A stretch of 64,000 nt of DNA from Candidatus Calditenuis fumarioli. GTDB taxonomy: Archaea; Thermoproteota; Nitrososphaeria_A; Caldarchaeales; Calditenuaceae. Below the pieces are notes generated by a model that searched no databases, had not been told where the DNA came from, and was given only the letters and a program-made list of their open reading frames with translations. The DNA is taken from NCBI GenBank assembly GCA_030059665.1, contig JANVYR010000001.1, positions 608,001 through 672,000 of the forward strand, given 5' to 3'. The translations under genes were made by a program, and so were the position numbers. Numbering within the stretch: the first letter of the stretch is position 1; each line of letters starts with the position of its first letter. Shown piece by piece: positions 1 to 64,000 of the stretch.

Positions 1-473
1 AGCTCAACTCGGTCCTGGGCGTCTGCAGGTCCATCCTTAGGGAGAGACATCCAGACCTGGACGAGGAGCTGAGGAGGGTTCAGGAGGCGCTCTTCCGGAT
101 GGGCGCGGAGCTGGCCTCCGAGGAGCCTGCGAAGCTCGGCATCAGGAGGATAGACGCCGATGACGTCGCGTCGCTCGAGAGGGCCCTCGAGAGGCTCGGG
201 TCCGAGGTGGAGGAGCTGAGGCACTTCGTTTACCCGTCCGGCACGCTCGCCGGCTCAATGCTCCACCTGGCGAGGGCCGTCGCGAGGAGGGCCGAGAGGT
301 CTGTGGTCTTCCTCTCGGATCAGGAGGGCCTGAACCCGGAGATCATACGGTACCTGAACAGGCTCTCGACCCTGCTCTTCCAGATGGCACGGGCGGTGAA
401 CGCGAGGGAGGGGTCGTCGGAGGACCGGTGGCTGGGTAGGTGGGGTGAAGGTGGAAGGACCGATCAGGGTTAG
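1..473 (+). CDS. PduO-type cob(I)alamin adenosyltransferase (5'-truncated by window edge)
   Basis: Frame is open upstream of the tracked ATG (LNSVLGVCRS...VQEALFRMGAELAS). Motifs FVYPSG, LHLARAVARRAER and YLNRLSTLLF are typical of PduO. Confidence 0.9.
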   Translation, partial: LNSVLGVCRSILRERHPDLDEELRRVQEALFRMGAELASEEPAKLGIRRIDADDVASLERALERLGSEVEELRHFVYPSGTLAGSMLHLARAVARRAERSVVFLSDQEGLNPEIIRYLNRLSTLLFQMARAVNAREGSSEDRWLGRWGEGGRTDQG

Positions 474-1105
474 GGGGGAACGCTCCTCCGCCGGGAGGTC
501 CTGTTGTGGAGCAGCCGCCTTACCAGGAACTCGGAGACCGTCACCGCGTCCTTCCCGTCCAGGTATCGGACCGCGTGGGGAGAGAGCTTGACGCTCACCT
601 CAGCCCTCCTGAGGCCCGATTCGTCGGAGGGCCAGAGCTGGACCAGCGCGAGCAGCTTGGGAAAGAACTTGAAGCTGAAGGATATGCCGCCCAACCTCTC
701 CCTTCTACCTCCGGTAGCGAAGGCCGACTGGACGAAGAGCTCCGAGCGAGACCCGAATGCCTCCGATAGCGGCCGGAGGACCCGCCGGACGTACTCGCCG
801 TGGTAGGGCTGGACGTTTGCGAACCGCTCTATCCCCACCCATCCCTTTTCGAACTCGACGTGGACCTGGTTGATCAGGTACTTCGCCATCACGACCGAAA
901 GCTCCCTCTCGGCAGCCTCGTTCCTGACCACCTCCTCGGCGGTGCCGTCGTTCAGGTGGAAGCAGTACGTGAGGTCGAGCACGTTGATCAGGTACCTCGG
1001 GCCCTTCCCCTCCTTCGGCGGCAGGTACGCGACCTCGCACTTCCTGCTGACCTCCTTCGGGTCGAGGACCCTGAGGTGAGAGAGGAGCTCCTGAAGCGCG
1101 ATCAC
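470..1105 (-). CDS. DUF3786-like protein
   Basis: The segment RVLRPLSEAFG...GGISFSFKFFPKLLALVQLWPSDE resembles the DUF3786 family. Confidence 0.65.
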   Translation of the reverse strand: MIALQELLSHLRVLDPKEVSRKCEVAYLPPKEGKGPRYLINVLDLTYCFHLNDGTAEEVVRNEAAERELSVVMAKYLINQVHVEFEKGWVGIERFANVQPYHGEYVRRVLRPLSEAFGSRSELFVQSAFATGGRRERLGGISFSFKFFPKLLALVQLWPSDESGLRRAEVSVKLSPHAVRYLDGKDAVTVSEFLVRRLLHNRTSRRRSVPP

Positions 1106-1155
1106 GGAATCGAGACCCTCACTGAGGAGTTAAGCGTATTGCCGTCCCGTATTGT

Positions 1156-1590
1156 TCACGTCTTACCAAGAGCTTCCGACGGTGATACCACCTTGGTCCT
1201 GAACCTTCCCCTGTACTCCCTGCGCCAGGTCACGTACCTCGTCACGTCGTGGTTCGTCTCCAGAGCCCGCTCGATCAGGACCCCGAGGTAGTCGACGCCC
1301 CTGACGAGGTCAGGAAAGACCTCCTCGACGTGCTCCTCCCAGGAGCCAGGAGGTGGCGGGAAGAGCACCACGTGCTCCTCGCTCCTGAGGTATGCCAGAT
1401 AGATCTCCCTGCCGGCCCTCTCACCGACCGCCTCCGAGACCGCAGCGACCAGGTTCAGGAGGTCGAAGATCGTCACGGCCTTCAACAGGCCCCTCGTCAT
1501 CGAGATGTACTCCTCGTTGTCGGCGTACCTCGGGTCGTCCTCGAGCGCCAGGTGGTGGATCGTCAGGACGTCGTGTCCGATCGCGTCCAC
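1156..1590 (-). CDS. hypothetical protein (144 aa)
   Basis: GTG start with host-like codon usage, co-oriented with neighbours; no recognised motif. Confidence 0.6.
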   Translation of the reverse strand: MDAIGHDVLTIHHLALEDDPRYADNEEYISMTRGLLKAVTIFDLLNLVAAVSEAVGERAGREIYLAYLRSEEHVVLFPPPPGSWEEHVEEVFPDLVRGVDYLGVLIERALETNHDVTRYVTWRREYRGRFRTKVVSPSEALGKT

Positions 1591-1880
1591 CGCTCCACCA
1601 CCTCCTCCCTCCTCCTCGATGCCTTGAAGACCAGCTCTGTCGGCGATCCCGACCTGGGAAGCCTCCCGCCCAGATAGAGGGCCGTCGCTCTACCCTCGGG
1701 GCTCGTGCGTGAATACCGGAGGACGAGGTACCTCAGGGCGTCGTTCACAGCGTCGCTCCTGTTCTTGAAGAGGCCCTCCGCGCAGAGCTCATCGACCCTT
1801 CTGAGCAGCGCCGCGCTCACCCTCACCTGGAGCAGCACCGTGTCCGTCAACTCCCTGCAGCATTCAAAATGAAAGGCCAA
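1563..1880 (-). CDS. ribbon-helix-helix (CopG/Arc/MetJ) protein; true start probably internal
   Basis: LQVRVSAALLRRVDELCAEGLFKNRSDAVNDALR fits the archaeal RHH pattern. Confidence 0.7.
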   Translation of the reverse strand: MAFHFECCRELTDTVLLQVRVSAALLRRVDELCAEGLFKNRSDAVNDALRYLVLRYSRTSPEGRATALYLGGRLPRSGSPTELVFKASRRREEVVERWTRSDTTS

Positions 1881-1923
1881 TGATAAATTTTGATCGGACG
1901 GGTCGGAGGGTTCCGAACGCGCC

Positions 1924-3534
1924 TCAGCCGGCCGGTCGGACGCTCAGGTAGGGCTGGAGAACCCGCTCCAGGTACTCGGCCCCCAGGTCGTGGAGGTAAG
2001 GGCCGAGGCGGGGGCCGCTCTCCCGGTTCAGCAGGACCCTGTAGAAGGTCCTGAAGGTCACCACGGGGTCGACGCCCATGCTCCTCGAGACGTCGAAGAC
2101 CGCCGACTGGATCTCCTCGGGGCCAGCACCGGACTTGATGACCTCGAGGACCCTCGCCATCACCTCGGCCACCTTCGGGTCCACCTCCACCCTCGGAGCC
2201 GCAGCCTCCCTCTGGCCCAGGTCCCTCAGGTAGTTCACGGCGTAGTAGAGCCTCCTCCTGGCGTCCTCGTCGACGGCGTACCCGTAACGCTGGAGCCTCT
2301 GGAGGACGAACTCCTCGATCCTGTCCTGGGGGGCTATCTGGGCCAGCTGGAGGAGGAGTCTGTAGGGAACCCTCCGCTTCGGCCCATCGGGGACCCTCAG
2401 CAGGTGAGCGTACTCGTAGAGGCCTCGCAGCTTCGCCGTCTTGAGGTCGTTCGATTGTCGGTTGCGGAAGTAGAACTCCTCGAGCCTGTCGAGCTCCTCC
2501 ATCATCCTGGGTATCGCTGACGGCGTGACCTTCCTGGTCCTCGTGCCCCTCTTCAGAAGGAACAGCATCAGGCTCTGTGGCGATGCGTAGCGGTACCACA
2601 TCTGTGGTGTGAAGACGTTCCCCGTCGACTTGGAGATCTTCCTCCCCACCGCGTCGAGGAACATCTCGTACCTCACGTGGTATGGATGCGGGTGGCCGAG
2701 GATTTCGTCCGAGACCCAATCGTTCACCCTCACCGAGTCGGCGATGTCCTTCCCGTACGCCTCGAACCTGATGTCCAGGGCCGCCCACCTCGCCGCGAAC
2801 TCCACCTTCCAGGCGAGCTTGCCCTCGTCGGTCGAGACGTCGGCCTCACCCTCGTATCCGCACCCGGGATACCAACCCGACTTGAGCTGGACTCCCACGC
2901 ACCTGTACCTGACCTTGCCGCGGACCGGGTCGAAGTCGTAGGCCTCCGCGGTGTAGATGCGGCCGCATCCCTTGCATATGGGGAAGTAGGGCAGAACCCG
3001 GGTGAACTTCTCCTGACCGGTCATCTCCTTGATCCGCTCGCCGATCCGCGAGGCCTGGCTCAGGATCCTGCGGGCCTGCTCCGCCATCAGGCCTCTCCTG
3101 CAGGCCTCCCTCCCGGACCAGAAGACGTACTCGATGCCGGCCTCGTCCAGCGCGGACTTCAGCATCTCCTCCATCCGCTCCGCGAAGGACCTGTAGCTGC
3201 CGAAGGGGTCCTCGATGTGGCTGACCGGCCTCAGGAGCTCCTCCCTCAGCCTCTCAGGCATCCCCGCAGGCACCTTCCGGAGCCCGTCCAGGTCGTCGCA
3301 GAAGAGCACCATCTCGGAGTTGTACCCCATGTCCCTGAGGGCGAGGGTGACCGCGTAGGCCCTGACCGCGTCCGCCATGGAGCCGATGTGGGGTATCCCG
3401 CTCGCGCCGAAACCGCTCTCGGTCCTGATCAGGTCGAGCGACCTGCCCAGCTCCCTCTCGCGCCGGATCAGCCGGTGTGCCACCATGTCGATCCAAGTTC
3501 CCCTTCCTATCACCCGCTTGCCCTCTGCACCCAA
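1924..3534 (-). CDS. lysS: class I lysyl-tRNA synthetase
   Basis: HIGH-like SGIPHIGS, KMSKS-like KISKSTGN, zinc-binding CKGC and C-terminal GPRLG anticodon-binding domain. Confidence 0.97.
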   Translation of the reverse strand: MGAEGKRVIGRGTWIDMVAHRLIRRERELGRSLDLIRTESGFGASGIPHIGSMADAVRAYAVTLALRDMGYNSEMVLFCDDLDGLRKVPAGMPERLREELLRPVSHIEDPFGSYRSFAERMEEMLKSALDEAGIEYVFWSGREACRRGLMAEQARRILSQASRIGERIKEMTGQEKFTRVLPYFPICKGCGRIYTAEAYDFDPVRGKVRYRCVGVQLKSGWYPGCGYEGEADVSTDEGKLAWKVEFAARWAALDIRFEAYGKDIADSVRVNDWVSDEILGHPHPYHVRYEMFLDAVGRKISKSTGNVFTPQMWYRYASPQSLMLFLLKRGTRTRKVTPSAIPRMMEELDRLEEFYFRNRQSNDLKTAKLRGLYEYAHLLRVPDGPKRRVPYRLLLQLAQIAPQDRIEEFVLQRLQRYGYAVDEDARRRLYYAVNYLRDLGQREAAAPRVEVDPKVAEVMARVLEVIKSGAGPEEIQSAVFDVSRSMGVDPVVTFRTFYRVLLNRESGPRLGPYLHDLGAEYLERVLQPYLSVRPAG

Positions 3535-3727
3535 CCCTCCCTGCCACCCTCACGCGGCCCCAATAAACCGTCTTCCGAGGGCCGACGGAGTCCCTGGACC
3601 CGTGCATCCGGGCCGCGATCGCGGCCGCTCTGCAGCACAACCGTTCAACCGCGTATTACAACCAAAATACGTTCGTCCTCAACCCTGGGAACTCATAACT
3701 ATTGGATAGATTACAAAAGATGCTGAA

Positions 3728-3902
3728 GGCGGGCCGGCAGAGGTGGTCGCCGGGGTCCGGGGGAAGCCTCGGGCTCGGGTGCCCCGACCGGTACCAGGGC
3801 CCGAAAGGGTGCCGCAGCCGGAAGGGGTACGGGCGGCTGACGCTCACCGGCGGCAACTGGGAAGGTGGGCGTGAAGCGCCCGCGAACCGCCGAATGCCCG
3901 TC
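3728..3902 (+). ncRNA. candidate structured non-coding RNA, class unassigned
   Basis: Intergenic. Terminal helix GGCGGGC(3728-34)/GCCCGTC(3896-3902), inner stems GTACC/GGTAC, GGCCC-GAAA-GGGT and GGGCG-TGAAG-CGCCC; AT-rich stretch upstream. Confidence 0.4.
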
Positions 3903-3914
3903 TCCGTTCTCCCC

Positions 3915-6203
3915 TCAACCGAATTCCCTCACGAGCTCCCAGAGGTAGTTTGGCTTTGCGGGCGACCCGTCGATCCTCAGGGGCCAGAGCGCGTCCTCGA
4001 TCGCGTTCATCACCGCCTGCGCGAACCCTATCGTGGCCGCCTCCCCCACGCCCTTCGTCCCGAGGACGTTGGGTGCCGGCGTAACCGTCCTGTCCAGCTC
4101 GAACCTCGGAACCTCCGCCGCGGTCGGGACCAGGTAATCGGTCAGCGTCGCGGTCAGTGGCTGCCCCTCCCCGTCGTAGACCACCTCCTCGTGAAGGGCC
4201 TGGCCCAGCGCCTGCACAGCGCCTCCTATCAGCTGACCCTCGACCAGCATCGGGTTCACCACGTTGCCGCAGTCGTCCACCATCACCGCCTTCAGCACCC
4301 TGACCTGGTACGTCTCGGGATCGACCTCGACGACGACCGCGTGGGCGCCGAACGGGTACGTCAGCCTCGGCGAGTGGTGCGCTGAGGCCTCGAGTCCGGG
4401 CTCGATCTCCTCGGGCAGGGAATCCTCGTCGTGTGCCGCCGCGGCGACCTCCCTGAAACCGACGGATCTGTCCTCGTGGCCCCTCACGTGGAACCTCCCC
4501 CGCTCGAAGACGACGTCCTCGGGCCTCACCTCCAGGAGGTGCGCGGCCACCCTCACCATCTTCTCTTTGACCCTCTCGCACGCGGCGATGATCGCGGCCC
4601 CTCCCGACGTCAGCGTCCAGCTCCCCGCCGTTCCCCCTCCCTCGGGCGCGGTCTCCGTGTCGCCGTACAGAACCCTGACGTCGTCGAGCTCGATCCCGAA
4701 GAAGTCGGCCACCAGCTGGGCGAAGGCCGTCTGCTCTCCCTGGCCGTGGGGCATGGTGCTGGTGTAGACGGTCACCCTGCCGTCGCTCTCCACCTTCACG
4801 CGGGCCGACTGGGAAGCGAAGTTGCAGACCTCCACGTAGGCGGAGAGCCCTATCCCCACGAGCTTCCCCTCGGCCCTGGCCCTCTCCTTCAGGCCCCTCA
4901 TCTGCCGGTACCCGAGGAGGTCGAGGGCCCTTCTCAGCGCCGCGGCGTAGTCGCCCGAGTCGTAGGTGTGCCCCGTAACGGTCCTGTAGGGGAACTCGTC
5001 ACGTCCGATGAAGTTGCGGAGCCTCAGCTCAGCCGGGTCGATGCCGAGCTCCCTCGCGAGGCGTTCGACGGTCCGCTCGATGAGGTAGGATGCCTCCGGC
5101 CTTCCAGCCCCCCTGTAGGGCCCCGCGGGGACCTTGTTGGTGTAGACGCCCACCACCTCGCCCTCTATGCCCTTCAGCCTGTAGGCTCCCGGGAGCATGC
5201 TGAGGACGCTCAGGAACGGGGCCTTGGTGAGGCTGTAGAGGTAGGCGCCGACGTCGCCGAGGATCCTCGCTCTGATGCCGGTGAGCAGGCCGTCCCTCCT
5301 CGCGGCCACCTCGATCTCAGCGACCACGCCCCTGCCCTGAGTCGACGCGGTGAGCGACTCCGACCTCGTCTCGACCCACTTGATGGGCCTCCCGAGGAGC
5401 CTCGCGGCCGCTGGCACCGCCACGTCCTCCGGGTAGTGGGCGATCTTCGACCCGAAGGCCCCTCCGACGTCGTGGACCACGATTCTCAGGTCGCTGATCG
5501 GGATGCCGAGGGCCTCTGCAGTCCACCTCCTCAGGTCGTGAGGGAACTGGTGCGTCGCGTGGACCACCAGCCTCCCGGTTCCCGGCTCCGGAACCGCCAA
5601 CACTCCCCTCGTCTCCATGGGCACCGCCGCGAGGCGCTGGATCCTGAACCTGTACCGCTTGACGACCTCCGCCGCACCGAAGGCCCCTTCCGGGTCACCA
5701 CCGGTCCTCCTGTGGGTGAAGGCCACGTTGGTGCCAAGCTCCTCGTGGACCAGCGGAGCCCCCTCGCTCAGCGCCCGCTCCACGTCCGTGACCGGAGGCA
5801 GCCTCTCGTACTCGACCTCGACCATCTCAGCGGCGTCGTAGGCGACGTACCTGTCCTCCGCTATCACCATCGCCACCGGCTCCCCGTAGTACCTGACCTT
5901 CTTCGAAGCCAGCGGCCAGGCCCTCGGGACGTCGCTGCCCGCGTCCGTGCTAACGGGCCCCGCGTGCCTCGCCATCTCCTCCGCCGTGAGGACGGACACC
6001 ACTCCCCTCATCCTCTCGGCCCTACTCGCGTCGATCGACCTGATCCTCGCGTGGGCAACCCTGCTCCTGACGAAGGCCGCGTACAGCATGCCTGGAACCC
6101 TCAGGTCGTCGAGGAACGTCCCTGTGCCGGTCACGAACCGCCTGTCCTCAACCCTCGGAACGGGTCTGCCCACGTACCTGAGCGACGCGAACGGCCAGCT
6201 CAA
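3915..6203 (-). CDS. xanthine dehydrogenase-family molybdopterin-binding large subunit (CoxL/CutA-like)
   Basis: VGRPVPRVEDRRFVTGTG, GGAFGSK, active-site loop PYRGAGR, GQGEQT and KGVGEAA motifs. Confidence 0.93.
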   Translation of the reverse strand: MSWPFASLRYVGRPVPRVEDRRFVTGTGTFLDDLRVPGMLYAAFVRSRVAHARIRSIDASRAERMRGVVSVLTAEEMARHAGPVSTDAGSDVPRAWPLASKKVRYYGEPVAMVIAEDRYVAYDAAEMVEVEYERLPPVTDVERALSEGAPLVHEELGTNVAFTHRRTGGDPEGAFGAAEVVKRYRFRIQRLAAVPMETRGVLAVPEPGTGRLVVHATHQFPHDLRRWTAEALGIPISDLRIVVHDVGGAFGSKIAHYPEDVAVPAAARLLGRPIKWVETRSESLTASTQGRGVVAEIEVAARRDGLLTGIRARILGDVGAYLYSLTKAPFLSVLSMLPGAYRLKGIEGEVVGVYTNKVPAGPYRGAGRPEASYLIERTVERLARELGIDPAELRLRNFIGRDEFPYRTVTGHTYDSGDYAAALRRALDLLGYRQMRGLKERARAEGKLVGIGLSAYVEVCNFASQSARVKVESDGRVTVYTSTMPHGQGEQTAFAQLVADFFGIELDDVRVLYGDTETAPEGGGTAGSWTLTSGGAAIIAACERVKEKMVRVAAHLLEVRPEDVVFERGRFHVRGHEDRSVGFREVAAAAHDEDSLPEEIEPGLEASAHHSPRLTYPFGAHAVVVEVDPETYQVRVLKAVMVDDCGNVVNPMLVEGQLIGGAVQALGQALHEEVVYDGEGQPLTATLTDYLVPTAAEVPRFELDRTVTPAPNVLGTKGVGEAATIGFAQAVMNAIEDALWPLRIDGSPAKPNYLWELVREFG

Positions 6204-7015
6204 ACCCCATTACCTCGCACACACTGTTCCCGGATCGACTTGAACCTGTTCCTCGCCCTGCGGAGTTGTGAGGGCAGGGCGCCGCGCTCCAGGAGGTCCA
6301 GCGTCCGCTCGCACTCCCTCAGGAAGGCCCTCATCACCCTCATGGACGCCGCGGAACGCATCGGCTCATCCAGGTAGAAGGAGTCGGATTCGGAGAGCGC
6401 GATCTCGACGAGTCTCATCAGCGCTCCCATGCTGTTGGTGGGGAGGGGCTCAGCGGCCGACCTGGACAGGGCGAGGGCCGCGGCGAGGCCGATGAAGTGC
6501 GTGAGACCGACCGAGTAGCGGACGGAGGCGTCGTGCTCCCTCAGCCCCATCGTGATGACCCTCGTGCCGGGGAGGATCCGATCGATCACGCTCCTCTCCG
6601 CTTCCTCGTCACCGGGCTCGACGTGGACCGCCACCGTACCCTCCAGGTCCTTCGTCCTCGGACCGAAGAGGGGGTGGAGCATCACCACGGTCATCCCTTT
6701 CCGCCGGAGGCGCCTCACCTCCCCCGCGACAGGCCCCTTCAGCGCCGAGATCTCGACGACGAACCCGTACCTCTTCGGAAGGGAACCGAGCTCCCTCAGC
6801 GCTCCCCTCGCTGCCCTCGACGGTACCGCGACGATCACCCCATCGCCTCCGCCGGACTCCCGGAGATCCCCTATCGGCCTCCCTCCCACCTCGGACGCAA
6901 GCCTCTCTGCGGCGTTCCGGTCGACGTCGTAGAGCTCAAGGGAGTGCCCGAGGGAGCTGAGGTGCCGCGCGAACCACCCTCCCATCTGGCCGCAGCCGAC
7001 GACGAGGAGGCGCAA
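6200..7015 (-). CDS. tyrA: prephenate dehydrogenase (TyrA family)
   Basis: Rossmann motif VVGCGQMG, LHPLFGP and EHD motifs. Confidence 0.85.
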   Translation of the reverse strand: MRLLVVGCGQMGGWFARHLSSLGHSLELYDVDRNAAERLASEVGGRPIGDLRESGGGDGVIVAVPSRAARGALRELGSLPKRYGFVVEISALKGPVAGEVRRLRRKGMTVVMLHPLFGPRTKDLEGTVAVHVEPGDEEAERSVIDRILPGTRVITMGLREHDASVRYSVGLTHFIGLAAALALSRSAAEPLPTNSMGALMRLVEIALSESDSFYLDEPMRSAASMRVMRAFLRECERTLDLLERGALPSQLRRARNRFKSIREQCVRGNGV

Positions 7016-7030
7016 GGCCGCGTGGCCCGC

Positions 7031-7837
7031 TCACTCGATGTAGGAGACCCTGTCCCTCTCCTGCTCGTCGTACTCCTGCTCCAGCCCCCTCACCAGCTCC
7101 TTCAGGTCCTCGTCGCCCTCGACGAGCGAGTTGACCTTGCTGTCGAAGACCGCGGCGTCGACGTAGAGCCTCTCGAGGCTGAGGTTGATCTCGAGGACGG
7201 AGCTGAGCTTCTCGAGCACCGCCAGTACCACCCTCGGGTTCGGGATGTTCAGGTACGTGGGAACGTGACCCCAGAGCGAGAGCGCCTCCAGACCCTTCAG
7301 CGCGGAGTTGTAGATGATGTAGCTGTGCATGCTCGCGGGGCCCCTGTAGTTCGACGGGTTCATGCCGAGGGCCATGCACTTGGCGTAAAGCCTCCTGCTC
7401 GTGGTGAGGAAGGAGAGCTTCACCGGCCTGGTGTGCGGGGTCCGGTCGATGAGGCCGCCGATCGTGACGAGCGTCCTCGAGCCGAACGCGTCCATCAGCT
7501 CGAAGAGGGCCTTGACGAACTGGTCCCAGCCGTGGGAGAGCTCGTACCCCGAGAGCAGGATCAGGTCCGCGTCCTTCCTCATGGCGTAGTGTATCTCCCA
7601 CCCGGGCATCCTGATCTCCTTGATGAATCCCCCCTCGATGGTCACCACGGGCCTGTGCTGGGTGTGGTCGATCAGGTCGGAGGTCTCGATCCTCCCCAGC
7701 TCCATCGCTCCCTCAGCCTCCCTCAGGTACGCAAGGGAGAGGGTGGAGACGTTCCCGGCGTCTGCCCAGCCTCCGAAGCCCATCACGGTGATCGGGTTCC
7801 TCATCTCCGGAGTCTTGTACAGCACCAGCCTGCTCAA
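7031..7837 (-). CDS. proteasome assembly chaperone PAC2-family protein
   Basis: GFGGWADAGNV, LWGHVPTY and PNPRVV motifs. Confidence 0.9.
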   Translation of the reverse strand: MSRLVLYKTPEMRNPITVMGFGGWADAGNVSTLSLAYLREAEGAMELGRIETSDLIDHTQHRPVVTIEGGFIKEIRMPGWEIHYAMRKDADLILLSGYELSHGWDQFVKALFELMDAFGSRTLVTIGGLIDRTPHTRPVKLSFLTTSRRLYAKCMALGMNPSNYRGPASMHSYIIYNSALKGLEALSLWGHVPTYLNIPNPRVVLAVLEKLSSVLEINLSLERLYVDAAVFDSKVNSLVEGDEDLKELVRGLEQEYDEQERDRVSYIE

Positions 7838-7898
7838 CCCAGTGCTACCCCTTCACGTCCCTAATAGCTCTGCTACCTCGAAAGCTGGGGGAGAAGCC

Positions 7899-8630
7899 TC
7901 AATCCACCACGCCCGACATAGCCCTGTCGATCTCGTCGGCGTCCATCTTCTCGTACCTCTCGATCGAGCCGACGTCGAGCCAGAACTCCGTCACGGTGTA
8001 CGGCACCACGACGAACCCCCTCCTGATCATCTCCGGTATCAGGTCCCTCATCAGGTCGGACCTCGGCCCCAAACCCTCGAGCAGGGCCAGCCCCCTCCCG
8101 GAGAGCGTCAGGACGCCGATCGTCACCATCAGCGGCAGCCTCGGCTTCTCCACCAGCTCGACGACCCTCTCCCCCTCCACCCTCGCAACGCCCACGGGAA
8201 GCTCGTAGCCGCTCGAGAGGGCAAGGACCGAGTCGGCCGACCTCTCCCGGTGAAGGTCGACCATCCTCGAGACGTTCAGGTTCGTCAGTATGTCGCCGTA
8301 GTGGACCAGCACGTCCTCCTCCGGCGAGAGGGCTCCGATCCTGATCGCGTTGAGGAGAGATCCTCCGGTCCCCGAGTACTCCTCTGTGTCCTCAACGTAC
8401 GTGATGCTCCAGCCGAAGCGCTCTCCGGACCCGAAGTAGTTCCTGACCTGCTCGCCCCTGTACCCCACGAGCACCACGAAGTCCGTGATCCCGTGCCTCG
8501 CGATGTTCGCTAAGACGTAGTGGAGCAGCGGCAGCTGCCTCTTCCCGACCGGGACCATGCACTTCTGAAAGTAGTACGTCAGGGGCCTGAGGCGCTTCCC
8601 CTCACCGCCTGCGAGGATTACCGCCCTCAT
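7899..8630 (-). CDS. NDP-sugar pyrophosphorylase-family nucleotidyltransferase
   Basis: AVILAGGEGKRLRPLT, GTGGS, YGD and WLDVG motifs. Confidence 0.93.
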   Translation of the reverse strand: MRAVILAGGEGKRLRPLTYYFQKCMVPVGKRQLPLLHYVLANIARHGITDFVVLVGYRGEQVRNYFGSGERFGWSITYVEDTEEYSGTGGSLLNAIRIGALSPEEDVLVHYGDILTNLNVSRMVDLHRERSADSVLALSSGYELPVGVARVEGERVVELVEKPRLPLMVTIGVLTLSGRGLALLEGLGPRSDLMRDLIPEMIRRGFVVVPYTVTEFWLDVGSIERYEKMDADEIDRAMSGVVD

Positions 8631-8722
8631 CCCTTCCTCGAATGCGGTGTGCTCAGACCGAATTTAACCGTTGGAGAAAAGCTGTGAGAGTGAGGGTGAG
8701 GATTTGCGGAGGAGGTTTTGGG

Positions 8723-11700
8723 TCAACCGGAGACGCAGACGGACCATCCGCAATCGGCGCACGTGACGCACCCGCTCTGGTGGATGAGCGTCCTGCTGCC
8801 GCAGACCGGACAGGCCTCTTGAGCGCCGACTTCGCCGCGGCCTCCACCCGTTGATCCTTCCACCTCCTCGGCCGCTGGGCCCACCTTCAGGAAGACCTTC
8901 GCCTCCTCCGGCGACTTCTCCTCCAGGTGGCGCAGGAAAGGCGTCACGTCGATCCCGAGCGACCTCATCATCTCGATCGTGTTGTTCCTGACCCTGAGCA
9001 CGTACCTCTCGGTCCGCTGGGATGGCGTCACAAGGACCTGCCCGGGCTTCGACTGGTCCCTGTAGATCGTGATCCCCTTGAGACCGAGCCTGTAGGCGAA
9101 GAGGTAGGCCGCCTCGACGTCCTCCACGGTCACCCACGAGGGCATGTTGATCGTCTTGCTAACGGCCGCGTCCACCCAGAGGCCGACGTGGTACTGCGCC
9201 CTCACGTGGTCCCACCAGGGTATGTCGTAGGCCACCACGAAGACCCTCATCGCCTCCTCGTCGAAGAGGTCGTCCAAGCCCTGGATCGAGCCGCCGTTCT
9301 CCGCGACCCTCTTCAGGACCTCGTCGGTCTTCATGCCCCTCTCCTCCAGGTACCTCTCGAACTCGGGGTCGATGTAGTAGAAGGTACCGACGGTCACCCT
9401 CTTCTCGTAGACGAGCGCGAAGACCGGTTCGAGGCCCGAGCTCGTGTCGACGAGCATCGATATGCTCCCCGTCGGAGCGATGGAGAGGACGAAGCTGTTC
9501 CTGATCCCGTTCCTCTTTATCTCCTCCACGACCCTGTCCCAGTCCATCGTCCAGAGCTCCCTGTGGTAGAAGCCCTCCAGCGGCAGATGGCCCTCGGGAT
9601 AGCTGCTCTGCCAGTAGAGCGGGAACGGCCCCCTCTCCTTCGCCCTTTTGGCGCTCTCCATGTAGGCGTGCCAAGCCACGAACTCCATTACCCTCTGCAT
9701 CGCCTCGAACCCCTCCTCGCTGTTGTAGGGGATCCTCAGGGCGTACAGCATGTCGGCGAGCCCCATTATCCCGAGGCCCACCCTTCTCGTCCTGTGGGCC
9801 ATCTCGTCGATCTCCTTAAGCGGGTAGTTGTTGACGTCGATCACGTTGTCCAGGAACCTGTAGGCGATCCTGACGGTCTCCGCGAGGGCCTCCCAGTCGA
9901 CCTCCGCCTTCCCGTTGACCCTCTTGACGAAGGCGTGGAGGTTGACGGACCCGAGGTTGCAGACCTCGTACTCGTACAGAGGCTCCTCACCGCAGTTGTG
10001 GACGAGGAGCCCGTTGGCGTCGAACGCGTTTATCCCCGGCACGGAGACGTCGTAGACCTCCTCGACGCCGTCAGGGCAGACCGACTCCACGGTGGCGACG
10101 AAGAGCTCTCCGTTCGGCCTCCTCCGGTAGCTTGCCAGGTGCTCCAGCAGCTTCCTCCGCTTTTCGGTATGGGAGAGGCCTATCAGCTCGGCGAATCTGA
10201 CGAGGCTCTCGTTCGAGATCACCAGCTCGTACTGCGGTGCCGTCTCGTACTCCCTGTAACCTCCGCGCCCGTCCGGCAGGGGTTTCACCGCGCGGTCCCT
10301 GCGCTTGTAGATCCTGCTGAAGATCCCGAGCCTGAGCAGCATCCGCTGGACGGATTTCAGGAATGCCAGATCGCTCTGCGCGAGACGCAGCGAGACGCCC
10401 TTCCTGTGACTGCCCTGAACCGAGCCGTCGCTGTCGAAGAGCGCCCTAAGGTAGCCCCTATAGAACTCGGACGATTGGCGCTCCAGCTCCGGAGTAACGA
10501 CCCGTGCCCCTCCCCTCCCGGGCCTGAGGCCGAGCCTCGCGGCGAGTTCCGTGATCGCCGAGAGCCTCATGACGTAGCGCCCGCCGTGCGGGCCGATCCA
10601 TCCGCCCCAGTCGCTCCTGTGGGGGAGGTGTGATGCGGCCTCCTCCAGCTCGAGCATCGTCTCGGCAGCCCCTCCGTCCGCTGCCCATACCGCTATGACT
10701 GCGCGAGTCCTCCCTCTTCCTCCGTTGGTGATCCAACCGTCGCCAGCCAGAGCTCCCACCAGCAGCCCCTCTTCGTAGCCCAGCTCCCCAGGCCATCCGG
10801 CGAGGGCCCTGTGGTCGTTCAGTAGGACCTTGTCCCCCGGTCTCAGATCAGAAGCCCTGCACCACTCCCAACTGACCTCGTAGCTCCACCCGCCTCCGAT
10901 CCATTTCCTCCTCACCGAGGTCACCTTCGCCACCGGATGGTCGCCCGTGAGCCGGAGCTCGTATCCTTCACGAGTGATGAGCCTCAGGACGGGTTTGACG
11001 CCGGTGCTGAAGAAGCCGCTCTCGGACCTGTAGACCCTTCCGTTTACCACCAGGTCCACCGGTCGTCCGACCAGCTCCTTGACCTGCCTCGGCCCCTCTG
11101 CGGTCATCACCCACGTGTCTCCGGTAACGCAGGGGTTGGTAGCCCGTATCTCGCCGAGCGCCTTCCTCAGGACGTTCCGTCTGTTGATGTTGTCCAGGAA
11201 GAGGACGCCTGGGTCCGCGGTCTTCCAGGCCATCTGCGCGATGAGCCTGAAGAGGTGCCTCGGGTTGACCCTCCCCCAGACCTTCCCGTTCCTCGGGTTG
11301 ATCAGCGGGTAGGGCTCGTTCCTCTCGAGGTGCTCCCAGAACGAGGGCTCTATCAGGACGCTGATGTTGAAGTTCTCCAGGACGCCCGGCTGCTCCTTCG
11401 CCCTGACGAACTTCTCGATGTCAGGGTGCCAGACCTCGAGGATCCCCATGTTCGCTCCCCTGCGCTTCCCTCCCTGCTTGACGACGTCGGTCACCGTGTC
11501 GATGATCCGCATGAACGTCACAGGCCCCGAGGCCACGCCGGATGTCGATGCCACTATGTCTCCCTCGGGCCTCAGCTTCGAGTAGTTGATCCCAATCCCT
11601 CCACCGCTCTTGAAGATCATCGCCGCATCGGTGGCCGCCTTCATGATCGATTCCATGTTGTCGTCTATCGGGAGGACGAAGCACGCCGACAGCTGTCCGA

Positions 11701-12526
11701 GCCTCGTCCCGGCGTTGAAGAGGGTCGGGCTGTTGGGCATGAATTTCTTCTCCGCCATGAGGTCGTAGTACCTGAGGTAGTCGGCGGCGTGGTCGTCGAG
11801 CTCTCCGGACCTCAGCATCTCCAGGAACCTCGAGAAGGGAACCCTCATCGCTCCCTCGGAGTTCAGCCGGTCGTAGAGCGCCTTCATCCGGTCCAGGTGC
11901 CATCGGTTCCAGGTGAAGAGGAGGTTGCCCTCGCTGTCCCTCAGCCCGAGCTTCCCCTCCCAGAGGACCGGGTCGAACTCCTCGTTCGGGTGGACCGGCT
12001 GGCCCCTGTCGACGTCGAAGACCCTCGGGTCGTAGAGGAGGTCCGGGATCACCACGAGCGCCGCGATCCTCTGGAACATCTGCTTCGGTCCCTCGATGAG
12101 CTTCCCCTCCTCGTTCCTGAGCAGGTACCTCGAGGCCATCAGCCTGAGCGCGTTGACCGAGAAGCGCTTGTCCACCTCGTCCAGGTAGTCCTTCTCCAGT
12201 ATCCGCATCTTCTCCTTCCTGATCCTCTCCCTCTCCTTCCGGTAGAGGATGTAGGCCTTGGCGACCTCGTACAGGTCGAACTTCACCAGCGTCAGCTCCA
12301 CCAGGTCCTGGACGTCCTCGACGTGGGGGATCCTCTCTGTCCCGAACTTCTCGGCTATCAGCTGGAGGACGTGCTGCGTCACCTTGTCCAGCAGCTGCTC
12401 GTCGAGCTTCCCCGTGGCGACCATCGCCTTCCTTATCGCGTTCCTGATCCTCTCGGGATCGAAGTCGACGACCCTTCCGTCGCGCTTTACGATCCTCTTC
12501 ACCGGGTACTGCTCAACGTCGTACAT
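8723..12526 (-). CDS. nrdJ: class II (adenosylcobalamin-dependent) ribonucleotide reductase with N-terminal ATP-cone, intein and C-terminal Zn ribbon
   Basis: ATP-cone (IVKRDGRVVDFD), PNSPTLFNAG, SGGGIG, NPC[intein]GE, SIAPTGSIS and C-terminal CPVC...CADC. Confidence 0.95.
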   Translation of the reverse strand: MYDVEQYPVKRIVKRDGRVVDFDPERIRNAIRKAMVATGKLDEQLLDKVTQHVLQLIAEKFGTERIPHVEDVQDLVELTLVKFDLYEVAKAYILYRKERERIRKEKMRILEKDYLDEVDKRFSVNALRLMASRYLLRNEEGKLIEGPKQMFQRIAALVVIPDLLYDPRVFDVDRGQPVHPNEEFDPVLWEGKLGLRDSEGNLLFTWNRWHLDRMKALYDRLNSEGAMRVPFSRFLEMLRSGELDDHAADYLRYYDLMAEKKFMPNSPTLFNAGTRLGQLSACFVLPIDDNMESIMKAATDAAMIFKSGGGIGINYSKLRPEGDIVASTSGVASGPVTFMRIIDTVTDVVKQGGKRRGANMGILEVWHPDIEKFVRAKEQPGVLENFNISVLIEPSFWEHLERNEPYPLINPRNGKVWGRVNPRHLFRLIAQMAWKTADPGVLFLDNINRRNVLRKALGEIRATNPCVTGDTWVMTAEGPRQVKELVGRPVDLVVNGRVYRSESGFFSTGVKPVLRLITREGYELRLTGDHPVAKVTSVRRKWIGGGWSYEVSWEWCRASDLRPGDKVLLNDHRALAGWPGELGYEEGLLVGALAGDGWITNGGRGRTRAVIAVWAADGGAAETMLELEEAASHLPHRSDWGGWIGPHGGRYVMRLSAITELAARLGLRPGRGGARVVTPELERQSSEFYRGYLRALFDSDGSVQGSHRKGVSLRLAQSDLAFLKSVQRMLLRLGIFSRIYKRRDRAVKPLPDGRGGYREYETAPQYELVISNESLVRFAELIGLSHTEKRRKLLEHLASYRRRPNGELFVATVESVCPDGVEEVYDVSVPGINAFDANGLLVHNCGEEPLYEYEVCNLGSVNLHAFVKRVNGKAEVDWEALAETVRIAYRFLDNVIDVNNYPLKEIDEMAHRTRRVGLGIMGLADMLYALRIPYNSEEGFEAMQRVMEFVAWHAYMESAKRAKERGPFPLYWQSSYPEGHLPLEGFYHRELWTMDWDRVVEEIKRNGIRNSFVLSIAPTGSISMLVDTSSGLEPVFALVYEKRVTVGTFYYIDPEFERYLEERGMKTDEVLKRVAENGGSIQGLDDLFDEEAMRVFVVAYDIPWWDHVRAQYHVGLWVDAAVSKTINMPSWVTVEDVEAAYLFAYRLGLKGITIYRDQSKPGQVLVTPSQRTERYVLRVRNNTIEMMRSLGIDVTPFLRHLEEKSPEEAKVFLKVGPAAEEVEGSTGGGRGEVGAQEACPVCGSRTLIHQSGCVTCADCGWSVCVSG
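9995..11131 (-). mobile_element. intein (379 aa) with LAGLIDADG homing endonuclease in RNR at the NPC/GE site
   Basis: Starts CVTGDTWV and ends LLVHN, followed by +1 Cys. Two LAGLIDADG-like motifs (LVGALAGDG, LRALFDSDG). 1137 nt in frame. Confidence 0.95.
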
Positions 12527-12740
12527 CCGAAGACGTCACCACCGATTGGGGCCTTATGCGGGTTTCCCTCACGACCCACTCTGTGTACCCCTCGGCCCGT
12601 GATAAAGACTGCACGGTATGACCGTCGCAGATTATCAGGGAATGGATCTCGGGCGCCAGTTTGGCCAGAGCTGGACCCTGTGCCGTCTTCCGAGCTACCT
12701 TTTTTATAAGGCGGTGCGGAAATCACGCCAAGTCGGGATC

Positions 12741-13292
12741 ATGTTCTTTCTGGTCAGGGTGGAGGACGTCGTGGGCATAGAGCCGCGCGAGTTCGGGAGG
12801 CCGCTCAAGCAGGTGGTGATGGAGAAGCTCTCAAGCGCCTACGAGGGGCTCGTCGACGAGGAGCTGGGCTACGTCGTCGCGGTCATCGACGCAGAGGTCG
12901 ACCCGATAGGAGTACTGCTGCCGAAGGACCCCGCATCCTACCACAGGGTAGTCTGCACCCTGCTCGCGTTCATCCCGCAGGTCCAGGAGGTCGTCGAGGG
13001 CGAGGTCGTGGACGTCACCGAGTTCGGTGCCTTCGTCAGGATAGGAACCGTCGATGCGCTGCTCCACCTCTCCCAGATCATCGACGACTACGTCTCGTTC
13101 GACAAGAGGAACATGGAGCTCATCGCCACCAAGTCGGGCCTCCGGCTCGGCGTCGGCGACAGGGTGAGGGCGAGGATAGTTGCGGTCTCGATCGCCGGAG
13201 GTAAGGTAGGGCTCACCACCCGGCAGCCGTACCTCGGCAAGCTCGAGTGGATCGAGCAGCAGCTGGCCCCGAAGCCTCAGGCGAAGAGGTGA
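12741..13292 (+). CDS. rpoE1: DNA-directed RNA polymerase subunit E' (Rpo7)
   Basis: MFFLVRVEDVVGIEPREFG, S1 domain FGAFVRIG and GLTTRQPYLGKLEWI. Start placed at internal ATG 12741. Confidence 0.97.
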   Translation: MFFLVRVEDVVGIEPREFGRPLKQVVMEKLSSAYEGLVDEELGYVVAVIDAEVDPIGVLLPKDPASYHRVVCTLLAFIPQVQEVVEGEVVDVTEFGAFVRIGTVDALLHLSQIIDDYVSFDKRNMELIATKSGLRLGVGDRVRARIVAVSIAGGKVGLTTRQPYLGKLEWIEQQLAPKPQAKR

Positions 13293-13298
13293 GCGGCC

Positions 13299-13484
13299 CT
13301 GAGGGAGAGGGCCTGCAGGGAGTGCAGGGCCATCACCACCGGTGACAGGTGCTGGAACTGCGGCTCCACCAACCTTTCCAACAGCTTCTCCGGGTTGATC
13401 GTCGTCCTGGTCCCCGAGGAGTCGGAGATCGCGAAGCTGCTGAACATCGCCAAGCCGGGGAGGTATGCGGTCAAGGTCGAGTGA
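13299..13484 (+). CDS. spt4: transcription elongation factor Spt4 (RpoE''), probable CTG start; absent from ORF track
   Basis: Translates (M)RERACRECRAITTGDRCWNCGSTNLSNSFSGLIVVLVPEESEIAKLLNIAKPGRYAVKVE, with two CxxC motifs in the canonical position after rpoE'. Confidence 0.92.
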   Translation: MRERACRECRAITTGDRCWNCGSTNLSNSFSGLIVVLVPEESEIAKLLNIAKPGRYAVKVE

Positions 13485-14019
13485 GGTCTTCCCGCCCGGT
13501 GCGGAGGTCCTCAGGCTCAAAGACGAGCACCGGCAGCTCCTGAAGAGGCCGCTCGGTCGCCTGATCACCGGCCCGCCGGACCAGGTCTCGCTCGAGTTGG
13601 GGAGGGCGATCTCGGCCAGGAAGGGCCCTCTGGTGGTGGTGGGGGACGTGGTCTCTTCGACCGTCTCCCCTTTCTCGCCCAACGAGGTCGTCTACGTGAC
13701 CGACGGCAAGACGCTCCGCGAGCTCACGTCGGAGGTGAGGCTCGATGTGGACAGGGTGGTCAGGTGCCGGAACGAGGCTGGGACGATCTCGAGGGAGGCC
13801 TTCGAGGCCCTCGAGGAAGCGATTCGCTCCGGCGGAAGGGTCCACCTGGTGGTGGAGGGGGAGGAGGACCTCCTGGCGCTCGCGGCCGTCTACCTCGTCC
13901 CCTCGGGCGGCCTCGTGGTCTACGGTCAGCCCGGCGAGGGCGTGGTGGTTGTGGAGGTGGACGACGCGATCAGGTCCTTCGCGTATTCGGTGCTGAAGGC
14001 CATGGTCCCTGAGCGGTGA
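13465..14019 (+). CDS. GTP-dependent dephospho-CoA kinase (DUF359)
   Basis: VVGDVVS, VTDGKTLR and VEGEEDLLAL motifs; conserved position after spt4. Confidence 0.9.
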   Translation: MRSRSSEVFPPGAEVLRLKDEHRQLLKRPLGRLITGPPDQVSLELGRAISARKGPLVVVGDVVSSTVSPFSPNEVVYVTDGKTLRELTSEVRLDVDRVVRCRNEAGTISREAFEALEEAIRSGGRVHLVVEGEEDLLALAAVYLVPSGGLVVYGQPGEGVVVVEVDDAIRSFAYSVLKAMVPER

Positions 14020-14023
14020 GCTG

Positions 14024-14236
14024 TCACCTCCTCCTCGCTCTTGCGGGTGAGGGCTTCGGCGCCTCTGCGGTCTTGAAGATCGTGTGGTGGCACCGGCCGC
14101 AGTAGTACCTGTCTCCGTGGTCGGCCATGAAGTAGCCCTCTCCGCAGACGGGGCAGAACCTGCTCTTCCTCACCAATTTCCCGTCCTGCGTGACCTCGTA
14201 CAGCTTGTAAAGCGGTCTCGTCCCTCCCCTCACCAT
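14024..14236 (-). CDS. rps27ae: 30S ribosomal protein S27ae (eS31)
   Basis: [23 protein letters not shown] zinc ribbon. Confidence 0.95.
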
Positions 14237-14279
14237 CGGAGGAGTCCGCTGAAGGCCCAGTAAAGAACGTTCGCCGGGC

Positions 14280-15500
14280 TCAGACCAGGTCCCTTCCGAT
14301 GAGGGTCCTCGCGACGATCAGCTTCATGATGTTCTCGGTTCCCTCGGCTCCGACGACGTAGCTGAAGGCCCCGAGCCAGGCCCTCATGATGGGGAGCTCC
14401 TTGAAGTACGCCGCTCCCCCGAACCACTTGGTTACCTCCATCCCTATCTCGACCGCGAGCGGAGCGCACTTCAGCTTTGCCATCGCGCCGTACAGGGCCA
14501 CGTCGCTCAGCGTGAAGTTGGGATCCTTGTGGAAGTAGTAACGGTCTGCGACCCACGCGGCCTTGTAGCAGAGGAGCCTCGCGGCCTCGAGCTCCTTCGC
14601 CAGCTCCGCGAACCTGAAGCTGATGGACTGGTACGAGGCTATCGGCCTCCCGAAGACCTCCCTCTTTCTGATCCACTCGAGGCCCTGGTCTAGCAGCCAC
14701 CTGGCGCATCCTATCGTGACAGCACCGATCATGCTCCTCGCGAGGTTGAAGCCCTCCATCGCGATCTTGAACCCGCCGTTCACCTCGCCTATCCTGTAGT
14801 GGTCCTTCACCCTGGTTCCGTTGAAGGTGATCACCGATGTGTCCAGGCCCCTCCTCGCGATCTCTGTCCATGGTCTGTACGAGACCGTTGGGTCCCTTAC
14901 GCCGTTCCGCTTCATCGGCACGAAGAAGTCGGTTATTGTCCTGTGCTTCAGCGCCGGATCCCCTGTCCTGGCTATCGTGAACCAACCTCCTCCCCACCTG
15001 AGGGACTCGATCACCGTCGGGAGCGAGGTCATGGTCTTCTCGCCGCTGATGACCCACTCGTCACCCTCCCTCACGGCCCTCAGCCTGACATCGGAGACGT
15101 CGCTTCCCCCGTGGGCCTCAGTGCTCGAGATCCCCATGGCCGCCCTCCCCTTCGCTATCTCAGGAAGGACCTCGGCCTTCGCCTCCTCGGTGCCGTAGAG
15201 CTGGAGGACATAGGGCCATGAGGCCTGGATGAGGAAGAGCACCGCGATCGAGAGCGCTGGGCCGTGGTAGGCGAGCTCCTCCCCGGCGATGGCTGCCTCC
15301 GTGAAGGTCCCTCCCTGACCTCCGTACTCCTCGGAGATCGTGAGGCCGTAGATCCCCGCCTGGGCCATCCGCTCGATCAGGTCGGTTGGTATGACGCCCC
15401 TCTCGTCGACGTCGATCCAGATCGGCTCCACGTGCCGCTTGCAGAACTCCCTCACCGACTCCCTGAAGATCCTGTGCTCGGGCGATTCGGAGAAGTCCAC
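14280..15500 (-). CDS. acyl-CoA dehydrogenase family protein
   Basis: [26 protein letters not shown] and [13 protein letters not shown] motifs. Confidence 0.95.
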
Positions 15501-15587
15501 GCCGGAACCGCGCGTCCGCCGTATTTCTCCCTTGGTGGACGACCTCTTGCAGTTGCTCCCGAGAGGATCCGTATCAGGGCTTCGCCG

Positions 15588-16478
15588 CTATCCCACAGAC
15601 GGCACGACGTCCTTGACGAACTCCCTCATCTTCGAGAGCAGCGCGTCCACCGGCAGGTCTCCGAGGTAGATTGCGACGTGCTCGACGCCGAGCTTCGCGT
15701 ACCTCGAGAGCTCCTCCGCCACCCTGGATGCCCATCCCCCCACGATGTACCTCCTCTCACCGGAGCCGGATCTGGATTCCTCGCTCTTCGCGCTGGGATC
15801 GAGCTTGACGGTCAGCCTCCCGCTGACGGTGAAGCCCTCCCGTCCAGAAGACCTGATCAGCGCCATCCGCTCCTCCAGCTCGTCGAACGGTATCCCCGTG
15901 AAGTGCCAGCCGTCGGCCAGCGAGAGAGCCCTCCTCACGGCCCTCTCCGTGTTCCCTCCGACCCAGATCCTGGGCCCTCCTTTCTGCGCCGGCAAAGGGC
16001 TGAAGATCACGTCCCTCACCCGGTGGAACCTGCCCTCGAAGACGGGCCGCTCGCTGGACCAGAGCACCCGCAACAGCCTCAGCTGCTCCTCGAGGAGCGC
16101 GCCCCTCCTCCTGAAGTCGACGCCGAAGGTCCTGAACTCCGTCGGCTCCCAACCCGCGCCCACCCCCACGATCAGCCTCCCTCCGGAGAGGTAGTCGATG
16201 GTGGCCAGCTGCTTCGCCGTCAGGATCGTCGGCCTCAAAGGCATCACCACGATCGAGGTCCCGAGCGTGATGCTCTCGGTCTTAGCGGCGATGTAGCTGA
16301 GCGTCGTCAGTGACTCGAGGATCCTGCCGTAGGGATAGGGGTGGGCTGCGCCCACCGTGATGTGGTCTGTGGTCCAGACCGAATCGTACCCGAGTCTCTC
16401 CGCCTCCATCGCCGATCTCACGACTCCCTCCCTGCTGAGGTTGTTGCCGAAGTTGGGCACGCAGATCCCGAACCTCAC
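15588..16478 (-). CDS. LLM-class (probably F420-dependent) oxidoreductase
   Basis: AERLGYDSVWTTDH, GGRLIVGVGAGW and IWVGGN motifs. Confidence 0.9.
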   Translation of the reverse strand: MRFGICVPNFGNNLSREGVVRSAMEAERLGYDSVWTTDHITVGAAHPYPYGRILESLTTLSYIAAKTESITLGTSIVVMPLRPTILTAKQLATIDYLSGGRLIVGVGAGWEPTEFRTFGVDFRRRGALLEEQLRLLRVLWSSERPVFEGRFHRVRDVIFSPLPAQKGGPRIWVGGNTERAVRRALSLADGWHFTGIPFDELEERMALIRSSGREGFTVSGRLTVKLDPSAKSEESRSGSGERRYIVGGWASRVAEELSRYAKLGVEHVAIYLGDLPVDALLSKMREFVKDVVPSVG

Positions 16479-16514
16479 GGAACCCCTCCGGCTTTTCCTG
16501 GATTTAACCGGATT

Positions 16515-17492
16515 TCACCGCTCGATGACCTCCGCACCGCCTCCGATCCCCGAGACCAGGACCTCGAACCCCGCGTCCCTCAACCTCTGGACCACCTCGT
16601 CGATGTGCTCCGGCATCGCGTTGACGTAGACCGTCGGGCCCGTCTGCATCGAGAAGTAGGCCTCGATACCTTCAGACCTCATCCTCCTCACCAGGGAGAT
16701 CACCCGGAGCGACTCGGGCGTCATGAGGATCATCCCGGATGATCCGGTCATGGTGACCGCGTGGAGCTCCAAGGAGTCCTTCTCGACCTCCGAGCCGAAG
16801 GTCTTGAAGTCCCCCTCGATTATCGCCCTCTCAACTCTATTGCACCTCTCGTTCGCGACCTCGATCCTCCTGCTGAAGTACGGCGACGACTCCGCCTCCC
16901 TGTGGGCCTCCTCGGTGGTCACGTCGATGCCCAGAGGAACTATCGCGAAGCGCAGAGGCAGGTTCCCCTCGTCCGCGAACCTGACCGCGTAGCTGTCCTC
17001 GTCCCCGGTCCCCGCGTACCATCGGGCGTACTTCCCGACCACCGACCTGCAAGCAGAACCTGCGAGGAGCCTCGCTATCCTCGAGATCAGGGCCTCGTTC
17101 CTGCCATAGACCTCATCGAGGCCGGCGGCGAAGTACGCGGCCGTCGCTATCGAAGCACCGGCAGCGGATGAGAACCCCAGCCCCTTAGCACCGACCTTCG
17201 GGTGGTTCTCGGTTCTGACGAGGGCCCTCTCCTCGATCCCCGAGAGCTCCCGGACCCTGTCGAGCACCGCGACGACCCGTTCCCTCGCCCTCCCGGTCAG
17301 GATGCTGCCGTTGGCGATCACCACGTCCTCGTCGAGGCCGCCGAAGCTCACCTCAGCCACAACGTACGCGACGTCGGTGTTGACGGAGATGCTGTCGTGG
17401 TAAGGTATCCTGAGCTTCCAGTCGCGGAGGCCGTGGTACTTCACCAGAGCCTGCATCGTGTATGCCCTCGCCACAGCCCTCATCTTCCCCAT
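16515..17492 (-). CDS. mevalonate-pathway decarboxylase, phosphomevalonate decarboxylase (haloarchaeal) type
   Basis: QALVKYHGLRDWKLRIPYHDSISV, GHMP motif GLGFSSAAGA, AGSACRS and TGPTV. Confidence 0.85.
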   Translation of the reverse strand: MGKMRAVARAYTMQALVKYHGLRDWKLRIPYHDSISVNTDVAYVVAEVSFGGLDEDVVIANGSILTGRARERVVAVLDRVRELSGIEERALVRTENHPKVGAKGLGFSSAAGASIATAAYFAAGLDEVYGRNEALISRIARLLAGSACRSVVGKYARWYAGTGDEDSYAVRFADEGNLPLRFAIVPLGIDVTTEEAHREAESSPYFSRRIEVANERCNRVERAIIEGDFKTFGSEVEKDSLELHAVTMTGSSGMILMTPESLRVISLVRRMRSEGIEAYFSMQTGPTVYVNAMPEHIDEVVQRLRDAGFEVLVSGIGGGAEVIER

Positions 17493-17571
17493 CTGACCAC
17501 CCGGCTTCCGGCGACCCGCCGCCTCCCAACCAAATAACGTTGATATCTGCCCTGCACCAAAGCGATCGGGG

Positions 17572-17760
17572 ATGGCGCAGCAGGTGGTCTACCAGTGCGT
17601 CAGGTGCGGAACCCTCTTCGAGCGGGACATCGGTCCGAGGGCTGCGCAGCTCAGGTGCCCCAACTGCGGCTACCCGGTTATCAGGAAGCCGAAGCCTAAC
17701 GTGGCGAAGCTCATCGTCACCTCCCAGCTCTCGGAGGAGGTGAAGCTGTTCTACACCTGA
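17572..17760 (+). CDS. rpoP: DNA-directed RNA polymerase subunit P (Rpo12)
   Basis: YQCVRCG...RCPNCGYPVIRKPKP. Confidence 0.93.
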   Translation: MAQQVVYQCVRCGTLFERDIGPRAAQLRCPNCGYPVIRKPKPNVAKLIVTSQLSEEVKLFYT

Positions 17761-17939
17761 TCCTTTGGCTCTCCCTTCCTGGAACCCTGAAGTCGTCTCG
17801 TGTCGCGCTCGCAACCGCCACAACTGTCTATGAACCCGAGGGCGGATCGGTCTTTCGGCGAGACATCCGGGTCGCCCAGTATCGTGAAGAAGCGTTTTTC
17901 CGGTGACCGAGCTGGTGAAATTGCGGGTCCCGGTTCATC

Positions 17940-18362
17940 ATGGAAGGCGAGCTCAGACCCGAGATCGAGGACTGGTTCTATGAGGCCTGCGTCGACCTCG
18001 AGGAGGCGGAGGACGCCCTCAGCAGGGGAAGGAACAACTGGGCCTGCTTCGCAGCCCAGCAGGCCGCAGGGAAGGCCCTCAAGGCAGCGTACCTCGCGAT
18101 CAAGAGGAGGCGCTTCCCTAGGACCCACGACCTCCTCGAGCTTTACCTCGAGCTCCGGGGTGAGATCTCAGTCGGTGACGAGGGGAAGATCGGGCTCCTC
18201 TCGTCCTTCTACGAGCTGTCGAGATACCCCAACGCGGGCGTCAGGAGACCCTCCAGGTCGATCTCAAGCGACGTTGCCCGGGAAATGCTTAACCTCGCTA
18301 AGGAGGTAGTGAGGACGGTCGGTGAGAGGATTGGCCTCGCGTGCGGCCCCCAAACTCGGTGA
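17940..18362 (+). CDS. HEPN domain protein (toxin of HEPN-MNT pair)
   Basis: ACFAAQQAAGKALKA, Rx4H motif RFPRTH and RYPNA. Confidence 0.9.
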   Translation: MEGELRPEIEDWFYEACVDLEEAEDALSRGRNNWACFAAQQAAGKALKAAYLAIKRRRFPRTHDLLELYLELRGEISVGDEGKIGLLSSFYELSRYPNAGVRRPSRSISSDVAREMLNLAKEVVRTVGERIGLACGPQTR

Positions 18363-18690
18363 CCTCGGTTTGCCCGAAGACGTGAGGAGGAGGATCGAGA
18401 GGGCCGTCGAGGTGATCAGGAGCGTCGCGGCCGACGCGAGGGTTCTGCTCTTCGGGAGCTTCGCCCGAGGGGACTGGCTCGAGGAGAGCGACATCGACCT
18501 TCTGGTGATATCCGACGCGTTCGGGGGGATGAGCTACCTCGAAAGGCTCGAGAGGATAAAGAGGGCCCTTCTGGAGAACGGCCTCCCGAGGGTCCACGTG
18601 ATACCGCTGACGTGGGGCGAGCTTGAGGAATTGGGTGAGAGGAGCGTCGTGATCAGCGACGCGCCTGAGTATGCCGTGGAGGTGGTCTGA
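18322..18690 (+). CDS. minimal nucleotidyltransferase (MNT antitoxin)
   Basis: LFGSFARGDWLEESDIDLLV matches GSx10DxD; overlaps the HEPN gene. Confidence 0.9.
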   Translation: MRGLASRAAPKLGDLGLPEDVRRRIERAVEVIRSVAADARVLLFGSFARGDWLEESDIDLLVISDAFGGMSYLERLERIKRALLENGLPRVHVIPLTWGELEELGERSVVISDAPEYAVEVV

Positions 18691-18773
18691 TTCCGAGATC
18701 TTCTGCTGTGTTAGCCCTCAACTTTCCTCGCGAGAACGACGAGTTCAGCCGAGAAAACGCGAAATCTCCGTTG

Positions 18774-18875
18774 CGGGCCCGGTGGGACTCGAACCCACGA
18801 CCTTCCGGTTAACAGCCGGGCGTTGAAGATATTGGGGGAATACCCCAATATACTCTTCCGCTGAGCTACGGGCCC
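18774..18875 (-). tRNA. tRNA-Asn(GTT) with 30-nt non-canonical intron at 24/25 (intron 18823-18852)
   Basis: GGGCCCG acceptor stem, GCTC/GAGC D-stem after intron removal, loop CTGTTAA, GTGGG-TTCGAGT-CCCAC T-arm, G73; CCA not encoded and C27-A43 mismatch. Intron has central helix GAAG/CTTC with 3-nt bulges AGT and AAC. Confidence 0.93.
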
Positions 18876-18900
18876 ACGTACTGATTATTTTCCATCTTAG

Positions 18901-18910
18901 CATTTAAACC
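18901..18910 (-). promoter_or_regulatory. TATA box for the intact tRNA-Asn gene, located inside the inserted element
   Basis: TTTAAA at 18903-18908, 28 nt upstream of the tRNA 5' end, in AT-rich context. Confidence 0.7.
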
Positions 18911-19055
18911 TTAGTAGACGAAAGAAGACACCGTTCGGATGAGCGTCAGCTCCGTCGATCTCTGCTCATCCTCATCGCTTACCGAAATCACATGATTAAC
19001 TCGATGATAAGAAAGGGAGTGATTTCAGTTAGCAGATGGTTGTCAGTATTGTTTA

Positions 19056-19168
19056 GGGGAGCCGGAATGAGGACCTCAGGCATTCGGCTGTTAATTGCTT
19101 CATCCCCCCTCGCGGTAGGTCTGCATTCGGCGCTCTATTGCCCAGGTCCCCATCCGGCTCTTTCCCCC
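19056..19168 (-). ncRNA. bridge/seek/tigRNA-like dual-guide RNA targeting intron-less tRNA-Asn DNA
   Basis: A ~17-bp stem encloses two GCAA-[9 nt]-GAAUGC units separated by a GCGA-capped hairpin. Guides are UAGAGCGCC (19129-37) and UUAACAGCC (19086-94). Confidence 0.88.
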
Positions 19169-19172
19169 GTTC

Positions 19173-19949
19173 TCACCTCTTCATCGCTTTTAGTGTATTC
19201 TTTACGGTTTTCAGGACCTCCCGCACCTCTTTGCCCTTGATCTTCTGCCTTCCCTTCACACTAATTGTCAGCGATTCTGTCGCATCTTTCAGCATTTTGT
19301 TGTACTTTCCGTCGTTCGGATAGTAGTTACCAGTATAGGTCAATATCTTCCTCAGCCCTAAGCTGAAGTCCACGTACAACAGCAGTTGGACCAAAGCTAC
19401 CCTGCCGTAGAGGCATTTGCCTGAGCTGATCCTCAATCTCTCCGATATCTGATGGATCGGTAGGAAGCTTCTCGCCAGTGCGTCTATCTCCCTGGCCAGC
19501 TTATCTTTCCGCCTCCTCAGGTGATTGATGAGATGTCTGTAGTGTGCCCTGGTCTCCTCATCGTCCGCTTCGCGTGACAGTTGCTTTACAAGTTTCAGGT
19601 GCGATTTCGTCGTCGTGTATTTGTGCAGAAGCCTTCTGACCTCCAGCTCCTTTCCTGTGAGCTCCCTGAAGAGGTGTTCCGGTATTCTAGCTAGGGCCCT
19701 GGCGTCGTCCTCGTCGCTCTTCGTCTCCCTGTACTTCTCTATGACATCAGTCCTCCTCAGGTAGAATATCCGGACGCCTCTAGCTAATAGCTCCTCGAAC
19801 TCCCTAAATCTGCTCGGTAGTATCGCATCCACGTACAGCTCGTCTCCGGCCTGAGCGGGTATGTCGCTGAGCTTCCTGAACCTCTTAACGACACCGTCGG
19901 CCACTACCACGTGATCCTTCCTCCAGTGGACGTCGGCGTAGATCTTCAT
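19173..19949 (-). CDS. IS110-family-like protein, 258 aa (RuvC-like N-domain, coiled coil, Tnp/Nop-like domain lacking the Ser-Gly loop)
   Basis: YADV, LYVDA and KSDEDDARALA give an acidic tetrad. A helical linker follows, then LRKILTYTG...KYNKMLK aligning to the IS110 C-terminal domain. Confidence 0.8.
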   Translation of the reverse strand: MKIYADVHWRKDHVVVADGVVKRFRKLSDIPAQAGDELYVDAILPSRFREFEELLARGVRIFYLRRTDVIEKYRETKSDEDDARALARIPEHLFRELTGKELEVRRLLHKYTTTKSHLKLVKQLSREADDEETRAHYRHLINHLRRRKDKLAREIDALARSFLPIHQISERLRISSGKCLYGRVALVQLLLYVDFSLGLRKILTYTGNYYPNDGKYNKMLKDATESLTISVKGRQKIKGKEVREVLKTVKNTLKAMKR

Positions 19950-20118
19950 ATCACATCACCTGCATAACCTGCATGAACGTCACCGTCAGCAAGTCATATG
20001 ATGGCGATCTATATCTGATCGTAATAGAGAAGGCAGGAGAAGCAGGGATTGATGTTAGGAACGTTGTGCGATATGTGTAGAGGATCGATCCTTCCATATC
20101 TCAAATTAACCTCCAACT

Positions 20119-20148
20119 CCGGGCGCTCTACCGCTGAGCTACGGGCCC
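20119..20148 (-). pseudogene. orphan intron-less 5' half of tRNA-Asn (left junction of the element)
   Basis: GGGCCCGTAGCTCAGCGGTAGAGCGCCCGG matches the spliced 5' half of the tRNA at 18774-18875 except for one base (T versus A in the D-loop). Confidence 0.9.
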
Positions 20149-20158
20149 TTCTCCGGGG

Positions 20159-20212
20159 GCTCCGCCAAGGCTGAACTCATCACCAAGCAGCATTCACCTC
20201 CCCGGTCATCGC
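20159..20212 (-). ncRNA. possible box C/D sRNA upstream of the original tRNA 5' half
   Basis: C-like GCGATGA, C' GTGATGA, 12-nt spacer GTTCAGCCTTGG and degenerate D box CGGA; no clean D' box. Confidence 0.3.
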
Positions 20213-20306
20213 CCCGTCAAGGACGAATCACCTATCACTTCAACTTAACCGTCCAAGCCAGGCAGGGGAACCGGTTTAAACCCGTAGGGCACAACGGGCT
20301 GCGGGA

Positions 20307-21557
20307 TTGGTCATCTACGCGGTGACGTGGGCGCAAACACCTGTTCACCACGCCCGCCACCACGACGTCATGCTCTCCGCCGCGAGGGCCTGGGGGAGGT
20401 TCGAGCTGCTCGTCGACCGATCGCCGGTCACGCCGGACGTCTTCGCGGAGGAGAAGCCCAGGTCTGCGGTAACGGTCCTGTACTCGGGCGAGAGGCCCGT
20501 CAAGGTCACGAGGCGCTCGGTGGTGGTCGAGCTTACGCCGAGGGCCGCGGAAAGCAGCGTTCGCGACCCCGAGTTCTTTCTGAGGGTTGAGGTCTGCGAA
20601 GACGGCATCCGTGTCGAGACCGACCACTTCTCCTCGGTTCCGGCACACGCGGTCCACTGCGGCGTCGCCTGCCTCCTCCCCTTCCCAACCAGTTCGGTTG
20701 GACCATTCCGTCTGATCCGCAGGCTGCCTCCGTTCACGTCGGCGAGGATCGACGCGGAGGGGCTCTTCACGGTCACCGAGAGGGCAGAGAACGTCGAGAA
20801 CGTCGTCAACCCTGAAGCTCTCCTGCAGGACCTCACCGAATCGATCTCGAGGAACGTGGGAAACAGGTGCGCGATCGCCTTCTCCGGAGGGCTCGACAGC
20901 GCGGTCCTGCTCTCGCTCATCGCCTCTACCGGGAGGAAGGTGCTCGCGGTGACGGTCGGGATGAGGGGGTCGGAGGACGTGAGGAGGTCGACCGCTGTGG
21001 CTATGGAGATGGGGGCAGATCACGTGGTCTGCGAGCTGGACGAAGAGGAGGTGCGAGACCTCTCCGCTTACCTGAAGCGCGTCCTTGACCTCCGGAGGCC
21101 CATGGACCTCGCTCTGGGAGTCATCTTCCACAGGGTCGCGCTCGAGTCGGCGAGGAACGGGTTCAGGCAGCTGATCTCCGGACAGGGAGCCGATGAGCTC
21201 TTCGGGGGATACGCGAAGTACCTCAGGGCCTACAGGCAGCACGGACCGCGCGGCGCGGAGCTGGAGATGCTCAGTGACCTCGAGGAGCTCTGGGGGTGGG
21301 GGATCGTGAGGGACTTCAACGCCGCGGCCCTCGGAGGCTGCCACCTCACGCTGCCGTACCTGAGCAGGAGGGTGATCGCCCGTGCCCTCTCGGCGGGGAC
21401 GGAGCTGAAGGTCGACGGCCAGCGAAGGAAGCTCTTGCTGAGGGCCATCGCCCGTGAGCTCGGCCTACCGGGTTCCGTCGTGGAGGGTGAGAAGAAGGCG
21501 GCGCAGTACGGGAGCAAAGTCGAGCGGGCGGTGAGGAAGGTCCTCGGGATGAAATGA
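20307..21557 (+). CDS. asparagine synthetase-like ATP pyrophosphatase (no N-terminal catalytic Cys)
   Basis: PP-loop AFSGGLDS, SGQGADELFGGY and KKAAQYGS motifs. Confidence 0.85.
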   Translation: MVIYAVTWAQTPVHHARHHDVMLSAARAWGRFELLVDRSPVTPDVFAEEKPRSAVTVLYSGERPVKVTRRSVVVELTPRAAESSVRDPEFFLRVEVCEDGIRVETDHFSSVPAHAVHCGVACLLPFPTSSVGPFRLIRRLPPFTSARIDAEGLFTVTERAENVENVVNPEALLQDLTESISRNVGNRCAIAFSGGLDSAVLLSLIASTGRKVLAVTVGMRGSEDVRRSTAVAMEMGADHVVCELDEEEVRDLSAYLKRVLDLRRPMDLALGVIFHRVALESARNGFRQLISGQGADELFGGYAKYLRAYRQHGPRGAELEMLSDLEELWGWGIVRDFNAAALGGCHLTLPYLSRRVIARALSAGTELKVDGQRRKLLLRAIARELGLPGSVVEGEKKAAQYGSKVERAVRKVLGMK

Positions 21558-21608
21558 GGTGGTAGAAAGCTCGGAGAGACGCGCCCGTGCCGGAGGTGAA
21601 GTAAGGCA

Positions 21609-23087
21609 TCAGACGTCGAAGTAGAGGTAAAACTCGTATGGGTGCGGCAACGCGCTCACCGCCTTGAACTGCGCCATCTCGATCTCCACCAGGGCGTCCA
21701 CCACGTCGTCCGGGAACACCGGCCTGAGGAACTCCCTGTCGGAGAGGAGGGCATCCACCGCCTCCTTCAGGCTCCCCGGCAGCTCCCTTATCCCGAGCTC
21801 CCTCCTCCGCTCCGGCGTCAGGTGGTAGATGTTCTCGTCGACCGGATCCCCCGGGTCGATCTTCCTCCTGATCCCGTCGAGCCCAGCGCAGAGGATGGCC
21901 GCGAAGCAGAGGTACGGGTTTGCGGACGGGTCGGGCGTCCTGAACTCGATGCGCTTGGACCTCGCAGCCCCGGGCGTCCCCTTCAGGTATACCGGAACCC
22001 TGACGTTCGCGGACCTGTTGGACCTGCTCCACGCGATGAAGATCGGTGCCTCGTATCCCGGAACGAGTCGCTTGTAGGAGTTGGTGGTGGGTGCCACGAT
22101 CGCGGCGAGCGCCCTGCTGTGCTCGAGCAGCCCTCCTATGAAGTACCTGGCCAGCTGGCTCAGCTCCGCGTAGCCGTCGTTCGGGTCGTAGAAGAGGTTG
22201 ACGCCGTCCTTCCAGATGCTGACGTGGACGTGCATCCCGGAGGCGTTGTCGCCGTAGATCGGCTTCGGCATGAAGGTCGCTATCAGGCCCATCTGCTTCG
22301 CCACGTTACGCGCCACGTACTTGTATGTCTGGGCCTTGTCGGCCATCCTCACCAGCGTGTCATACCTCATGTCGATCTCGCACTGGCCTGCGGTGGCCAC
22401 CTCGTGGTGGTGGGCGTCGATCTGGATGCCGAAGTAGTCCAGCAGGTAGGAGCTGACCAGGTTCCGGTACTCCATCAGCGTGTCCTGCGGCGGTGCGGGG
22501 AAGTACCCCTCCTTGTACCTGATCGGGTAGGAGTCGCCATGGGCCCTGCTGTTCCACGCCCCCTCCTTCGACTCGATGGAGAAGCTCATCCCCTTCTGCG
22601 GCACAGAGACGTCCCACTCGACCCGGTCGAAGACGAAGAACTCGATCTCCGGGCCCCAATAGGAGACGTCGAAGCCCTGCTCCCTCAAATACTGCTCCGC
22701 CCGCTGCGCAACGTACCTCGGATCCCTAGTGAACCTGCCCTCGCCGAACCCCCTGTAGACGTCGCAGATCATCCTGGCGGTCTTCCCTGCCTCCTGACCC
22801 CAGGGAAGAAGGGCGAAGGTCGTCGGGTCGGGCTTCAGGACCATGTCGGACTCGTGGATCTCGGCGAAGCCCCTTATCGATGAGCCGTCCAGCTTCGGAA
22901 CGCCCTCCGCGAACCTCGACTCGTCGAAGTACTCGGCCGTCACGGTCACGTGCTGCAGCTTCCCCGGCAGGTCCGTGAACTGGAGGTCGATGAACCTCAC
23001 GCCCTCCTGCCTGATCAGCCTGATCACCTGATCAGCCGTCGCCTCCCAAGGAATCGCACCGCTCTTCTCGTACACCTGAAGGACCAT
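21609..23087 (-). CDS. glnA: glutamine synthetase type I
   Basis: DGSSIRGF, HHHEVA, TFMPKPIYGDNASGMHVH and RIEFRTPDPSANPY; start placed at ATG 23087. Confidence 0.97.
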   Translation of the reverse strand: MVLQVYEKSGAIPWEATADQVIRLIRQEGVRFIDLQFTDLPGKLQHVTVTAEYFDESRFAEGVPKLDGSSIRGFAEIHESDMVLKPDPTTFALLPWGQEAGKTARMICDVYRGFGEGRFTRDPRYVAQRAEQYLREQGFDVSYWGPEIEFFVFDRVEWDVSVPQKGMSFSIESKEGAWNSRAHGDSYPIRYKEGYFPAPPQDTLMEYRNLVSSYLLDYFGIQIDAHHHEVATAGQCEIDMRYDTLVRMADKAQTYKYVARNVAKQMGLIATFMPKPIYGDNASGMHVHVSIWKDGVNLFYDPNDGYAELSQLARYFIGGLLEHSRALAAIVAPTTNSYKRLVPGYEAPIFIAWSRSNRSANVRVPVYLKGTPGAARSKRIEFRTPDPSANPYLCFAAILCAGLDGIRRKIDPGDPVDENIYHLTPERRRELGIRELPGSLKEAVDALLSDREFLRPVFPDDVVDALVEIEMAQFKAVSALPHPYEFYLYFDV

Positions 23088-23192
23088 TCTCGCGACGCTC
23101 AACCCCCACCCAAATATAAGGTTGGTGCATTCCACCCCACAAACGTCCATCAAGTTTTAAATAACAACGATGTTTGTTCAGGAATTGAGTTG

Positions 23193-23723
23193 GTGGCTGT
23201 GGAGCTTGACGAGATAGATTTGGCCATCTTGGGAGAGCTCATCGAGGATGCGAGACGATCGTACAGGGAGATCGCGAAGAGACTGAACGTCTCTGTGGGA
23301 ACGGTCGCGGCGAGGGTGAAGAGGCTGGAGTCTTTGGGCGTGATAAAGGGTTACTCGGCCATCGTGGACTACGAGAAGCTCGGGTACGAGCTGACGGTGG
23401 TGACGGAGGTGACCGTCTCGAAGGGCAGGCTCCTCGAGGTCCAGAGGGAGATATCGCTGATACCCAACACGGTCTCCGTCTACGACGTCACAGGTACGGT
23501 CGACAGCATCGTCGTCTCCAAGTTCAAGAACAGGCAGGAGGTGAGCAACTTCACCAAGAAGCTCCTGAGCATCCCGTACGTCGAGCGGACCAACACCCAC
23601 GTCGTCCTGACGGTCGTGAAGGAGGACCCGAGGGGGCCGCTGCTGAAGGAGCTGGGGAGGGCCCTGCCGGGAAGGGAGAGGATGCCGGAGGAGCCGAGGG
23701 AGGAGGTGGGAGGTTACGGGTAA
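23193..23723 (+). CDS. Lrp/AsnC-family transcriptional regulator, divergent from glnA
   Basis: LDEIDLAIL...DARRSYREIAKRL HTH followed by RAM domain YDVTG. Confidence 0.93.
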   Translation: MAVELDEIDLAILGELIEDARRSYREIAKRLNVSVGTVAARVKRLESLGVIKGYSAIVDYEKLGYELTVVTEVTVSKGRLLEVQREISLIPNTVSVYDVTGTVDSIVVSKFKNRQEVSNFTKKLLSIPYVERTNTHVVLTVVKEDPRGPLLKELGRALPGRERMPEEPREEVGGYG

Positions 23724-23724
23724 G

Positions 23725-24558
23725 GTGAGGGTGGCCATCGCCCAGATCTCGAGCAGGATCGGCGACGTCCAGCACAACGCGGAGAAGCACCTGCGGCTGA
23801 TGGAGGAGGCGGAGGCAGAGGGCGCTGACGTCGTCATCTTCCCGGAGCTCTCCCTCACCGGTTACGTTTTGAGGGACTTGGCTTACGAGGTGGCGAGGCC
23901 CTGCCGTGAGGCCGTCCGCAGGATGGTCGGTGAGGGACCCAAGCTCACGTCGGTCATCGGCTTCGTCGAGGAGGTAAGGGACGGGGTGCTGAGGAACTCG
24001 GCGGCCGTGATCGGTTCCGGGAGGGTGATGGCCGTGATCCCGAAGTTCTACCTGCCGACGTACGGGCTCTTCGAGGAGGCGAGGTACTTCGCTCCCGGCG
24101 ATCCGCTGAGGGACGTCAGGGTGATAGACGCGCCCTTCGGAAGGATGGGCGTGGCGATCTGCGAGGACCTCTGGCACCCCGAGCCCGCGGAGGCCCTCGT
24201 GAGGATGGGGGTCGAGCTCCTGGTCTGCATCGCGTCCTCGCCGGCGAGGGGGATCGGCCAGGGTCCGGAGGGAGAGCCTTGGATCGCCTCTGCCTGGAGG
24301 TCGATACTCGCGGCCACGGCGCTGATGAACTCGGTCCACGTCGTCTTCGTCAACCGAGTGGGGCCTGAGGACGAGGAGTACTTCTGGGGCGGCTCGATGG
24401 CCGTTGGCCCAGACGGCAGGATCCTGTACAGGGCGCCCCTGTACGAGGAGGGGCTCTTCGTCTGCGAGCTGGACCTGTGGGAGAACGCCAGGGCGAGGCG
24501 CTTCAGCTCCTTCAGGGTTCATCAGAGGGACTTCCACCGGCTCCTCTCGGAGCTCTGA
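23725..24558 (+). CDS. nitrilase-superfamily amidase resembling a stand-alone NAD-synthetase glutaminase domain
   Basis: E-K-C triad in IFPELSLTGY, PKFYLPTYGLFEEARYF and ICEDLW. Confidence 0.85.
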   Translation: MRVAIAQISSRIGDVQHNAEKHLRLMEEAEAEGADVVIFPELSLTGYVLRDLAYEVARPCREAVRRMVGEGPKLTSVIGFVEEVRDGVLRNSAAVIGSGRVMAVIPKFYLPTYGLFEEARYFAPGDPLRDVRVIDAPFGRMGVAICEDLWHPEPAEALVRMGVELLVCIASSPARGIGQGPEGEPWIASAWRSILAATALMNSVHVVFVNRVGPEDEEYFWGGSMAVGPDGRILYRAPLYEEGLFVCELDLWENARARRFSSFRVHQRDFHRLLSEL

Positions 24559-24562
24559 GGCC

Positions 24563-25498
24563 TTGACGGGGTCGGCGCTCGAGGAGGTCGCGCACACCGT
24601 CGCTTCCGCAGCCACCAAGGCCCTGTTGGTCGAGGCCCTCGCCGCACCGAAGCCTGGGCTTGTGGACAGGTACCGCGACCTGAAGGAGCTCAACGTCTTC
24701 AGGATGGCGGTGAGCGCGGTCTCGGCCTACCGGTGGTTCGCGAGGGCCGCCATCGGAGGTGCCAGAGGGTCGAGGGGTGTGGTGGGGAGGTGCGTGCTCG
24801 GAGCTGTCCGGGACTCGATCTCCTCCCAGCGCGGCGGCAACGCCCACCTCGGCGCCCTGTTGCTGCTGGTCCCGCTCTGCGCGGCCGCTGGCAGGCTGAT
24901 TTCCTCCGGGTCGAGATCGGGTGAGAAGGGCCTGCGGAGGGAGGTCGTCAAGGTGATGAGGTCAGCGGGTGAGGCCGATGCGGTCGACGTCTTCGCGGCC
25001 ATCCGCGAGGCCAAGCCCGGAGGTCTAGGGAAGGTCGCGTACCTCGACGTCACAGACCCCGAAACCTACCACGAGATCAGAAAGAGGCGGATCCGCCTCC
25101 TGGAGGCCCTCTCGGTATACCGGGGGAGGGACCTCGTCGCCGACGAGCTCGTCGAGGGCTACCCACTGACCTTCGAGGTTTGCCTGCCGGTCATGAGGCG
25201 TTACCTCGGGTCCACGAACAGGCTGGACGTCGCGGTGGTCAACGGCCTGCTGGCCGTGATGGCAGCTCGCCCTGACACGCACGTCGTCAGGAGGAACGGC
25301 CTTCACGTTGCCCGATACGTCTCCGACCTGGCAAAGGGCGCGCTGAGGCTCGGGGGGATCGCAACCCCGGCCGGGAGGAGGGCGGTCGAGCGCATGGACT
25401 CCTACATGAGGTCGAGGGACGTAAGGCCCGGCTCCTCGGCCGACGTGGTAGATGCGGCGCTCATGGCGCTCCTGCTCCTCCACCGCGTCAAGCCCTAA
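24563..25498 (+). CDS. CitG (triphosphoribosyl-dephospho-CoA synthase) family protein
   Basis: PKPGLVDR, GNAHLGALLLLVPL, DTHVVRR and RPGSSAD motifs; start placed at TTG 24563. Confidence 0.85.
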   Translation: MTGSALEEVAHTVASAATKALLVEALAAPKPGLVDRYRDLKELNVFRMAVSAVSAYRWFARAAIGGARGSRGVVGRCVLGAVRDSISSQRGGNAHLGALLLLVPLCAAAGRLISSGSRSGEKGLRREVVKVMRSAGEADAVDVFAAIREAKPGGLGKVAYLDVTDPETYHEIRKRRIRLLEALSVYRGRDLVADELVEGYPLTFEVCLPVMRRYLGSTNRLDVAVVNGLLAVMAARPDTHVVRRNGLHVARYVSDLAKGALRLGGIATPAGRRAVERMDSYMRSRDVRPGSSADVVDAALMALLLLHRVKP

Positions 25499-26337
25499 CC
25501 GCGCACCGGCCTGCCGATGAAGGCAGAGGCCATCCTGACGGCGTCCAACGTCTCCCTAACGTTGTGCGTCCTCACGACGTCCGCGCCCTGCAGTACCGCG
25601 ATCGCCTCCGAGGCTATCGAGCCGTACAGCCGCTGCTCCGGATCCTCCCTTCCCGTCAGCTTCCCGATGAAGCTCTTCCTCGAGCACCCGATGAGTACAG
25701 GCCTACCGAGGGCCCGGATCTCCCGCAGCCTCCGGAGGATCTCCAGGTCGACCTGGTACCACTTCAGGTCCCTGTGGTTCCGGTGGAAGCCTATCCCCGG
25801 GTCTATCAGGATCCTCTCCTCCTCTATCCCGGCGTCCAGCGCGGCCTCCACCGACGCCCTCAGCCTCCGGATTATCCCCTCGATCACGTCGCCCGATTCC
25901 ACATCGCGCGCCATCAGGACGAGCGCCGCTCCGCTCTCGGCTATCTCCCTGAGGACGGGTTTGAGGTGGGCGAGCCCGTAAACGTCGTTGACGGCTTCAG
26001 CGCCCATCCTCAGCGCCTCCAGCACCGGCCTCGGCCTGAACGAGTCCACGGACACGGGCAGGTCGGTCGCGTCCCTTATCGCCTTCAATGCCCACCTGAT
26101 CCTCTCCGCCTCCGTCTCCTCGTCGATCCAGGACTCGAGGTAAGGCGCCGAGGACATCGCTCCCAGATCTATCACATCAGCCCCCTGCTCCTCCATCTCC
26201 GATGCGGCCCGTGCGACCTCCTCGGGAGACCTCCTGACCGATCCCTTGTAGAAGGACTCCGGGCTGACGTTGATCACGCCCATCAACCTGACCGGCAGGC
26301 CCTCTCCTACCTCGACCCTCCCTATCCTGGCCCTCAT
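25495..26337 (-). CDS. folP: dihydropteroate synthase
   Basis: GVINVSPESF, IDLGAMSS, SVDSF, IDPGIGF, GCSRKSFIG and VRTHNV motifs. Confidence 0.93.
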   Translation of the reverse strand: MRARIGRVEVGEGLPVRLMGVINVSPESFYKGSVRRSPEEVARAASEMEEQGADVIDLGAMSSAPYLESWIDEETEAERIRWALKAIRDATDLPVSVDSFRPRPVLEALRMGAEAVNDVYGLAHLKPVLREIAESGAALVLMARDVESGDVIEGIIRRLRASVEAALDAGIEEERILIDPGIGFHRNHRDLKWYQVDLEILRRLREIRALGRPVLIGCSRKSFIGKLTGREDPEQRLYGSIASEAIAVLQGADVVRTHNVRETLDAVRMASAFIGRPVRG

Positions 26338-26432
26338 CCGGAACCGGATGCGCGGCCGTCCCTATCAAGCGTCCTCCGCATCGCGCTACGAAAGGAAACG
26401 TTGATCACCCGCCTGGAGCGAGTAAACCCGGA

Positions 26433-26753
26433 ATGTCGGAGGAAGAGATAACGGTGGAGAAGGTGCTGGAGGCGCTGAAGATGGTCTACGACCCCGAGAT
26501 ACCGGTGAACGTGGTGGACCTCGGCCTGATCTACGACATCCAGATCAACCAGCAGGAGCGGTCGGTCTACGTCAAGATGACGCTCACCGCACCCGGCTGC
26601 CCGGTCGGTTTCCTCGTGGTCGAGCAGGCGAAGGAGGCCATCAGGTCCATGATACCCTCGGTGAAGAAGGTCGATGTGGAGCTGACCTTCAACCCGCCCT
26701 GGACGCCCGACAGGATGAGCGACGAGGCCAAGGAGATACTGGGCTTCATCTGA
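26433..26753 (+). CDS. SufT/MIP18 (DUF59) Fe-S cluster assembly factor
   Basis: VYDPEIPVNVVDLGLIY, MTLTAPGCP and PPWTPDRMS motifs. Confidence 0.93.
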   Translation: MSEEEITVEKVLEALKMVYDPEIPVNVVDLGLIYDIQINQQERSVYVKMTLTAPGCPVGFLVVEQAKEAIRSMIPSVKKVDVELTFNPPWTPDRMSDEAKEILGFI

Positions 26754-26765
26754 GGTCTATTCGCG

Positions 26766-27842
26766 TCAGTTCTGCCTAGGCCCGAAGTACCAGTCAATGA
26801 ACCCTTCGACCCGGGCCTCCAGCTCCGTCCGCCTCATCTCGTTCAACTTCGAGTACCTTATCGCCTCCAAGAGGTCGTAGCAGAGCTGCTCCGAATCGTC
26901 GCCGATAGGGGCAGCCCTAGCCTCGACGACCGCACGGTCCTCCAGAGTGGGCGTCACGTCGTAGAGCCGGTTGGCGCAGATAGCGAGGAACCTCAGCGTA
27001 GCCACCCCTACGCCACGACGCATCAGCAGGTCCCTGAAGTCCTCGGGCACGTCTTTGCAGAGCCCCTCCAGCACCCTCCAGTTCACCCGCACCGGCGTGG
27101 TCAGCGGGTTCTCCTCGGCCTGCAGGTCCGGGACGTACTCGAGCAGCGACCTCTGCTCCCGGGGCCTGTACGACGCCGCCACCCTTCTCAGCCTCCCCAA
27201 TCCCTCCCTGAGTACCTCCACCGAAGACCTCCGGAGCTCCCAGTTCATCGAGTGCGTGAAGTCGAGACAGTACCTCGCCCTCGAGTCTGAGAGGATGAGC
27301 GTGTGGGGCTCGTCGACGAGGTCCCGCTCCGCTGCCCTCCTGGAGCTCCAAAGGTAGAGCCTCCTGAGTACGCTCTTGTGGCCTATCTGCACGACCGACC
27401 AGGCGCACTCGACCGAGAAGGCCATCACGTGCAGCCATAGCTCGTAGCCGTCCTGGACCGCGACGCCGTCGACCTTCGCGGTGGCCCTGCTGACCTCCTT
27501 CAACATCTCGACCTGAGCCTCGGGCATCCCCATGTACGTCGCCAGCCCGTCGATCTCGTCGGGCACCCTGAACTTCTCCGAGTAGACGCCGCCGACCACG
27601 ACTACACCGTCCATCGGCGTGAGCGCGTCCTTCAGCAGCGAGAACATCAGCTCGACCGCTCCCGACGTCGGTGACCCCGGGCGGATCAGCGTCAGGAAGC
27701 ACTGGAGGCCGGCCGGATCGCCCAGGAGCTCGACGAACCTGGAGGGCCCGAAGTAGCCGGTGAAGGAGCCGACCACGGTCCTGATCTCGGCCCTGAGCCT
27801 CTCGTACTGGGCCCTGCTGGGCCGCTGAACCGGTGGCTCCAC
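26766..27842 (-). CDS. divergent DUF763-like protein
   Basis: SRATAKVDGVAVQDGYEL and WSVVQIG resemble DUF763 core motifs. Confidence 0.65.
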   Translation of the reverse strand: MEPPVQRPSRAQYERLRAEIRTVVGSFTGYFGPSRFVELLGDPAGLQCFLTLIRPGSPTSGAVELMFSLLKDALTPMDGVVVVGGVYSEKFRVPDEIDGLATYMGMPEAQVEMLKEVSRATAKVDGVAVQDGYELWLHVMAFSVECAWSVVQIGHKSVLRRLYLWSSRRAAERDLVDEPHTLILSDSRARYCLDFTHSMNWELRRSSVEVLREGLGRLRRVAASYRPREQRSLLEYVPDLQAEENPLTTPVRVNWRVLEGLCKDVPEDFRDLLMRRGVGVATLRFLAICANRLYDVTPTLEDRAVVEARAAPIGDDSEQLCYDLLEAIRYSKLNEMRRTELEARVEGFIDWYFGPRQN

Positions 27843-28003
27843 CGCGCCTCACCTGGCTGGCGAGGACCAATCGACGTTGCGGATTTAACCGTATGGTGTG
27901 TAGCAGCGTAGCGTATTACGTGCATCGGACTACGCGCATGATACGTGAAGGGACGTGTCCGTAGCGGGTTTGGTGGTAAGGGAAAAAGAGGCTGTTTGGG
28001 GGA

Positions 28004-28249
28004 TCAGGCGAGACGGGGCGGGAGTAAATCCTGGAGGAGTACGTCCTCGTAGGTCCCGTCGGGGTAGCGCCTCCTGATGACTATCGGTAGAACGCCGGCC
28101 TTCAGCTCCTTGACCGCGATGGTGAATATCGTGTCGCCCGGCTCCGGCTTAACCAGCGGGAACGCGCCGACCGAGAGCTGGAGCGCCCTCCCACCGATTA
28201 TCCTCGTCTCCTCGTACTTGGTGAGCCTTCGCTGCGTAGCGAGCACCAT
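28004..28249 (-). CDS. rpoK: DNA-directed RNA polymerase subunit K (Rpo6)
   Basis: LTKYEETRIIGGRALQLSVGA and LPIVIRR. Confidence 0.96.
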   Translation of the reverse strand: MVLATQRRLTKYEETRIIGGRALQLSVGAFPLVKPEPGDTIFTIAVKELKAGVLPIVIRRRYPDGTYEDVLLQDLLPPRLA

Positions 28250-28284
28250 CGCTCCTTTCCTCTTCAGCCTTCAGCGAGGTCTGT

Positions 28285-29946
28285 TCAGTCGAAGTCGGTG
28301 CTGGTGCTGCTCTTCTCCTCCTCTTCCTCCTTCTTCTCCTTCTTGCTCTCCTTCTCCGAGAGCTTGGACGCGGCGATGATGTCGTCGATCTTCAGCACCA
28401 GGGAGGCGGCCTCGACGGCCGACTTGATCACCTGCTTCTTCACCGCGACCGGATCTATGACGTTGAGCGACATCATGTCGTGGAGCCTGTTGTTCAGGAC
28501 GTCGACGCCGAACCAGATCTGGCCCTCCTTGTGCTTGCTCCTCAGGGTGACGATGCTCTCGACCGGGTCGAGGCCGGCGTTCTCGGCCAGCTGTATCGGG
28601 ACTATCTCAAGGGCCTCAGCGAACTTCTCCACCGCGAGCTGCTCCTTCCCCGGCAGGGTCCTCGCGTAGTCCCTGAGCCTCAGCGCGAGCTCGGTCTCGA
28701 TGGCACCTCCGCCGGCGACGATCTTGGGCTCGATCAGGATGTCCTTGACGACGTTGATCGCGTCCTTGAGGGAGCGCTCGGCCTCGTCGACTATCCTCTG
28801 GGTCCCTCCCCTGACGAGGATCGTCACCGACCTCGGGTTCTCGCAGCCCTCGACGAAGACCATCTTGTCCTCTCCGACCCTCCTCTCCTCGACCAGCTGG
28901 GCCTTTCCGAGGTCCTCCGGCGTGAGGTCGTCGATCCTCGAGATCACCCTGCCGCCGGTGGCCTTGGCGAGCTTCTCCATGTCGCTCTTCTTTATCCTCC
29001 TGACCGCGAGTATCCCCTTCCTCGCGAGGAAGTGCTGCGCGAGGTCGTCGATCCCCTTCTGGCAGAAGACTACGTTGGCCCCGGTCGCCGCGATCTTGTC
29101 GACCATCTCCTTAAGCATCTTCTCCTCCTGCTCCATGAAGGCCCTCATCTGCTCCGGCGTCTCGATGTGGAGCTTGGCGTCGAACTCGGTCTTCTCGATC
29201 TCGAGCGGCGCGTCCAGCAGCGCTATCCTCGCGTTCCTCACGAGCTTCGGCATGTCAGGATGGACCACCTCCTTGTCGAGCACGATGCCCTCGATCAGCA
29301 TAGTGTCGACCACCGACATGCCCTCCTTCTTCTCGATCTTGATGTCGTCCAGGTCCACCTTCCACTTGCCGTTCTCGAGCCTGGCCACCTTGAGCACCGC
29401 GTCCACCGCTATCCTCGCGAGGTGATCGGCGAACTCACCGACCAGCTTGCTGGAGAGCGAGGTCTTCGCGATCCGGATGAGGTACTCCCTGTCCTGCGGG
29501 TTGACGGGCACCCCGATCTCGTCGAGGATCCTGAGGGCCTCTGCGGCTGCCTTCTTGTAACCCTCGATGATCAGCGACGGGTGTATCTCCTTGTCGATCA
29601 GCTCCTCGGCCTTGGCCAGTAGCTCACCGGCCACGACGACGGCGGTGGTAGTGCCGTCACCGACCTCCTCGTCCTGGGCCTTGGCGACCTCCACGAGCAT
29701 CTTAGCGACCGGGTGCTCGACGTCCATCTCCTTCAGGATCGTCGCTCCGTCGTTGGTGATCACGATGTCCCCGAAGCTGTCGACGAGCATCTTGTCCATT
29801 CCCCTCGGGCCGAGCGAAGTCCGCATGGCCTCAGCGATCGCCTTCGCCACGGTTATGTTGGCCGCCTGCGCCTCCCTTCCCCTGGTCCTCTGCGTCCCCT
29901 CCTTCAGGATGATCACGGGTACCGTAGCTCCTGGAGCTGCTGCCAT
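28285..29946 (-). CDS. ths: thermosome (group II chaperonin) subunit
   Basis: [21 protein letters not shown] and GDGTTTAVV; start placed at ATG 29946. Confidence 0.97.
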
Positions 29947-30157
29947 ACCAAAACCACCTGTCGTTACCGTCATCGCCTTCCTTTTAAACGTCGTCTCAAC
30001 GGTCATAGAGACACGGTCCGTTGACCCGGAACTCCGGTCTCCGCTGAATCGATGGACGCAAGGGCGCATGTCCTGCACGGCAACCACGTCGGGAGGCAGC
30101 TCGCCGCCCCTTTTCCCGGGAACGTTTACGTCAAAGGCCTTTCGGTGATCCAAGGAG

Positions 30158-31165
30158 TTGGCGGAGAGGAAGCTCAGGTTCGCGATACCGAAGGGCTCGC
30201 TGGAGCAGGATACGCTGAAGCTCCTCCAGGCGGCTTTCTACGAGGTCAAGGGCGCGGACAGGTCGTACAGGCCCTCGATCAGCGACCAGGAGATATCGCT
30301 GAAGATCCTGAGGCCCCAGGAGATCCCCGTCTACGTCCAGGACGGTCTCCACGACATAGGCATCACGGGATCCGACTGGGTCCTCGAGACGGGCGCCGAC
30401 GTGGAGGTGCTGAGGGACCTCGAGTACGGAAGGGTCCGGCTGGTCTTCGCGGCCCCGGCCTCTGACGACTCGACCAGCATCAGCCAGTTCCTCGAGCGGA
30501 GGCTCTCCAGAGGTCTGCCCGTGAGGATATCGACTGAGTACCTGAACATCACAGCCCGGACCATCGCGCAGAACCCCGTCTACCGGAGGTACTTCGGGGA
30601 GATGAGGCCCATGATCGTCACGCCGTGGTACCGCGTCGGCGAGAACGAGAAGGTCGGGATTTACCTCTCCTTCGGTGCAACCGAGGCCAAGCCTCCTGAG
30701 GAGGCGGACGCAATAGTGGACAACACCGAGACGGGGAGGACGCTCGAGCAGAACAACCTCAGGATCGTCGAGCAGATCATGGTGAGCAGCGCCACGCTCA
30801 TCGCCAACAGGGATGCCCTCAAGGACCCCTGGAAGAGGGAGAAGATACTGGACGTCCTCTCGATGTTCACGGGCGTCATAGAGTCCCGCAGGAGGCTGCA
30901 CGTCTTCCTGAACGTCCGCGAGGAGAACCTCCAGGAGCTCCTCTCCATCCTCCCTGGGCTGAAGTCGCCCACGATCAGCAGGCTCGCGGCACCGGGGTGG
31001 TACGCGGTGAACACCGTCATCGAGAGGTCGGAGCTGTTCCGGATACTGCCGAGGCTGAGGAGAATTGCCCAGGGTCTCGTGATACACGAACCACAGCTGA
31101 TCCTCTCGATCGAGGAGGTGATGAGGGGAGTTGAGGCCGATGAGGGTGAGCGGAAGGGAAGTTGA
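30158..31165 (+). CDS. hisG: ATP phosphoribosyltransferase (long form)
   Basis: [38 protein letters not shown] and C-terminal PGLKSPTI. Confidence 0.95.
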
Positions 31166-32411
31166 GGCTCTGGCCCGGGAGATCAGGAGGACCTCTCGAT
31201 CCGACACGCAGCTCTCCGAGACCGTGAGGAGGATCATCGCAGATGTGAGGGAGAGGGGCGACAAAGCGCTCGTCGAGATGGCGAGAAGGTTCGACGGCGT
31301 CGAGCTGAGCGTTGAGGACCTGGTCTCCGGCAGGAGCGAGATGGAGGAGGCCGTCTCGAGGGCCGACAGGTCGCTGGTCAGGGCCCTGAGGAGGCTCGCG
31401 TCGAGGGTTTCGAGGCTGGAGCGGAGGCGGCTGAGGTCCGTCTCGTTCCGGGTCAGGTATCCCGAGGGCACGGTCATCGAGTCCACCTGGAGGCCCCTGG
31501 TGTCGGTCGGGTGCTACGCTCCGGGCGGTAGGGCCCCCTACGTCAGCACGATCGTCATGCTCGGCGTCCCCGCATCGGTGGCCGGCGTCGGTCGGAAGGT
31601 CCTCGCCACACCCCCACCGAGGAGCGAGGAGACCCGGACTGCGGTACTCGCGGCCGCTCACGTCGCCGGTTTCGACGAGGTGCTCTGGTCGGGTGGTGCT
31701 CAGGCGGTGGCGGCCCTGGCCTATGGGACCGAGAGCGTCAAACCGGTGGAGAAGGTGCTCGGCCCCGGTAACAGGTACGTCGCCGAGGCGAAGAGGCAGA
31801 TCCAGTCGGACGTGGCGATCGACTTCGTCGCAGGTCCCACCGAGCTCGTGGTGCTCTTCGACAGGTCATCGAGCGCGGAGCTTGTGGCGATGGACATGAT
31901 GGCCCAGGCCGAACACGGCCCCGGATCGATAGCGGTTGCCGTGACAGCCGACGAGGATGCGGCGAACGCGCTGGCGTCCGTCCTCGAGTCGGAGCTCAGG
32001 TCGCTGCCGGAGGATAGCGTGCTGAGGCAGAACCTCTCGATGGGATGGAACGTGGTTCTCGCCGAGAGCTGGGACGACGCGGTGAGATTGGTGGACGCGA
32101 TCGCACCGGAGCACCTCTCGGTGGCCTCCGACGGGCTCGCCCACCTCGTCGGGAAGGTCCGGAACGCGGGAGCCGTGACGGTCGGTACAGGTGTTCCGAG
32201 CGTGTTGCTGGACTACTTCGCAGGGGCCTCCCACGTCCTTCCGACAGGAGGGTGGGCCAGAGCAAGGGGAGGTCTCACGGTCCTCGACTACGTCAAGCTG
32301 ATCAACGTCGTCAGGGCCGATGAGCGCGTCCGGGCGAAGGCATCGGAGGAGGTGGGCCTTTTGGCGGAGGTCGAGGGGCTGCCGAACCACAGGAGGGCAC
32401 TCAGCGCTTGA
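31131..32411 (+). CDS. hisD: histidinol dehydrogenase
   Basis: GGAQAVAALAYGTE, GPGNRYV, AGPTE, QAEH, APEHL and HVLPTGG motifs. Confidence 0.96.
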   Translation: MRPMRVSGREVEALAREIRRTSRSDTQLSETVRRIIADVRERGDKALVEMARRFDGVELSVEDLVSGRSEMEEAVSRADRSLVRALRRLASRVSRLERRRLRSVSFRVRYPEGTVIESTWRPLVSVGCYAPGGRAPYVSTIVMLGVPASVAGVGRKVLATPPPRSEETRTAVLAAAHVAGFDEVLWSGGAQAVAALAYGTESVKPVEKVLGPGNRYVAEAKRQIQSDVAIDFVAGPTELVVLFDRSSSAELVAMDMMAQAEHGPGSIAVAVTADEDAANALASVLESELRSLPEDSVLRQNLSMGWNVVLAESWDDAVRLVDAIAPEHLSVASDGLAHLVGKVRNAGAVTVGTGVPSVLLDYFAGASHVLPTGGWARARGGLTVLDYVKLINVVRADERVRAKASEEVGLLAEVEGLPNHRRALSA

Positions 32412-33583
32412 GCTCGTTCGTGAGGGTCGGGCGGGGGCTCGTCAGGAGGGCGGCAATCAACGAGCTGGCGATCGTCGACGCGGTGATCTTCGACTGCGAC
32501 GGCGTGCTGATCGACGTCAGGGGATCCTACGACAGGGCCGTCCTCGAGTCGGTGAGGGTCGTGATGGAGGGAGCGTTCGGGATGGAGCTGCCCGACACCG
32601 CGCTCGATGCCAGGCACCTCTACCTGCTCCGGAAGACAGGTGGGTTCAACAACGACCTGGACGCCGCGTGGGTCATAGCCCTCTGGCTGTTCACCGGAGT
32701 TGAGGAGCTTGCGATCCGTGAGCTGGGCGAGAGGTTGGAGGCCGTGATGAGCCGCAGGCCTAAGAACCCGAGGCAGCTCTTCGACGCGGTGGCCTCCTCA
32801 GCTCCGGACCGCTCCTTTCCCAGGAAGATGCTCAGGGTGAACCCGGTGCCGCTCGAGGTGCTGCTGGAGAGGGCCCCCAGGTCTGGCAGATCCCACATGA
32901 CCCGCGACGACGTGGAATCGGTGCTGAGGGTCCAGGCGCAGGACAGGGGCATCTTCGCGGAGTACGAGTCGTTCAAGGATTTCCTCGGCAGGGGCAGAAC
33001 CTACGGCCTCGACCTGCTCGAGACGGTCTTCGACGACCTGTACTACGGCAGGGATGCCGTCAGGGCGGTCTTCGGGACCGGGCCCTACTTCGACTTCGGA
33101 GAGGGCCTGTACCGCAACGAGGTGCCGATGGTGGACGGAGCGGTCCTCCTCAGGTTGGAGGAGCTCATCGGTTCCGGTCGGATGGGGATGGTCACCGGCA
33201 GGGACTCGGTCACCACCTGGGAGGTGCTTAACGACCTGAGGGCGTTCTTCAGGGAGGGCGCCTGCGTCTTCATAGCCGACGAGCTGAGGAGGGGCGGGCC
33301 TGAGACGCTGATGAAGCCGAGCCCGTACGGCCTCCTGAAGTCGGCCGCGGCTTTGGGCCCCAGAAGCTCTCCGCTCTACGTGGGGAACTCCGCCGAGGAC
33401 CTGCACTCCGCCCGGTATGCTGAGTCCTACGGTCTCAAAACCCTCTTCGCCGCCGTGGTCGGACTCCACCCTGACCCTGAGGACGCGACGCGGGACTTCA
33501 TCGCTAACGGCGCAGACGTCATAGTGGGCGACGTCGCCGAGCTCGTGGAGGTTCTGGAGAAAGTGAAGGTAAGGGGTCTGTGA
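32408..33583 (+). CDS. HAD-superfamily hydrolase in his operon
   Basis: Motif I FDCDGVLIDV, VTGR, KPSP and YVGNSAED. Confidence 0.85.
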   Translation: MSSFVRVGRGLVRRAAINELAIVDAVIFDCDGVLIDVRGSYDRAVLESVRVVMEGAFGMELPDTALDARHLYLLRKTGGFNNDLDAAWVIALWLFTGVEELAIRELGERLEAVMSRRPKNPRQLFDAVASSAPDRSFPRKMLRVNPVPLEVLLERAPRSGRSHMTRDDVESVLRVQAQDRGIFAEYESFKDFLGRGRTYGLDLLETVFDDLYYGRDAVRAVFGTGPYFDFGEGLYRNEVPMVDGAVLLRLEELIGSGRMGMVTGRDSVTTWEVLNDLRAFFREGACVFIADELRRGGPETLMKPSPYGLLKSAAALGPRSSPLYVGNSAEDLHSARYAESYGLKTLFAAVVGLHPDPEDATRDFIANGADVIVGDVAELVEVLEKVKVRGL

Positions 33584-33595
33584 GGGTACTCGATC

Positions 33596-34051
33596 TCAGT
33601 ACTGTTCCGCAACCACCTCTATGTGGATCAGCGTCTTGTTGTGCGGAGAGGCCCTTCCGAAGGCCCTGGGGAAGAACTTCTTGATCACCCTGCCCTTGTG
33701 GACCGCCGCGTGGACTATCCTGAGCCTCGAGGTGTCGAGTCCCTTGAACTCGGCGTTGGCCTCCAGCGACTCCAGCAGCTTCAGCAGCAGCCTCGCTGGC
33801 TTGACCGGGTAACCGCCCGGCCCCTTCGTCTCGGAGTGGTGGGCCCTCAGCTTCCTGTACCTCCGGTAAGGTATCATCCTCCGGCGTTCGATCACGTCCT
33901 GGAGCAGCCTCTTCGCGTCCTCCAGGTCCATCCCCTTGATGGCCGCACAGACCTCCCTCGTCCACTTCGGCGATGCGTCCACCTCCCTCAGGCTCGCCTT
34001 GGCGATCCTCGACTCGTCCGCGAGCTGGATCGAGTAGCCCCACTTCGGCAT
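33596..34051 (-). CDS. rpl22: 50S ribosomal protein L22 (uL22)
   Basis: GGYPVKPAR, IVHAAVHKG and PRAFGRASP motifs. Confidence 0.96.
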   Translation of the reverse strand: MPKWGYSIQLADESRIAKASLREVDASPKWTREVCAAIKGMDLEDAKRLLQDVIERRRMIPYRRYRKLRAHHSETKGPGGYPVKPARLLLKLLESLEANAEFKGLDTSRLRIVHAAVHKGRVIKKFFPRAFGRASPHNKTLIHIEVVAEQY

Positions 34052-34171
34052 CTCCGTCCTCCTGGCGACCGCTAATCCTCGCTATTAACGCTGCCTCGAG
34101 CAAGGGCTCAACCGTAAATGAGCTGAGTTTGCGGCAAACGCTTTTTCTCCTCCATAGACGTAGAGGTTGGG

Positions 34172-34963
34172 ATGGCCTACTATCTGGTCCGGGCGAGACC
34201 GAGGGAGGGCGCGCTTCACAGGGTGAGGCAGCTGCTGGACGGAGGAACGATCGCGTCCATGAGGCCCTTCGGGCCAGCCCTGGATCTCAGCCTCAGGGGT
34301 GCGAGGTACGACCTCAAGGGCACCCTGCTCTGGGAGGAGGAGGACTACTGCACGCCGCCCTTAGCAATGGAGAGGGAGGCGGTCCTCGACAGGCACTTCG
34401 AGATCTCATCCATAGAACCGGTCAGGAGGGGTGAAGGCTGGTCGAAGGTCTCGTTCTACCCCAGCGTCTGGACGTTCCTCAACGGTCTCCCCGTTAGGAA
34501 GGGCGAGAGGCCCTTGACCAGAAGGGGCATGCCCCACCAGCAGCTGACCCAGACCTCCAGCCCCGAGATTTACAGGAGGCTCGCGGAGCTGCTCTTCTCC
34601 CTTCCCGGCGTGAGGGAGGAGGTGAGCGCGGTCTCGGTGCCCGGAGCGAGGGCCCTGGTCCTCGAAGAGGGAGAGCCTGCAGGCCCACCCGACGCCTTCA
34701 TGGTCGGAAGGGAGTTCGCGCACCTCCATCCTCCCGGCGACGGCAGCCTCCACCTCATGGCACCGCCCAACTGGGTCGAAGAGATACTCCGCAAGGGTTG
34801 GGGCGAGAGGCACCCCGCCGCGGGGTTGCTGATCCCGGAGAACGCCGTGATGGTCTATGCCCCGAGGGACGAGGCTGAGCTGGCAACGGTCTACGAGATC
34901 GTCCTCCTCTCCTACTGGCGGGCCAAGGGCGTGGAGGTGCCGGATCCGGGTTCTCTCGTCTGA
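34172..34963 (+). CDS. two-domain protein: uncharacterised N-domain plus luciferase-like (DUF5519/PF17648-like) C-domain
   Basis: N-domain contains EEDYCTPPLAMER; C-domain contains REFAHLHPPGDGSLHL and GWGERHP. Confidence 0.7.
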   Translation: MAYYLVRARPREGALHRVRQLLDGGTIASMRPFGPALDLSLRGARYDLKGTLLWEEEDYCTPPLAMEREAVLDRHFEISSIEPVRRGEGWSKVSFYPSVWTFLNGLPVRKGERPLTRRGMPHQQLTQTSSPEIYRRLAELLFSLPGVREEVSAVSVPGARALVLEEGEPAGPPDAFMVGREFAHLHPPGDGSLHLMAPPNWVEEILRKGWGERHPAAGLLIPENAVMVYAPRDEAELATVYEIVLLSYWRAKGVEVPDPGSLV

Positions 34964-35025
34964 CGGAGATCACATGCCCGCGATCTCCCACAACAGCTAA
35001 AAGCGACGCCGAGCTTGACGGGTCG

Positions 35026-35265
35026 ATGCCTCAGGTCAGGATCGTTTACTGCGTTCCCTGCGGCTTCCTCCCGAGGGCGATCCAGCTGGCGAGCGACCTC
35101 CTCAACAGGTACGGCACGAAATACCTGAAGGACTTCTCGGTGACGCTGGACACGGGAGACGGAGGGATCTTCGACGTCTACGTCGACGGAAAGCTGGTCT
35201 TCTCGAGGAAGGCCGAGGGAGGGAGGTTCCCGACGGTCGAGGACATCGCGAAGCATCTGGGATGA
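35026..35265 (+). CDS. SelT/SelW/SelH (Rdx) family redoxin
   Basis: IVYCVPCG, GIFDVYVDG and FSRK...FP motifs. Confidence 0.9.
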   Translation: MPQVRIVYCVPCGFLPRAIQLASDLLNRYGTKYLKDFSVTLDTGDGGIFDVYVDGKLVFSRKAEGGRFPTVEDIAKHLG

Positions 35266-35738
35266 CCAAGGCTAGGACTCCCCAAGAGACCAGGAAGAGG
35301 GTTGCGGTGGGTGCCGACGACCTGTACCCCGCCGCGCTGGAGGTGGTGAGGTACCTCAGCTCGAAGGGCTTCGAGGTGGAGAGGGTCGGTTCCCTCGTGA
35401 CGGGGCGGGTCGAGCCGTGGCCCGATGTGGCCGTTGAGGTGGCCAAGAGGGTCGCCGGGGGAGAGGTGGACTTCGGCGTGGTCGTCTGCTACACCGGGAC
35501 CGGAGTCTCGATTGCCGCGAACAAGGTGAGGGGCGTGAGGGCGGCCCTCTGCTTCGACGCCGAGACCGCGAGGGGCGCGAGGCTCTGGAACGACGCAAAC
35601 GTCCTTGCGCTAAGCGGCCGGCTCACCTCCCCCCACGTCGCCCGGGAGATCCTGGACGCCTGGCTCTCCGTTGAGAGGATCGACGAGTCAGAGAGGACCA
35701 ACATAGAGAAGGTGAAGAAAATGGACGAGGTGCGGTGA
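35262..35738 (+). CDS. rpiB: RpiB/LacA/LacB-family sugar-phosphate isomerase
   Basis: CYTGTGVSIAANKVRGVRAALC and NDANVLAL motifs. Confidence 0.9.
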   Translation: MTKARTPQETRKRVAVGADDLYPAALEVVRYLSSKGFEVERVGSLVTGRVEPWPDVAVEVAKRVAGGEVDFGVVVCYTGTGVSIAANKVRGVRAALCFDAETARGARLWNDANVLALSGRLTSPHVAREILDAWLSVERIDESERTNIEKVKKMDEVR

Positions 35739-35746
35739 CCTCGGCC

Positions 35747-36256
35747 TTAGCCTTGCTTCTGCACACCTGACTTGAGGGCCTTCACGAACTCGAGGACCTC
35801 CTTCGCGTGCTCCGCCGGGCTCACCTTGGTGAAGACCTTCACCACCGTTCCGTCCGGCGCGATGACGAAGGTGTGACGTTTCGCCTTCCTGGTCAGGCCG
35901 TTGAGGGAGGCGTAGGCCCTTGCGACCTCACCGCGCACGTCGCTCAGCAGTGTGAAGTTCAGCCCGTACTTTTTCGCGAACCTCGCGTTCCTCTCCGGCG
36001 GGTCGGTGCTGATGCCGACGACCGTCACGCCCTCCGAGCTGAGGTCAAGCATGTGGTCCCTGAAGGAACAGGCCTCCTTCGTGCATCCCGGCGTGTCCGC
36101 CATCGGGTAGAAGTAAACCACGACGTAGCTCCCCTTGTTCAGGACGTCGGAGAGCCTGAAGGTCTTCCCGTTGGCATCAGGCAGCTCGAACTCCGGAGCT
36201 TGCCTCCCAAGTAGCTCCTCTGGACTCTTCGGTGCCGTCTCGGACAAGCGGATCAC
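35747..36256 (-). CDS. bcp: peroxiredoxin, Bcp type
   Basis: YFYPMADTPGCTKEACSFRD. Confidence 0.93.
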   Translation of the reverse strand: MIRLSETAPKSPEELLGRQAPEFELPDANGKTFRLSDVLNKGSYVVVYFYPMADTPGCTKEACSFRDHMLDLSSEGVTVVGISTDPPERNARFAKKYGLNFTLLSDVRGEVARAYASLNGLTRKAKRHTFVIAPDGTVVKVFTKVSPAEHAKEVLEFVKALKSGVQKQG

Positions 36257-36295
36257 CCGTTCTGCGCTGACCCGAACTTCAGTCCCTGATCTCGG

Positions 36296-36643
36296 TCAGT
36301 GTCCGCATCCGCATGAGCAGCCGCCGTGGCCGTGGGAGTGTTCCTCGTGCGCTCCCAGCCGCCTCACGAGGAAGCCCTCGCCGAAGGGCGTGACGTCGTA
36401 GTCCAGCTCGACCTCGCCGATCCGCTCGGCGGAGAAGCTGTCGATGAAGAACTTCACGCCGTCGACGTTCACCACCCTATCGCCCTCGTACTCCCGGTCC
36501 TCCAGCGCCAACCCGTACTGGGGCCCGCAGCAGCAACCCTCCGTCACGAAGATCCTTATTCCCACCTCACCACCGACCTCTTTCAGAACCTCCCTCATCT
36601 TCTCCAGCGCCCTCTCGGTGACCCTGAGCTTCACGTCCTGCAT
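36296..36643 (-). CDS. IscA/HesB-family Fe-S carrier with His/Cys-rich tail
   Basis: VTERALEK, EGCCCGPQYGLAL, ELDY...EGF and CSCG; start placed at ATG 36643. Confidence 0.88.
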   Translation of the reverse strand: MQDVKLRVTERALEKMREVLKEVGGEVGIRIFVTEGCCCGPQYGLALEDREYEGDRVVNVDGVKFFIDSFSAERIGEVELDYDVTPFGEGFLVRRLGAHEEHSHGHGGCSCGCGH

Positions 36644-36744
36644 CGCGTTCTGTTTCGCATGACCTTTAGAAAAACTTTCACCACCAACAACGGAGGTGCG
36701 GAGCTGACCAAGCACGCCGCGTCAGAAGGTCGGGCTTCGGCGGA

Positions 36745-36984
36745 TCAGGTGGAGGGGCTCATCACGAGCATCGTGAGGGTGGACCTGACCTTCTCCAGCC
36801 GACGGATGTTCCACGAGACGATCTCCTTCAGCTTCTCCATGTTCTCCGCCTCTACCTTGGCCACGATGTCGTAAACGCCGTAAACTGCATACGCCTCCTT
36901 GACCGCGGGCATCGACTGGAGCTGCTTCAGGACCTCCTCCTCCGCACCGATCTCCGTGTTTATCAGGACGAACGCGATCGGCAC
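36745..36984 (-). CDS. stand-alone Lrp/AsnC ligand-binding (RAM) domain protein
   Basis: AFVLINTEIG, VYGVYDIVAKVE and VRSTLT; start placed at GTG 36984. Confidence 0.9.
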   Translation of the reverse strand: MPIAFVLINTEIGAEEEVLKQLQSMPAVKEAYAVYGVYDIVAKVEAENMEKLKEIVSWNIRRLEKVRSTLTMLVMSPST

Positions 36985-37142
36985 GTCACCAGTGATACCG
37001 CGACTTCCTAAAAAGCTTTCATGAGGCGTCGGCGACCTGCCGAAGCCAGCGGCGTTGTCACCGATGGGCCGCTTCCACCCGGACCACCCCGGAGATAGCA
37101 TTATAATGGCAGGCGAATAGGGAGGAAATAGGTGGTTGCGGG

Positions 37143-37343
37143 ATGCCGAAGCACATCCTCGTGACCCTGACGGACGAGCAGTACCGGTGCCTCAGCTACC
37201 TCAAGGGCAAGATGGGGAGCAGCGACGCGGAGGTCCTCCGGAACGTCTTCCTCGCTTGGGTCTGGGAGAAGATGGGAGGTGCAGTCCTCGGCGAGTGCTG
37301 GACCGACGTCAAGAGGATGATCCCTGAGAAGGGCGACCAGTGA
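37143..37343 (+). CDS. small RHH/CopG-like protein
   Basis: KHILVTLTDEQY...SSDAEVLRNV fits a beta-alpha-alpha pattern. Confidence 0.65.
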   Translation: MPKHILVTLTDEQYRCLSYLKGKMGSSDAEVLRNVFLAWVWEKMGGAVLGECWTDVKRMIPEKGDQ

Positions 37344-38802
37344 GCGATACCTGCGGGTCAGGAAACCCGGCGTAGATGGGATCGGGGTTCTTCCAGATCA
37401 GGTACTCCGGCGGGTTGAGGAGCGAGACGAGCGCCTTCGCGGCCCTCTCCGGGTCCAGCTTCCTCGAACCGGATCTCCTCCAGTAGTCTCCCACGGAGCT
37501 CAGGGCATTGAGGGCCCTCCTCCGCTTGCGACGGTTCAGGCTCTCGAACCAACGCCTGAAGAGCTCGCCGTCGAGCAGAATGCGTTCCGTGGCACCTAAC
37601 GACCTCAGCTCCTTGTACGCCCGATCGAGCCTCTCCATTCTCACGTCCGAGGGGCCAGACACCCTCACCATCCCAGCCCGCTCGAAGAACGGGTTGTACT
37701 TCGCCATCACGGCCAGCGTCTCGACGTAGGGTCTCCCCTCCAGCGGCATCGTATGCCTGACCAGCTCAACCGCCACGCCTATCCCCCTGAACTTCGGGTG
37801 GACTATGACACGCGATACCCGGACGAAGTGCTCGTTCAGCCATTTGAGGTAGCTCCGCATCCCGGATCTGATCAGCTCCCGAAGGAACGGCAGAGCTGCG
37901 TTGCGTGCGCGGAGGTTCGGATGCGGATAGGAGTAGACGATCACGCCCGCGAGCTCATCGCCGATCATCGCTCTGTAGACCGCCTTCACATGTCCTGGGT
38001 TCCTTCCACGGTAGTGAAACTCCGAGAGAGCCCTGTAATCTTCCGCTGAGCCCTTTTCTATTTTCAGAGAGCGCAATAAACTGCACCTCTCCGGCCTCGG
38101 CAGATCGTACCTCACCTCAGCGTTGGACCCGAACCGCTTGATCACGAGGACGTCAGGCCCCAAATCCTCGACCAGGTCGTCGTGGGCGGAGGCGGCCACC
38201 AAGGTCATCCCCCTCTTCCTGCACCACCTCTGCGTGAGGAAGGCGAGGACCCTCGCCGTGACGCGGTCGAGGTTCGAGCAGAACTCGTCTACGATCAGCG
38301 TCCTCGGTTTCAGGTCGAGGGCCTTCGCCACCCTGTAGCGGAACTTCTGGCCGTCGCTCAGCTCCCTGTACCTCCTGAGGAAGAGGTAGGCCTCTCCGAG
38401 CCCGACGAAGGACAGCAGCTCTATCGCCTCGGCCACGTCCCTTCCCACGCCCTCGATGACCCGCTCGTTCGGATCCACCTCCACCGAGTCCATGTTCAGC
38501 ACCGGTTTGAACTCCTCGTGCCTCTGCAGCTCCCTCTCGAGGTCTTTCAGGATCAGTGACTTCCCACCTCCGCTCTCGCCAGTGACGTAGACCACGTCGC
38601 CGGGATCCACGTCCAGCACCAGGTCCCGGTAGATCACGTGCTCCCTTCGGCCTATCCCGATCCCGAAAGCCCTGTGGACCTCCAGCACCCTCTTCGAGTA
38701 ACGCGCAGGCGAATCGAAGGTACGGCTCAGCCTGAACGACTTCCTCTCCTCCCTCTCCGGGACGATGACGTAATCCCTCAGCCTCAGCAGCAAGACGCTC
38801 AC
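37309..38802 (-). CDS. ABC-type ATPase fused to GNAT acetyltransferase (COG2401-like)
   Basis: Walker A GESGGGKS, signature LSDGQ, Walker B LIVDEF and GNAT motif A RVIVHPKFRGIGVA. Confidence 0.88.
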   Translation of the reverse strand: MSVLLLRLRDYVIVPEREERKSFRLSRTFDSPARYSKRVLEVHRAFGIGIGRREHVIYRDLVLDVDPGDVVYVTGESGGGKSLILKDLERELQRHEEFKPVLNMDSVEVDPNERVIEGVGRDVAEAIELLSFVGLGEAYLFLRRYRELSDGQKFRYRVAKALDLKPRTLIVDEFCSNLDRVTARVLAFLTQRWCRKRGMTLVAASAHDDLVEDLGPDVLVIKRFGSNAEVRYDLPRPERCSLLRSLKIEKGSAEDYRALSEFHYRGRNPGHVKAVYRAMIGDELAGVIVYSYPHPNLRARNAALPFLRELIRSGMRSYLKWLNEHFVRVSRVIVHPKFRGIGVAVELVRHTMPLEGRPYVETLAVMAKYNPFFERAGMVRVSGPSDVRMERLDRAYKELRSLGATERILLDGELFRRWFESLNRRKRRRALNALSSVGDYWRRSGSRKLDPERAAKALVSLLNPPEYLIWKNPDPIYAGFPDPQVSLTGRPSQGSSS

Positions 38803-40121
38803 CCGATCGCCGCAGCGAAGCTCCCGGTGGAGTCGACGGTGGAGGCGTAGCAGGCCAAGGCAAGGGCCCTGGCGAGGTCGTCACGCGTGCCGTGGGGGTG
38901 ATGGAAGACGAGCCGGCCCCTCCTCGTCCTCTCGAACTTCACCGCCTGCAGCGAGGAGATCAGGGCGTCATCGAGGTAGATCCTGAGCCTGCCGCCCTCC
39001 ATCAACACCTTCGTGGCGATCATGGCCCTCTCCACCTCATCGGGCCCCACGCCTATGACCCGTATCCCGTACGACTCCAGCTGCTCCCTGATCGGTATCC
39101 CCGCTCCTATCTCCTCCAGGGCTAGGTCGAAACCCATCTGCCGGTAGAGGTTCACGACCCTGCCGACGGAGTAGGTGTAGCTCTCGCTCATCCAGAGCTC
39201 GGTGTGGACGAGCCTCAGTGTTCCGCCGTCAGCCTCAACGACCGCCAGCGCGTTCGGGTCAGCCCTCCCTCCCCAGTCGAACCCAGCGTAGAGCCTCCCG
39301 CGGCCGACCTCGCCGGGCTGATAGTCCTCGATGCAGGACCTGATCAGCTCGGATGGGAAGAAGCTGCTGGCGTCGTCGACGAACTCCGCGAGCATCTCCC
39401 TCCTGAAGGCCTCCTCGCCCATCAGCCTCCTCTGCTCCTCGATGAAGGACGGTCTGATCAGAGGACATGCGGTCGCGGGCCACCTCTTCACGCTCCACCC
39501 GGGATCGGTGAAGCACCGGTAGAAGACGTGGTTTCTGTCCCAAGGTGTGCTCACCATCCAGAAGTGGCCGTCGGTGGTTGCGATCTGGGGCATCAGGACG
39601 TCGGTTATCACCGGCTCCGGAACGAACGCCGCCTCGTCGACGATCACGAGGTCCGCGGTGAGGCCCCTGATGGTGCTACCCAGCGTCCCCGACGGAAGCG
39701 CTACTATCCGGCTGCCGTTCCTGAAGGAGATCTCGCTCCTCCTCTTCGCACGCAAGAGCTTCAGGCAGGTTTCGGAGCCCCTGACGAACTCCGAGATCTT
39801 CTCCAGGAGGTTAAGGCTCTGTCTCAGCGTCGGCGCCACCAGCAGCACCCTCGCCCCTTTCCTCGAGAGGGCCAGGTGGAGCGCCTTCACGGCGACCGTC
39901 GTCGACTTCCCGGTCTGCCTGGCGGCGCACACGCAGATCCTCTTGCTCGGATCCGATAGCAGCTCCTCCTGGTAGGCGAAGGGCCTCCAGTTCAGGACCG
40001 AGACTGCGAACTCCACCGCGTCCTCCGGTACCCTAGTCGCCGCGGCCTCCCTCTCCCTTCTCAGCTCGACGAGCCTCCGGTAGAGCGCCTGACCTCCCCG
40101 AAGAGGGACCGAACCCCTCAA
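38799..40121 (-). CDS. terminase large subunit-like protein
   Basis: ARQTGKST, TIRGLTADLVIVDEAAF, VSTP, nuclease motifs GFDWG and DDLARA. Confidence 0.88.
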   Translation of the reverse strand: MRGSVPLRGGQALYRRLVELRREREAAATRVPEDAVEFAVSVLNWRPFAYQEELLSDPSKRICVCAARQTGKSTTVAVKALHLALSRKGARVLLVAPTLRQSLNLLEKISEFVRGSETCLKLLRAKRRSEISFRNGSRIVALPSGTLGSTIRGLTADLVIVDEAAFVPEPVITDVLMPQIATTDGHFWMVSTPWDRNHVFYRCFTDPGWSVKRWPATACPLIRPSFIEEQRRLMGEEAFRREMLAEFVDDASSFFPSELIRSCIEDYQPGEVGRGRLYAGFDWGGRADPNALAVVEADGGTLRLVHTELWMSESYTYSVGRVVNLYRQMGFDLALEEIGAGIPIREQLESYGIRVIGVGPDEVERAMIATKVLMEGGRLRIYLDDALISSLQAVKFERTRRGRLVFHHPHGTRDDLARALALACYASTVDSTGSFAAAIG

Positions 40122-40456
40122 GATCCCTCACCGCCCTTCGCCAGCTCCTCCGCGAGCGCCCTGAGCTCGGCCACCTCCCTCTCCCGCCTGATCCGGCTGA
40201 GGAGCTCCAGTCCCTTGAGCGATATGCCGAGGTAGGCCTGGGAGGCCCTCTGGTCGTTGCGACGCCTCGCCTCGAGCGACTGCTGGTAAGCGTCCCTCAC
40301 CACCTTCCAGACCTCCTCCTCCAGCTCGTCCCACTCCTCCCCGGAAGCGGTCCTCTCGGCCCTCCTCTGGAGCCTCCTCAGACCCTCGCTTACCCTGAGG
40401 ATCCTCCGCTCGAGGCGCCTCACGCCTTCCATCCCATCAGATTTCGTAGACCTCAC
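40118..40456 (-). CDS. hypothetical helical protein (possible terminase small subunit)
   Basis: Overlaps the terminase start by 4 nt; predicted helical. Function inferred from position only. Confidence 0.55.
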   Translation of the reverse strand: MRSTKSDGMEGVRRLERRILRVSEGLRRLQRRAERTASGEEWDELEEEVWKVVRDAYQQSLEARRRNDQRASQAYLGISLKGLELLSRIRREREVAELRALAEELAKGGEGS

Positions 40457-40787
40457 CCCCGAACCACCGCTGGATCTGGGCGTAGTTCCTCACCTCCTTC
40501 TTCGGAACGTTCATCACGCCGCGCTCTATCGAGTCGATGAGGACAAGGGGGATGTACGTGATGTCGCTGTTCTCCGGCTTCCGTTCGACCACCAGCCTCA
40601 GGTAGACGAGTCTCTCGCCTCTGACGAGTCCGCCGTATGCTCCCATCGAGACGATCGGGCTGTCCACCTTCTTCGGGTTCCTCATGTTGTTCGGAACGTC
40701 CCTCCAGGTGCAGGCATCATACCACCTGACCATTATCAGCTCCCCTTCTCTCAGAGAGCTCAGGACCTGTCTCAGCTTCCTGCGCAT
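40437..40787 (-). CDS. hypothetical protein
   Basis: Coupled to the downstream ORF; contains VRWYDAC...SMG...IP as seen in small viral proteins. Confidence 0.6.
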   Translation of the reverse strand: MRRKLRQVLSSLREGELIMVRWYDACTWRDVPNNMRNPKKVDSPIVSMGAYGGLVRGERLVYLRLVVERKPENSDITYIPLVLIDSIERGVMNVPKKEVRNYAQIQRWFGGEVYEI

Positions 40788-40915
40788 CGTCTACAGTCAA
40801 AGCACACGATAGAATTACAGTGTTGCGATTCTTGCAGGGAGTGATGCCTCAATTGATGACACATTTCTGCCTTTAATGCGAGAGCAGATACGGCTGCGCC
40901 TCCGATGATCGGGCG

Positions 40916-41248
40916 ATGTACGGCTCGGTTGAGGAGGTGAAGGTCCGTTTGGGGATGGACGTGAACGACCCGACCCACGACAGGACGATCGTCTCCTTCA
41001 TAGAGGAAGCTGACGCCCTGATCGATGCGGTGCTTGAGGCCAACGGGATAAGGACGCCGCTCGAGGATCCGCCGGGGAGGGTGAGGAAGCTCTCCTCGAC
41101 GATAGCGTCGCTCCTCTTTGTGGCCTGGAGGTCTCAGCGGAGGGACGACGTGGTCACCTACCTGAGATCGGTCAGGGAGGAGCTGAGGGCATTCGCGGAG
41201 GACCTCAGGTCGAGGGCGGGCATAGAGCTGACGGGTGAGACGGATTGA
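40916..41248 (+). CDS. head-tail connector-like protein (gp6/gp36/DUF1320-like)
   Basis: MYGSVEEVKVRL...IEEADALIDAVL pattern, 110 aa. Confidence 0.65.
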   Translation: MYGSVEEVKVRLGMDVNDPTHDRTIVSFIEEADALIDAVLEANGIRTPLEDPPGRVRKLSSTIASLLFVAWRSQRRDDVVTYLRSVREELRAFAEDLRSRAGIELTGETD

Positions 41249-41469
41249 GGCGCGAGGGCAAGCTCACCGTCAGGCGTTCCGGAAGGGTGACCTCGATCAG
41301 GATAGACGTGGAGGACTGGCTAGGGCTGCTGGCTCTGCTGCTGGCCGCCTCCTTCGTCGCTCTGCTCCTGTCGGGGAGGACGCTGGAGGCCACCCTCGTC
41401 GGGACCTTCGGCGGCGGCCTCTCGCTGGGCGAGATGGTCAGGAGGGCCAGGAGGTCTGGAAGGGGATGA
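41245..41469 (+). CDS. small two-helix membrane protein
   Basis: Hydrophobic WLGLLALLLAASFVALLL and LVGTFGGGLSLG segments. Confidence 0.6.
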   Translation: MRREGKLTVRRSGRVTSIRIDVEDWLGLLALLLAASFVALLLSGRTLEATLVGTFGGGLSLGEMVRRARRSGRG

Positions 41470-41669
41470 GGTGCAGGAGCGTGTGCGAGGGGATCGAGGG
41501 CTCCTCGAGGCGTGCGAGGTACAGGCTCGGTTATTACTGGTGCAGCGAGTGCTCTATCGCGCTCCACAGGAGCTCCTGCGAGCTCAGGAACGGTGCGGTC
41601 GTCTGCCCGTGCTGCGGCAACCGGGTCAGAACCACCCCGAGGACCAGGCGAGGGTGGAAAGCATGGTGA
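41466..41669 (+). CDS. small Cys-rich zinc-finger protein
   Basis: WCSEC...VCPCCGNRVRTTPR; start placed at ATG 41466. Confidence 0.75.
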   Translation: MRCRSVCEGIEGSSRRARYRLGYYWCSECSIALHRSSCELRNGAVVCPCCGNRVRTTPRTRRGWKAW

Positions 41670-41947
41670 CCGTCTCGCTCGAGCTGGCATCGTCGCTTTA
41701 CGGAGCGCTCTACGCGTCCGTCTTCGCCGGCGCCGGCTACCTCAAGTCGAGGAAAAGGGAGGAATTCTCGCTGAGGAAATTCCTCGAGACCGTACTGTTG
41801 GGAGCGCTGATAGGCGCGATGGCCGGAGGCGCGGGCCTCGACGTCAAGGACATGGACCTTCTGGATCTCTTCGCGGTGGGAGGCGCGTCCACGCTGACCC
41901 GTGACCTCCTGAAGTCCGTTCTCGCGTCGGCAGGTGGGCGGAGATGA
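41663..41947 (+). CDS. small membrane protein (holin-like)
   Basis: Hydrophobic helices around EEFSLRKFLETVLLGALIG; start placed at ATG 41663. Confidence 0.6.
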   Translation: MVTVSLELASSLYGALYASVFAGAGYLKSRKREEFSLRKFLETVLLGALIGAMAGGAGLDVKDMDLLDLFAVGGASTLTRDLLKSVLASAGGRR

Positions 41948-42522
41948 GGGGAGCGGCGGTCCTTTTCCTCTCGGTCCTCGCGGTCACGGCCTTCCTCCTC
42001 GCCTTCACGCTCGCGGTCCCCGAGGTGACCCTCACCGCAACGCCTCCCTCCAGATACGTCAGCGTCCCAGGTCTGGGAGAAATTCCGGCCGAGGTTGGGG
42101 AGCAGAGGGTGACACTGAGGTTCAGGGCACCGGAGTCGGTGCTGGCCTTTGGGGTTGCGGTTGCGCTCACGATGGGCGCCGCTTACGCAGCGTACTCCGA
42201 GAGGGACCTGCTGTTGAGGAAGGCCATCGCCACGGCAGGCATCCTGTACGGACTCGGGATCGGCCTGCTCGCGCACTCCAGAAAGGACTTCAGGGTCGCG
42301 GCTCCAGTCTTGCTGCCGGTGGGCTTCGCGGTTCTCGGCCTCTCGGTCGCCCTGAGGTGGATGCTCAGCCGGCGAGTCAGGACGGCTCCTCGACGGAGAC
42401 GCGCACAGTCATCGAGAGGACCACGGCCCTCTTCCCCTGGTCGGCGAGGTCTAGCCTCCTCAGCTCCACGGGGGAGGCGTCCACGAAGGCGTCCCTTATC
42501 CCCAGCGTGGGGTCGTCCCTGA
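41944..42522 (+). CDS. multi-pass membrane protein
   Basis: About four hydrophobic segments. The 3' 146 bp overlap the opposite-strand ORF, so the C-terminus is uncertain. Confidence 0.55.
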   Translation: MRGAAVLFLSVLAVTAFLLAFTLAVPEVTLTATPPSRYVSVPGLGEIPAEVGEQRVTLRFRAPESVLAFGVAVALTMGAAYAAYSERDLLLRKAIATAGILYGLGIGLLAHSRKDFRVAAPVLLPVGFAVLGLSVALRWMLSRRVRTAPRRRRAQSSRGPRPSSPGRRGLASSAPRGRRPRRRPLSPAWGRP

Positions 42523-42820
42523 TCATCCGGTACGCCCTCAGCGCTGCCTTCAACACCTTCCCGTACTGCTCCAGGTGGTCCGCACCGACGCCCTCGAAGA
42601 CGAGCTCGTACTCGTGGACCGATCTGGTCGCGGTCCCTCCGATCGACCTCCTCGAGACCTCAACGGCCCTGAGGAGAACGTAAGCCCTCGGAAAAACTGG
42701 GACGGAGCTCGACCTCAAAACGGCCGCGATCAGACCCTCCTCCCTCAGCCTCTCCAGCAGCGAGTTCAGCGCGCCCTCAACCTCCTCGACCATCATGGGC
42801 GACGTCACCTCTCCCTCCAC
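42377..42820 (-). CDS. tail-terminator-like protein
   Basis: Alpha/beta pattern with IRDDPTLG, reminiscent of phage tail-completion proteins. Confidence 0.45.
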   Translation of the reverse strand: MEGEVTSPMMVEEVEGALNSLLERLREEGLIAAVLRSSSVPVFPRAYVLLRAVEVSRRSIGGTATRSVHEYELVFEGVGADHLEQYGKVLKAALRAYRMIRDDPTLGIRDAFVDASPVELRRLDLADQGKRAVVLSMTVRVSVEEPS

Positions 42821-42975
42821 CTCGAGAGGTGGCTCTCACGCGAGATCATGTCCCTGACGGCCATCCGTATGGCCTCGGAGACGCTGACGTAGAGGCCGGA
42901 GCGGACCAGCTCCTCGAGCGATTCGAGGTACGGTTCCGGTAGCCTGATGGTGAGGGCACGGAGACGGCCGCTCAT
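42805..42975 (-). CDS. ribbon-helix-helix protein
   Basis: LTIRLPEPYLESLEELVRSGLYVSVSEAIRMAVRD; start placed at ATG 42975. Confidence 0.85.
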   Translation of the reverse strand: MSGRLRALTIRLPEPYLESLEELVRSGLYVSVSEAIRMAVRDMISRESHLSRWRER

Positions 42976-43118
42976 CGTCCGGCCCTCGTTCGCGGAGCCG
43001 TATAAGCGGAGAGGCCAGGGGTTAGGTGAAGCTGAAAGTGGAAACCGCGCCGTTGAGCCCAGGCCCGTCACGTTCCGGGCAAGGTAGATAACAACGTCGT
43101 CGCCCTGAGCGTCGAGGG

Positions 43119-44054
43119 TTGTCCGGGACGAGGCACTTCCTAGAGGTGTACGACCTGAGCAGGGAGGAGTTCTTGGAGGTGATCAGGACAGCACATCGCT
43201 TCAAGCGCTTCGGCTACCCGTCGGACTCCCTGAAGGGAAGGTTCATCGCGCTCCTCTTCGAGAAGCCCTCCACCAGGACCAGGGTATCCTTCACATCAGC
43301 GATCTCGAGGCTCGGAGGCGTCTTCGATTACCTGTCGTCGAGCGAGCTCCAGCTTGCCCGCGGCGAACCTGTGTACGACGTCGGCCGGGTCCTCTCACGC
43401 TACGTCCACGGCCTCGTCTGCAGGGTGAGGAGGCACACGGATCTGGTCGAGCTGGCCGAGAACTCGCGCGTCCCGGTGGTCAACGCGCTCTCCGACCGGC
43501 ACCATCCGTGTCAGGCTCTGGCCGACATGCTAACGGTTTACGAGCTGAAGGGGAGGTTCGAGGGCGTGAAGGTGGCCTTCGTCGGCGACGGGAACAACGT
43601 GGCCACCTCGCTGATGCAGGCGTGCGTTTTGGCCGGTGCGGACTTCTCCATCGCCTCACCCGTGGGATACTGGGTGCCGGAGGAGGAGAGGCGGAAGGCC
43701 GAGAGGGTAGCAGCTGAGACCGGTGCCAAGCTCACGTTCACCGATGACCCGGTTGAGGCGGTGAGGGGCGCTGACTTCGTCTACACCGACGTCTTCGTCT
43801 CGATGGGCTTCGAGGCCGAGGCGCAGGAGAGGCTGAGGGCCTTCATCCCCAGGTACAGGGTGACCGAGGAGCTGATGTCCAAGGCGTCGCCCGATGCGAG
43901 GTTCATGCACTGCATGCCTGTGAAGAGGGGGGAGGAGGTGGAGGCGTCCGTTGCTGATGGCCCGAGATCGGTGATGTACGATCAGGCCGAGAACAGGATG
44001 CATACCGAGGCGGCCCTCCTCCACCTGATCTACTCCGTTTGGCGGTGGATCTGA
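43119..44054 (+). CDS. argF: ornithine carbamoyltransferase
   Basis: FEKPSTRTR, HPCQALAD, GDGNNV, YTDVFVSMG and HCMP motifs. Confidence 0.95.
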   Translation: MSGTRHFLEVYDLSREEFLEVIRTAHRFKRFGYPSDSLKGRFIALLFEKPSTRTRVSFTSAISRLGGVFDYLSSSELQLARGEPVYDVGRVLSRYVHGLVCRVRRHTDLVELAENSRVPVVNALSDRHHPCQALADMLTVYELKGRFEGVKVAFVGDGNNVATSLMQACVLAGADFSIASPVGYWVPEEERRKAERVAAETGAKLTFTDDPVEAVRGADFVYTDVFVSMGFEAEAQERLRAFIPRYRVTEELMSKASPDARFMHCMPVKRGEEVEASVADGPRSVMYDQAENRMHTEAALLHLIYSVWRWI

Positions 44055-45259
44055 AGTCCCGGAATCGATTTTTAGCTGGGCGCAACCCCATCATCCACGT
44101 GGCTGAAGAGGCCTTCACCACGACCGTAGTGGGCAGCTGGCCGAGGCCCTCATGGCTGCTACAGGAGCTCCGCCGGAAGAACAGGGGCGAGATCAGCTAC
44201 GAGCGGTTCAGCGAGGTCGCCGACGAGGCGGTATTGCTGGCGGTGAAGTACCAGGAGGACGCGGGGATCGAGGTCGTGACCGACGGAGAGCAGCGGAGGG
44301 ACAACTTCTACTCCTTCGTCGCAGACAAGCTCGAGGGGATCAGGCTGATGTCGGTTGCTGAGCTGATGGATTACGTTCAGGACCGGCAGAGGTTCGAGGA
44401 GATGCTGAGCAGGCTCGACGTCCCGGCGTTCGCCATAAAGAGCCCGGTCGTCGTGGGACCGATCCGGAAAAGGAGGCCGATAGCGCTCGATGAGCTGCAG
44501 TTCCTGAGGGAACACACCAAGAGGAGGATCAAGGTGCCCTTGCCGGGACCTTACATGCTGACCAGGGCCAGCTGGGTGGAGCCGCTCTCGAGGGAGGCGT
44601 ACTGGAGCAGGGAGGACCTCGCGATGGAGTACGTCAGGCTGCTGAGGGAAGAGATCGTAGCGCTGGCCGAGGCTGGAGCGCACTTCGTCCAGCTCGACGA
44701 GCCGACGCTGACAGAGGTCGTCTACGGTGGCGTCAGCCAGCAGACCTTCATGTGCGCAGCGATCATGGCGAAGACCGATCCCAAGGAGGAGCTCGAGTTC
44801 GCGACGGAGCTGATCAACAAGACCGTGAGGGGCATCACGGGCGTCAAGATCGGGGTTCACGTCTGCAGAGGGAACTGGACGAGGTCAGAGGGTTCGCTGC
44901 TGAGGGGGGACTACAAGCCCCTCATCCCCTACTTCCAGGAGATGAAGGTGGACCAGTTCGTGCTCGAGTTCGCAACCGAGAGGGCCGGAAGCCTCAGCGT
45001 CTTCGAGGGGGCATCGGGCATAAGGGAGCTGGGACTCGGCGTCGTTAACCCGAGGACCGAGGAGGTCGAGAGCGTCGACTCCATCGTGGCGAGGGCACGT
45101 GAGGCCCTCAGGTACTTCGATCCCGACAAGATCTACCTGAACCCCGACTGCGGCTTCGGAACCTTCGCCGAGTCGCCGGTGAACATGGCTCCGGTGGCGT
45201 ACAGGAAGCTGAGATCGATGGTCCTCGCAGCCGAGGTCCTGAGGAAGGAGTACAGTTGA
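44039..45259 (+). CDS. cobalamin-independent methionine synthase II family (MetE C-terminal-like) protein
   Basis: VVGSWPRP, TDGEQRR, VQLDEP, and zinc ligands HVCRGN and NPDCG. Confidence 0.88.
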   Translation: MAVDLKSRNRFLAGRNPIIHVAEEAFTTTVVGSWPRPSWLLQELRRKNRGEISYERFSEVADEAVLLAVKYQEDAGIEVVTDGEQRRDNFYSFVADKLEGIRLMSVAELMDYVQDRQRFEEMLSRLDVPAFAIKSPVVVGPIRKRRPIALDELQFLREHTKRRIKVPLPGPYMLTRASWVEPLSREAYWSREDLAMEYVRLLREEIVALAEAGAHFVQLDEPTLTEVVYGGVSQQTFMCAAIMAKTDPKEELEFATELINKTVRGITGVKIGVHVCRGNWTRSEGSLLRGDYKPLIPYFQEMKVDQFVLEFATERAGSLSVFEGASGIRELGLGVVNPRTEEVESVDSIVARAREALRYFDPDKIYLNPDCGFGTFAESPVNMAPVAYRKLRSMVLAAEVLRKEYS

Positions 45260-45321
45260 CGGTGAAGACGGAGTCGACGTCGTCGACCAACGCTTAAGGT
45301 CCTCAACTCCCATCCCGACTC

Positions 45322-45915
45322 GTGACCAAACCCGAGATACCGGGCTATGCGTACGGATCGAGGGAGCTCGCGAGGTTTCCCTTGAGCGACCGAGAGTTCG
45401 AGCAACTGAAGAGGACCGTTATGTTGTCTGATGAGGACGTGAAGTACCTCAGGCTCGCGGGAGAAGTGCTGAGGGATCAGATCGAGGACGTCCTTGACCT
45501 CTGGTACGGATGGGTCGGATCCAATCCCCACCTGGTTTACTACTTCGGAGACGAGAAAACGGGCAAACCCATCCCCGAGTACCTGGAGGCCGTGAGGAGG
45601 AGGTTCGGGCAGTGGATCAGGGACCTCTGCGAGAGGGACTTCGACAGGCAGTGGCTGGACTACCAGCTCGAGATCGGCCTGAGGCACCACAGGTCGAAGA
45701 AGAACAAAACCGATAACGTGAGCAGCGTCCCGCACATCCCGATGAGGTACCTAGTGGCCTTCATAGTCCCCATAACCGTCACGATCAGGCCGTTCCTCGA
45801 GAAGAAGGGACACCCGAAGGACGTCGTCGAGAAGATGTATCAGGCCTGGTTCAAGGCCGTCACGCTCTCGGTTGCCCTCTGGTGCTACCCGTACTGCAAA
45901 GACGGCGACTGGTGA
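45322..45915 (+). CDS. protoglobin
   Basis: IPGYAYG N-terminal extension, WYGWVGSNPHL, EIGLRHH and IPMRYLVAF. Confidence 0.92.
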   Translation: MTKPEIPGYAYGSRELARFPLSDREFEQLKRTVMLSDEDVKYLRLAGEVLRDQIEDVLDLWYGWVGSNPHLVYYFGDEKTGKPIPEYLEAVRRRFGQWIRDLCERDFDRQWLDYQLEIGLRHHRSKKNKTDNVSSVPHIPMRYLVAFIVPITVTIRPFLEKKGHPKDVVEKMYQAWFKAVTLSVALWCYPYCKDGDW

Positions 45916-45916
45916 C

Positions 45917-46102
45917 TCACCTTCTCCTCCTCGGGACGGTCGTCGGAAGGATCACGTCGTCGCTCCAGCTCTGCTGGAAGAGGTCGCAGAGGTAGACCAG
46001 CGCCTCGCAGAAGCTGACCGGCCTGCCCGTCACCTCCTCGAGCTTCGCCTTCACCCTGACTAGCCTGGCGTACGTCTCGTCTGAGACCCTGATCTGCGTC
46101 AT
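45917..46102 (-). CDS. small RHH/antitoxin-like protein
   Basis: MTQIRVSDETYARLVRVK...SF.EAL; start placed at ATG 46102. Confidence 0.65.
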   Translation of the reverse strand: MTQIRVSDETYARLVRVKAKLEEVTGRPVSFCEALVYLCDLFQQSWSDDVILPTTVPRRRR

Positions 46103-46239
46103 CTGCCCTCGTCTTCCGCCGACCCGAATAAATCGATTCCGAGCCCACGCGGAATCCTCGATCTGCCCGGATCCCGCACTCCCTGCGTGATACGTTTTTA
46201 TCATGCCCGTCCTTAGTGCCGGTGCAAAAAGGTGAGAAC

Positions 46240-46515
46240 ATGAGCAGCGCGTCTGAGGTGACCGTGCTGGTTGGGAAGAAGCCTCCGATGAGCTATGTGT
46301 TGGCGTGCCTGATAGCGCTACAGCAGGGCCAGAGCGTGACGCTGAAGGCGAGGGGAAGGGCGATAAGCAGGGCGGTCGACGTGGTGCAGATCCTGAAGAA
46401 CCGGTTCATGAAGGACCTGAAGGTGCACGCGATAAACCTGGGAACGGAGACGCTGAAGGGCCAGGACGGCAGGGACGTCAACGTCAGCACCATCGAGATC
46501 AAGGTCGGCGCCTGA
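46240..46515 (+). CDS. albA: chromatin protein Alba
   Basis: VGKKPPMSYVLA, KARGRAISRAVDV and VSTIEI. Confidence 0.96.
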   Translation: MSSASEVTVLVGKKPPMSYVLACLIALQQGQSVTLKARGRAISRAVDVVQILKNRFMKDLKVHAINLGTETLKGQDGRDVNVSTIEIKVGA

Positions 46516-46561
46516 AACAGCTGAGGGACGGTGCCAGGCATGAAGCTGGGGGGCCAGGTCG

Positions 46562-47065
46562 ATGCGGTTCCCGGTATGCACCTTCGACGTGAGGTCCGGT
46601 ACGCTGTGCCCGAGGTGCGAGCCTCTCCTCCGCTCGGGCGTCATCGACTGGACCGACATGTCCGTGATGCGGGAGCTCATCGACCTGGAGCCGCAGTTCC
46701 CCCAGCTTAGAGAGGCCGAGTACGTCAAAACGATCCGCACTGGTTCCGTTTTCTTCGTTCTCCTTCGCTCTCGCCATCACCTAACTCCCTCTTCCAGAAC
46801 CCAGCTCGAGCGGGCCCTCACCAGGAAGCTCGGGGGTCCGGTGAGCGTGATCGAGTACGCGGGTGACGTGAACCAGCTCCTCGAGCAGCTGGTCAGGCCG
46901 GCCCGGATCACCTCTATCAGCAGGACCTGGCTCCCCGACGGGTCCGAGAGGCTGGTGGTGAAGGTGGACAGGATCTCCTCCGTGACGATCGGGATCAACA
47001 ACGTCTCCGAGCTCGTGAGGTCGTTGAAGGGCGTGGAGGTCGAGATCGTCGAGTCCTCTAGGTGA
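46562..47065 (+). CDS. NusA-like KH-domain protein with N-terminal Zn motif
   Basis: PVCTFDVRSGTLCPRC followed by KH-like elements. Confidence 0.8.
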   Translation: MRFPVCTFDVRSGTLCPRCEPLLRSGVIDWTDMSVMRELIDLEPQFPQLREAEYVKTIRTGSVFFVLLRSRHHLTPSSRTQLERALTRKLGGPVSVIEYAGDVNQLLEQLVRPARITSISRTWLPDGSERLVVKVDRISSVTIGINNVSELVRSLKGVEVEIVESSR

Positions 47066-47993
47066 GGCCCCAGCTCTTCAGCAGGTGGAGGTACCTCTGG
47101 GCCGAATCGGGCAACACCGTCACGACCACTCCCTGCTCCAGCTCGGAGGCCACGCGGAGCGCCGCTGCCACGTTCGCGGCCGATGATGGGCCCGCAGGCA
47201 CGCCCATAAGCCTCGCCAGATCACGGGCCATCCGGTATGCCTCCTCCGTGCTGACGAAGACCCGCTCGTCGGCGAAGCCCTGGTCGTAGATGGCAGGCCT
47301 TATCGCCTCGTCCATCCGCTTCAGCCCCTCGATCCCGTGCAGGTGCTCCTCCGGCTGGACCTCCACTATCTTGACGTTCCGCAGGCTCTCCCTGAGCCTC
47401 CTCCCGACGCCCATCAGCGTGCCCGAGGTCCCTACTCCGGCGACGAAGTGCGTCACCCTCCCCCGTGTCTGAACCAGTATCTCCCTTCCCGTGGTCTCGT
47501 AGTGGGCCAGCGGATTCGCCGGGTTCGAGTACTGGTCCGCGTAGAAGTACGCCTTGGGGTTAGCCTCGTAAATCTCTCGGGCCTTGAGGATCGCTCCGTC
47601 GATCCCCTCGAGCGGATCGGTCACCACCAGCTCTGCACCGAGGTACCTCAACAGGTCCAGCTTGACGGGGCTGACGTTCCCGGGGACGACCAGCGTCAGC
47701 GGAATCCCGAGCGCGGCGCAGACCAGCGCGTACCCTATGCCCATGTTCCCGGACGTCGCGTCGAGCAACCTCCTACCCTGGCCGAGCTCTCCGCGTCTGA
47801 TCGCGTCCAGGACGATGTACATCGCAGGACGGTCCTTCACAGACCCTCCGGGGTTCAGGAACTCCGCCTTCGCCAGTAGCCGCACCCCCCGCTTCCCCAC
47901 CATCTTCGAGAGGTCCAGCATCGGCGTCCTCCCAATGGCGTCCAGCACGCCGCCGAGCCTACGCCTCAACCCGACGTGGTCCGCTCGAGCCAC
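47058..47993 (-). CDS. PLP-dependent cysteine synthase-family protein
   Basis: KAEFLNPGGSVKDR, ATSGN, GVGTSGT and IEG motifs; start uncertain, placed at GTG 47993. Confidence 0.92.
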   Translation of the reverse strand: MARADHVGLRRRLGGVLDAIGRTPMLDLSKMVGKRGVRLLAKAEFLNPGGSVKDRPAMYIVLDAIRRGELGQGRRLLDATSGNMGIGYALVCAALGIPLTLVVPGNVSPVKLDLLRYLGAELVVTDPLEGIDGAILKAREIYEANPKAYFYADQYSNPANPLAHYETTGREILVQTRGRVTHFVAGVGTSGTLMGVGRRLRESLRNVKIVEVQPEEHLHGIEGLKRMDEAIRPAIYDQGFADERVFVSTEEAYRMARDLARLMGVPAGPSSAANVAAALRVASELEQGVVVTVLPDSAQRYLHLLKSWGLT

Positions 47994-48051
47994 CTCTTCA
48001 AGCTCCCACCGCCAACGTTCAATTCCCCGCGAATCGTGACGGAGCCGGAGG

Positions 48052-49638
48052 ATGGTCGTGGAGGGCTCGGTGAACTGGAACCCCGAGGAGGCTAGGAGGT
48101 ACCACGAGGCGACCAAGCACACCTTCGTCTCGGTTAGGATGCCCGGGAGGGGCCTCGACTGGGAGAACAGGCCCTATCCGTTCAAGGTCTACCTCGACGC
48201 GGAGAAAATCCGGCTGCCGGCAGGCTTCGGTTCTCCCCCTCTGGACCTGATCTCGGCGATTACCTCGCAGCAGCGGAGGACGGAGAGGCTCAACCCCCCG
48301 GAGCTGGCTGGGCTGCTGTTCTATTCGGCAGGCATCACGAGAATCTACCGTTACCCGTTCGGCGGCCGCTACTACTTCAGGGCCTATCCGTCCACCGGAG
48401 CCCTGTATCAGACCGAGCTCTACGTGGTTGCCGGCGACGTCGGCGGACTCGAGCCCGGCGTCTACCACTTCGACCCCGGTCAGTTCGTCCTCAGCGTCAT
48501 CAGGAGGGGAGACTACAGGTCGCACCTGGCGGCCCTGACGGGTCACGGTGGGGTGATGAGCTGCGATGCTGCGGTGGTGCTCACGTCCGTCGCCTGGCGG
48601 AACGCCTGGAAGTACGGGGCCAGGTCCTACAGGCACTGGTTCTGGGACGGCGGCACCCTCTGCGCCAACCTGATCTCGACCGCCGGATCGCTCGGCCTCG
48701 GCTGGGAGGTACTGGTGGGCTTCGTCGACGACCTCCTCAACGGGCTGCTCGGGATCGACGGGAGGAGGGAGGCGGCCATCGCGGTGGTTCCCCTCTGGAG
48801 CGGCCACGCCTCCCGGGCCGGACCCAGCCCTGAGGTGGGAGAGGTCAGGCACAGGGTCCTACCGCTCTCGAGGAGGGAGGTCGAGTACGAGGAGGTGACC
48901 AGGGCCTACGCGAGCTCTAGGCTGCTGGGCGCGGAGGAGGTCTCGCTGTGGAGAAAGCGGGCTTCCTCGATGACGGACGTCGGTGCGCGCCACGAGGGCA
49001 GGAGGCTCAGGCTGCCAGGGCCGCCTGATGGGTTGGCGCTGCCGCCGCTGGGCGACGTGATCCTGCGGAGGGGGTCCACGCGGAGGTTCTCCAGAGTGGA
49101 GATCGAGGCGTGGAAGCTCGGCTTCGTGCTGAGGGCTATGTCCGTTCCCCTCAAAACCGACTTCCTCGGAAACCAGGGATCCCTGGTCTCGGTCTTCGCG
49201 ATCGTCAACGGCGTCGAGGGCGTCCCCTCCGGATCGTACCTCTACGACCGGTTGACCGGTGAGCTGGTGCTCTTGAGGGAGGGCCGGTTCAGGAGGACGG
49301 CCGAGTACCTCTGCCTCGAGCAGGAGTTGGGAGGCGATGCATCGGCGACGCTCTTCCTGATGTCACCGCTTGACGCGGTCCTCTCATCGCTCGGCAACAG
49401 GGGTTACAGGGCCTCCCAGTTCGAGGCCGGGATCAGGGTGGGGCTCGCGTACCTCGCAGCGCACTCGGTCGGCATCGGAGCCACGGGCCTCACGTTCTAC
49501 GACGACGACGTCCGGGAGTTCTTCTCACCAGCGTCATCGGAGATGGAGTGCATGATGGTGGTCGCGCTGGGCGTTCCCGCGTACAAACCCAAACCCGGCT
49601 CAGTCCACATCGGTGCCGTCGAGCACCCGGTCAGGTGA
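48052..49638 (+). CDS. SagB/ThcOx-family dehydrogenase with tandem nitroreductase domains
   Basis: FRAYPSTGALY, WKYGARSYR and a second domain with RRGSTRRF and GATGLTFYDD. Confidence 0.88.
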   Translation: MVVEGSVNWNPEEARRYHEATKHTFVSVRMPGRGLDWENRPYPFKVYLDAEKIRLPAGFGSPPLDLISAITSQQRRTERLNPPELAGLLFYSAGITRIYRYPFGGRYYFRAYPSTGALYQTELYVVAGDVGGLEPGVYHFDPGQFVLSVIRRGDYRSHLAALTGHGGVMSCDAAVVLTSVAWRNAWKYGARSYRHWFWDGGTLCANLISTAGSLGLGWEVLVGFVDDLLNGLLGIDGRREAAIAVVPLWSGHASRAGPSPEVGEVRHRVLPLSRREVEYEEVTRAYASSRLLGAEEVSLWRKRASSMTDVGARHEGRRLRLPGPPDGLALPPLGDVILRRGSTRRFSRVEIEAWKLGFVLRAMSVPLKTDFLGNQGSLVSVFAIVNGVEGVPSGSYLYDRLTGELVLLREGRFRRTAEYLCLEQELGGDASATLFLMSPLDAVLSSLGNRGYRASQFEAGIRVGLAYLAAHSVGIGATGLTFYDDDVREFFSPASSEMECMMVVALGVPAYKPKPGSVHIGAVEHPVR

Positions 49639-49682
49639 CCGCCACGTCTCACCCCACCTTCTCATCATGCTTTTATTCAGCG

Positions 49683-49955
49683 ATGAGCGGATGCGATCGA
49701 GCGAGCTTGTCCGCGGACGTATCGTTGAAGCTGCTGGAAAGGAGCCTGGGGAACCAGGTGCTGGTGAGGCTACGGAACGGAAGGCTTGTTAGGGGGACGT
49801 TGGTGGGGTTCGACAGGCACATGAACGTGGTCCTGAACCCCGCGGAGGAGGTCCTCCACGACGGCAACTCGGTACGGCTCGGAACCGTCCTGGTGAGGGG
49901 GGACAACATAGTGATGCTCTCGCCCAGCCGGCTCAGGGAGGGTGATGAGAGGTGA
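49683..49955 (+). CDS. Sm-like archaeal protein (SmAP/LSm)
   Basis: VLVRLRNG, GTLVGFDRHMNVVL and VRGDNIV; upstream of rpl37e as usual. Confidence 0.93.
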   Translation: MSGCDRASLSADVSLKLLERSLGNQVLVRLRNGRLVRGTLVGFDRHMNVVLNPAEEVLHDGNSVRLGTVLVRGDNIVMLSPSRLREGDER

Positions 49956-50125
49956 CGAAGGGAACTCCCTCGATGGGGAAGTTCAAGACCCCGACCCACG
50001 GGAGGTGCAGGCGGTGCGGCCGGAGGTCCTTCCACTACAGGTCCAGGCGGTGCGCCCACTGCGGCTTCCCCGACCCCAAGTGGCGGAAGTACAGGTGGAT
50101 GAAGTCGCTGAAGGAGCGGATGTGA
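49952..50125 (+). CDS. rpl37e: 50S ribosomal protein L37e; absent from ORF track
   Basis: GTG start; translates MTKGTPSMGKFKTPTHGRCRRCGRRSFHYRSRRCAHCGFP. Confidence 0.95.
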   Translation: MTKGTPSMGKFKTPTHGRCRRCGRRSFHYRSRRCAHCGFPDPKWRKYRWMKSLKERM

Positions 50126-50135
50126 CGGAGAGCGC

Positions 50136-50735
50136 TCAACCGAACCGTTGACGCTCCCTCTCCAGCTCCTCCACCTCCTCCAGCAGCTCGAGGAGCTTCC
50201 TCCCCCTCTCCGAGAGCCTGTACGCCCTCTCCCCCGAGCCCTCCACTGGTTCCAGCAACCCGTGCCTCATCAGCAGCTCCACGTGCCTGTCCACGCTCTT
50301 CCAGTCCATCCCGAGCTCCCGGGCGAGCTGGTGCCTGTTCATCGGCTGCTGGAGCTGCCTCAGTATCCTCTGCCTCGTCGCTGCGCCCCGCATCCTCACC
50401 ACGAGCCTGAATACGTCGTAGTCGAAGTAGTTCCTCGACCAGACCCTCCGGACATAACCCTTGAACGCCAGCATCCCCAGTCCTCCGGAGAGGGCCGTCA
50501 CCCCGAGGGCCAGCTGGAGCGTTGCACCCACAGGTACCGCGGCACCAGGCGTCTCCGACTGCGGTGAGACCCCCCCGGGGGCAGCGCGCTGGACGGTCAC
50601 TTCCGAGGCCTCCCGGAAGGTCGCGATCCCTACGGTCCAGCCCGCGATCAGCACGAAGCCTGCGAGCAGGAGGATGATCCACGCAGCGGTGTAGGGCTTC
50701 GCGTGGACGGCGTCTATCCACCTCTCGACCCTCAT
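50136..50735 (-). CDS. membrane-anchored winged-helix (ArsR-like) regulator
   Basis: Two hydrophobic helices, then RQRILRQL...NRHQLARELGMDWKSVDRHVELL...Y.LS; start placed at ATG 50735. Confidence 0.82.
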   Translation of the reverse strand: MRVERWIDAVHAKPYTAAWIILLLAGFVLIAGWTVGIATFREASEVTVQRAAPGGVSPQSETPGAAVPVGATLQLALGVTALSGGLGMLAFKGYVRRVWSRNYFDYDVFRLVVRMRGAATRQRILRQLQQPMNRHQLARELGMDWKSVDRHVELLMRHGLLEPVEGSGERAYRLSERGRKLLELLEEVEELERERQRFG

Positions 50736-50770
50736 CCGACCCGGGAGGAAAGCAGGTGGATATTTCTCAA

Positions 50771-50791
50771 TTTGCCAGAGCCTGTGGCAAA
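50771..50791. promoter_or_regulatory. 7-7-7 inverted repeat, putative operator in divergent promoter
   Basis: TTTGCCA-GAGCCTG-TGGCAAA lies between divergent genes, next to an AT-rich GATATAT. Confidence 0.5.
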
Positions 50792-50823
50792 CCTCGATAT
50801 ATGCTCCGGAGGCAACTGATGGC

Positions 50824-51576
50824 GTGAGCTCGGTCGGTTCGCTCGATAGGGTCGCGCTGGTAGCGGTGGTCGCAGCGGTGGTGCTGGTGATGGCCGCGAC
50901 GCTCCTGAACCTCCAGCAGAGGCCCCTCCAGGTCGTGGGCACCGGATCCGAGACCAACTACATCTCGGTGACGGGGTTCGCTTCGGTCAAGATAGTCCCC
51001 GACGAGGCGAGGGTCGTCATAGGCGTCAGGACGAGGGGTGAGACGGCGGAGGAGGCGTCCAGGAGGAACGCGGAGGCGATGTCGAGGGTGGTCGATGAGC
51101 TCAGAAGGCTCGGCCTGACCGAGAGGGACATGCAGACTAGGTGGCTATCCGTCGACGCGGAGCAGGACTGCGTCAGCGGCAGGTGCGTGGTGGTGGGCTA
51201 CGTCGCTACCAACACAATCGAGGTCACGCTCAGGTCCGACAGGTTCCAGCTGATATCCCAGGTCATCGACAGGTCCGTTGCGGCCGGCGCCAACTACGTC
51301 CAAGGCGTCTACTTCACGGTCTCCGAGGAGAGGAGGAGGCAGATGGAGGAGGACCTGATGCGGTCGGCGATCGCCGACGCCAAGCGGAAGGCTCAGAGGG
51401 CCGCGGAGGAGCTCGGCGTCGGGATCAAGGGCGTTCTGAGCGTGGACTTGACCATCGATCAGGTGCCCTACCCGATCCCACTTGCGACGAGGACGACTTC
51501 CGGACCTGAGACGCCAATCGTTCCCGGTGAGGTAACGGTCACCGGGCGCGTGCTGGTCAGGTTCGCGATCGGATGA
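50824..51576 (+). CDS. SIMPL (DUF541) domain protein with N-terminal anchor
   Basis: ISVTGFASVKIVPDEA, GANYV and LMRSAIADAKRKA. Confidence 0.9.
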   Translation: MSSVGSLDRVALVAVVAAVVLVMAATLLNLQQRPLQVVGTGSETNYISVTGFASVKIVPDEARVVIGVRTRGETAEEASRRNAEAMSRVVDELRRLGLTERDMQTRWLSVDAEQDCVSGRCVVVGYVATNTIEVTLRSDRFQLISQVIDRSVAAGANYVQGVYFTVSEERRRQMEEDLMRSAIADAKRKAQRAAEELGVGIKGVLSVDLTIDQVPYPIPLATRTTSGPETPIVPGEVTVTGRVLVRFAIG

Positions 51577-51579
51577 CCT

Positions 51580-54339
51580 TCACCGGTTCCCCGCGAGGAG
51601 CCTACGGAGCACGTACTGCATTATTCCTCCGTGCCTGTAGTACTCGACCTCGATCGGCGTATCGAGCCGTGCGGTCACCTTGAACTCCACCACGGACCCG
51701 TCCGACTTGGTGGCCCTCACGGTCAGCTCCTTCCTCGGCCTCAGACCCTCCGAGATTCCGAGGACGTCGAAGGTCTCGGTCCCGTCCAGCCCGAGCGACT
51801 TCCAGCTATCTCCAGGCTTGAACTGGAGCGGAAGGACTCCCATCCCGACGAGGTTGCTCCGGTGGATCCTCTCGAAGCTCTCGGCTATGACCGCCTTCAC
51901 CCCGAGGAGGTAGACGCCCTTCGCGGCCCAGTCCCTCGAGCTCCCGGCTCCGTACTGCTTCCCCGCCAGGACGATCAGGGGAACCCCCTCGGCCTTGTAC
52001 CGCATCGCGGCGTCGTAAACCGGCATCACCTCTCCCGTCGGTAGGTACTTCGTCCACCAGCCCTCCTTCCCCGGAACGAGCAGGTTCTTCAGCCGGACGT
52101 TCGCGAAGGTCCCCCTCATCATCACCTCGTGGTTACCGCGCCTCGCGCCGTAGGTGTTGAAGTCCGCGGGGTCGACGCCCTGCTCCATCAGGTACTTGCC
52201 GGCTGGGCTGCCGGGCAATATGGCCCCTGCGGGCGAGATGTGGTCGGTGGTTATCCGGTCGCCGAGGAGCACCAGAACCCTGGCGCCGATGATGTCCTCC
52301 GGCTCCCTGAACTCGAGCGAGAAGCCCTCGAAGAACGGCGGCTCCTTGATGTAGGTCGACCTGGGGTCCCAGACGAAGACGTCACCTGAAGGGGCCTCGA
52401 GCGATCTCCACCGCTCGTCTCCCTCGAAGACCTTCGCGTACTTCTCCTTGAACAGCTCCGGCGTCAGCGATCCCTCGATGACCTCCCTGATCTCCGACAG
52501 CTTCGGCCATATGTCCCTCAGGTAGACCGGTCTCCCGTCCCTGCCGAGGCCGAGCGGTTCCTCGAGCAGGTTGATGTCCGCCCTCCCGGCGATGGCGTAG
52601 GCGACCACCAGCATCGGCGAGGCGAGGAAGTTCCCCCTCACCTGCGGGTGGATCCTGCCCTCGAAGTTCCTGTTCCCGCTAAGCACCGAGAAGGTGATCA
52701 GGTCGTACCGCTCGATCGCCTCGGCCACCTCCTTCGGGAGCGGGCCGCTGTTGCCGATGCAGGTGGTGCACCCGAAACCCACGAGCGAGAAGCCGAGCTC
52801 CTCCAAGTACCTGTACAGCCCTGAGCGGAGGAGGTACTCGTAGACGATCTGCGATCCGGGAGCGAGGCTCGTCTTGACGTACCTCGGCACCCTGAGTCCC
52901 CTCTCGACCGCCTTCTTGGCGAGCAGCCCTGCTCCGACCATGACCGTAGGGTTCGAGGTGTTCGTGCAGCTGGTGATCGCAGCTATCACGATCGAGCCGT
53001 CCCTGAGCCTGTACGACTCTCCGTTCACTGTCACCGATGCCTCCCTCACCTCCAAGCTTCTCTGGAGCTGCGCCGCCGCCTGCCCTCCTCCCTCACCCTC
53101 CCACACGTTGCCGGTCGCCGCGACCGCTGCTGATGACCTCACCTTTCTGATGTAATCCTGCACGACCCTCTTCAGGTCCGCGATGCCGAGCCTGTCCTCC
53201 GGGTTCGCGGGCCCCGCGAGGCTGGTCTCGACGTCCTCGAGCCTCAGCACCACCACCTCGCTGTACCTTCCCCTCCACTCGTAATCCTCGAGGAAGAGCC
53301 CCTGGGCCCTGGCGTAGGCCTCGACCAGCGCGATCCGCTCTGAGCTCCTGCCGGTCATCCTCAGGTACTCGATGGTGTGACGGTCGATGGGGAAGTAACC
53401 GACGGTGGCGCCGTACTCGGGAGCCATGTTGGCGATCGTCGCCCTGTCCGGAACCGAGAGGTTGGCAAGGCCGGGTCCGAAGAACTCGACGAACTTGCCC
53501 ACGACGTTCTTGCGCCGGAGGAGCTCCGTCACGTGAAGCACCAGGTCGGTGGCCGTGACGCCCTCCCTGAGCTCGCCCTCGAGCCTGACGCCCACCACCT
53601 CAGGTACGGTCATGTAGTAGGGCTGTCCGAGCATCACCGCCTCAGCCTCTATCCCCCCGACCCCCCATCCCAGAACCCCCATGCCGTTCACCATCGGCGT
53701 GTGCGAGTCGGTCCCCAGCAGCGTGTCAGGGAAGGCTACGCGCTCTCCGTCGATGACGCGGTCGTCGATCACGGTCGCCAGGTACTCGAGGTTGACCTGG
53801 TGTACGATGCCCGTGCCCGGAGGGACCACGTGGAAATTAGAGAAGGCCTTCTGGGCCCACTTCAGCAACACGTACCTCTCCCTGTTCCTCTCGTACTCGA
53901 GGTCGAGGTTGAGCAGGTATGCGTCGGACCTCCTGAAGAAGTCGACCTGGATCGAGTGGTCGATGACCAGGTGGACGGGCACCAGAGGGTTGACGAGCCT
54001 TGGGTCCTTGCCGAGCCTCTTGGCCACCCCCCTCATCGCGGCCAGGTCGACCACCAGCGGGACGCCGGTGAAGTCCTGGAGCAGCACCCTCGTCGGGTGA
54101 AACGGTATCTCCTCGACGGTCGGCGCCGAGAGGCCCCAGTGTCCCAGCGCTTTGACCTCCTCCTCCGTCACGACCCCCTTCCCGAGGTTCCTGTAGAGGT
54201 TCTCCAGCAGGACCCTGATGGAGAAGGGCAGCTCTCCGATGTCCTTCGCGAGGCCCACCTCCTCGAGGTCCGCGAGCCTGTAGTACCTGAACGTCCCGAA
54301 GGGGAGCTCCAGATGGGCCGTCAATCCGGTACGCTTCAA
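51580..54339 (-). CDS. acnA: aconitate hydratase A
   Basis: QDFTGVP, GTDSHT, AAITSCTNTSNP, CTTCIGNSG, TTDHISPAG and GSSRDWAAKG motifs. Confidence 0.97.
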   Translation of the reverse strand: MKRTGLTAHLELPFGTFRYYRLADLEEVGLAKDIGELPFSIRVLLENLYRNLGKGVVTEEEVKALGHWGLSAPTVEEIPFHPTRVLLQDFTGVPLVVDLAAMRGVAKRLGKDPRLVNPLVPVHLVIDHSIQVDFFRRSDAYLLNLDLEYERNRERYVLLKWAQKAFSNFHVVPPGTGIVHQVNLEYLATVIDDRVIDGERVAFPDTLLGTDSHTPMVNGMGVLGWGVGGIEAEAVMLGQPYYMTVPEVVGVRLEGELREGVTATDLVLHVTELLRRKNVVGKFVEFFGPGLANLSVPDRATIANMAPEYGATVGYFPIDRHTIEYLRMTGRSSERIALVEAYARAQGLFLEDYEWRGRYSEVVVLRLEDVETSLAGPANPEDRLGIADLKRVVQDYIRKVRSSAAVAATGNVWEGEGGGQAAAQLQRSLEVREASVTVNGESYRLRDGSIVIAAITSCTNTSNPTVMVGAGLLAKKAVERGLRVPRYVKTSLAPGSQIVYEYLLRSGLYRYLEELGFSLVGFGCTTCIGNSGPLPKEVAEAIERYDLITFSVLSGNRNFEGRIHPQVRGNFLASPMLVVAYAIAGRADINLLEEPLGLGRDGRPVYLRDIWPKLSEIREVIEGSLTPELFKEKYAKVFEGDERWRSLEAPSGDVFVWDPRSTYIKEPPFFEGFSLEFREPEDIIGARVLVLLGDRITTDHISPAGAILPGSPAGKYLMEQGVDPADFNTYGARRGNHEVMMRGTFANVRLKNLLVPGKEGWWTKYLPTGEVMPVYDAAMRYKAEGVPLIVLAGKQYGAGSSRDWAAKGVYLLGVKAVIAESFERIHRSNLVGMGVLPLQFKPGDSWKSLGLDGTETFDVLGISEGLRPRKELTVRATKSDGSVVEFKVTARLDTPIEVEYYRHGGIMQYVLRRLLAGNR

Positions 54340-54376
54340 CTCGCGATGAAATTAATGGATATCATTGGATAACGGG

Positions 54377-54985
54377 TCAGCGCCTCACGCAGAGCGCGAC
54401 GAAGTTGCCGAGGATCCTCATTCCCGTCCGACCCGACTTCTCGGGGTGGAACTGGGTCCCGTAGAGGTTTCCGGAGCAGATGACCGCGGGGAACTCGAGA
54501 CCAGCGTACTCGGAGAGGGCCACGACGACCTCCGGGTCCTCCGGTGACGGCGCGTACGAGTGGACGTAGTAGACCCAGTCTCCCGAGTTGACGCCTTCGA
54601 GGAGCTCGCAGTCCCTGACGACCCTCAGCCTGCTCCAGCCTATGTGGGGGAGCTTCGCGCTTACCCTCAGCCTCAGCACCCTTCCCTTCAGGATCCCGAG
54701 TCCCCTTCCCGGGCCCTCCTCGCTCTCCTCGAAGAGCAGCTGCATTCCCAGGCAGATCCCGAGCACGGGAACACCGGACGCGATGAGGTCTGCGATCCTT
54801 TCCCTGTGGGCGGAGATGTTCCTCGAACCCTCCTCGAAGTTGCCGACACCAGGGACGACGAGGCCGTCGATCTCCGTCCATCCGGATTCGTCCAGGAGCA
54901 ACACCTCAGCGCCGAGCCTCGAGAGGGCTCTGGTCACGCTGAAGAGGTTGCCGACTCCGTAGGTCAGCACGCCGATCCTCGGCAT
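54377..54985 (-). CDS. hisH: imidazole glycerol phosphate synthase glutaminase subunit
   Basis: PGVGNF, LGICLGMQ, PHIGW, YVHSY and QFHPEKS. Confidence 0.96.
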   Translation of the reverse strand: MPRIGVLTYGVGNLFSVTRALSRLGAEVLLLDESGWTEIDGLVVPGVGNFEEGSRNISAHRERIADLIASGVPVLGICLGMQLLFEESEEGPGRGLGILKGRVLRLRVSAKLPHIGWSRLRVVRDCELLEGVNSGDWVYYVHSYAPSPEDPEVVVALSEYAGLEFPAVICSGNLYGTQFHPEKSGRTGMRILGNFVALCVRR

Positions 54986-55091
54986 ACCTTAACCCGTTCC
55001 ACCGCAGCTCGCCATCGGATAAATCGAGTGCCTTTCTAATGGAGGAGCTGGGCTCTGGTGATGCGGTCGCCTCGGTACGGGCCCTCACGCG

Positions 55092-55943
55092 TCAAGCGGC
55101 CAACGGCGGGAGGACGATTCCGACCAGCACGAAGAGCAGCCAGGGGCTCGAGAGCTTGAAGGACCTCCATGCGTTGGCCTCGTCAGGCCTCCTCAGCAAC
55201 CTCACCGTCTCCAACGCGAGCATGGCCGTCGGGACCGACGTCGTCAGCAGGAAGGGGACCGGGTCCTTGAGGAGGAGAGCCAGCGCGGCCCAGCAGGCCA
55301 GGAGCAGCGCGTTCGATGCGGCTATCGCGAGCGCCGTCGCCCTCACGCCCCTGGTAACAGGCATCATCGGAAGCCCGGCCCTCCTGTAGTCCTCGGAGGC
55401 CCTGATCGCGAGGCTCCAGAAGTGTCCCGGGGTCCAGAGGAGGACTAGCAGAGCCACCGCCACAGAGATGGGGGTGAAGGTTCCGGCCGCCGCAGCGGAC
55501 CCCGCGAGGGGAGGGAAGGAGCCGGCGACACCGCCGATCACGATGTTCAGGTCGGTCCTCCGCTTGAGGTAGAGGGTGTAGAGCAGCACGTAGGAGAGCG
55601 CTCCCAGGAGCATCGAGAGGGCCGTCAGCGGATTGAAGAGGACCAGCGCGAGTAGCGTGGAGGCGGAAGTCAGCGCTACTCCCAGGAGCAGCGCCGTACC
55701 CCTTCCCACCCTGCCGCTGGGAACTGGCCTCCGGGCGGTCCTCCTCATCTTCGCGTCGAGGTCCGCGTCGAGGGCGTTGTTCAGCGCGCTTGCCCCTCCA
55801 GCGGCCGCGTAGCCCAGGGCTCCGAGCAGCGGCAAACCCAGCGGTGCACCTCCGGAGGCGACGTAGCAGGCGAGAGCGGAGGCGACGTTCAGCAGGGTGA
55901 TCTTCGGCTTCGTCAGCGTCAGCAGGTCTCTGAGCAGTCCCAT
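55092..55943 (-). CDS. cyoE: protoheme IX farnesyltransferase (heme o synthase)
   Basis: LTKPKI, DADLDAKMRRTARRPVPSG, LWTPGHFWSL and DYRRAGLPM motifs. Confidence 0.93.
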   Translation of the reverse strand: MGLLRDLLTLTKPKITLLNVASALACYVASGGAPLGLPLLGALGYAAAGGASALNNALDADLDAKMRRTARRPVPSGRVGRGTALLLGVALTSASTLLALVLFNPLTALSMLLGALSYVLLYTLYLKRRTDLNIVIGGVAGSFPPLAGSAAAAGTFTPISVAVALLVLLWTPGHFWSLAIRASEDYRRAGLPMMPVTRGVRATALAIAASNALLLACWAALALLLKDPVPFLLTTSVPTAMLALETVRLLRRPDEANAWRSFKLSSPWLLFVLVGIVLPPLAA

Positions 55944-56041
55944 CCGCAGACGAGCAGGTGCTGCAGCAATTTACCTTCATCTCGTTTACGCGGTGGCAGG
56001 GCCGGAGCGTTCATCAGCGAGGAGGCCGTGTTGGGTCCGGA

Positions 56042-56584
56042 ATGGTCAGGGGAAGGCTCCTCCAGGACCTGACGGTCGAGGTTACCGGACCGGAGGCCAA
56101 CGAGGTCTACGGATGGGGGTTCGGCAGGCTCTCGGGGCCGAGGAGGCTCGTCCTTGAGCCCCACGAGGCGCTCTACCTGGTCGAGGAGGGGAGGCTGGAG
56201 GTCGAGAGGGACGGCGAGAAGCTCGGCGTGCAGGAGCTGCTGGACCTCTACGCCAGCTCGATCGAGGGCTTCTGGGTCAGGTACGTGATCTACAGGGACG
56301 TGAAGAGGAGGAGGCTGAGGGTTGGGAGGGGGCCGGACGACGTGCTCTTCCTTCGGGTCTTCGAGCGGGGGAGAACGGACACGGCCAGGTTCCTGGTGAT
56401 GCCGCTCTTCGAGGGCGAGCCGATCACCGTCGGCGAGCTGCTCAGGCGCTCACGTCAGTCGATGGACCAGGGGAAGCAGCTGCTCCTGGCTATCGTCGAG
56501 CGTCGCGGCGAGGTGATCTACTACCTCTGCACCGAGACCTCACCCGTGAGCCCGAGGCCAGGTCAGAAAGGTGGGGAGGGTTGA
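56042..56584 (+). CDS. tRNA splicing endonuclease subunit, probably the non-catalytic structural subunit
   Basis: LEPHEALYL, YVIYRDVKRR and LAIVERRGEVIYY; the catalytic KFG-x-DF-x-VY/His segment is not evident. Confidence 0.8.
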   Translation: MVRGRLLQDLTVEVTGPEANEVYGWGFGRLSGPRRLVLEPHEALYLVEEGRLEVERDGEKLGVQELLDLYASSIEGFWVRYVIYRDVKRRRLRVGRGPDDVLFLRVFERGRTDTARFLVMPLFEGEPITVGELLRRSRQSMDQGKQLLLAIVERRGEVIYYLCTETSPVSPRPGQKGGEG

Positions 56585-57441
56585 GGAAGGCAAAAGCGCT
56601 GCTGGCGCTGACGAGGCCTCCGAACGGCCTGATGATGTTCCTCGGCGTGCTCGCGGGTCACTTCGTCTCCTCCGGTCGGGCCCCCGAACCGCCCTCCGCT
56701 GCGCTGGCCTTCCTCACGGCCTACTGTCTCAACGGATCCTCGATGGCGGTGAACGACGTGATCGACCTCGACGTCGACCGGGTCAACGCTCCGGAGAGAC
56801 CTCTGCCCTCGGGTGCGATCAAAGTCCGTGAGGCCATCGTCCTCGCAGCCGCCCTCGGAGCCGTCGGCCTCTGGTCCTCGCTCCTTCTGGGGCCGGTGAC
56901 CTTCGCGATCGCGGTGGCATTCTACGCCGTTGCGCTCACATACAACGTCCTCCTGAAGCCTCTCGGTCTTCTCGGCAACGCGGCCGTCAGCTCCACCGTG
57001 GCAGCGCCATTCCTCTTCGGTTCCGCGATGGCGTCGGGGTCTCCGGAGGCTGGTGCAACGGCGCTCGCGCTCCTCGCGGGCCTCTCGAACCTCGGCAGGG
57101 AGGTGGTGAAGGGGATCGCGGACGTGGAGGGGGACAAGATTAGGGGCCTGCGGACGGTGGCGCTGAGCAGGGGCGAACGGTCTGCGGCCCTCATCGGAGC
57201 GTCCTTCGTGCTCGCAGCGGTGGCGCTCAGCCCCCTGCCCTACCTCCTCGGAGTGCTGGGCTGGGCGTACGTCCCGGTGGTGCTGGTCGCAGATGCCGGA
57301 TTCGTCTGGTCCTCCGCTTCCGTGATCAGGGACCCGAGCCCGGAGAACGCAAGGAGGGTGAAGAACCAGTACCTGCTATGGATGCTGGTGGCCCTGATCG
57401 CCTTCCTCCTCGGCTCCCTCACCGCCCCCAGGCCCGGCTAG
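56581..57441 (+). CDS. digeranylgeranylglyceryl phosphate synthase (UbiA family)
   Basis: LTRPPNG, NDVIDLDVDRVNAPERPLPSG and REVVKGIADVEGD. Confidence 0.9.
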   Translation: MRKAKALLALTRPPNGLMMFLGVLAGHFVSSGRAPEPPSAALAFLTAYCLNGSSMAVNDVIDLDVDRVNAPERPLPSGAIKVREAIVLAAALGAVGLWSSLLLGPVTFAIAVAFYAVALTYNVLLKPLGLLGNAAVSSTVAAPFLFGSAMASGSPEAGATALALLAGLSNLGREVVKGIADVEGDKIRGLRTVALSRGERSAALIGASFVLAAVALSPLPYLLGVLGWAYVPVVLVADAGFVWSSASVIRDPSPENARRVKNQYLLWMLVALIAFLLGSLTAPRPG

Positions 57442-58494
57442 CGCTTCCTCCTCTCCAAGGCCCCTGATCGCCGTGTAGAGCGCTATCAGCGCCGCTGGCG
57501 CGGCCAGCTCCGTCGGGAGCGTCACGTCAGGGCAGAGGTCGATCACCGCGTCCGCGAGCCTGAAGACTCCCTTAGGTATCCCCTCCCTCGACCCGAAGAG
57601 CAGGTTGATCCTGCGGCCACGCCTCAAGACCTCCGCGACCCTCTCGGCCTCCCGGTAGAGCTCCCTGCCCTCCGGCTCGAAGACGACGATCGGCTCGTCC
57701 CTCCTCGAGAGCACCAGCTGGTAGAGGTCCTGAACGACGACCCTCACCGGCTCAACCCTCCTGTGGTAGGTCCTCCGCTGGACCTCGAGCCGGGACTCTA
57801 TTCCCTCCCTCACGCCATCGATGAAGGCTGAGAGCTCGAAGGCGTCGCACTCACCGGCCGGAGCGATCACCAGCTCCCCGACCTCGAAGGCCTGCGCGAA
57901 CCTCCCCACCCTCCTGCCCACCTCCCTCGCGCCCTCGATCGACCCGAGGTACGGCATCTGGACGACCGAGACTCTCCTGAAGAACCTCCACGACCCGACC
58001 TTTCCCGGGACCATCTTCCTGTGCTCCTCGGAGCCCTCGACGACCGCGATCGCCGTCCGGTCACCGATCACCTCCACCATCACCACCTTCTCAGGGTTGT
58101 CCAGGTCGACTCTCGCGCCCGTGACGTTTTGCACGACCGCGCCGACCCTCGCGTTGATCTCAAGCGATGTGAAGCCGGATTTCGCCCTCCTCACCGTCCT
58201 GACCGCGAAGCTCTCACCCGGGCCTATCCTGTCCCTGACGACCTCCGCGGCCGCCCGCGCTATCTCGTCGGGCTCGGACCTCACCACCGCGAGTGGCCTG
58301 ATCACCCGCTCTGCCTCGGGGACCTCCGAGGAGATCTTCGAGAGGAGGGATTCCGGGTCAGTGCAGCGCTCGACGATCACCAGGCCGCGCAGGCCGAGTG
58401 GGGATGCAACGACCTCCGCTTCCCTGTCGAGAAGCAGTATCTTCGACCTGACGAGGCGCTCGAGCCCGAGAGGGGTCTTCACGATCAGCTCCAT
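57376..58494 (-). CDS. THUMP-SPOUT predicted RNA methyltransferase
   Basis: THUMP segment SFAVRTVRR...VDLDNP, followed by SPOUT-like knot FGSREGIP...DLCP. Confidence 0.8.
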   Translation of the reverse strand: MELIVKTPLGLERLVRSKILLLDREAEVVASPLGLRGLVIVERCTDPESLLSKISSEVPEAERVIRPLAVVRSEPDEIARAAAEVVRDRIGPGESFAVRTVRRAKSGFTSLEINARVGAVVQNVTGARVDLDNPEKVVMVEVIGDRTAIAVVEGSEEHRKMVPGKVGSWRFFRRVSVVQMPYLGSIEGAREVGRRVGRFAQAFEVGELVIAPAGECDAFELSAFIDGVREGIESRLEVQRRTYHRRVEPVRVVVQDLYQLVLSRRDEPIVVFEPEGRELYREAERVAEVLRRGRRINLLFGSREGIPKGVFRLADAVIDLCPDVTLPTELAAPAALIALYTAIRGLGEEEALAGPGGGEGAEEEGDQGHQHP

Positions 58495-58497
58495 TCT

Positions 58498-58938
58498 CTA
58501 AGCGAGGACGAGGCGCTCGACCTTGAAGTGCCTCCGCAGCAGCTCCCGGACCGCCTTCAGGTTCTTCCCGCCCTTCCCTATCGCCTTCCCCTTCTCCTCC
58601 TCCGGTACGCGGACGATCGCGGTCACCTTCCCGTCGCGCTCGGTTATCTCGACCTCCTTCACGTTCGCCGGCAGCATCGCGTTCACCAGGAACTCCTTCA
58701 GGTCGTCCGAGTGCTCGACCACCTTCACCCTCTTCCCACCCAGCAGCTGGCTGAGGTCCGTGAGCTTCCTTCCGCCCTCCCCTACGGCCTTCCCCGCGTC
58801 GCCCTTCCTCACCATGAAGACGATGAGGTCGTCGAGCTCGAGGTAGTCAAGCACCTCGACGTCGGTGAGCTGCTCGAAGATCGCGATGTACCTCCACTCC
58901 TTCTCCGTGATCTTCAGCCCCTCCCTGTTGGAGGGCAT
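58498..58938 (-). CDS. nusA: archaeal NusA
   Basis: GKAVGEGG and KGKAIGKGGKN KH motifs; follows rpl30e. Confidence 0.93.
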   Translation of the reverse strand: MPSNREGLKITEKEWRYIAIFEQLTDVEVLDYLELDDLIVFMVRKGDAGKAVGEGGRKLTDLSQLLGGKRVKVVEHSDDLKEFLVNAMLPANVKEVEITERDGKVTAIVRVPEEEKGKAIGKGGKNLKAVRELLRRHFKVERLVLA

Positions 58939-58942
58939 CGCC

Positions 58943-59236
58943 TCAACCTCCCCTGCCGAGCGACGAGGACCCGGGATCTATCACTGCGACCGTCGAGGCG
59001 TGGAACGGCTTGCCGAGAAGCCTCCCCAGCTCCATCGAGCTCATCCCTGTCTCGATCACCTGGATCCCCGTCATTTTCGAGGCGGCCATCAGCTCGGCCC
59101 TGAACTTCTCCGGACAGTCCTTAGCGATCAGCACGGCCTTCGACTCGCGGCGGAGCATCGAGAGGTACGACTGCCTGAATCCGAGCACGAACTTCCCCGT
59201 CCTCCGCAACACGGTCAGCTCCGTTTTGACGTCCAT
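58943..59236 (-). CDS. rpl30e: 50S ribosomal protein L30e
   Basis: RTGKFVLG, IAKDCP, ELGRLLGKPF and VIDPGSS. Confidence 0.94.
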   Translation of the reverse strand: MDVKTELTVLRRTGKFVLGFRQSYLSMLRRESKAVLIAKDCPEKFRAELMAASKMTGIQVIETGMSSMELGRLLGKPFHASTVAVIDPGSSSLGRGG

Positions 59237-59412
59237 GCTTCGTCGATGTATTCTATCATCCGCTCTTTAATAAGATGTTCGCTGCATCGGCCGCCATTGA
59301 GGGGATCACCGCGTTGGGGGTAAGTCCACCCTGTGGACCTGGCCTGCTATTATTCCGTTCGCCGGCGGGCCAGCAAAAGCTCATAACTGGGACGGGAATC
59401 AAAAAGTCGGGC

Positions 59413-59574
59413 TTGAAGCTCATCAGCGTCAAGCTCCCGGAGGCCCTGATAGAGGGCATGGACGAGCTCGTCCGGCGAGGGCTCTACCCGAGCAGGTCGG
59501 CGATCCTCAGGGCCGCGGTGAGGGACCTCCTCAGGAGGGAGCTGTGGGGGGAGGAGGGGAAGGAAGAGGAGTGA
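59413..59574 (+). CDS. ribbon-helix-helix protein
   Basis: LISVKLPEALIEGMDELVRRGLYPSRSAILRAAVRDLL; start placed at TTG 59413. Confidence 0.88.
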   Translation: MKLISVKLPEALIEGMDELVRRGLYPSRSAILRAAVRDLLRRELWGEEGKEEE

Positions 59575-59632
59575 GGGCGCAACCCGGTTGAGGTGTCAGG
59601 GTTAAAGGGGACGGATCACGGCAAAGTGGGGA

Positions 59633-60391
59633 ATGAAGCTGGAGGTAGTCGATCTCTGGGCCGGAACCGAGGGCAAGACGATCCTCAAGGGCCTCAACCT
59701 GAGGGTCGGGCAGGGCGAGGTCCACGCGCTGATGGGACCCAACGGCTCCGGGAAGAGCACGGCCGCGTACGTGATCATGGGGCATCCGAAGTACACGGTG
59801 GAAAGGGGTGACATCCTCCTCGACGGCGAGAGTGTCCTCAACCTTACCCCGGACCAGCGGGCGAAGAAGGGCCTCTTCCTGGCGTTCCAGTACCCGATCG
59901 AGATCTCCGGCGTCACGATGGCTAACTTCCTGAGGAAGGCCTTCCTGAGCGTCTACGGTGAAGAGGGGAAGAAGGTCTCTCCCTCCGAGTTCCACCGGAG
60001 GCTGGTGGAGAACTTCAGGCTCCTCCAGCTCGACGAGTCCTTCACCAGGCGTTACCTCAACGAGGGCTTCTCCGGAGGCGAGAAGAAGAGGTCCGAGATC
60101 GTCCAGATGGTGACGCTCAGGCCCAAGATCGCCATCCTCGACGAGACCGACTCGGGGCTCGACATCGACAGCGTGAAGGTCGTGGCCGCGGCGGTCAGGA
60201 GGGCCGTGGACGAGACCGGGGTCGGGGTTCTCGTGATCACTCATTACGCCAGGATCCTGAACTACCTCAAGCCCGATTACGTCCACGTGATGTACGACGG
60301 TCGCATCGTCGTCAGCGGTGGCCCGGAGCTGGCCCAGGAGCTCGAGCGCGTGGGCTACAAGGGGATAGAGGAGAAGTACCTCTCCAGCTGA
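59633..60391 (+). CDS. sufC: Fe-S cluster assembly ATPase SufC
   Basis: GPNGSGKST, LAFQYP, NEGFSGGEKKR, LDETDSGLDID and ITHY. Confidence 0.96.
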   Translation: MKLEVVDLWAGTEGKTILKGLNLRVGQGEVHALMGPNGSGKSTAAYVIMGHPKYTVERGDILLDGESVLNLTPDQRAKKGLFLAFQYPIEISGVTMANFLRKAFLSVYGEEGKKVSPSEFHRRLVENFRLLQLDESFTRRYLNEGFSGGEKKRSEIVQMVTLRPKIAILDETDSGLDIDSVKVVAAAVRRAVDETGVGVLVITHYARILNYLKPDYVHVMYDGRIVVSGGPELAQELERVGYKGIEEKYLSS

Positions 60392-60586
60392 GCGCCAGAG
60401 CACGTCGTTCTGTCCGATCGCCTGCGAGATCGCACCGAACCGCGGTCTCAGACCATCGCACATCTCTAGCCTGAGCTTCCGCTCCACACCGGCATCGCAT
60501 CCGCATGACCTCGGTATCGACGCCCGAACTACTGGGCGTCCCACTACACAGCAGACCTTTATAAGAAACCTGAGGGCTCGCCTACC

Positions 60587-60715
60587 GTGCTGCCCAAGAC
60601 CTTCTCTGAGGAAGAAGAATGGGAGGAAGAGGAGTGGGAGGAGGAAGAGGACTTCGAGGAGGAGGAATGGGAGGAAGAGGAGGAAGAGTGGGAAGAGGAA
60701 GAGGAGGAGTTCTGA
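60587..60715 (+). CDS. 42-aa ultra-acidic Glu/Trp microprotein; absent from ORF track
   Basis: GTG...TGA frame MLPKTFSEEEEWEEEEWEEEEDFEEEEWEEEEEEWEEEEEEF; TTTATAA box 23 nt upstream; mixed GAG/GAA codons. Confidence 0.7.
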   Translation: MLPKTFSEEEEWEEEEWEEEEDFEEEEWEEEEEEWEEEEEEF

Positions 60716-60901
60716 GGGCATACCAAACCCCGCCTCCAATTTTTAGTGGGCTTTCACGTCATCCGGTCATCTTGTCCCTCGTTCGTCCGCCGGCCTACGC
60801 CTTCTCAGCGGCATCGAGGTTCCAATGGAAACAAAGGTCTGACGCCCCACTTCCTATGCATTGAAACCAAATCTATATTTCCTATAGAACATTGGGTTGT
60901 C

Positions 60902-61798
60902 GTGCCTAAGGTCGAGGAGAGGAGGGTGCAGCAGCTCCGGGGGAGCTCCTACGTCCTCACGCTGCCGAAGGAGTGGGTGGAGGCCTCTGGTCTGAAGAAG
61001 GGAATGGGCGTGATCGTGATCCACGAGCCGGGCCTCCTCAGGGTAGTACCTGCGGGGAGGAGGAAGCTCGAGATCTCGACGACGTTCGAGACCGCGACGC
61101 CCGAGCAGATCGAGATGCTGGTGACCGCCTGCTACGAGCTGGGCTGCTCTTCGCTCACGATCTCCTCCAGGTCTGGCGTTGGTGAGGAGCTGAGGAGCGC
61201 GCTCAAGAGGCTCCGGGAGGAGCTCCAGGGGGCCTTCCTCACGCAGCATTCGGAGGGCGTGATCTCCGTCGAGATCTCCGACGTCCCCTTCAAGTCCTTC
61301 GAGCAGTCGGTCTCGATCCTCCTCCAGTCGCTGGTCCGATTGGTCAGGTACGCCGAATCCGCAGGCCCCAAGCTCAGCAGGGAGGAGCTCGAGGAGATGC
61401 TCCGCGACGCCCGCGGTTACGGGTCGGCTTTGATGAGGTACGTCTCGACAGCCTTCTCGTCGCCTGACGGTGCCCTCCCCCACTACGTGATGCCCCTGAT
61501 GGTGGAGGTGGCGGTGAGGATGAAGGACCTGGTCTCATCGATCGGCGAGCTGCTGGAGGGGGGGCAGTGGACGCCCGGTGCGCTCGCGGAGATCGAGCGG
61601 GTCCTCGAGATGATGAGCCTGCAGGTGGCTGACCTCCTCTCGCCGGGCGCGCAGGAGGAGCTCATGAGGCTGAGGAAGGAGGCGAGGGTCCTCCGCGAGG
61701 GAAAGGCCCACCCAGAGGTGCAGCAGGTGTTGCGGGAGGTCGAGAGGCTTCTAACGTCGCTGATCAGGCTCAACGCGGTGGTCGTCACGAGCGCCTGA
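60902..61798 (+). CDS. PhoU-family regulator with N-terminal AbrB/SpoVT domain
   Basis: RRVQQLRGSSYVLTLPKEWV AbrB motif followed by helical PhoU-like repeats; start placed at GTG 60902. Confidence 0.82.
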   Translation: MPKVEERRVQQLRGSSYVLTLPKEWVEASGLKKGMGVIVIHEPGLLRVVPAGRRKLEISTTFETATPEQIEMLVTACYELGCSSLTISSRSGVGEELRSALKRLREELQGAFLTQHSEGVISVEISDVPFKSFEQSVSILLQSLVRLVRYAESAGPKLSREELEEMLRDARGYGSALMRYVSTAFSSPDGALPHYVMPLMVEVAVRMKDLVSSIGELLEGGQWTPGALAEIERVLEMMSLQVADLLSPGAQEELMRLRKEARVLREGKAHPEVQQVLREVERLLTSLIRLNAVVVTSA

Positions 61799-62561
61799 CC
61801 GCCAGCAAGTCCACAACCACGTGGACCTGTTCCGGCGAGTACGACTTCACCTCCCTGACCCAGACCGGTGCCGCTGCGTACCCGAGGTCCCTGGCCCTCC
61901 TCACCACCTCGCCCGCGAAGGCCTCCACGTCATCGCGGTTCACGACCTCGTGGACGTGCACCACGCCACCCGATGGCCTCAGCGCGGAAAGGGCGTAGGG
62001 CAGGAAATCGATGGTGCCGCCGAAGTAGCCCATGATCACCCTGTCCGCAACTGGTCCCAGCTCCCTCACCACGTCCCTGCAGTCTCCGAGGTGGGGCACC
62101 ACCAGCTCTTCAACGCGGTTACGCCTGACGTTCCTCACCAAGAAGCTGTAAGCATCGGGGTTGATCTCGACGCTGTGGACCCTGACGGGCCTCGCGTGGA
62201 CCGCGATCGGCATCGTGAACTGTCCCACCCCCGCGAACATGTCGACGACCACCTCCCACGTCCTGACCGTTGCCGCGGTCCTGAGGCGTTCGAACTTGTT
62301 GCCCAAAGAGAGCATGAGGTTCGCGGCGTCGATCTCGTACTCCACCCCAGCCTCCCGGTAGACCGTCACGACCGGCTCCTCCCCCTTGATCAGCCTCACC
62401 CTCGGCCTCCTAAGCGGTCCCTCGATGCCCTCGTAGACCAGCACCCACCTCACCACGGGATGCCGCGACTCGACGTACCGCAGGGCCTCTCCCTCGTCCT
62501 GACCCGGTCGAAGCCTCAGCAGCACCACCTCACCCAGCACCTTGTAGCTGAACCCGCTCAA
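61785..62561 (-). CDS. taw2: Taw2/Trm5-family SAM-dependent tRNA-37 modification enzyme, Taw2-like
   Basis: LGNKFER, DMFAGVG and ADRVIMGY; the MGY motif is Taw2-like rather than Trm5 MNLP. Confidence 0.8.
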   Translation of the reverse strand: MSGFSYKVLGEVVLLRLRPGQDEGEALRYVESRHPVVRWVLVYEGIEGPLRRPRVRLIKGEEPVVTVYREAGVEYEIDAANLMLSLGNKFERLRTAATVRTWEVVVDMFAGVGQFTMPIAVHARPVRVHSVEINPDAYSFLVRNVRRNRVEELVVPHLGDCRDVVRELGPVADRVIMGYFGGTIDFLPYALSALRPSGGVVHVHEVVNRDDVEAFAGEVVRRARDLGYAAAPVWVREVKSYSPEQVHVVVDLLAVRRS

Positions 62562-63721
62562 GCCGCGCCGCGCCTTCCGAGGGACGTCACGAGCTCGACT
62601 ATCCTCCTGAGACCTCCGAGCCTCCCCGTCAGCTCCGCGTAGTCATCAAAGGGCCTTCTGTCCAGCTCAAGGGCCCTCATCACGCCCGCACGGAGCGATT
62701 CCGGCGTCAGCGTCCTCTGGTCCAGGACGACCGCGAGCCCCTTCGACTCGGCTGAGGAAGCGTTACCGAGCTGCTCCGCGTGATCAGGGACCGGCAGGAG
62801 CACCATCCTGCACCCGAAGGCGATCGACTTCAGCACCGTCGTCTGGCCTGCCCTCGAGACGACCACGTCCGCGGCGGCCAGCGCCAAGTGCTCGTCCTGC
62901 AACCAGGGAACGATCCTCCACTTCCCGTTTACGCGGACCTCGCTCGATCCCGGCTCCCCCAACGAGAATAGGACCTGGAGGTCCTTGATGCCGTCCAGGG
63001 CGGCAAAGACCCGCTCCCTGAAGGCCCTCCTCTCCGCGGATGGTCCGGTGGTCAGGACGCAGACCAGCGGCTCGTCTGGGCTGAAGCCCATCAGCTCCTT
63101 CGCCCGCTCCCTGTCAGGGTACGACTCCGGACCCCTATCGAGTACGGGCCCCACGAACTCGACCCTGCGCTCCTCTCCTCGCCTCATGTGGAGGTTCCTC
63201 GAGGATATCGTGTATGGCGGAGGGTAGTCGGCGATCGCCACCCGGTCCGAGAGGTTCCAGACCCTCGGGACGATGTCTATCAGACCGTTCGCGACCGATG
63301 CGGCCCTCGGATGATTCCTGTGACCCAGCACGGTCCTGTACTGGTTCAGAAGCGTCACGACCGGTAGGCCGAGAGCCTTCGCCGCCAGAACGGCCGAGGC
63401 CCTCGTGTCGGAGAGGACCACGTCGGGCCTCCAGGACTCCATCAGCGCCATCTCCTGAAACACCTGCTGGGAAACCATCAGGGGCAGGAAGACGTTCCTG
63501 AGCGCGGTCCACCTGACGCTGACGCCTCCTCCGGGAGCCCTGCCGTAATCGACGCCCCTTACCGGGTTGACCTCGAGGCCGGAGGACCTGAGGTAGTCGA
63601 GGCCGTCTCCGTACGAACTTATGGCGACCTCATCTCCCCGCTCCAGCAGGTACCTCACCACAGCGAGCGACCTGGAGGCGTGACCGAAGCCGATGCCGCA
63701 GATCGCGACGTGGACCCTCAC
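62558..63721 (-). CDS. GT-B glycosyltransferase (MJ1255/MurG-like)
   Basis: GIGFGHASRS, ADVVVSRAGQTT and HAEQLGNA motifs. Confidence 0.88.
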   Translation of the reverse strand: MRVHVAICGIGFGHASRSLAVVRYLLERGDEVAISSYGDGLDYLRSSGLEVNPVRGVDYGRAPGGGVSVRWTALRNVFLPLMVSQQVFQEMALMESWRPDVVLSDTRASAVLAAKALGLPVVTLLNQYRTVLGHRNHPRAASVANGLIDIVPRVWNLSDRVAIADYPPPYTISSRNLHMRRGEERRVEFVGPVLDRGPESYPDRERAKELMGFSPDEPLVCVLTTGPSAERRAFRERVFAALDGIKDLQVLFSLGEPGSSEVRVNGKWRIVPWLQDEHLALAAADVVVSRAGQTTVLKSIAFGCRMVLLPVPDHAEQLGNASSAESKGLAVVLDQRTLTPESLRAGVMRALELDRRPFDDYAELTGRLGGLRRIVELVTSLGRRGAA

Positions 63722-63736
63722 CTTCCAACCCTCGGA

Positions 63737-64000
63737 TCAAGCCCTGCAGGCCTTGAGCTCCACCCTCCTCACCGGCCCCCTCGGGTACTCCTCCGCGAAG
63801 AGCTCCGCCTCGAACCTGTAGACGCGGGACCTTGGGTTGAGCCACTCGGTCGGACCGAGGCCGGCCTTGAAGCAGAGGTTCACAAGGAACTCCTCCGCGT
63901 CCCATCCGTACTCTACAGGGACCTGGGGAAGGAGGAGACCGGCCCTCTCTCCGAGCTCGATGATGAGGCCGTGCCTTCCGACCTCGACCTCCCTCGGCAA
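63737..64000 (-). CDS. AMMECR1-domain protein (5'-truncated by window edge)
   Basis: VGRHGLII, GLLLPQVPVEYGWD and LC.KAGL motifs. Confidence 0.9.
   Translation of the reverse strand: MPREVEVGRHGLIIELGERAGLLLPQVPVEYGWDAEEFLVNLCFKAGLGPTEWLNPRSRVYRFEAELFAEEYPRGPVRRVELKACRA

Follow-up and report, generated by a model that had tools for sequence, protein, structure and literature searches.

A mobile element with a candidate dual-guide RNA interrupts and rebuilds the only tRNA-Asn gene of Candidatus Calditenuis fumarioli

In the hot-spring archaeon Candidatus Calditenuis fumarioli (Caldarchaeales; Calditenuaceae; assembly GCA_030059665.1, contig JANVYR010000001.1), the sole tRNA-Asn gene is interrupted on the minus strand by a 1.3-kb element, whose insertion site was very probably chosen by an RNA-programmed enzyme. 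Next to the gene for a 258-aa protein, the element encodes an RNA, already proposed as a dual guide in the initial annotation, in which two framed 9-nt guides are complementary to opposite strands of the uninterrupted tRNA gene. In related loci the guides change together with the flanking tRNA.

The interrupted gene and its replacement parts

Read on the minus strand of the window (the 64,000-nt stretch of DNA that was analysed), the locus comprises an orphan 5′ fragment of the tRNA gene, a leader, an open reading frame (ORF), the dual-guide RNA, a TATA box, a new 5′ exon, an intron and the resident 3′ part, in this order. All parts that the initial annotation had listed (5′ half, leader, ORF, dual-guide RNA, TATA box and intron-bearing tRNA) were recovered on this strand, and its description of the island as poorer in GC than its surroundings holds, with GC fractions of 0.48-0.55 within the element against 0.62-0.67 in the flanks. 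The orphan fragment (20148-20119; GGGCCCGTAGCTCAGCGGTAGAGCGCCCGG) corresponds to positions 1-31 of an intron-less tRNA-Asn(GUU) and retains the native upstream region; its sequence equals that of the 5′ part of the intact gene in a congeneric genome (G002) and recurs as a direct repeat in the new 5′ exon. At 20118 the element begins with AGTTGGAGG, and its left end and 169-nt leader (20118-19950) are followed by the ORF (19949-19173), which by profile and predicted structure encodes a RuvC/coiled-coil/Nop-domain protein. The structured RNA (19168-19056) begins directly past the stop codon. Left ends differ among copies: AGTTGGAGG in the window copy, GAGCGTGG in L011 and GCGTAAG in L051.

Further downstream, the sequence TTTAAAT (18908-18902) lies ∼30 nt 5′ of the new tRNA start and is kept in the sister copies; by the usual archaeal promoter spacing, it would be the TATA box of the new gene. 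There follow an element-borne replacement 5′ exon (18875-18853; tRNA positions 1-24) that repeats the orphan fragment, a 30-nt intron at 24/25 in the D stem (18852-18823) that splits the guide-1 site, and the resident 3′ part of the gene (18822-18774; positions 25-73), assigned with the Rfam tRNA model and by comparison with the intact gene. A repeat search found the 23-nt 5′ exon twice at 96% identity. Relative to the orphan fragment, the new exon carries a T to A change, through which the GAAG arm of the splice helix arises. The intron fold is bulge-helix-bulge (BHB)-like, with a GAAG/CUUC helix and 3-nt bulges, and the intron is homologous to those of the sister copies. With TATA box, replacement exon and BHB-like fold all read at the locus, the proposal that the element brings promoter, 5′ half and intron was borne out, the intron being of BHB type.

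The Rfam tRNA model gives the rebuilt gene (18875-18774) 47.2 bits (E = 2.8e-8) and places a 38-nt insertion in its D arm. No other tRNA-Asn gene occurs in the host genome, which agrees with the earlier suggestion that an essential tRNA is targeted; as the sole such gene, the rebuilt copy must work, and its good Rfam score and BHB-like fold point the same way. ARAGORN called no tRNA in the window in default mode, and with the intron option it returned Asp(atc), a miscall of tRNA-Asn; the gene was identified with the Rfam model. Contigs of an RNA run (one metatranscriptome, compared over 18500-20500) cover the tRNA (18774-18888) and 19725-19877, with DNA carry-over possible; they do not cover the guide RNA, which says nothing either way.

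Four family members, the window copy included, reside in the host genome. Two are sister copies with an identical RNA scaffold and 87% and 75% protein identity, located at other tRNA genes; the remaining one (L004) is a 35% protein relative with a different RNA, and no tRNA was seen nearby. The number of copies, the low GC and, in MAGs, a tendency of copies to lie toward contig ends speak for mobility. At locus L002, the module lies in a 12.1-kb plasmid-like island, where it provides the sole recombinase-like gene; the island carries a HerA/TrwB ATPase and no integrase.

At four loci, both junctions share a direct repeat of 6-7 nt covering tRNA positions 25-31 or 25-30; in the window copy this is CGCCCGG (positions 25-31; 18822-18816), which repeats the end of the orphan fragment. 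Measured from the guide centre, the register of the repeat varies by 1-2 nt among loci (4+3, 5+1 and 4+1+2 nt). We had considered the 7-nt repeat as a target-site duplication from a fixed TasR-type cut, a reading that we dropped because the register depends on the locus. Contigs of three DNA runs, compared over 18500-20500, contained no empty-site, circle or excision joint, and such contigs drop rare forms. Joints scored as 'skips 1320' were rejected as empty sites, their different anticodon arms assigning them to other tRNA genes.

The dual-guide RNA and its target site

The RNA folds with -49.1 kcal/mol (z = -3.5) into an outer stem and one symmetric internal loop, which presents two frames of the form GCA-A-U-[9 nt]-AA-YGC; the frames constitute an internal repeat of 19 nt at a spacing of 43 nt. 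Compensatory pairs in eight loci support the consensus structure, and the apical hairpin carries a K-turn-like motif (GCAGA/GAUGAAGC). The RNA consists of one guide module, in which both guides read the target, and is without a donor module. A second variable loop was sought in the element and not found, nor was a tandem guide array present in 17000-22000 or at the related loci read. Likewise, the consensus structure shows no canonical C and D boxes around the guides, and no Rfam C/D family reached threshold on the RNA (best sR10, 13.6 bits against a cut-off of 45).

The guide-1 slot (UAGAGCGCCG; 19137-19128) has the sense of tRNA positions 20-29 and holds TAGAGCGCC(G), and the guide-2 slot (UUAACAGCCG; 19094-19085) is antisense to positions 29-38 and holds TTAACAGCC(G). 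Because each 10-nt slot opens with a conserved scaffold U, we set the guides at 9 nt. Guide 2 then matches the empty site at 9/9 positions and guide 1 of the window copy at 8/9, with its last base G opposite C29; the claim that both guides match exactly stands for guide 2, and for guide 1 only when the scaffold U is counted. The postulated 19-bp target is shortened to 17 bp, both 9-nt guides extending to tRNA position 29. As guide 1 is tRNA-sense and guide 2 antisense, each must read a different strand of the DNA. TAGAGCGCC in the guide-1 slot matches the orphan fragment (at 20130-20122) and not the new exon.

The empty site TAGAGCGCC-C-GGCTGTTAA, previously a reconstruction, exists naturally. 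Specifically, the congeneric genome G002 shares the upstream flank, which there leads into an intact tRNA-Asn gene that lacks the intron and has exactly this sequence; the intact sequence is also found in G008, G015 and G016, from a sister genus of the same family. The intact target sequence reads TAGAGCGCCCGGCTGTTAA. A search of the window for guide-target sites returned none with ≤ 2 mismatches; the only site with three is the intron-interrupted gene itself (chance expectation 0.03), at which 16/19 bases still match. The match of guides to site is far beyond chance. Intact targets of the host's three guide RNAs are absent from the whole host genome, and none were found for the L012, L013 and L031 guides in their own, incomplete, genomes, which fits self-avoidance.

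Related loci were collected by a genome-contig scan with a 6-member family alignment and by a metagenome-contig scan, which contributed four loci only. Their scaffold is constant and the guides follow the adjoining tRNA: Asn in the window, Thr in L002, Lys-UUU in L003, Leu in L011, Arg-CCU in L051, Lys-CUU in L053 and, on re-reading the Caldiarchaeum subterraneum locus of Sugahara et al. (2012; L009), Thr again. Six of the nine tRNA-adjacent loci show GGGCCCG, the acceptor-stem sequence of the element's 5′ exon. In 8/12 loci, the reverse complement of guide 2 has an exact match within the 680 nt downstream at the same locus, compared with 0/121 non-cognate pairs, and the expectation that guides co-vary with the flanking tRNA in homologues was thus confirmed. 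In eight loci, guide 1 is sense and guide 2 antisense to adjacent halves of the tRNA site. Guide 1 agrees with the old 5′ fragment at 9/9 positions in L002, L011 and L051 and at 8/9 in the window copy, and it fits the new exon worse than the old fragment in all four loci with a surviving old allele. At the other four of the 12 close loci (L013, L031, L048 and L052), guide 2 is off by 1-2 bases or no matching tRNA lies near; these may be decayed or rearranged copies. The upstream 5′ fragment of L003 is non-cognate, being Lys-CUU-like and ending at position 35. Distant members of the family (∼30% identity; RNA of the form GGCCGG-AUGA-guide-hairpin-guide-CCGGCC) gave no convincing guide match in their 3-kb flanks. 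That an RNA guides the choice of insertion site is the part of our reading that we hold with high confidence.

A protein related to TasR and IS110 recombinases

Single-sequence Pfam and NCBIfam searches with the 258-aa ORF gave no meaningful match. A profile built from 37 family members matched TasR (9mty; E = 7.5e-9), TasH (1.5e-5) and IS621 (2.2e-4). The AF2 model (pLDDT 96) returned Foldseek probabilities of 1.00 over the full length for ISCro4, IS621 and TasR, and VIA-align yielded Z-scores of 14.8 for TasR (241 residues aligned over 1-258), 13.1 for ISCro4, 12.8 for IS621 and 7.5-7.9 for Nop5. As judged from profile and model, the protein is a RuvC/coiled-coil/Nop homologue of TasR and the IS110 bridge recombinases, and its earlier assignment as a RuvC-type member of the IS110/Tas superfamily was upheld. 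Residues D6, D41 and D82 are kept in 35-36 of the 37 family members and D79 in 28; the acidic motif K-S/T-D-x-x-D-A reads KSDENDA here (cf. KNDENDS in TasR and KTDTVDA in IS621). The loop aligned to the nucleophile loop of IS621 is ∼14 residues shorter and without a conserved Ser. PF01548 was matched weakly in 7/37 members and PF02371 in none. By the precedent of TasR and Nop5, and given the two-fold symmetry of the RNA, the protein is probably dimeric.

TasR of the TIGR-Tas systems, which works with stem-loop tigRNA units (Faure et al., 2025, PMC12045711; PDB 9MTY), is the best profile and structural match, sharing the RuvC/coiled-coil/Nop architecture and having a similar acidic motif. TasR systems are characterized by spacers of 8-12 nt between box C-like and box D-like motifs and by double-strand cleavage with staggered 3′ overhangs (Faure et al., 2025). 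The two-spacer guide of TIGR-Tas has its equivalent in the GCA-A-U-N9-AA-YGC frame, which occurs twice, once with a sense and once with an antisense spacer. In both systems, two 9-nt spacers with short conserved flanks address different strands of a contiguous 17-18-bp site, and the 3′ ends of both guides face its centre (derived from published cut sites on the TasR side). In contrast, TasR arrays comprise 5-15 units as opposed to the one unit here, and their flanks are CCA...UG instead of GCA...AAYGC. TasR is also found mainly in viruses and CPR bacteria, whereas we describe a mobile element in a cellular chromosome, the guide of which spells the element's own empty site and which carries a tRNA repair cassette. 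The acidic residues, together with the junction repeat within the guided site, are indirect hints that the 258-aa protein may perform TasR-type RNA-guided double-strand cleavage.

With IS110/IS1111 elements (IS621 and ISCro4; PDB 8WT6, 8WT9 and 9T56), the element shares the fold (Z ∼13), the DEDD RuvC-like N-terminal domain with K-S/T-D-x-x-D-A, a structured RNA encoded in cis, with a loop that reads both target strands, and the character of a small site-specific mobile element. It differs from them in having no serine loop or Tnp-domain signature (PF02371 unmatched), one RNA loop instead of separate target and donor loops, an RNA located 3′ of the ORF, unconserved ends, and a junction repeat of 6-7 nt as opposed to a 2-nt core. 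The missing serine loop and the single guide module without an array favour a TasR-like over a bridge-type mechanism; IS110-like recombination is the less likely chemistry because both the catalytic serine and the RNA donor loop are absent.

Possible routes of insertion and relation to other tRNA-gene elements

We propose that the element is a minimal member of a Caldarchaeales mobile family that would choose its insertion site by RNA guide. The protein would bind the RNA encoded just 3′ of its own gene; at the tRNA-Asn gene, guide 1 would pair with the bottom strand (positions 21-29) and guide 2 with the top strand (positions 29-37), so that only the uninterrupted, intron-less gene would be recognized, in the tandem two-strand mode of TIGR-TasR. 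The enzyme would most likely cut by hydrolysis, as a RuvC nuclease, leaving a staggered break in mid-site. An occupied allele would then serve as the template from which the element is copied, be it by homing or gene drive among the chromosome copies or following DNA transfer; alternatively, the element may be installed by repair-mediated capture. The host would survive by virtue of the element-supplied promoter, the generic 5′ exon (1-24) and removal of the intron by the archaeal splicing endonuclease. As the intron and the base changes of the new exon destroy the guide-1 site, the occupied gene would be immune, with the caveat that 16/19 target bases are kept there. We infer that the RNA is expressed and forms an RNP with the protein, and likewise infer cleavage and the mode of DNA joining. 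Taken as a whole, the explanation that an RNA-guided TasR-like enzyme recognizes and cuts intact tRNA genes and thereby drives insertion or homing is the best we have, and we lean towards it; for the chemistry itself, nuclease plus host repair, our judgement is evenly balanced. Pure homing leaves the first colonization of a new tRNA species and the Campbell-like structure unexplained.

The foremost alternative, which we rate as rather unlikely, is direct RNA-guided recombination, whereby the protein itself would join the excised, probably circular element to its target, with strand exchange in the 7-bp core CGCCCGG (25-31) by a serine-free, RuvC/DDE-type reaction. Likeness in fold and motif to IS621 and ISCro4 is equal to that with TasR, but the IS110 serine loop is missing and no conserved Ser stands in its place. 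The identical 6-7-nt repeat at both junctions of four loci has a Campbell-type look; yet, with one RNA loop, the donor junction is read by nothing, and the guides match the predicted circle junction, TTCAACGCCCGG-AGTTGGAGG, in the central 7 nt only. Two further points argue for recombination: no other recombinase-like gene occurs in the 1.3-kb element or the 12.1-kb island, and at least seven different tRNA genes have been colonized, which would be easier with a true transposase. The unconserved left ends argue against it and so, as a weak test, does the lack, in contigs of the three DNA runs, of joints from the circular intermediate and precise excision that mark IS110/IS1111 elements.

An improbable alternative is an addiction or exclusion RNP that would destroy DNA with the intact tRNA gene (chromosomes that lost the element, or competing integrative plasmids or viruses with attachment sites copied from this tRNA), the insertion itself being due to a lost enzyme or host recombination. 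In archaea, known attachment sites are mostly copies of the tRNA 3′ part, which counts against it, as do the lack of any other recombinase in the 1.3-kb element or the 12-kb island and the fact that the site read by the guides is the interrupted site in every informative locus. On the other side, a host genome free of the intact target is the state that such a device would enforce, TasR causes plasmid loss in E. coli (Faure et al., 2025), and archaeal integrative elements attach at tRNA genes (Sugahara et al., 2012, PLoS One 7:e32504, PMC3293823).

Very improbable is a box C/D-like RNP acting on RNA, in which guide 2 would bind the tRNA-Asn transcript for modification, folding or splicing. In box C/D sRNPs, guides that pair with an RNA target lie between RUGAUGA and CUGA boxes, which form K-turns, and the inactive N-terminal domain of the protein binds fibrillarin. 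Guide 2 complements the transcript's anticodon arm, the Nop domain is common to Nop5 (Z 7.5-7.9), and the apical hairpin has its K-turn-like motif. However, the Nop domain is all that is shared with Nop5 sRNPs; guide 1, being tRNA-sense, is complementary to no transcript of the locus and unable to pair, yet it co-varies with the old allele (exact in 3/4 loci); the RuvC acidic residues are kept, unlike in Nop5; and neither canonical C/D boxes nor an Rfam C/D family at threshold were found. Finally, that the 9-mers are chance matches or passive tRNA remnants without guide function is scarcely credible: TAGAGCGCC alone is frequent, with 29 copies in the GC-rich host genome, but the 9-mers sit in a repeated structured frame beside a Nop-domain gene, one sense and the other antisense, and the arrangement recurs with different tRNAs (8/12 exact vs 0/121) and with compensatory stem changes.

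The statement in the initial annotation that no described system has this combination was too strong. In C. subterraneum, a multi-copy insertion element with a 5′ tRNA fragment, an ORF and an intron at 24/25 was proposed as a cause of tRNA disruption, and population heterogeneity was reported; its ORF 'b' (813 bp) was classed as a putative DNA recombinase by a machine-learning classifier, and an origin from a pNOB8 plasmid was suggested (Sugahara et al., 2012). ORF 'b' corresponds to P0004 (H1UCX7_CALS0, 270 aa), which is 43-46% identical to the window ORF, and the layout is the same. The guide RNA, the TasR/IS110 fold and the match of the guides to the empty site do not appear in that paper (Sugahara et al., 2012). 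We found no publication that ties TasR or bridge RNAs to archaeal tRNA disruption in a search outside of which most subscription journals lay.

Several other systems follow part of the same logic. Archaeal integrative plasmids and viruses with SSV-type or pNOB8-type tyrosine integrases also use tRNA genes as insertion sites, with part of the tRNA duplicated and the gene left functional; by contrast, there is no tyrosine integrase in our element, whose single ORF encodes the RuvC-Nop protein, or in the 12-kb sister island, the 5′ half and promoter are replaced rather than the 3′ part, and an intron is added. Homing endonucleases of archaeal introns likewise read only the uninterrupted site, which insertion destroys, but are guided by protein. 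The TnpB/IscB nucleases of IS200/IS605 elements share this logic too, and the TnpB guide reportedly also reads the empty donor joint; their RNA architecture is unrelated to the dual two-strand guide found here, and a counterpart of IS605 TnpA is absent.

The biological role of TIGR-Tas has been described as open (Faure et al., 2025), and TIGR-Tas-type dual-guide targeting would here be given a natural job in the insertion-site choice of a mobile element, the family being placed between TasR nucleases and IS110 recombinases. At 258 aa and ∼100 nt of RNA, with guides naturally reprogrammed to at least seven tRNA genes, this compact thermophilic system is attractive for biochemistry. More tentatively, and as a rather unlikely reading, a serine-less RuvC-Nop protein and a single dual-guide RNA might amount to a complete RNA-programmable insertion system, an evolutionary link between TIGR-Tas and IS110 that installs elements of 1.3 to 12 kb unaided at a 17-18-bp site specified by two 9-nt guides and is a main generator of non-canonical introns, orphan halves and split genes among archaeal tRNAs. 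On the long-standing question of how such non-canonical tRNA introns, orphan fragments and split genes arose, the element offers a testable cause: the intron arrives with the element, and if the old and new 5′ exons recombined, either a scar consisting of the intron alone or scattered gene halves would result.

The tRNA-Asn element and its empty site

We read every part of the element on the minus strand, and in the order previously annotated. The old intron-less tRNA-Asn(GUU) keeps its native upstream region and its first 31 nt (20148-20119, ending in TAGAGCGCCCGG). Directly after it come a 169-nt leader of unrelated sequence (first bases AGTTGGAGG), an ORF of 258 codons called at 19949-19173 and, immediately 3′ of its stop codon, a GC-rich structured RNA segment (19168-19056), in which a repeat search found a 19-nt frame twice at a spacing of 43 nt, with the contents UAGAGCGCCG and UUAACAGCCG. 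Between this guide RNA and a TATA box (TTTAAAT, 18908-18902) are a pyrimidine-rich stretch and a hairpin, and the TATA box lies ∼30 nt before the second tRNA 5′ end; this new exon (18875-18853), found by repeat search, is 96% identical to the old copy and is followed by a 30-nt intron at tRNA position 24/25 (18852-18823) and the remaining 3′ portion of tRNA-Asn (18822-18774). Rfam scores 18875-18774 as a tRNA at 47.2 bits, its D arm enlarged by a 38-nt insertion, and GC content is 0.48-0.55 within the element vs 0.62-0.67 in its flanks. A perfect 8-bp hairpin between guide RNA and TATA box (GGATGAGC ... GCTCATCC, 18937-18971, minus strand) has GAUGA and CUGA-like motifs, and was not present in the sister copies L002 and L003 of the same genome.

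The postulated empty site exists in nature: the congeneric genome G002 has the same upstream flank, which leads directly into an intact intron-less tRNA-Asn (GGTAGAGCGCCCGGCTGTTAACCGG), and three genomes from a sister genus of this family (G008, G015 and G016) carry the same gene sequence. These intact genes indicate that the window's organism represents the derived, occupied state. The 1.57-Mb genome has no other tRNA-Asn, so the occupied gene has to be functional. A relaxed bulge-helix-bulge followed by an intron hairpin is predicted for the insert at 24/25; the 4-bp splice helix pairs exon GAAG with intron CUUC, and 3-nt bulges on both sides contain both splice sites. A single T-to-A change between old and new 5′ exon is the source of the GAAG arm. 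The element's 5′ exon is generic: of the nine loci next to a tRNA, six (Asn, Lys-UUU, Lys-CUU, Arg-GCG, Arg-CCU and Arg-CCG) have GGGCCCG as acceptor stem, and the cassette would thus work after a jump between tRNAs with this stem.

Two neighbouring features deserve mention. Immediately upstream of the old fragment, a C/D-box-like sequence (TGATGAGTTCAGCCTTGGCGGAG, 20155-20185, minus strand) gives a weak Rfam sR60 match under threshold (21.3 bits, E 0.067); as the syntenic G002 flank also retains it, it is a candidate small RNA that is transcribed together with the tRNA. On the tRNA 3′ side, which has no synteny with G002, overlapping HEPN (PF05168, E 4.7e-25) and nucleotidyltransferase (PF01909, E 5e-13) genes adjoin the tRNA end (17940-18690, plus strand), the usual toxin-antitoxin-type arrangement.

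The predicted dual-guide RNA and its targets

Alignment of eight close loci revealed one common RNA architecture. From the outside inward, the consensus comprises an 11-bp outer stem, a GCA/UGC closing helix, a symmetric internal loop with A-U-[9 nt]-AA on each strand, a YGC/GCR helix with U-A to C-G compensation among the loci, and an apical loop or hairpin. The window copy folds at -49.1 kcal/mol (z -3.5), and its apical hairpin contains a K-turn-like motif (GCAGA/GAUGAAGC). The element has one guide module; no guide array was found at the locus and no second variable loop in the element.

The scaffold is constant across loci, and the guides vary with the neighbouring tRNA. The slots (scaffold U plus 9-nt guide) for guides 1 and 2 are UAGAGCGCCG and UUAACAGCCG at tRNA-Asn in the window, TAGAGCACCG and TTACCAAGCC at tRNA-Thr-GGU (L002), AAGAGCGACG and TTAAAAGCCC at tRNA-Lys-UUU (L003), TGGAGCGACC and TTTACCAAGC at tRNA-Thr-GGU of Caldiarchaeum subterraneum (L009), TAACGGCGCA and TCCTGAACCC at tRNA-Leu-CAG (L011), TAAGGCGGCG and TTTAGGAGGC at tRNA-Arg-CCU (L051), and TAGAGCGGTC and TTTAAGAGCC at tRNA-Lys-CUU (L053). 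The covariation proposed as a check was confirmed on the homologous loci: at 8 of 12 loci, an exact copy of reverse-complemented guide 2 lies in the locus's own downstream 680 nt, against 0 of 121 non-cognate combinations. In the other four close loci the guide-tRNA relation is imperfect or displaced. At another copy (L012/L054), guide 2 has no match in the adjacent intron-bearing tRNA; its exact match, a 9-mer, lies ∼620 nt downstream of the guide RNA within a tRNA-like segment (GTGGTGTAGAGCCTCGTATGG) that offers guide 1 no partner.

In the window copy, guide 1 is the sense sequence of tRNA positions 21-29 and guide 2 is antisense to 29-37. Because of these opposite senses, the two guides could act jointly only if each paired with one strand of a DNA duplex, as TasR has been shown experimentally to do (PMC12045711). 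Guide 1 matches the surviving old 5′ fragment at 9/9 positions in L002, L011 and L051, and at 8/9 in the window; the exact match to the empty site originally claimed for both guides thus holds for guide 2, and for guide 1 only if the scaffold U is counted to give nine letters. The new exon differs from the old fragment in all four of these loci. In L011 and L051 the difference is in the D arm, and the L011 D stem is visibly compensated (GGA/TCC replacing GCC/GGC). Since guide 1 matches the old fragment and the new exon differs, the guides describe the pre-insertion allele rather than the resident gene. This agrees with the lack of an intact target for any of the genome's three guide RNAs in the whole genome. 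Within the window, the closest site is the intron-split tRNA-Asn gene, with three mismatches. Outside it, tRNA-Tyr(GUA) (G000:C1:588564-588691, window's own genome; 51-nt canonical intron) carries 17/19 bases of the Asn target (TAGAGCGCCCGGCTGTAGA), with an identical guide 1 site and a guide 2 site off at two distal bases; by its sequence, it would be a natural near-cognate off-target.

The protein and its relation to known systems

The single ORF sequence matched no Pfam or NCBIfam family. Its family has ∼166 representatives (50% clustering), and all recovered genomic loci are from Caldarchaeales/Nitrososphaerota hot-spring genomes. The RuvC-type, IS110/Tas-like assignment of the initial annotation was upheld by a 37-member profile, which matched TIGR-TasR (9MTY, E 7.5e-9), TasH (E 1.5e-5) and IS621 (E 2.2e-4), and by superposition of an AlphaFold model (pLDDT 96) over its full length on TasR (Z 14.8), ISCro4 (Z 13.1) and IS621 (Z 12.8). 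The C-terminal part superposed on TasH (Z 13.4) and more weakly on Nop5 (Z 7.5-7.9). D6, D41, D79 and D82 are conserved across the family, and its motif K-S/T-D-x-x-D-A corresponds to KTDTVDA in IS621 and KNDENDS in TasR; the metal site is apparently live. The counterpart of the IS621 serine-nucleophile loop is ∼14 residues shorter, and the family alignment has no conserved serine in it. Together, fold matches, acidic residues and the short serine-less loop identify the protein as a RuvC/coiled-coil/Nop enzyme that lacks the IS110-type serine. The N-terminal part of one homologue, P0005 of a Caldarchaeum MAG (L010, 2930-3000, plus strand), contains an in-frame stop (VKRFYVDVHRLGNKRRKNKND*), and this copy hence looks like a pseudogene.

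The insertion element had been described before, contrary to the initial annotation, which knew of no described system with this combination. In C. subterraneum, the tRNA-Thr(GGU) gene is interrupted by an insertion of 1,868 bp that comprises a tRNA 5′ fragment, an ORF of 813 bp and an added intron at 24/25; this insertion was proposed as a tRNA gene disruption model, its ORF was called a putative recombinase on the basis of a classifier, and an origin from plasmid pNOB8 was suggested (Sugahara et al., 2012; PMC3293823). That ORF is P0004, 43-46% identical to ours. In the literature searched, we found no report of the guide RNA, of the TasR/IS110 fold or of guides that match the empty site. 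The RNA resembles TIGR-Tas in layout (stem-loop tigRNA units with box C/box D anchors). The element would work like TIGR-Tas and IS110 but is a full member of neither: it lacks the array that defines the former, and the serine domain and two-loop RNA that define the latter.

Chemistry and likely function

Two chemistries are plausible. A TasR-like nuclease would cut the intact tRNA gene, and host repair would then install the element, a homing logic like that of homing endonucleases and TnpB. In favour of this are the missing serine, the single RNA module that specifies only the target, the slightly closer relation of the protein to TasR and the lack of conservation of the element ends. Direct recombination by the element's own enzyme is favoured by the many tRNA species colonised and by a Campbell-like structure: in four loci, both junctions carry a repeat of 6-7 nt (tRNA positions 25-31, or 25-30 in L051). 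This repeat always lies within the guided 17-18 bp; because its position with respect to the guide centre varies by 1-2 nt among loci, we do not read it as the product of a fixed cut. Also favouring direct recombination, the sister module at tRNA-Thr(GGU) (L002/L055, G000:C1:745700-758100) closes a 12.1-kb island bounded on the other side by an old 5′ fragment (C1:745799), in which no integrase was found and the module is the sole recombinase-like gene. The cargo comprises XdhC, three subunits of a molybdenum hydroxylase/CO-dehydrogenase-type enzyme, a HerA/TrwB-like ATPase and winged-helix regulators. At the tRNA-Lys(UUU) copy, the upstream 5′ fragment (L003, 2735-2775, minus strand; G000:C2:493447) is non-cognate: it is tRNA-Lys(CUU)-like, ends at position 35 in the anticodon loop and is unable to pair with the 3′ half now in place, which suggests a later rearrangement or second insertion event. 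No circle, excision joint or clear transcript was seen in public contigs, data that drop rare forms.

The putative RNP has no perfect target in its own genome, and its function must therefore concern other DNA molecules, those with the intact gene. The absence of a self target, together with copy number, low GC content and presence/absence polymorphism, makes it very probable that this is a selfish element that chooses its insertion site by RNA guide.

Follow-up and report, generated by a model that had tools for sequence, protein, structure and literature searches.

The element analysed here belongs to a family represented in a 2012 report (Sugahara et al., PMC3293823) by a 1.87-kb insertion in the tRNA-Thr(GGU) gene of Caldiarchaeum subterraneum, for which a pNOB8-type plasmid origin was favoured. 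That report described an orphan 5′ tRNA fragment, an intron delivered by the element at tRNA position 24/25, and rearrangements between copies, all of which are shared with the present locus, and it cited the idea of Randau and Soll that introns protect tRNA genes from integration. The 270-aa ORF 'b' of the 2012 element (P0005; UniRef H1UCX7) is 43–45% identical to the protein of the present element. No RNA, guide-target match or fold assignment was given in 2012, whereas the homologous RNA of that element (L009/L039) is found here to carry Thr(GGU) guides. We found no published description of the guide RNA or of the protein fold in the literature. To the element already described, the present analysis adds a candidate guide RNA and a proposed RNA-guided mechanism.

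IS110/IS1111 elements such as IS621 and ISCro4 encode proteins of about 300–460 aa with a RuvC-like domain, a coiled coil, and a helical RNA-binding domain, and they use an RNA with two loops, one of which binds the donor. In the target-binding loop of IS621, the 5′ strand pairs with the bottom-left and the 3′ strand with the top-right of the target (PMC11208160). TIGR-Tas systems (TasR with its stem-loop tigRNAs) use Nop-domain proteins that dimerise through a coiled coil, some of them with a nuclease at the N-terminus, and carry pairs of 8–12-nt spacers in phage- or CPR-borne tandem arrays (repeat-spacer or stem-loop units) of unknown targets. The archaeal box C/D sRNP (Nop5, fibrillarin, and L7Ae) combines a Nop domain and a coiled-coil dimer with a pseudo-symmetric RNA in which each of two guides is followed by a short box, and tRNA sequences are read there as well; its RNA has C (RUGAUGA) and D (CUGA) boxes that form K-turns, and both of its guides are antisense to RNA targets. 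Nop5 does not come from any sampled archaeal IS110 clade and may derive from an extinct clade or from an older IS110 ancestor (PMC11213020). Homing endonuclease genes in archaeal rRNA and tRNA introns target the uninterrupted allele, destroy the site by insertion, and leave the host gene functional through bulge-helix-bulge splicing.

The window, which is the whole 64,000-nt stretch of DNA that was analysed, carries an element whose parts all lie on the minus strand (−) and are given below in the order in which that strand is read.

20119 to 20148 (−): orphan 5′ fragment without intron, left from the original tRNA-Asn(GUU) gene (tRNA positions 1–31) and identical to the corresponding part of the intact gene in G026 and G027
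20130 to 20122 (−): left half-site TAGAGCGCC, inside the orphan fragment
20125 to 20119 (−): left copy of the 7-bp repeat CGCCCGG, inside the orphan fragment
19950 to 20118 (−): left arm or leader of the element, low in G+C and differing in sequence from one family member to another (composition profile, junction reading, left-end comparison)
19173 to 19949 (−): gene for the 258-aa protein P0001 (alignment, structure model, profile search)
19050 to 19175 (−): dual-guide RNA gene (match to covariance model R1), overlapping the stop codon of the 258-aa gene
19160 to 19144 with 19076 to 19059 (−): outer stem of the dual-guide RNA
19137 to 19129 (−): guide 1, UAGAGCGCC, on the 5′ strand of the internal loop
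19119 to 19104 (−): central hairpin, beyond the inner stem UGC/GCA
19094 to 19086 (−): guide 2, UUAACAGCC, on the 3′ strand of the internal loop
18876 to 19049 (−): right arm, with a pyrimidine/T-rich tract 3′ of the RNA and then a TATA-like box
18910 to 18901 (−): archaeal TATA-like box GGTTTAAATG, ~25 nt upstream of the rebuilt tRNA
18853 to 18875 (−): element-borne replacement tRNA-Asn 5′ exon (positions 1–24), by comparison with the orphan copy
18823 to 18852 (−): 30-nt non-canonical intron at tRNA position 24/25 (bulge-helix-bulge layout; Rfam tRNA score of 47.2 bits across the insertion)
18774 to 18822 (−): remainder of the tRNA-Asn gene, its 3′ part identical to that of G026
18822 to 18816 (−): right copy of CGCCCGG, of ambiguous origin (element or chromosome)
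18817 to 18809 (−): right half-site GGCTGTTAA, within the original chromosomal 3′ part of the rebuilt tRNA

Structurally, the predicted RNA of ~115 nt has a fold energy of −54.2 kcal/mol (z = −4.66 relative to 200 shuffles) and is encoded directly behind the 258-aa ORF, whose stop codon is at 19175–19173. All strings quoted in a previous reading of this DNA, made from the letters alone, are located on the minus strand, and both guides occupy repeated GCAA-N9-GAAUGC frames on the two strands of one internal loop. In the RNA alignment, 93% of the cells in the scaffold helices are paired (30–50% when the partners are slid), and 13 scaffold pairs show double changes as opposed to 4–6 with slid partners. 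The pyrimidine/T-rich tract that follows the RNA is likely a terminator. In the two RNA libraries among four sequencing runs compared with the element there is no cover of 19050–19175, while one 154-nt contig is identical to the ORF at 19725–19877 and another contig spans the intron-containing tRNA; DNA carry-over is possible for both.

Guide 1 is identical at 9/9 positions to the left half-site in the orphan tRNA 5′ fragment, and guide 2 is the reverse complement of the right half-site, such that the two describe a 19-bp site in tRNA-Asn(GUU). The G at 19085, directly after guide 2, is complementary to the central C of the target. Guide 2 is thus effectively 10 nt long, with 10/10 complementarity to the anticodon arm of tRNA-Asn, and the central C, which had been taken as unpaired, has a partner. 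A 1303-bp insertion of low GC content divides the site within the window and places the half-sites 1.3 kb apart. The best contiguous match there has three mismatches because the intron interrupts the site. The uninterrupted 19-mer is found in the intron-less tRNA-Asn genes of two genomes of the same genus (G026 and G027), where the half-sites abut. The sequence-only reading was therefore right about the assignment of the two guides to their half-sites, and its 9+1+9 target is intact in these empty sites while not being contiguous in the window itself. Its estimate of a 1-in-1000 chance for each 9-mer was wrong for a sequence of this size, as ~0.5 random matches per 9-mer are expected on both strands of 64 kb. 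A chance match is excluded on other grounds, namely the adjacency of the half-sites in the empty site and the co-variation of the guides with the neighbouring tRNA described below. For none of the three guide pairs resident in this genome does an intact target remain there.

On the right side of the element, the TATA-like box is inferred to serve as a promoter for the rebuilt tRNA, and the same box precedes the rebuilt tRNA in both paralogous elements of this genome. The replacement 5′ exon differs from the orphan copy by one D-loop base (A for T). The intron, whose delivery by the element was reported in PMC3293823, parts positions 1–5 of the guide-1 target from positions 6–9 in the DNA, and introns of the same family occur in the two paralogues and, across four related genomes, in 13 tRNA genes. 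ARAGORN detected no tRNA in the window, owing to the intron, whereas Rfam did find it. The CGCCCGG repeat was considered as a target-site duplication and rejected, since the length of the corresponding repeat varies from 6 to 9 nt across elements and no such repeat exists in the IS-like copies described below. We read it as a portion of the tRNA that the element must carry.

The 258-aa protein is composed of a RuvC-like N-terminal domain, a coiled coil (about residues 99–159), and an all-helical Nop-like C-terminal domain. Its AF2 model (pLDDT 95.9, pTM 0.91) is matched best by TasR (Z 14.8 over 239 residues), followed by the Nop domain of TasH (13.4, rmsd 2.8 A), ISCro4 (13.0), and IS621 (12.9), the last two over the whole length, whereas the match to Nop5 is weaker (7.3–8.0). 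A profile search also matched TasH (E 5.8e-5). Among solved structures, the profile of the N-terminal domain alone found no relative by sequence. The RuvC-like residues are D6, D41, K77, D79, and D82 (motif KSDEDDA), and the IS110-like form KSDxxDA is present in the family alignment. D6, K77, and D82 are invariant in an alignment of 20 N-terminal segments (A6). In an alignment of 30 proteins (A3), only K77 and D82 are strictly invariant, with D6 and D41 in ≥90% of the members, and the largest tRNA-directed clade has A, T, or H in place of the third acidic residue, D79. Pfam IS110 models remain below threshold: the N-terminal model PF01548 matches 5 of 30 members (best E 0.0098) and PF02371 matches none in the family, whereas canonical IS110 genes of the same class do match the latter. 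With hhalign, a residue-level alignment to one canonical archaeal IS110 protein did not succeed (probability 2.8%).

A homodimer joined through the coiled coil is predicted with an ipSAE of 0.68 (best control 0.00), a pLDDT of 88, and agreement between runs in 100% of contacts. Of 30 solved homodimers, 20 attained this mark, as did 1 of 23 monomers, and the score may stem from the likeness of the model to solved TasR and Nop5 dimers.

There are 28 homologous RNAs in 10 Caldarchaeales genomes, with the scaffold kept and with guides for 15 tRNA anticodons. The alignments of three RNA subfamilies contain only two variable 9-nt windows, and guides are exchanged as exact units against a nearly invariant scaffold. 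Two paralogues with protein identities of 87% and 75%, both from this genome, retain the scaffold and carry guides for tRNA-Thr(GGU) and tRNA-Lys(UUU), and each adjoins its own cognate tRNA gene. The expected reprogrammability by guide exchange has therefore already taken place in nature. A cognate tRNA sequence, defined as the reverse complement of guide 2 with ≤1 mismatch in 9, lies 100–330 nt downstream in 19 of the 24 testable copies (18 full tRNA genes, and a 3′ half only in L041). Among 21 non-redundant relatives, the mean guide-tRNA fit is 12.5/14 for cognate and 9.6/14 for non-cognate pairs, and none of 100,000 permutations reached the observed sum. In addition, guide 1 tracks the original chromosomal 5′ half over the element-borne one (9/10 versus about 6/10 in L010, 10/10 versus 7/10 in L055, and 8/10 versus 7/10 in L043).

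Some copies depart from this rule. The guides of L049 and L040 do not fit the adjacent tRNA and those of L095 have one mismatch; the genes of these three, where present, are broken or truncated at the end of a contig. Around L042 and L057 no tRNA lies within 520 nt, and a fourth paralogue in the present genome (35% identical) has candidate guides without a flank match.

A sister subfamily of IS-like copies extends the rule to sites outside tRNA genes. These elements are inserted exactly between the half-sites without target duplication, and their flanks are non-tRNA sequences that match their own guides (9/9 and 9/9 for L067; 8/9 and 9/9 for L073 and L074). Right-flank matches occur with cognate guides in 5 of 18 cases and with non-cognate guides in 11 of 304. 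An empty site of L067 was not found; the intergenic DNA is not conserved in sister genomes.

Together these data indicate that the RNA very probably guides the choice of a DNA target. DNA is likely the target rather than tRNA because guide 1 is sense to the tRNA and because the guides of the sister subfamily match non-tRNA flanks. The antisense relation of guide 2 to the anticodon loop that was pointed out earlier holds for every tRNA-directed member. An RNA-level function, by which a box C/D-like or antisense RNA would pair with the anticodon arm of the tRNA or its precursor to modify, process, or regulate it while the DNA match is incidental, could draw on this antisense relation and on the Nop-type domain with its similarity to Nop5. 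We judge it to be very improbable. Guide 1 could not pair with tRNA at all, C/D boxes and a K-turn are absent, and it is the displaced chromosomal copy, not the expressed tRNA, that the guides fit. Furthermore, the protein retains D6 and D41 in ≥90% of members and an invariant D82 (D79 varies), whereas the RuvC active site of Nop5 is lost. Archaeal C/D sRNA families in Rfam give sub-threshold matches of 13–19 bits (gathering scores 36–55), which is the level of chance, and the non-tRNA targets of the sister elements also speak against such a function.

The arrangement of the guides recalls two known systems, as had been recognized before. As reported for IS621, the 5′ strand of the loop is directed to the bottom-left of the target and the 3′ strand to its top-right. 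Like IS110/IS1111 elements, this one encodes a protein with the KxDxxDA motif, a RuvC-like domain, a coiled coil, and a helical domain, and inserts between half-sites without duplication; as in the IS1111 group, the RNA is encoded within the element on the 3′ side of the gene. In contrast to IS110/IS1111, there is one loop rather than two, the donor-binding loop being absent, and the guides are symmetric (9–10 nt) instead of 8–9 plus 4–7 nt. A core dinucleotide covered by both guides is not consistently apparent: their overlap at the target centre varies from 0 to 2 nt across the family, and the exchange is mapped to within tRNA positions 26–30. The protein is smaller, does not reach the thresholds of the Pfam IS110 models, and lacks the catalytic serine and beta sheet. 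Unlike IS110/IS1111 elements, the present element has unconserved ends and carries a tRNA half with an intron.

Similarity to TIGR-Tas is found in the best structural match, the predicted coiled-coil dimer, and, at the sequence level, two spacers flanked by box-like motifs and directed to opposite DNA strands. Equal guides of 9–10 nt in repeated box-like frames with a symmetric dimer have their counterpart in tigRNA and box C/D systems (PMC12045711), the 1-bp gap between half-sites is within the tolerance of TasR, and no flanking motif is apparent. The differences are that the element holds a single unit and no tandem array, that the guide fits the site of the element's own insertion in its empty form, that the system and the mobile element are one and the same, and that the acidic motif looks IS110-like. 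Given the model matches to TasR, TasH, ISCro4, and IS621, the earlier description of an intermediate type is a fair one.

We propose, as a reading that falls a little short of even probability, that this stretch of the window encodes the single-unit guide RNA of a 1.3-kb tRNA-gene mobile element of Caldarchaeales (Aigarchaeota) whose insertion is catalysed by the ribonucleoprotein. The long RNA stem would open into one pseudo-symmetric internal loop held by a dimer of the 258-aa protein. One box-like frame (GCRAU ... AAYGC) would be bound per protomer, and the guides would jointly read 19 bp. Breakage and joining might occur where the two heteroduplexes meet, in a recombinase- or transposase-like reaction that is independent of serine, and the element would thereby land inside the tRNA gene. 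The element would supply a promoter, a new tRNA 5′ half, and the intron at 24/25, and the host splicing endonuclease would remove the intron so that the tRNA still works. Since the occupied allele has its left half-site divided and no right half-site in the orphan fragment, it should no longer be a target. The expression and binding of the RNA, the stoichiometry of the dimer, and the chemistry are inferred. Sequences and models directly show that guides match their targets and co-vary with them, and they also show the empty site, the architecture, and the fold.

Strand exchange by the particle itself is the reading that we adopt, at slightly less than even odds, and several observations speak against it. 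Across the 30 aligned members, no Ser, Thr, or Tyr of the C-terminal domain is conserved, and beta strands are absent from the model beyond residue 97, where IS110 enzymes depend on a serine carried by a beta sheet. There is one guide loop and no donor-binding loop, the ends are not conserved even between copies that are 80–90% identical, and D79 is replaced in the largest tRNA-directed clade. The donor junctions have in common with the target only 6–8 nt that the tRNA requires in any case, and in four tRNA-type elements only tRNA positions 25–30/31 are shared. The possibility that the same loop also reads the donor was rejected, as only these required positions are common and nothing consistent was found in the IS-like copies.

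Paired-frame loci number only three in the genome, each in a different element, and the covariance model finds one RNA copy per locus. No further guide loop with this type of frame was found elsewhere in the three elements or in the genome, and no tandem repeats beyond three 9-nt duplets are present in 18000–21000. A circular or tandem donor junction (right end plus left end, 24 nt) was not found in the assembled metagenome contigs. A further pattern scan yielded matches in genome contigs only from Caldarchaeum/Nitrososphaerota MAGs and none in viral contigs. Apparent 'joints' across the element in the sequencing runs come from tRNA genes of other organisms and do not represent empty sites.

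The strongest competitor is an RNA-guided homing endonuclease, which we consider possible and rather doubtful. In this case the particle would only cut the empty allele, with a TasR-like stagger near the fifth guide base, and recombinational repair by the host would copy the whole insertion from an occupied allele, which is itself shielded by the intron and the split site. As with homing endonuclease genes, the uninterrupted allele is targeted, the insertion destroys the site, and the host gene is kept functional by splicing; the element differs from them in its RNA-guided recognition, in having its gene outside the 30-nt intron, and in replacing the tRNA 5′ half. The best structural match is to a nuclease, TasR, with TasH similar in the Nop domain, no serine element is present, one loop would be enough for a nuclease, no donor loop was found, and the ends of the element are not conserved. 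The guide of each copy matches the empty form of its own locus, and the intron lies at the guide-1 5|6 boundary, which is the cutting register of TasR (PMC12045711). Solo-intron tRNA genes without an element (L090 and L091) are expected from partial conversion tracts, but they are equally explained by deletion between two direct tRNA 5′ halves. Homing would not reach new loci that lack flanking homology, yet the family, with guides that fit, occupies tRNA genes of ≥15 kinds and, in a single genome, many unrelated sites. The IS-like insertions exactly between half-sites, with no duplication or loss, would also not result from the capture of staggered breaks.

That the 9-mers are instead passive remnants of tRNA-derived attachment DNA, moved by a protein-only integrase of pNOB8-like origin as proposed in PMC3293823, draws on how common tRNA-derived att sequences are in integrative elements and is most unlikely: the 9-mers sit in conserved repeated frames of a co-varying RNA structure, one sense and one antisense, they swap as exact units in a nearly invariant scaffold, the same guide-flank rule applies at non-tRNA sites, and, unlike tyrosine-integrase elements of the pNOB8/SSV type, the only gene of the element has no integrase family match and encodes a protein with the RuvC-Nop fold known from RNA-guided enzymes.

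If the ribonucleoprotein itself catalyses insertion, this would have a wider meaning. We advance, with less than even confidence, the view that the element represents a minimal single-loop, serine-independent RNA-guided insertion system, in which a dimer of the 258-aa protein and a ~115-nt RNA read 19 bp on both strands and insert the element's DNA where the two guides meet, which is intermediate between IS110, TIGR-Tas, and Nop5-box C/D systems, and which seeds tRNA introns and split halves. An archaeal and apparently catalytic protein of predicted RuvC-Nop fold with a single C/D-like dual guide would stand between IS110, TIGR-Tas, and Nop5. For an element known since 2012 without a mechanism, RNA-guided recognition of tRNA genes becomes a concrete and testable proposal. 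The intron that the element delivers at the very spot that breaks the target of its own guide bears on the intron-protection idea. With 258 aa plus about 115 nt, 19-bp recognition, natural retargeting to at least 15 sequences, and no apparent flanking motif, the particle is also a candidate from which a programmable tool of very small size for DNA targeting could be made.

The origin of non-canonical introns and of disrupted or split archaeal tRNA genes becomes directly testable as well, since apparent decay products of the element are visible in genomes as solo-intron tRNAs, orphan halves, and a possible split tRNA. One natural deletion, in L102, which joins an orphan tRNA fragment to the RNA gene exactly at guide 1, counts in favour of the proposed explanation.

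The element carries a structured RNA with two exchangeable segments of 9-10 nt, and these correspond exactly to the two strands of the empty site into which the element was inserted. The RNA opens at the stop codon of the gene for P0001, the 258-aa protein of the element.

Features of the element and its insertion site in the window.
20148->20119, minus strand: orphan intron-less tRNA-Asn copy, first 31 nt, upstream of the ORF
19949->19173, minus strand: 258-aa ORF, whose TGA stop opens the RNA feature
19175->19050, minus strand: dual-guide RNA feature, with its 5' end at the TGA stop of the ORF
19160->19144 paired with 19076->19059, minus strand: outer stem of the RNA, lengthened by GGGG/CCCC and leading into an internal loop
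18875->18774, minus strand: tRNA-Asn(GUU) with a 30-nt insertion at position 24/25 (Rfam, 47.2 bits)

A sequence-only reading had proposed a dual-guide RNA at 19056-19168. Its strings and coordinates are correct, are found on the minus strand, and belong to an RNA whose folding energy (-54.2 kcal/mol, z = -4.66) makes it much more stable than shuffled sequences. Guide 1 (g1) is the 5ˊ strand of the internal loop, A-UAGAGCGCC-GAA, and guide 2 (g2) is the 3ˊ strand, A-UUAACAGCC-GAA, both within a common GCAA-N9-GAAUGC frame. The inner stem is closed by UGC on the 3ˊ side of g1 and GCA on the 5ˊ side of g2, and has a small hairpin on top.

Positions 20130->20122 of the orphan fragment are identical to g1, and the reverse complement of g2 is found at 18817->18809 in the anticodon arm of tRNA-Asn, which agrees with the earlier assignment of the guides to the left half-site and to the reverse complement of the right one. 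The central C of the target had been described as unpaired, but the G that follows g2 pairs with it. The orphan fragment ends in TAGAGCGCC-C-GG and gives way to unrelated low-GC DNA, and the composition of the window changes from ~0.63 to ~0.50 G+C between roughly 18.88 and 20.2 kb. ARAGORN missed the tRNA-Asn(GUU) when applied to the window. The proposed 19-bp target is split there between the orphan fragment and the tRNA, and the best contiguous match to the 19-mer has three mismatches because the intron intervenes. The target is uninterrupted in two element-free genomes of the same genus. In one of these (G026), the left flank is homologous (73% identity) and leads into an intact, intron-less tRNA-Asn that contains TAGAGCGCC-C-GGCTGTTAA without interruption and has a 3ˊ half identical to that in the window. 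The other (G027) has the same uninterrupted tRNA-Asn site. These empty sites are the decisive control. The window allele is the empty allele with 1303 bp added (18816-20118). One copy of a 7-bp direct repeat, CGCCCGG, is part of the addition, and insertion rebuilds the tRNA with an intron that interrupts the target.

None of the three resident guides has an intact target left in the genome, where the nearest sequences are other tRNA genes with two mismatches. The genes for tRNA-Lys(CUU) at C1:493521 and tRNA-Tyr at C1:588653 each differ from the Asn 19-bp target at two bases, in or beside the anticodon, and represent natural near-cognate sites. Also in the window, a pair of overlapping small ORFs (140 and 122 aa) occupies 17940-18690 of the plus strand between rpoP-like DNA and the tRNA, and a sediment metatranscriptome library includes a 154-nt contig identical to 19725-19877, possibly through DNA carry-over.

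The genome encodes four paralogues of P0001. Two are close (87% and 75% identity), and the same RNA scaffold lies 3ˊ of each (mean column identity 91%). The loop strands of the first element, E2, are UAGAGCACC and UUACCAAGC, and it adjoins tRNA-Thr(GGU). Those of the second, E3, are AAGAGCGAC and UUAAAAGCC, and it adjoins tRNA-Lys(UUU). Both tRNA genes carry an intron of the kind seen in the tRNA-Asn of the window. Searching with a covariance model of this genome's three RNAs yielded 25 copies in 10 of the 76 genomes of the class, or 28 with loci fetched via the protein. In all tRNA-directed copies g2 reads antisense to a canonical anticodon stem-loop, placing A against U33 and G against C32, so that the antisense relationship noted earlier for the window extends to the entire group. 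The guides represent 15 anticodons (Asn; Thr; Lys UUU and CUU; Met; Ala UGC and GGC; Glu; Tyr; Arg GCG, CCU, UCG and CCG; Leu CAG and CAA).

The reverse complement of g2 occurs with at most one mismatch in 9 in a tRNA sequence 100-330 nt downstream for 19 of the 24 testable copies. Most of these tRNAs have the 24/25 intron, and one locus (L041) has a tRNA 3ˊ half only. When 14-nt queries, each joining the 3ˊ part of g1 to the g2 reverse complement, were scored against all downstream windows of 21 non-redundant elements, the cognate mean was 12.5/14 versus 9.6/14 for non-cognate pairs, and the observed sum was reached in 0 of 100,000 permutations. The scaffold helices are supported by comparative analysis, with 93% of cells paired versus 30-50% with slid partners and double changes in 13 pairs versus 4-6 when slid, both counts coming from an alignment that was fitted to the model. 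These comparisons indicate that guides are exchanged in nature on a kept scaffold, consistent with the prediction that the guide is reprogrammable by a swap.

Individual paralogues have peculiarities. E2 (L002, C1:755421-759191) has no orphan tRNA-Thr 5ˊ fragment in the 900 nt upstream, and its left part lies directly against high-GC coding DNA. The missing fragment recalls C. subterraneum, where fragment and tRNA are reported to lie >500 kb apart, and the layout suggests a rearrangement between element copies. At E3 (L003, C2:490671-494414), positions 27 and 29 of the anticodon stem are not the same in the orphan Lys fragment and the rebuilt tRNA, and the fragment misfits the present 3ˊ half; fragment and rebuilt gene probably do not come from one original gene. 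The rebuilt tRNA-Lys has an additional intron at the canonical position. The fourth paralogue (L004, C1:325111-325800, minus strand) is 35% identical and has a different GC-rich structured region ~170 nt past its stop. Its 180-nt downstream stretch folds at -83 kcal/mol, and two candidate 9-nt loop segments gave no match in the flanks.

Four elements reveal which tRNA copy g1 follows.

Matches of g1 to the two tRNA copies.
L010 (Leu): displaced original 9/10, element-borne ~6/10
L055 (Arg(CCU)): displaced original 10/10, element-borne 7/10
L043 (Met): displaced original 8/10, including a diagnostic T, element-borne 7/10
Window: displaced original 9/9, element-borne 8/9

Where the copies differ, g1 fits the displaced original, and therefore the RNA describes the empty site and not the rebuilt gene. 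When left and right junctions were compared in four elements, the exchange could be narrowed to tRNA positions 26-30, with the g1|g2 boundary inside. The intron falls inside the g1 target in all elements, mostly at the 5|6 boundary; in L010 it lies two bases nearer the 5ˊ end.

A sister subfamily behaves like an insertion sequence. Genome G033 carries the protein gene ~35 times, and 12 fetched copies (78-96% DNA identity) have a different but analogous RNA after the stop, with GGGCU-N9-UAAUC twice around a hairpin and only the two 9-nt windows hypervariable. At one copy (L067), the left flank ends in g1 (9/9) and the right flank, ~1.5 kb away, starts with the g2 reverse complement (9/9); two others (L073, L074) match at 8/9 and 9/9. 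Right-flank matches were found for cognate guides in 5/18 elements versus 11/304 for non-cognate guides. These copies exhibit no target duplication, and their terminal sequences are not conserved. Other protein branches have further RNA subfamilies of the same plan.

P0001 matched no family in Pfam or NCBIfam, and its relatives comprise only 81 cluster representatives among 1.84 billion proteins, which according to record titles come from hot-spring MAGs of Candidatus Caldarchaeum and Nitrososphaerota. The family is present in 29 of the 76 genomes of the class, some with 20-35 matches. In a 30-member alignment K77 and D82 are invariant, at least 90% of members have D6, D18, D41, R74 and Y111, and the C-terminal domain has no conserved serine; the KSDxxDA motif recalls IS110. 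The AlphaFold model (pLDDT 95.9, pTM 0.91) predicts a RuvC-coiled coil-Nop fold, with a mixed alpha/beta N-terminal domain, two long helices, an all-helical C-terminal domain, and no beta strand after residue 97. Its best structural match is TasR (Z 14.8, 239 residues; Foldseek, VIA-align), followed by the TasH Nop domain (Z 13.4, rmsd 2.8 A), ISCro4 (13.0) and IS621 (12.9), with Nop5 lower (Z 7.3-8.0). A sequence profile of the family also reaches TasH (E 5.8e-5). In IS110 enzymes the catalytic serine sits on a beta sheet that is missing from Nop5 and Prp31 (PMC11213020), and the P0001 family lacks it as well. A homodimer is predicted through residues 110-147 (ipSAE 0.68 versus 0.00 for the best control; pLDDT 88; 100% contact agreement between runs), meeting a mark reached by 20/30 solved homodimers and 1/23 monomers, a pass that may be owed to likeness to solved TasR/Nop5 dimers.

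To our knowledge, the RuvC-coiled coil-Nop fold is common to all known enzymes using such dual guides. RNA-guided choice of the DNA target is very probable. One RNA would be held by a protein dimer, and the particle would unwind 19 bp so that g1 pairs bottom-left and g2 top-right of the target, a geometry reported for the target-binding loop of IS621 (PMC11208160) and for TasR (PMC12045711). We propose only tentatively, at slightly under even confidence, that the particle itself catalyses insertion, as suggested by the position of the element exactly at the guide boundary without duplication, the many unrelated sites reached with fitting guides, and the IS110-like acidic motif. Nuclease-driven homing is somewhat less likely; the top rank of TasR among the structural matches, the lack of a serine, donor loop and conserved ends, and a homing logic with immunity through interruption of the target would favour it.

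An account of the element was published in 2012 (PMC3293823): a 1868-bp insertion in tRNA-Thr(GGU) of C. subterraneum, with an ORF that belonged to no known family and an intron brought in at 24/25. That account included neither an RNA nor a mechanism. The RNA of that element has Thr guides. A single-unit, tRNA-directed, mobile member is absent from the IS110 paper, the TIGR-Tas papers of 2025-2026, the IS110/Nop5 evolution preprint and a 2026 non-coding RNA survey. We place the family as a variant within the Nop-domain RNA-guided DNA systems. Membership in IS110 was rejected because the serine and the second loop are both absent, and membership in TIGR-Tas because there is no array.

Decay products of the family also occur. 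The family intron occurs in 13 tRNA genes of four related genomes, compared with 0 for reversed-pattern controls. In the 1.5 kb upstream of two solo introns, one in a tRNA-Asn (L090, G005:C19) and one in a tRNA-Arg (L091, G006:C10), there is neither a protein gene nor a guide RNA; these introns were left behind or copied alone. At L097 the RNA is retained and the gene is absent. At L102 (G007:C50:4880-7904), an orphan tRNA-Arg 5ˊ fragment is joined to the second RNA half exactly at g1, with loss of the protein gene and of the RNA's first half, which is the expected outcome of recombination between the two identical 10-mers. Recombination between elements was inferred earlier by Sugahara et al. 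(PMC3293823). Guides misfit the adjacent tRNA in three copies (L049, L040 and, by one base, L095), whose genes are either broken or truncated where the contig ends. L048 (G006:C39:16248-18171) has a Lys-guide RNA and a degraded protein gene beside a tRNA-Lys that lacks the 24/25 intron and is two positions off the guide-defined target. L041 (G007:C1:102148-103930) has Ala(UGC) guides and, at +334 nt, an apparent tRNA-Ala(CGC) 3ˊ half preceded by non-tRNA sequence, which is a candidate split tRNA half.
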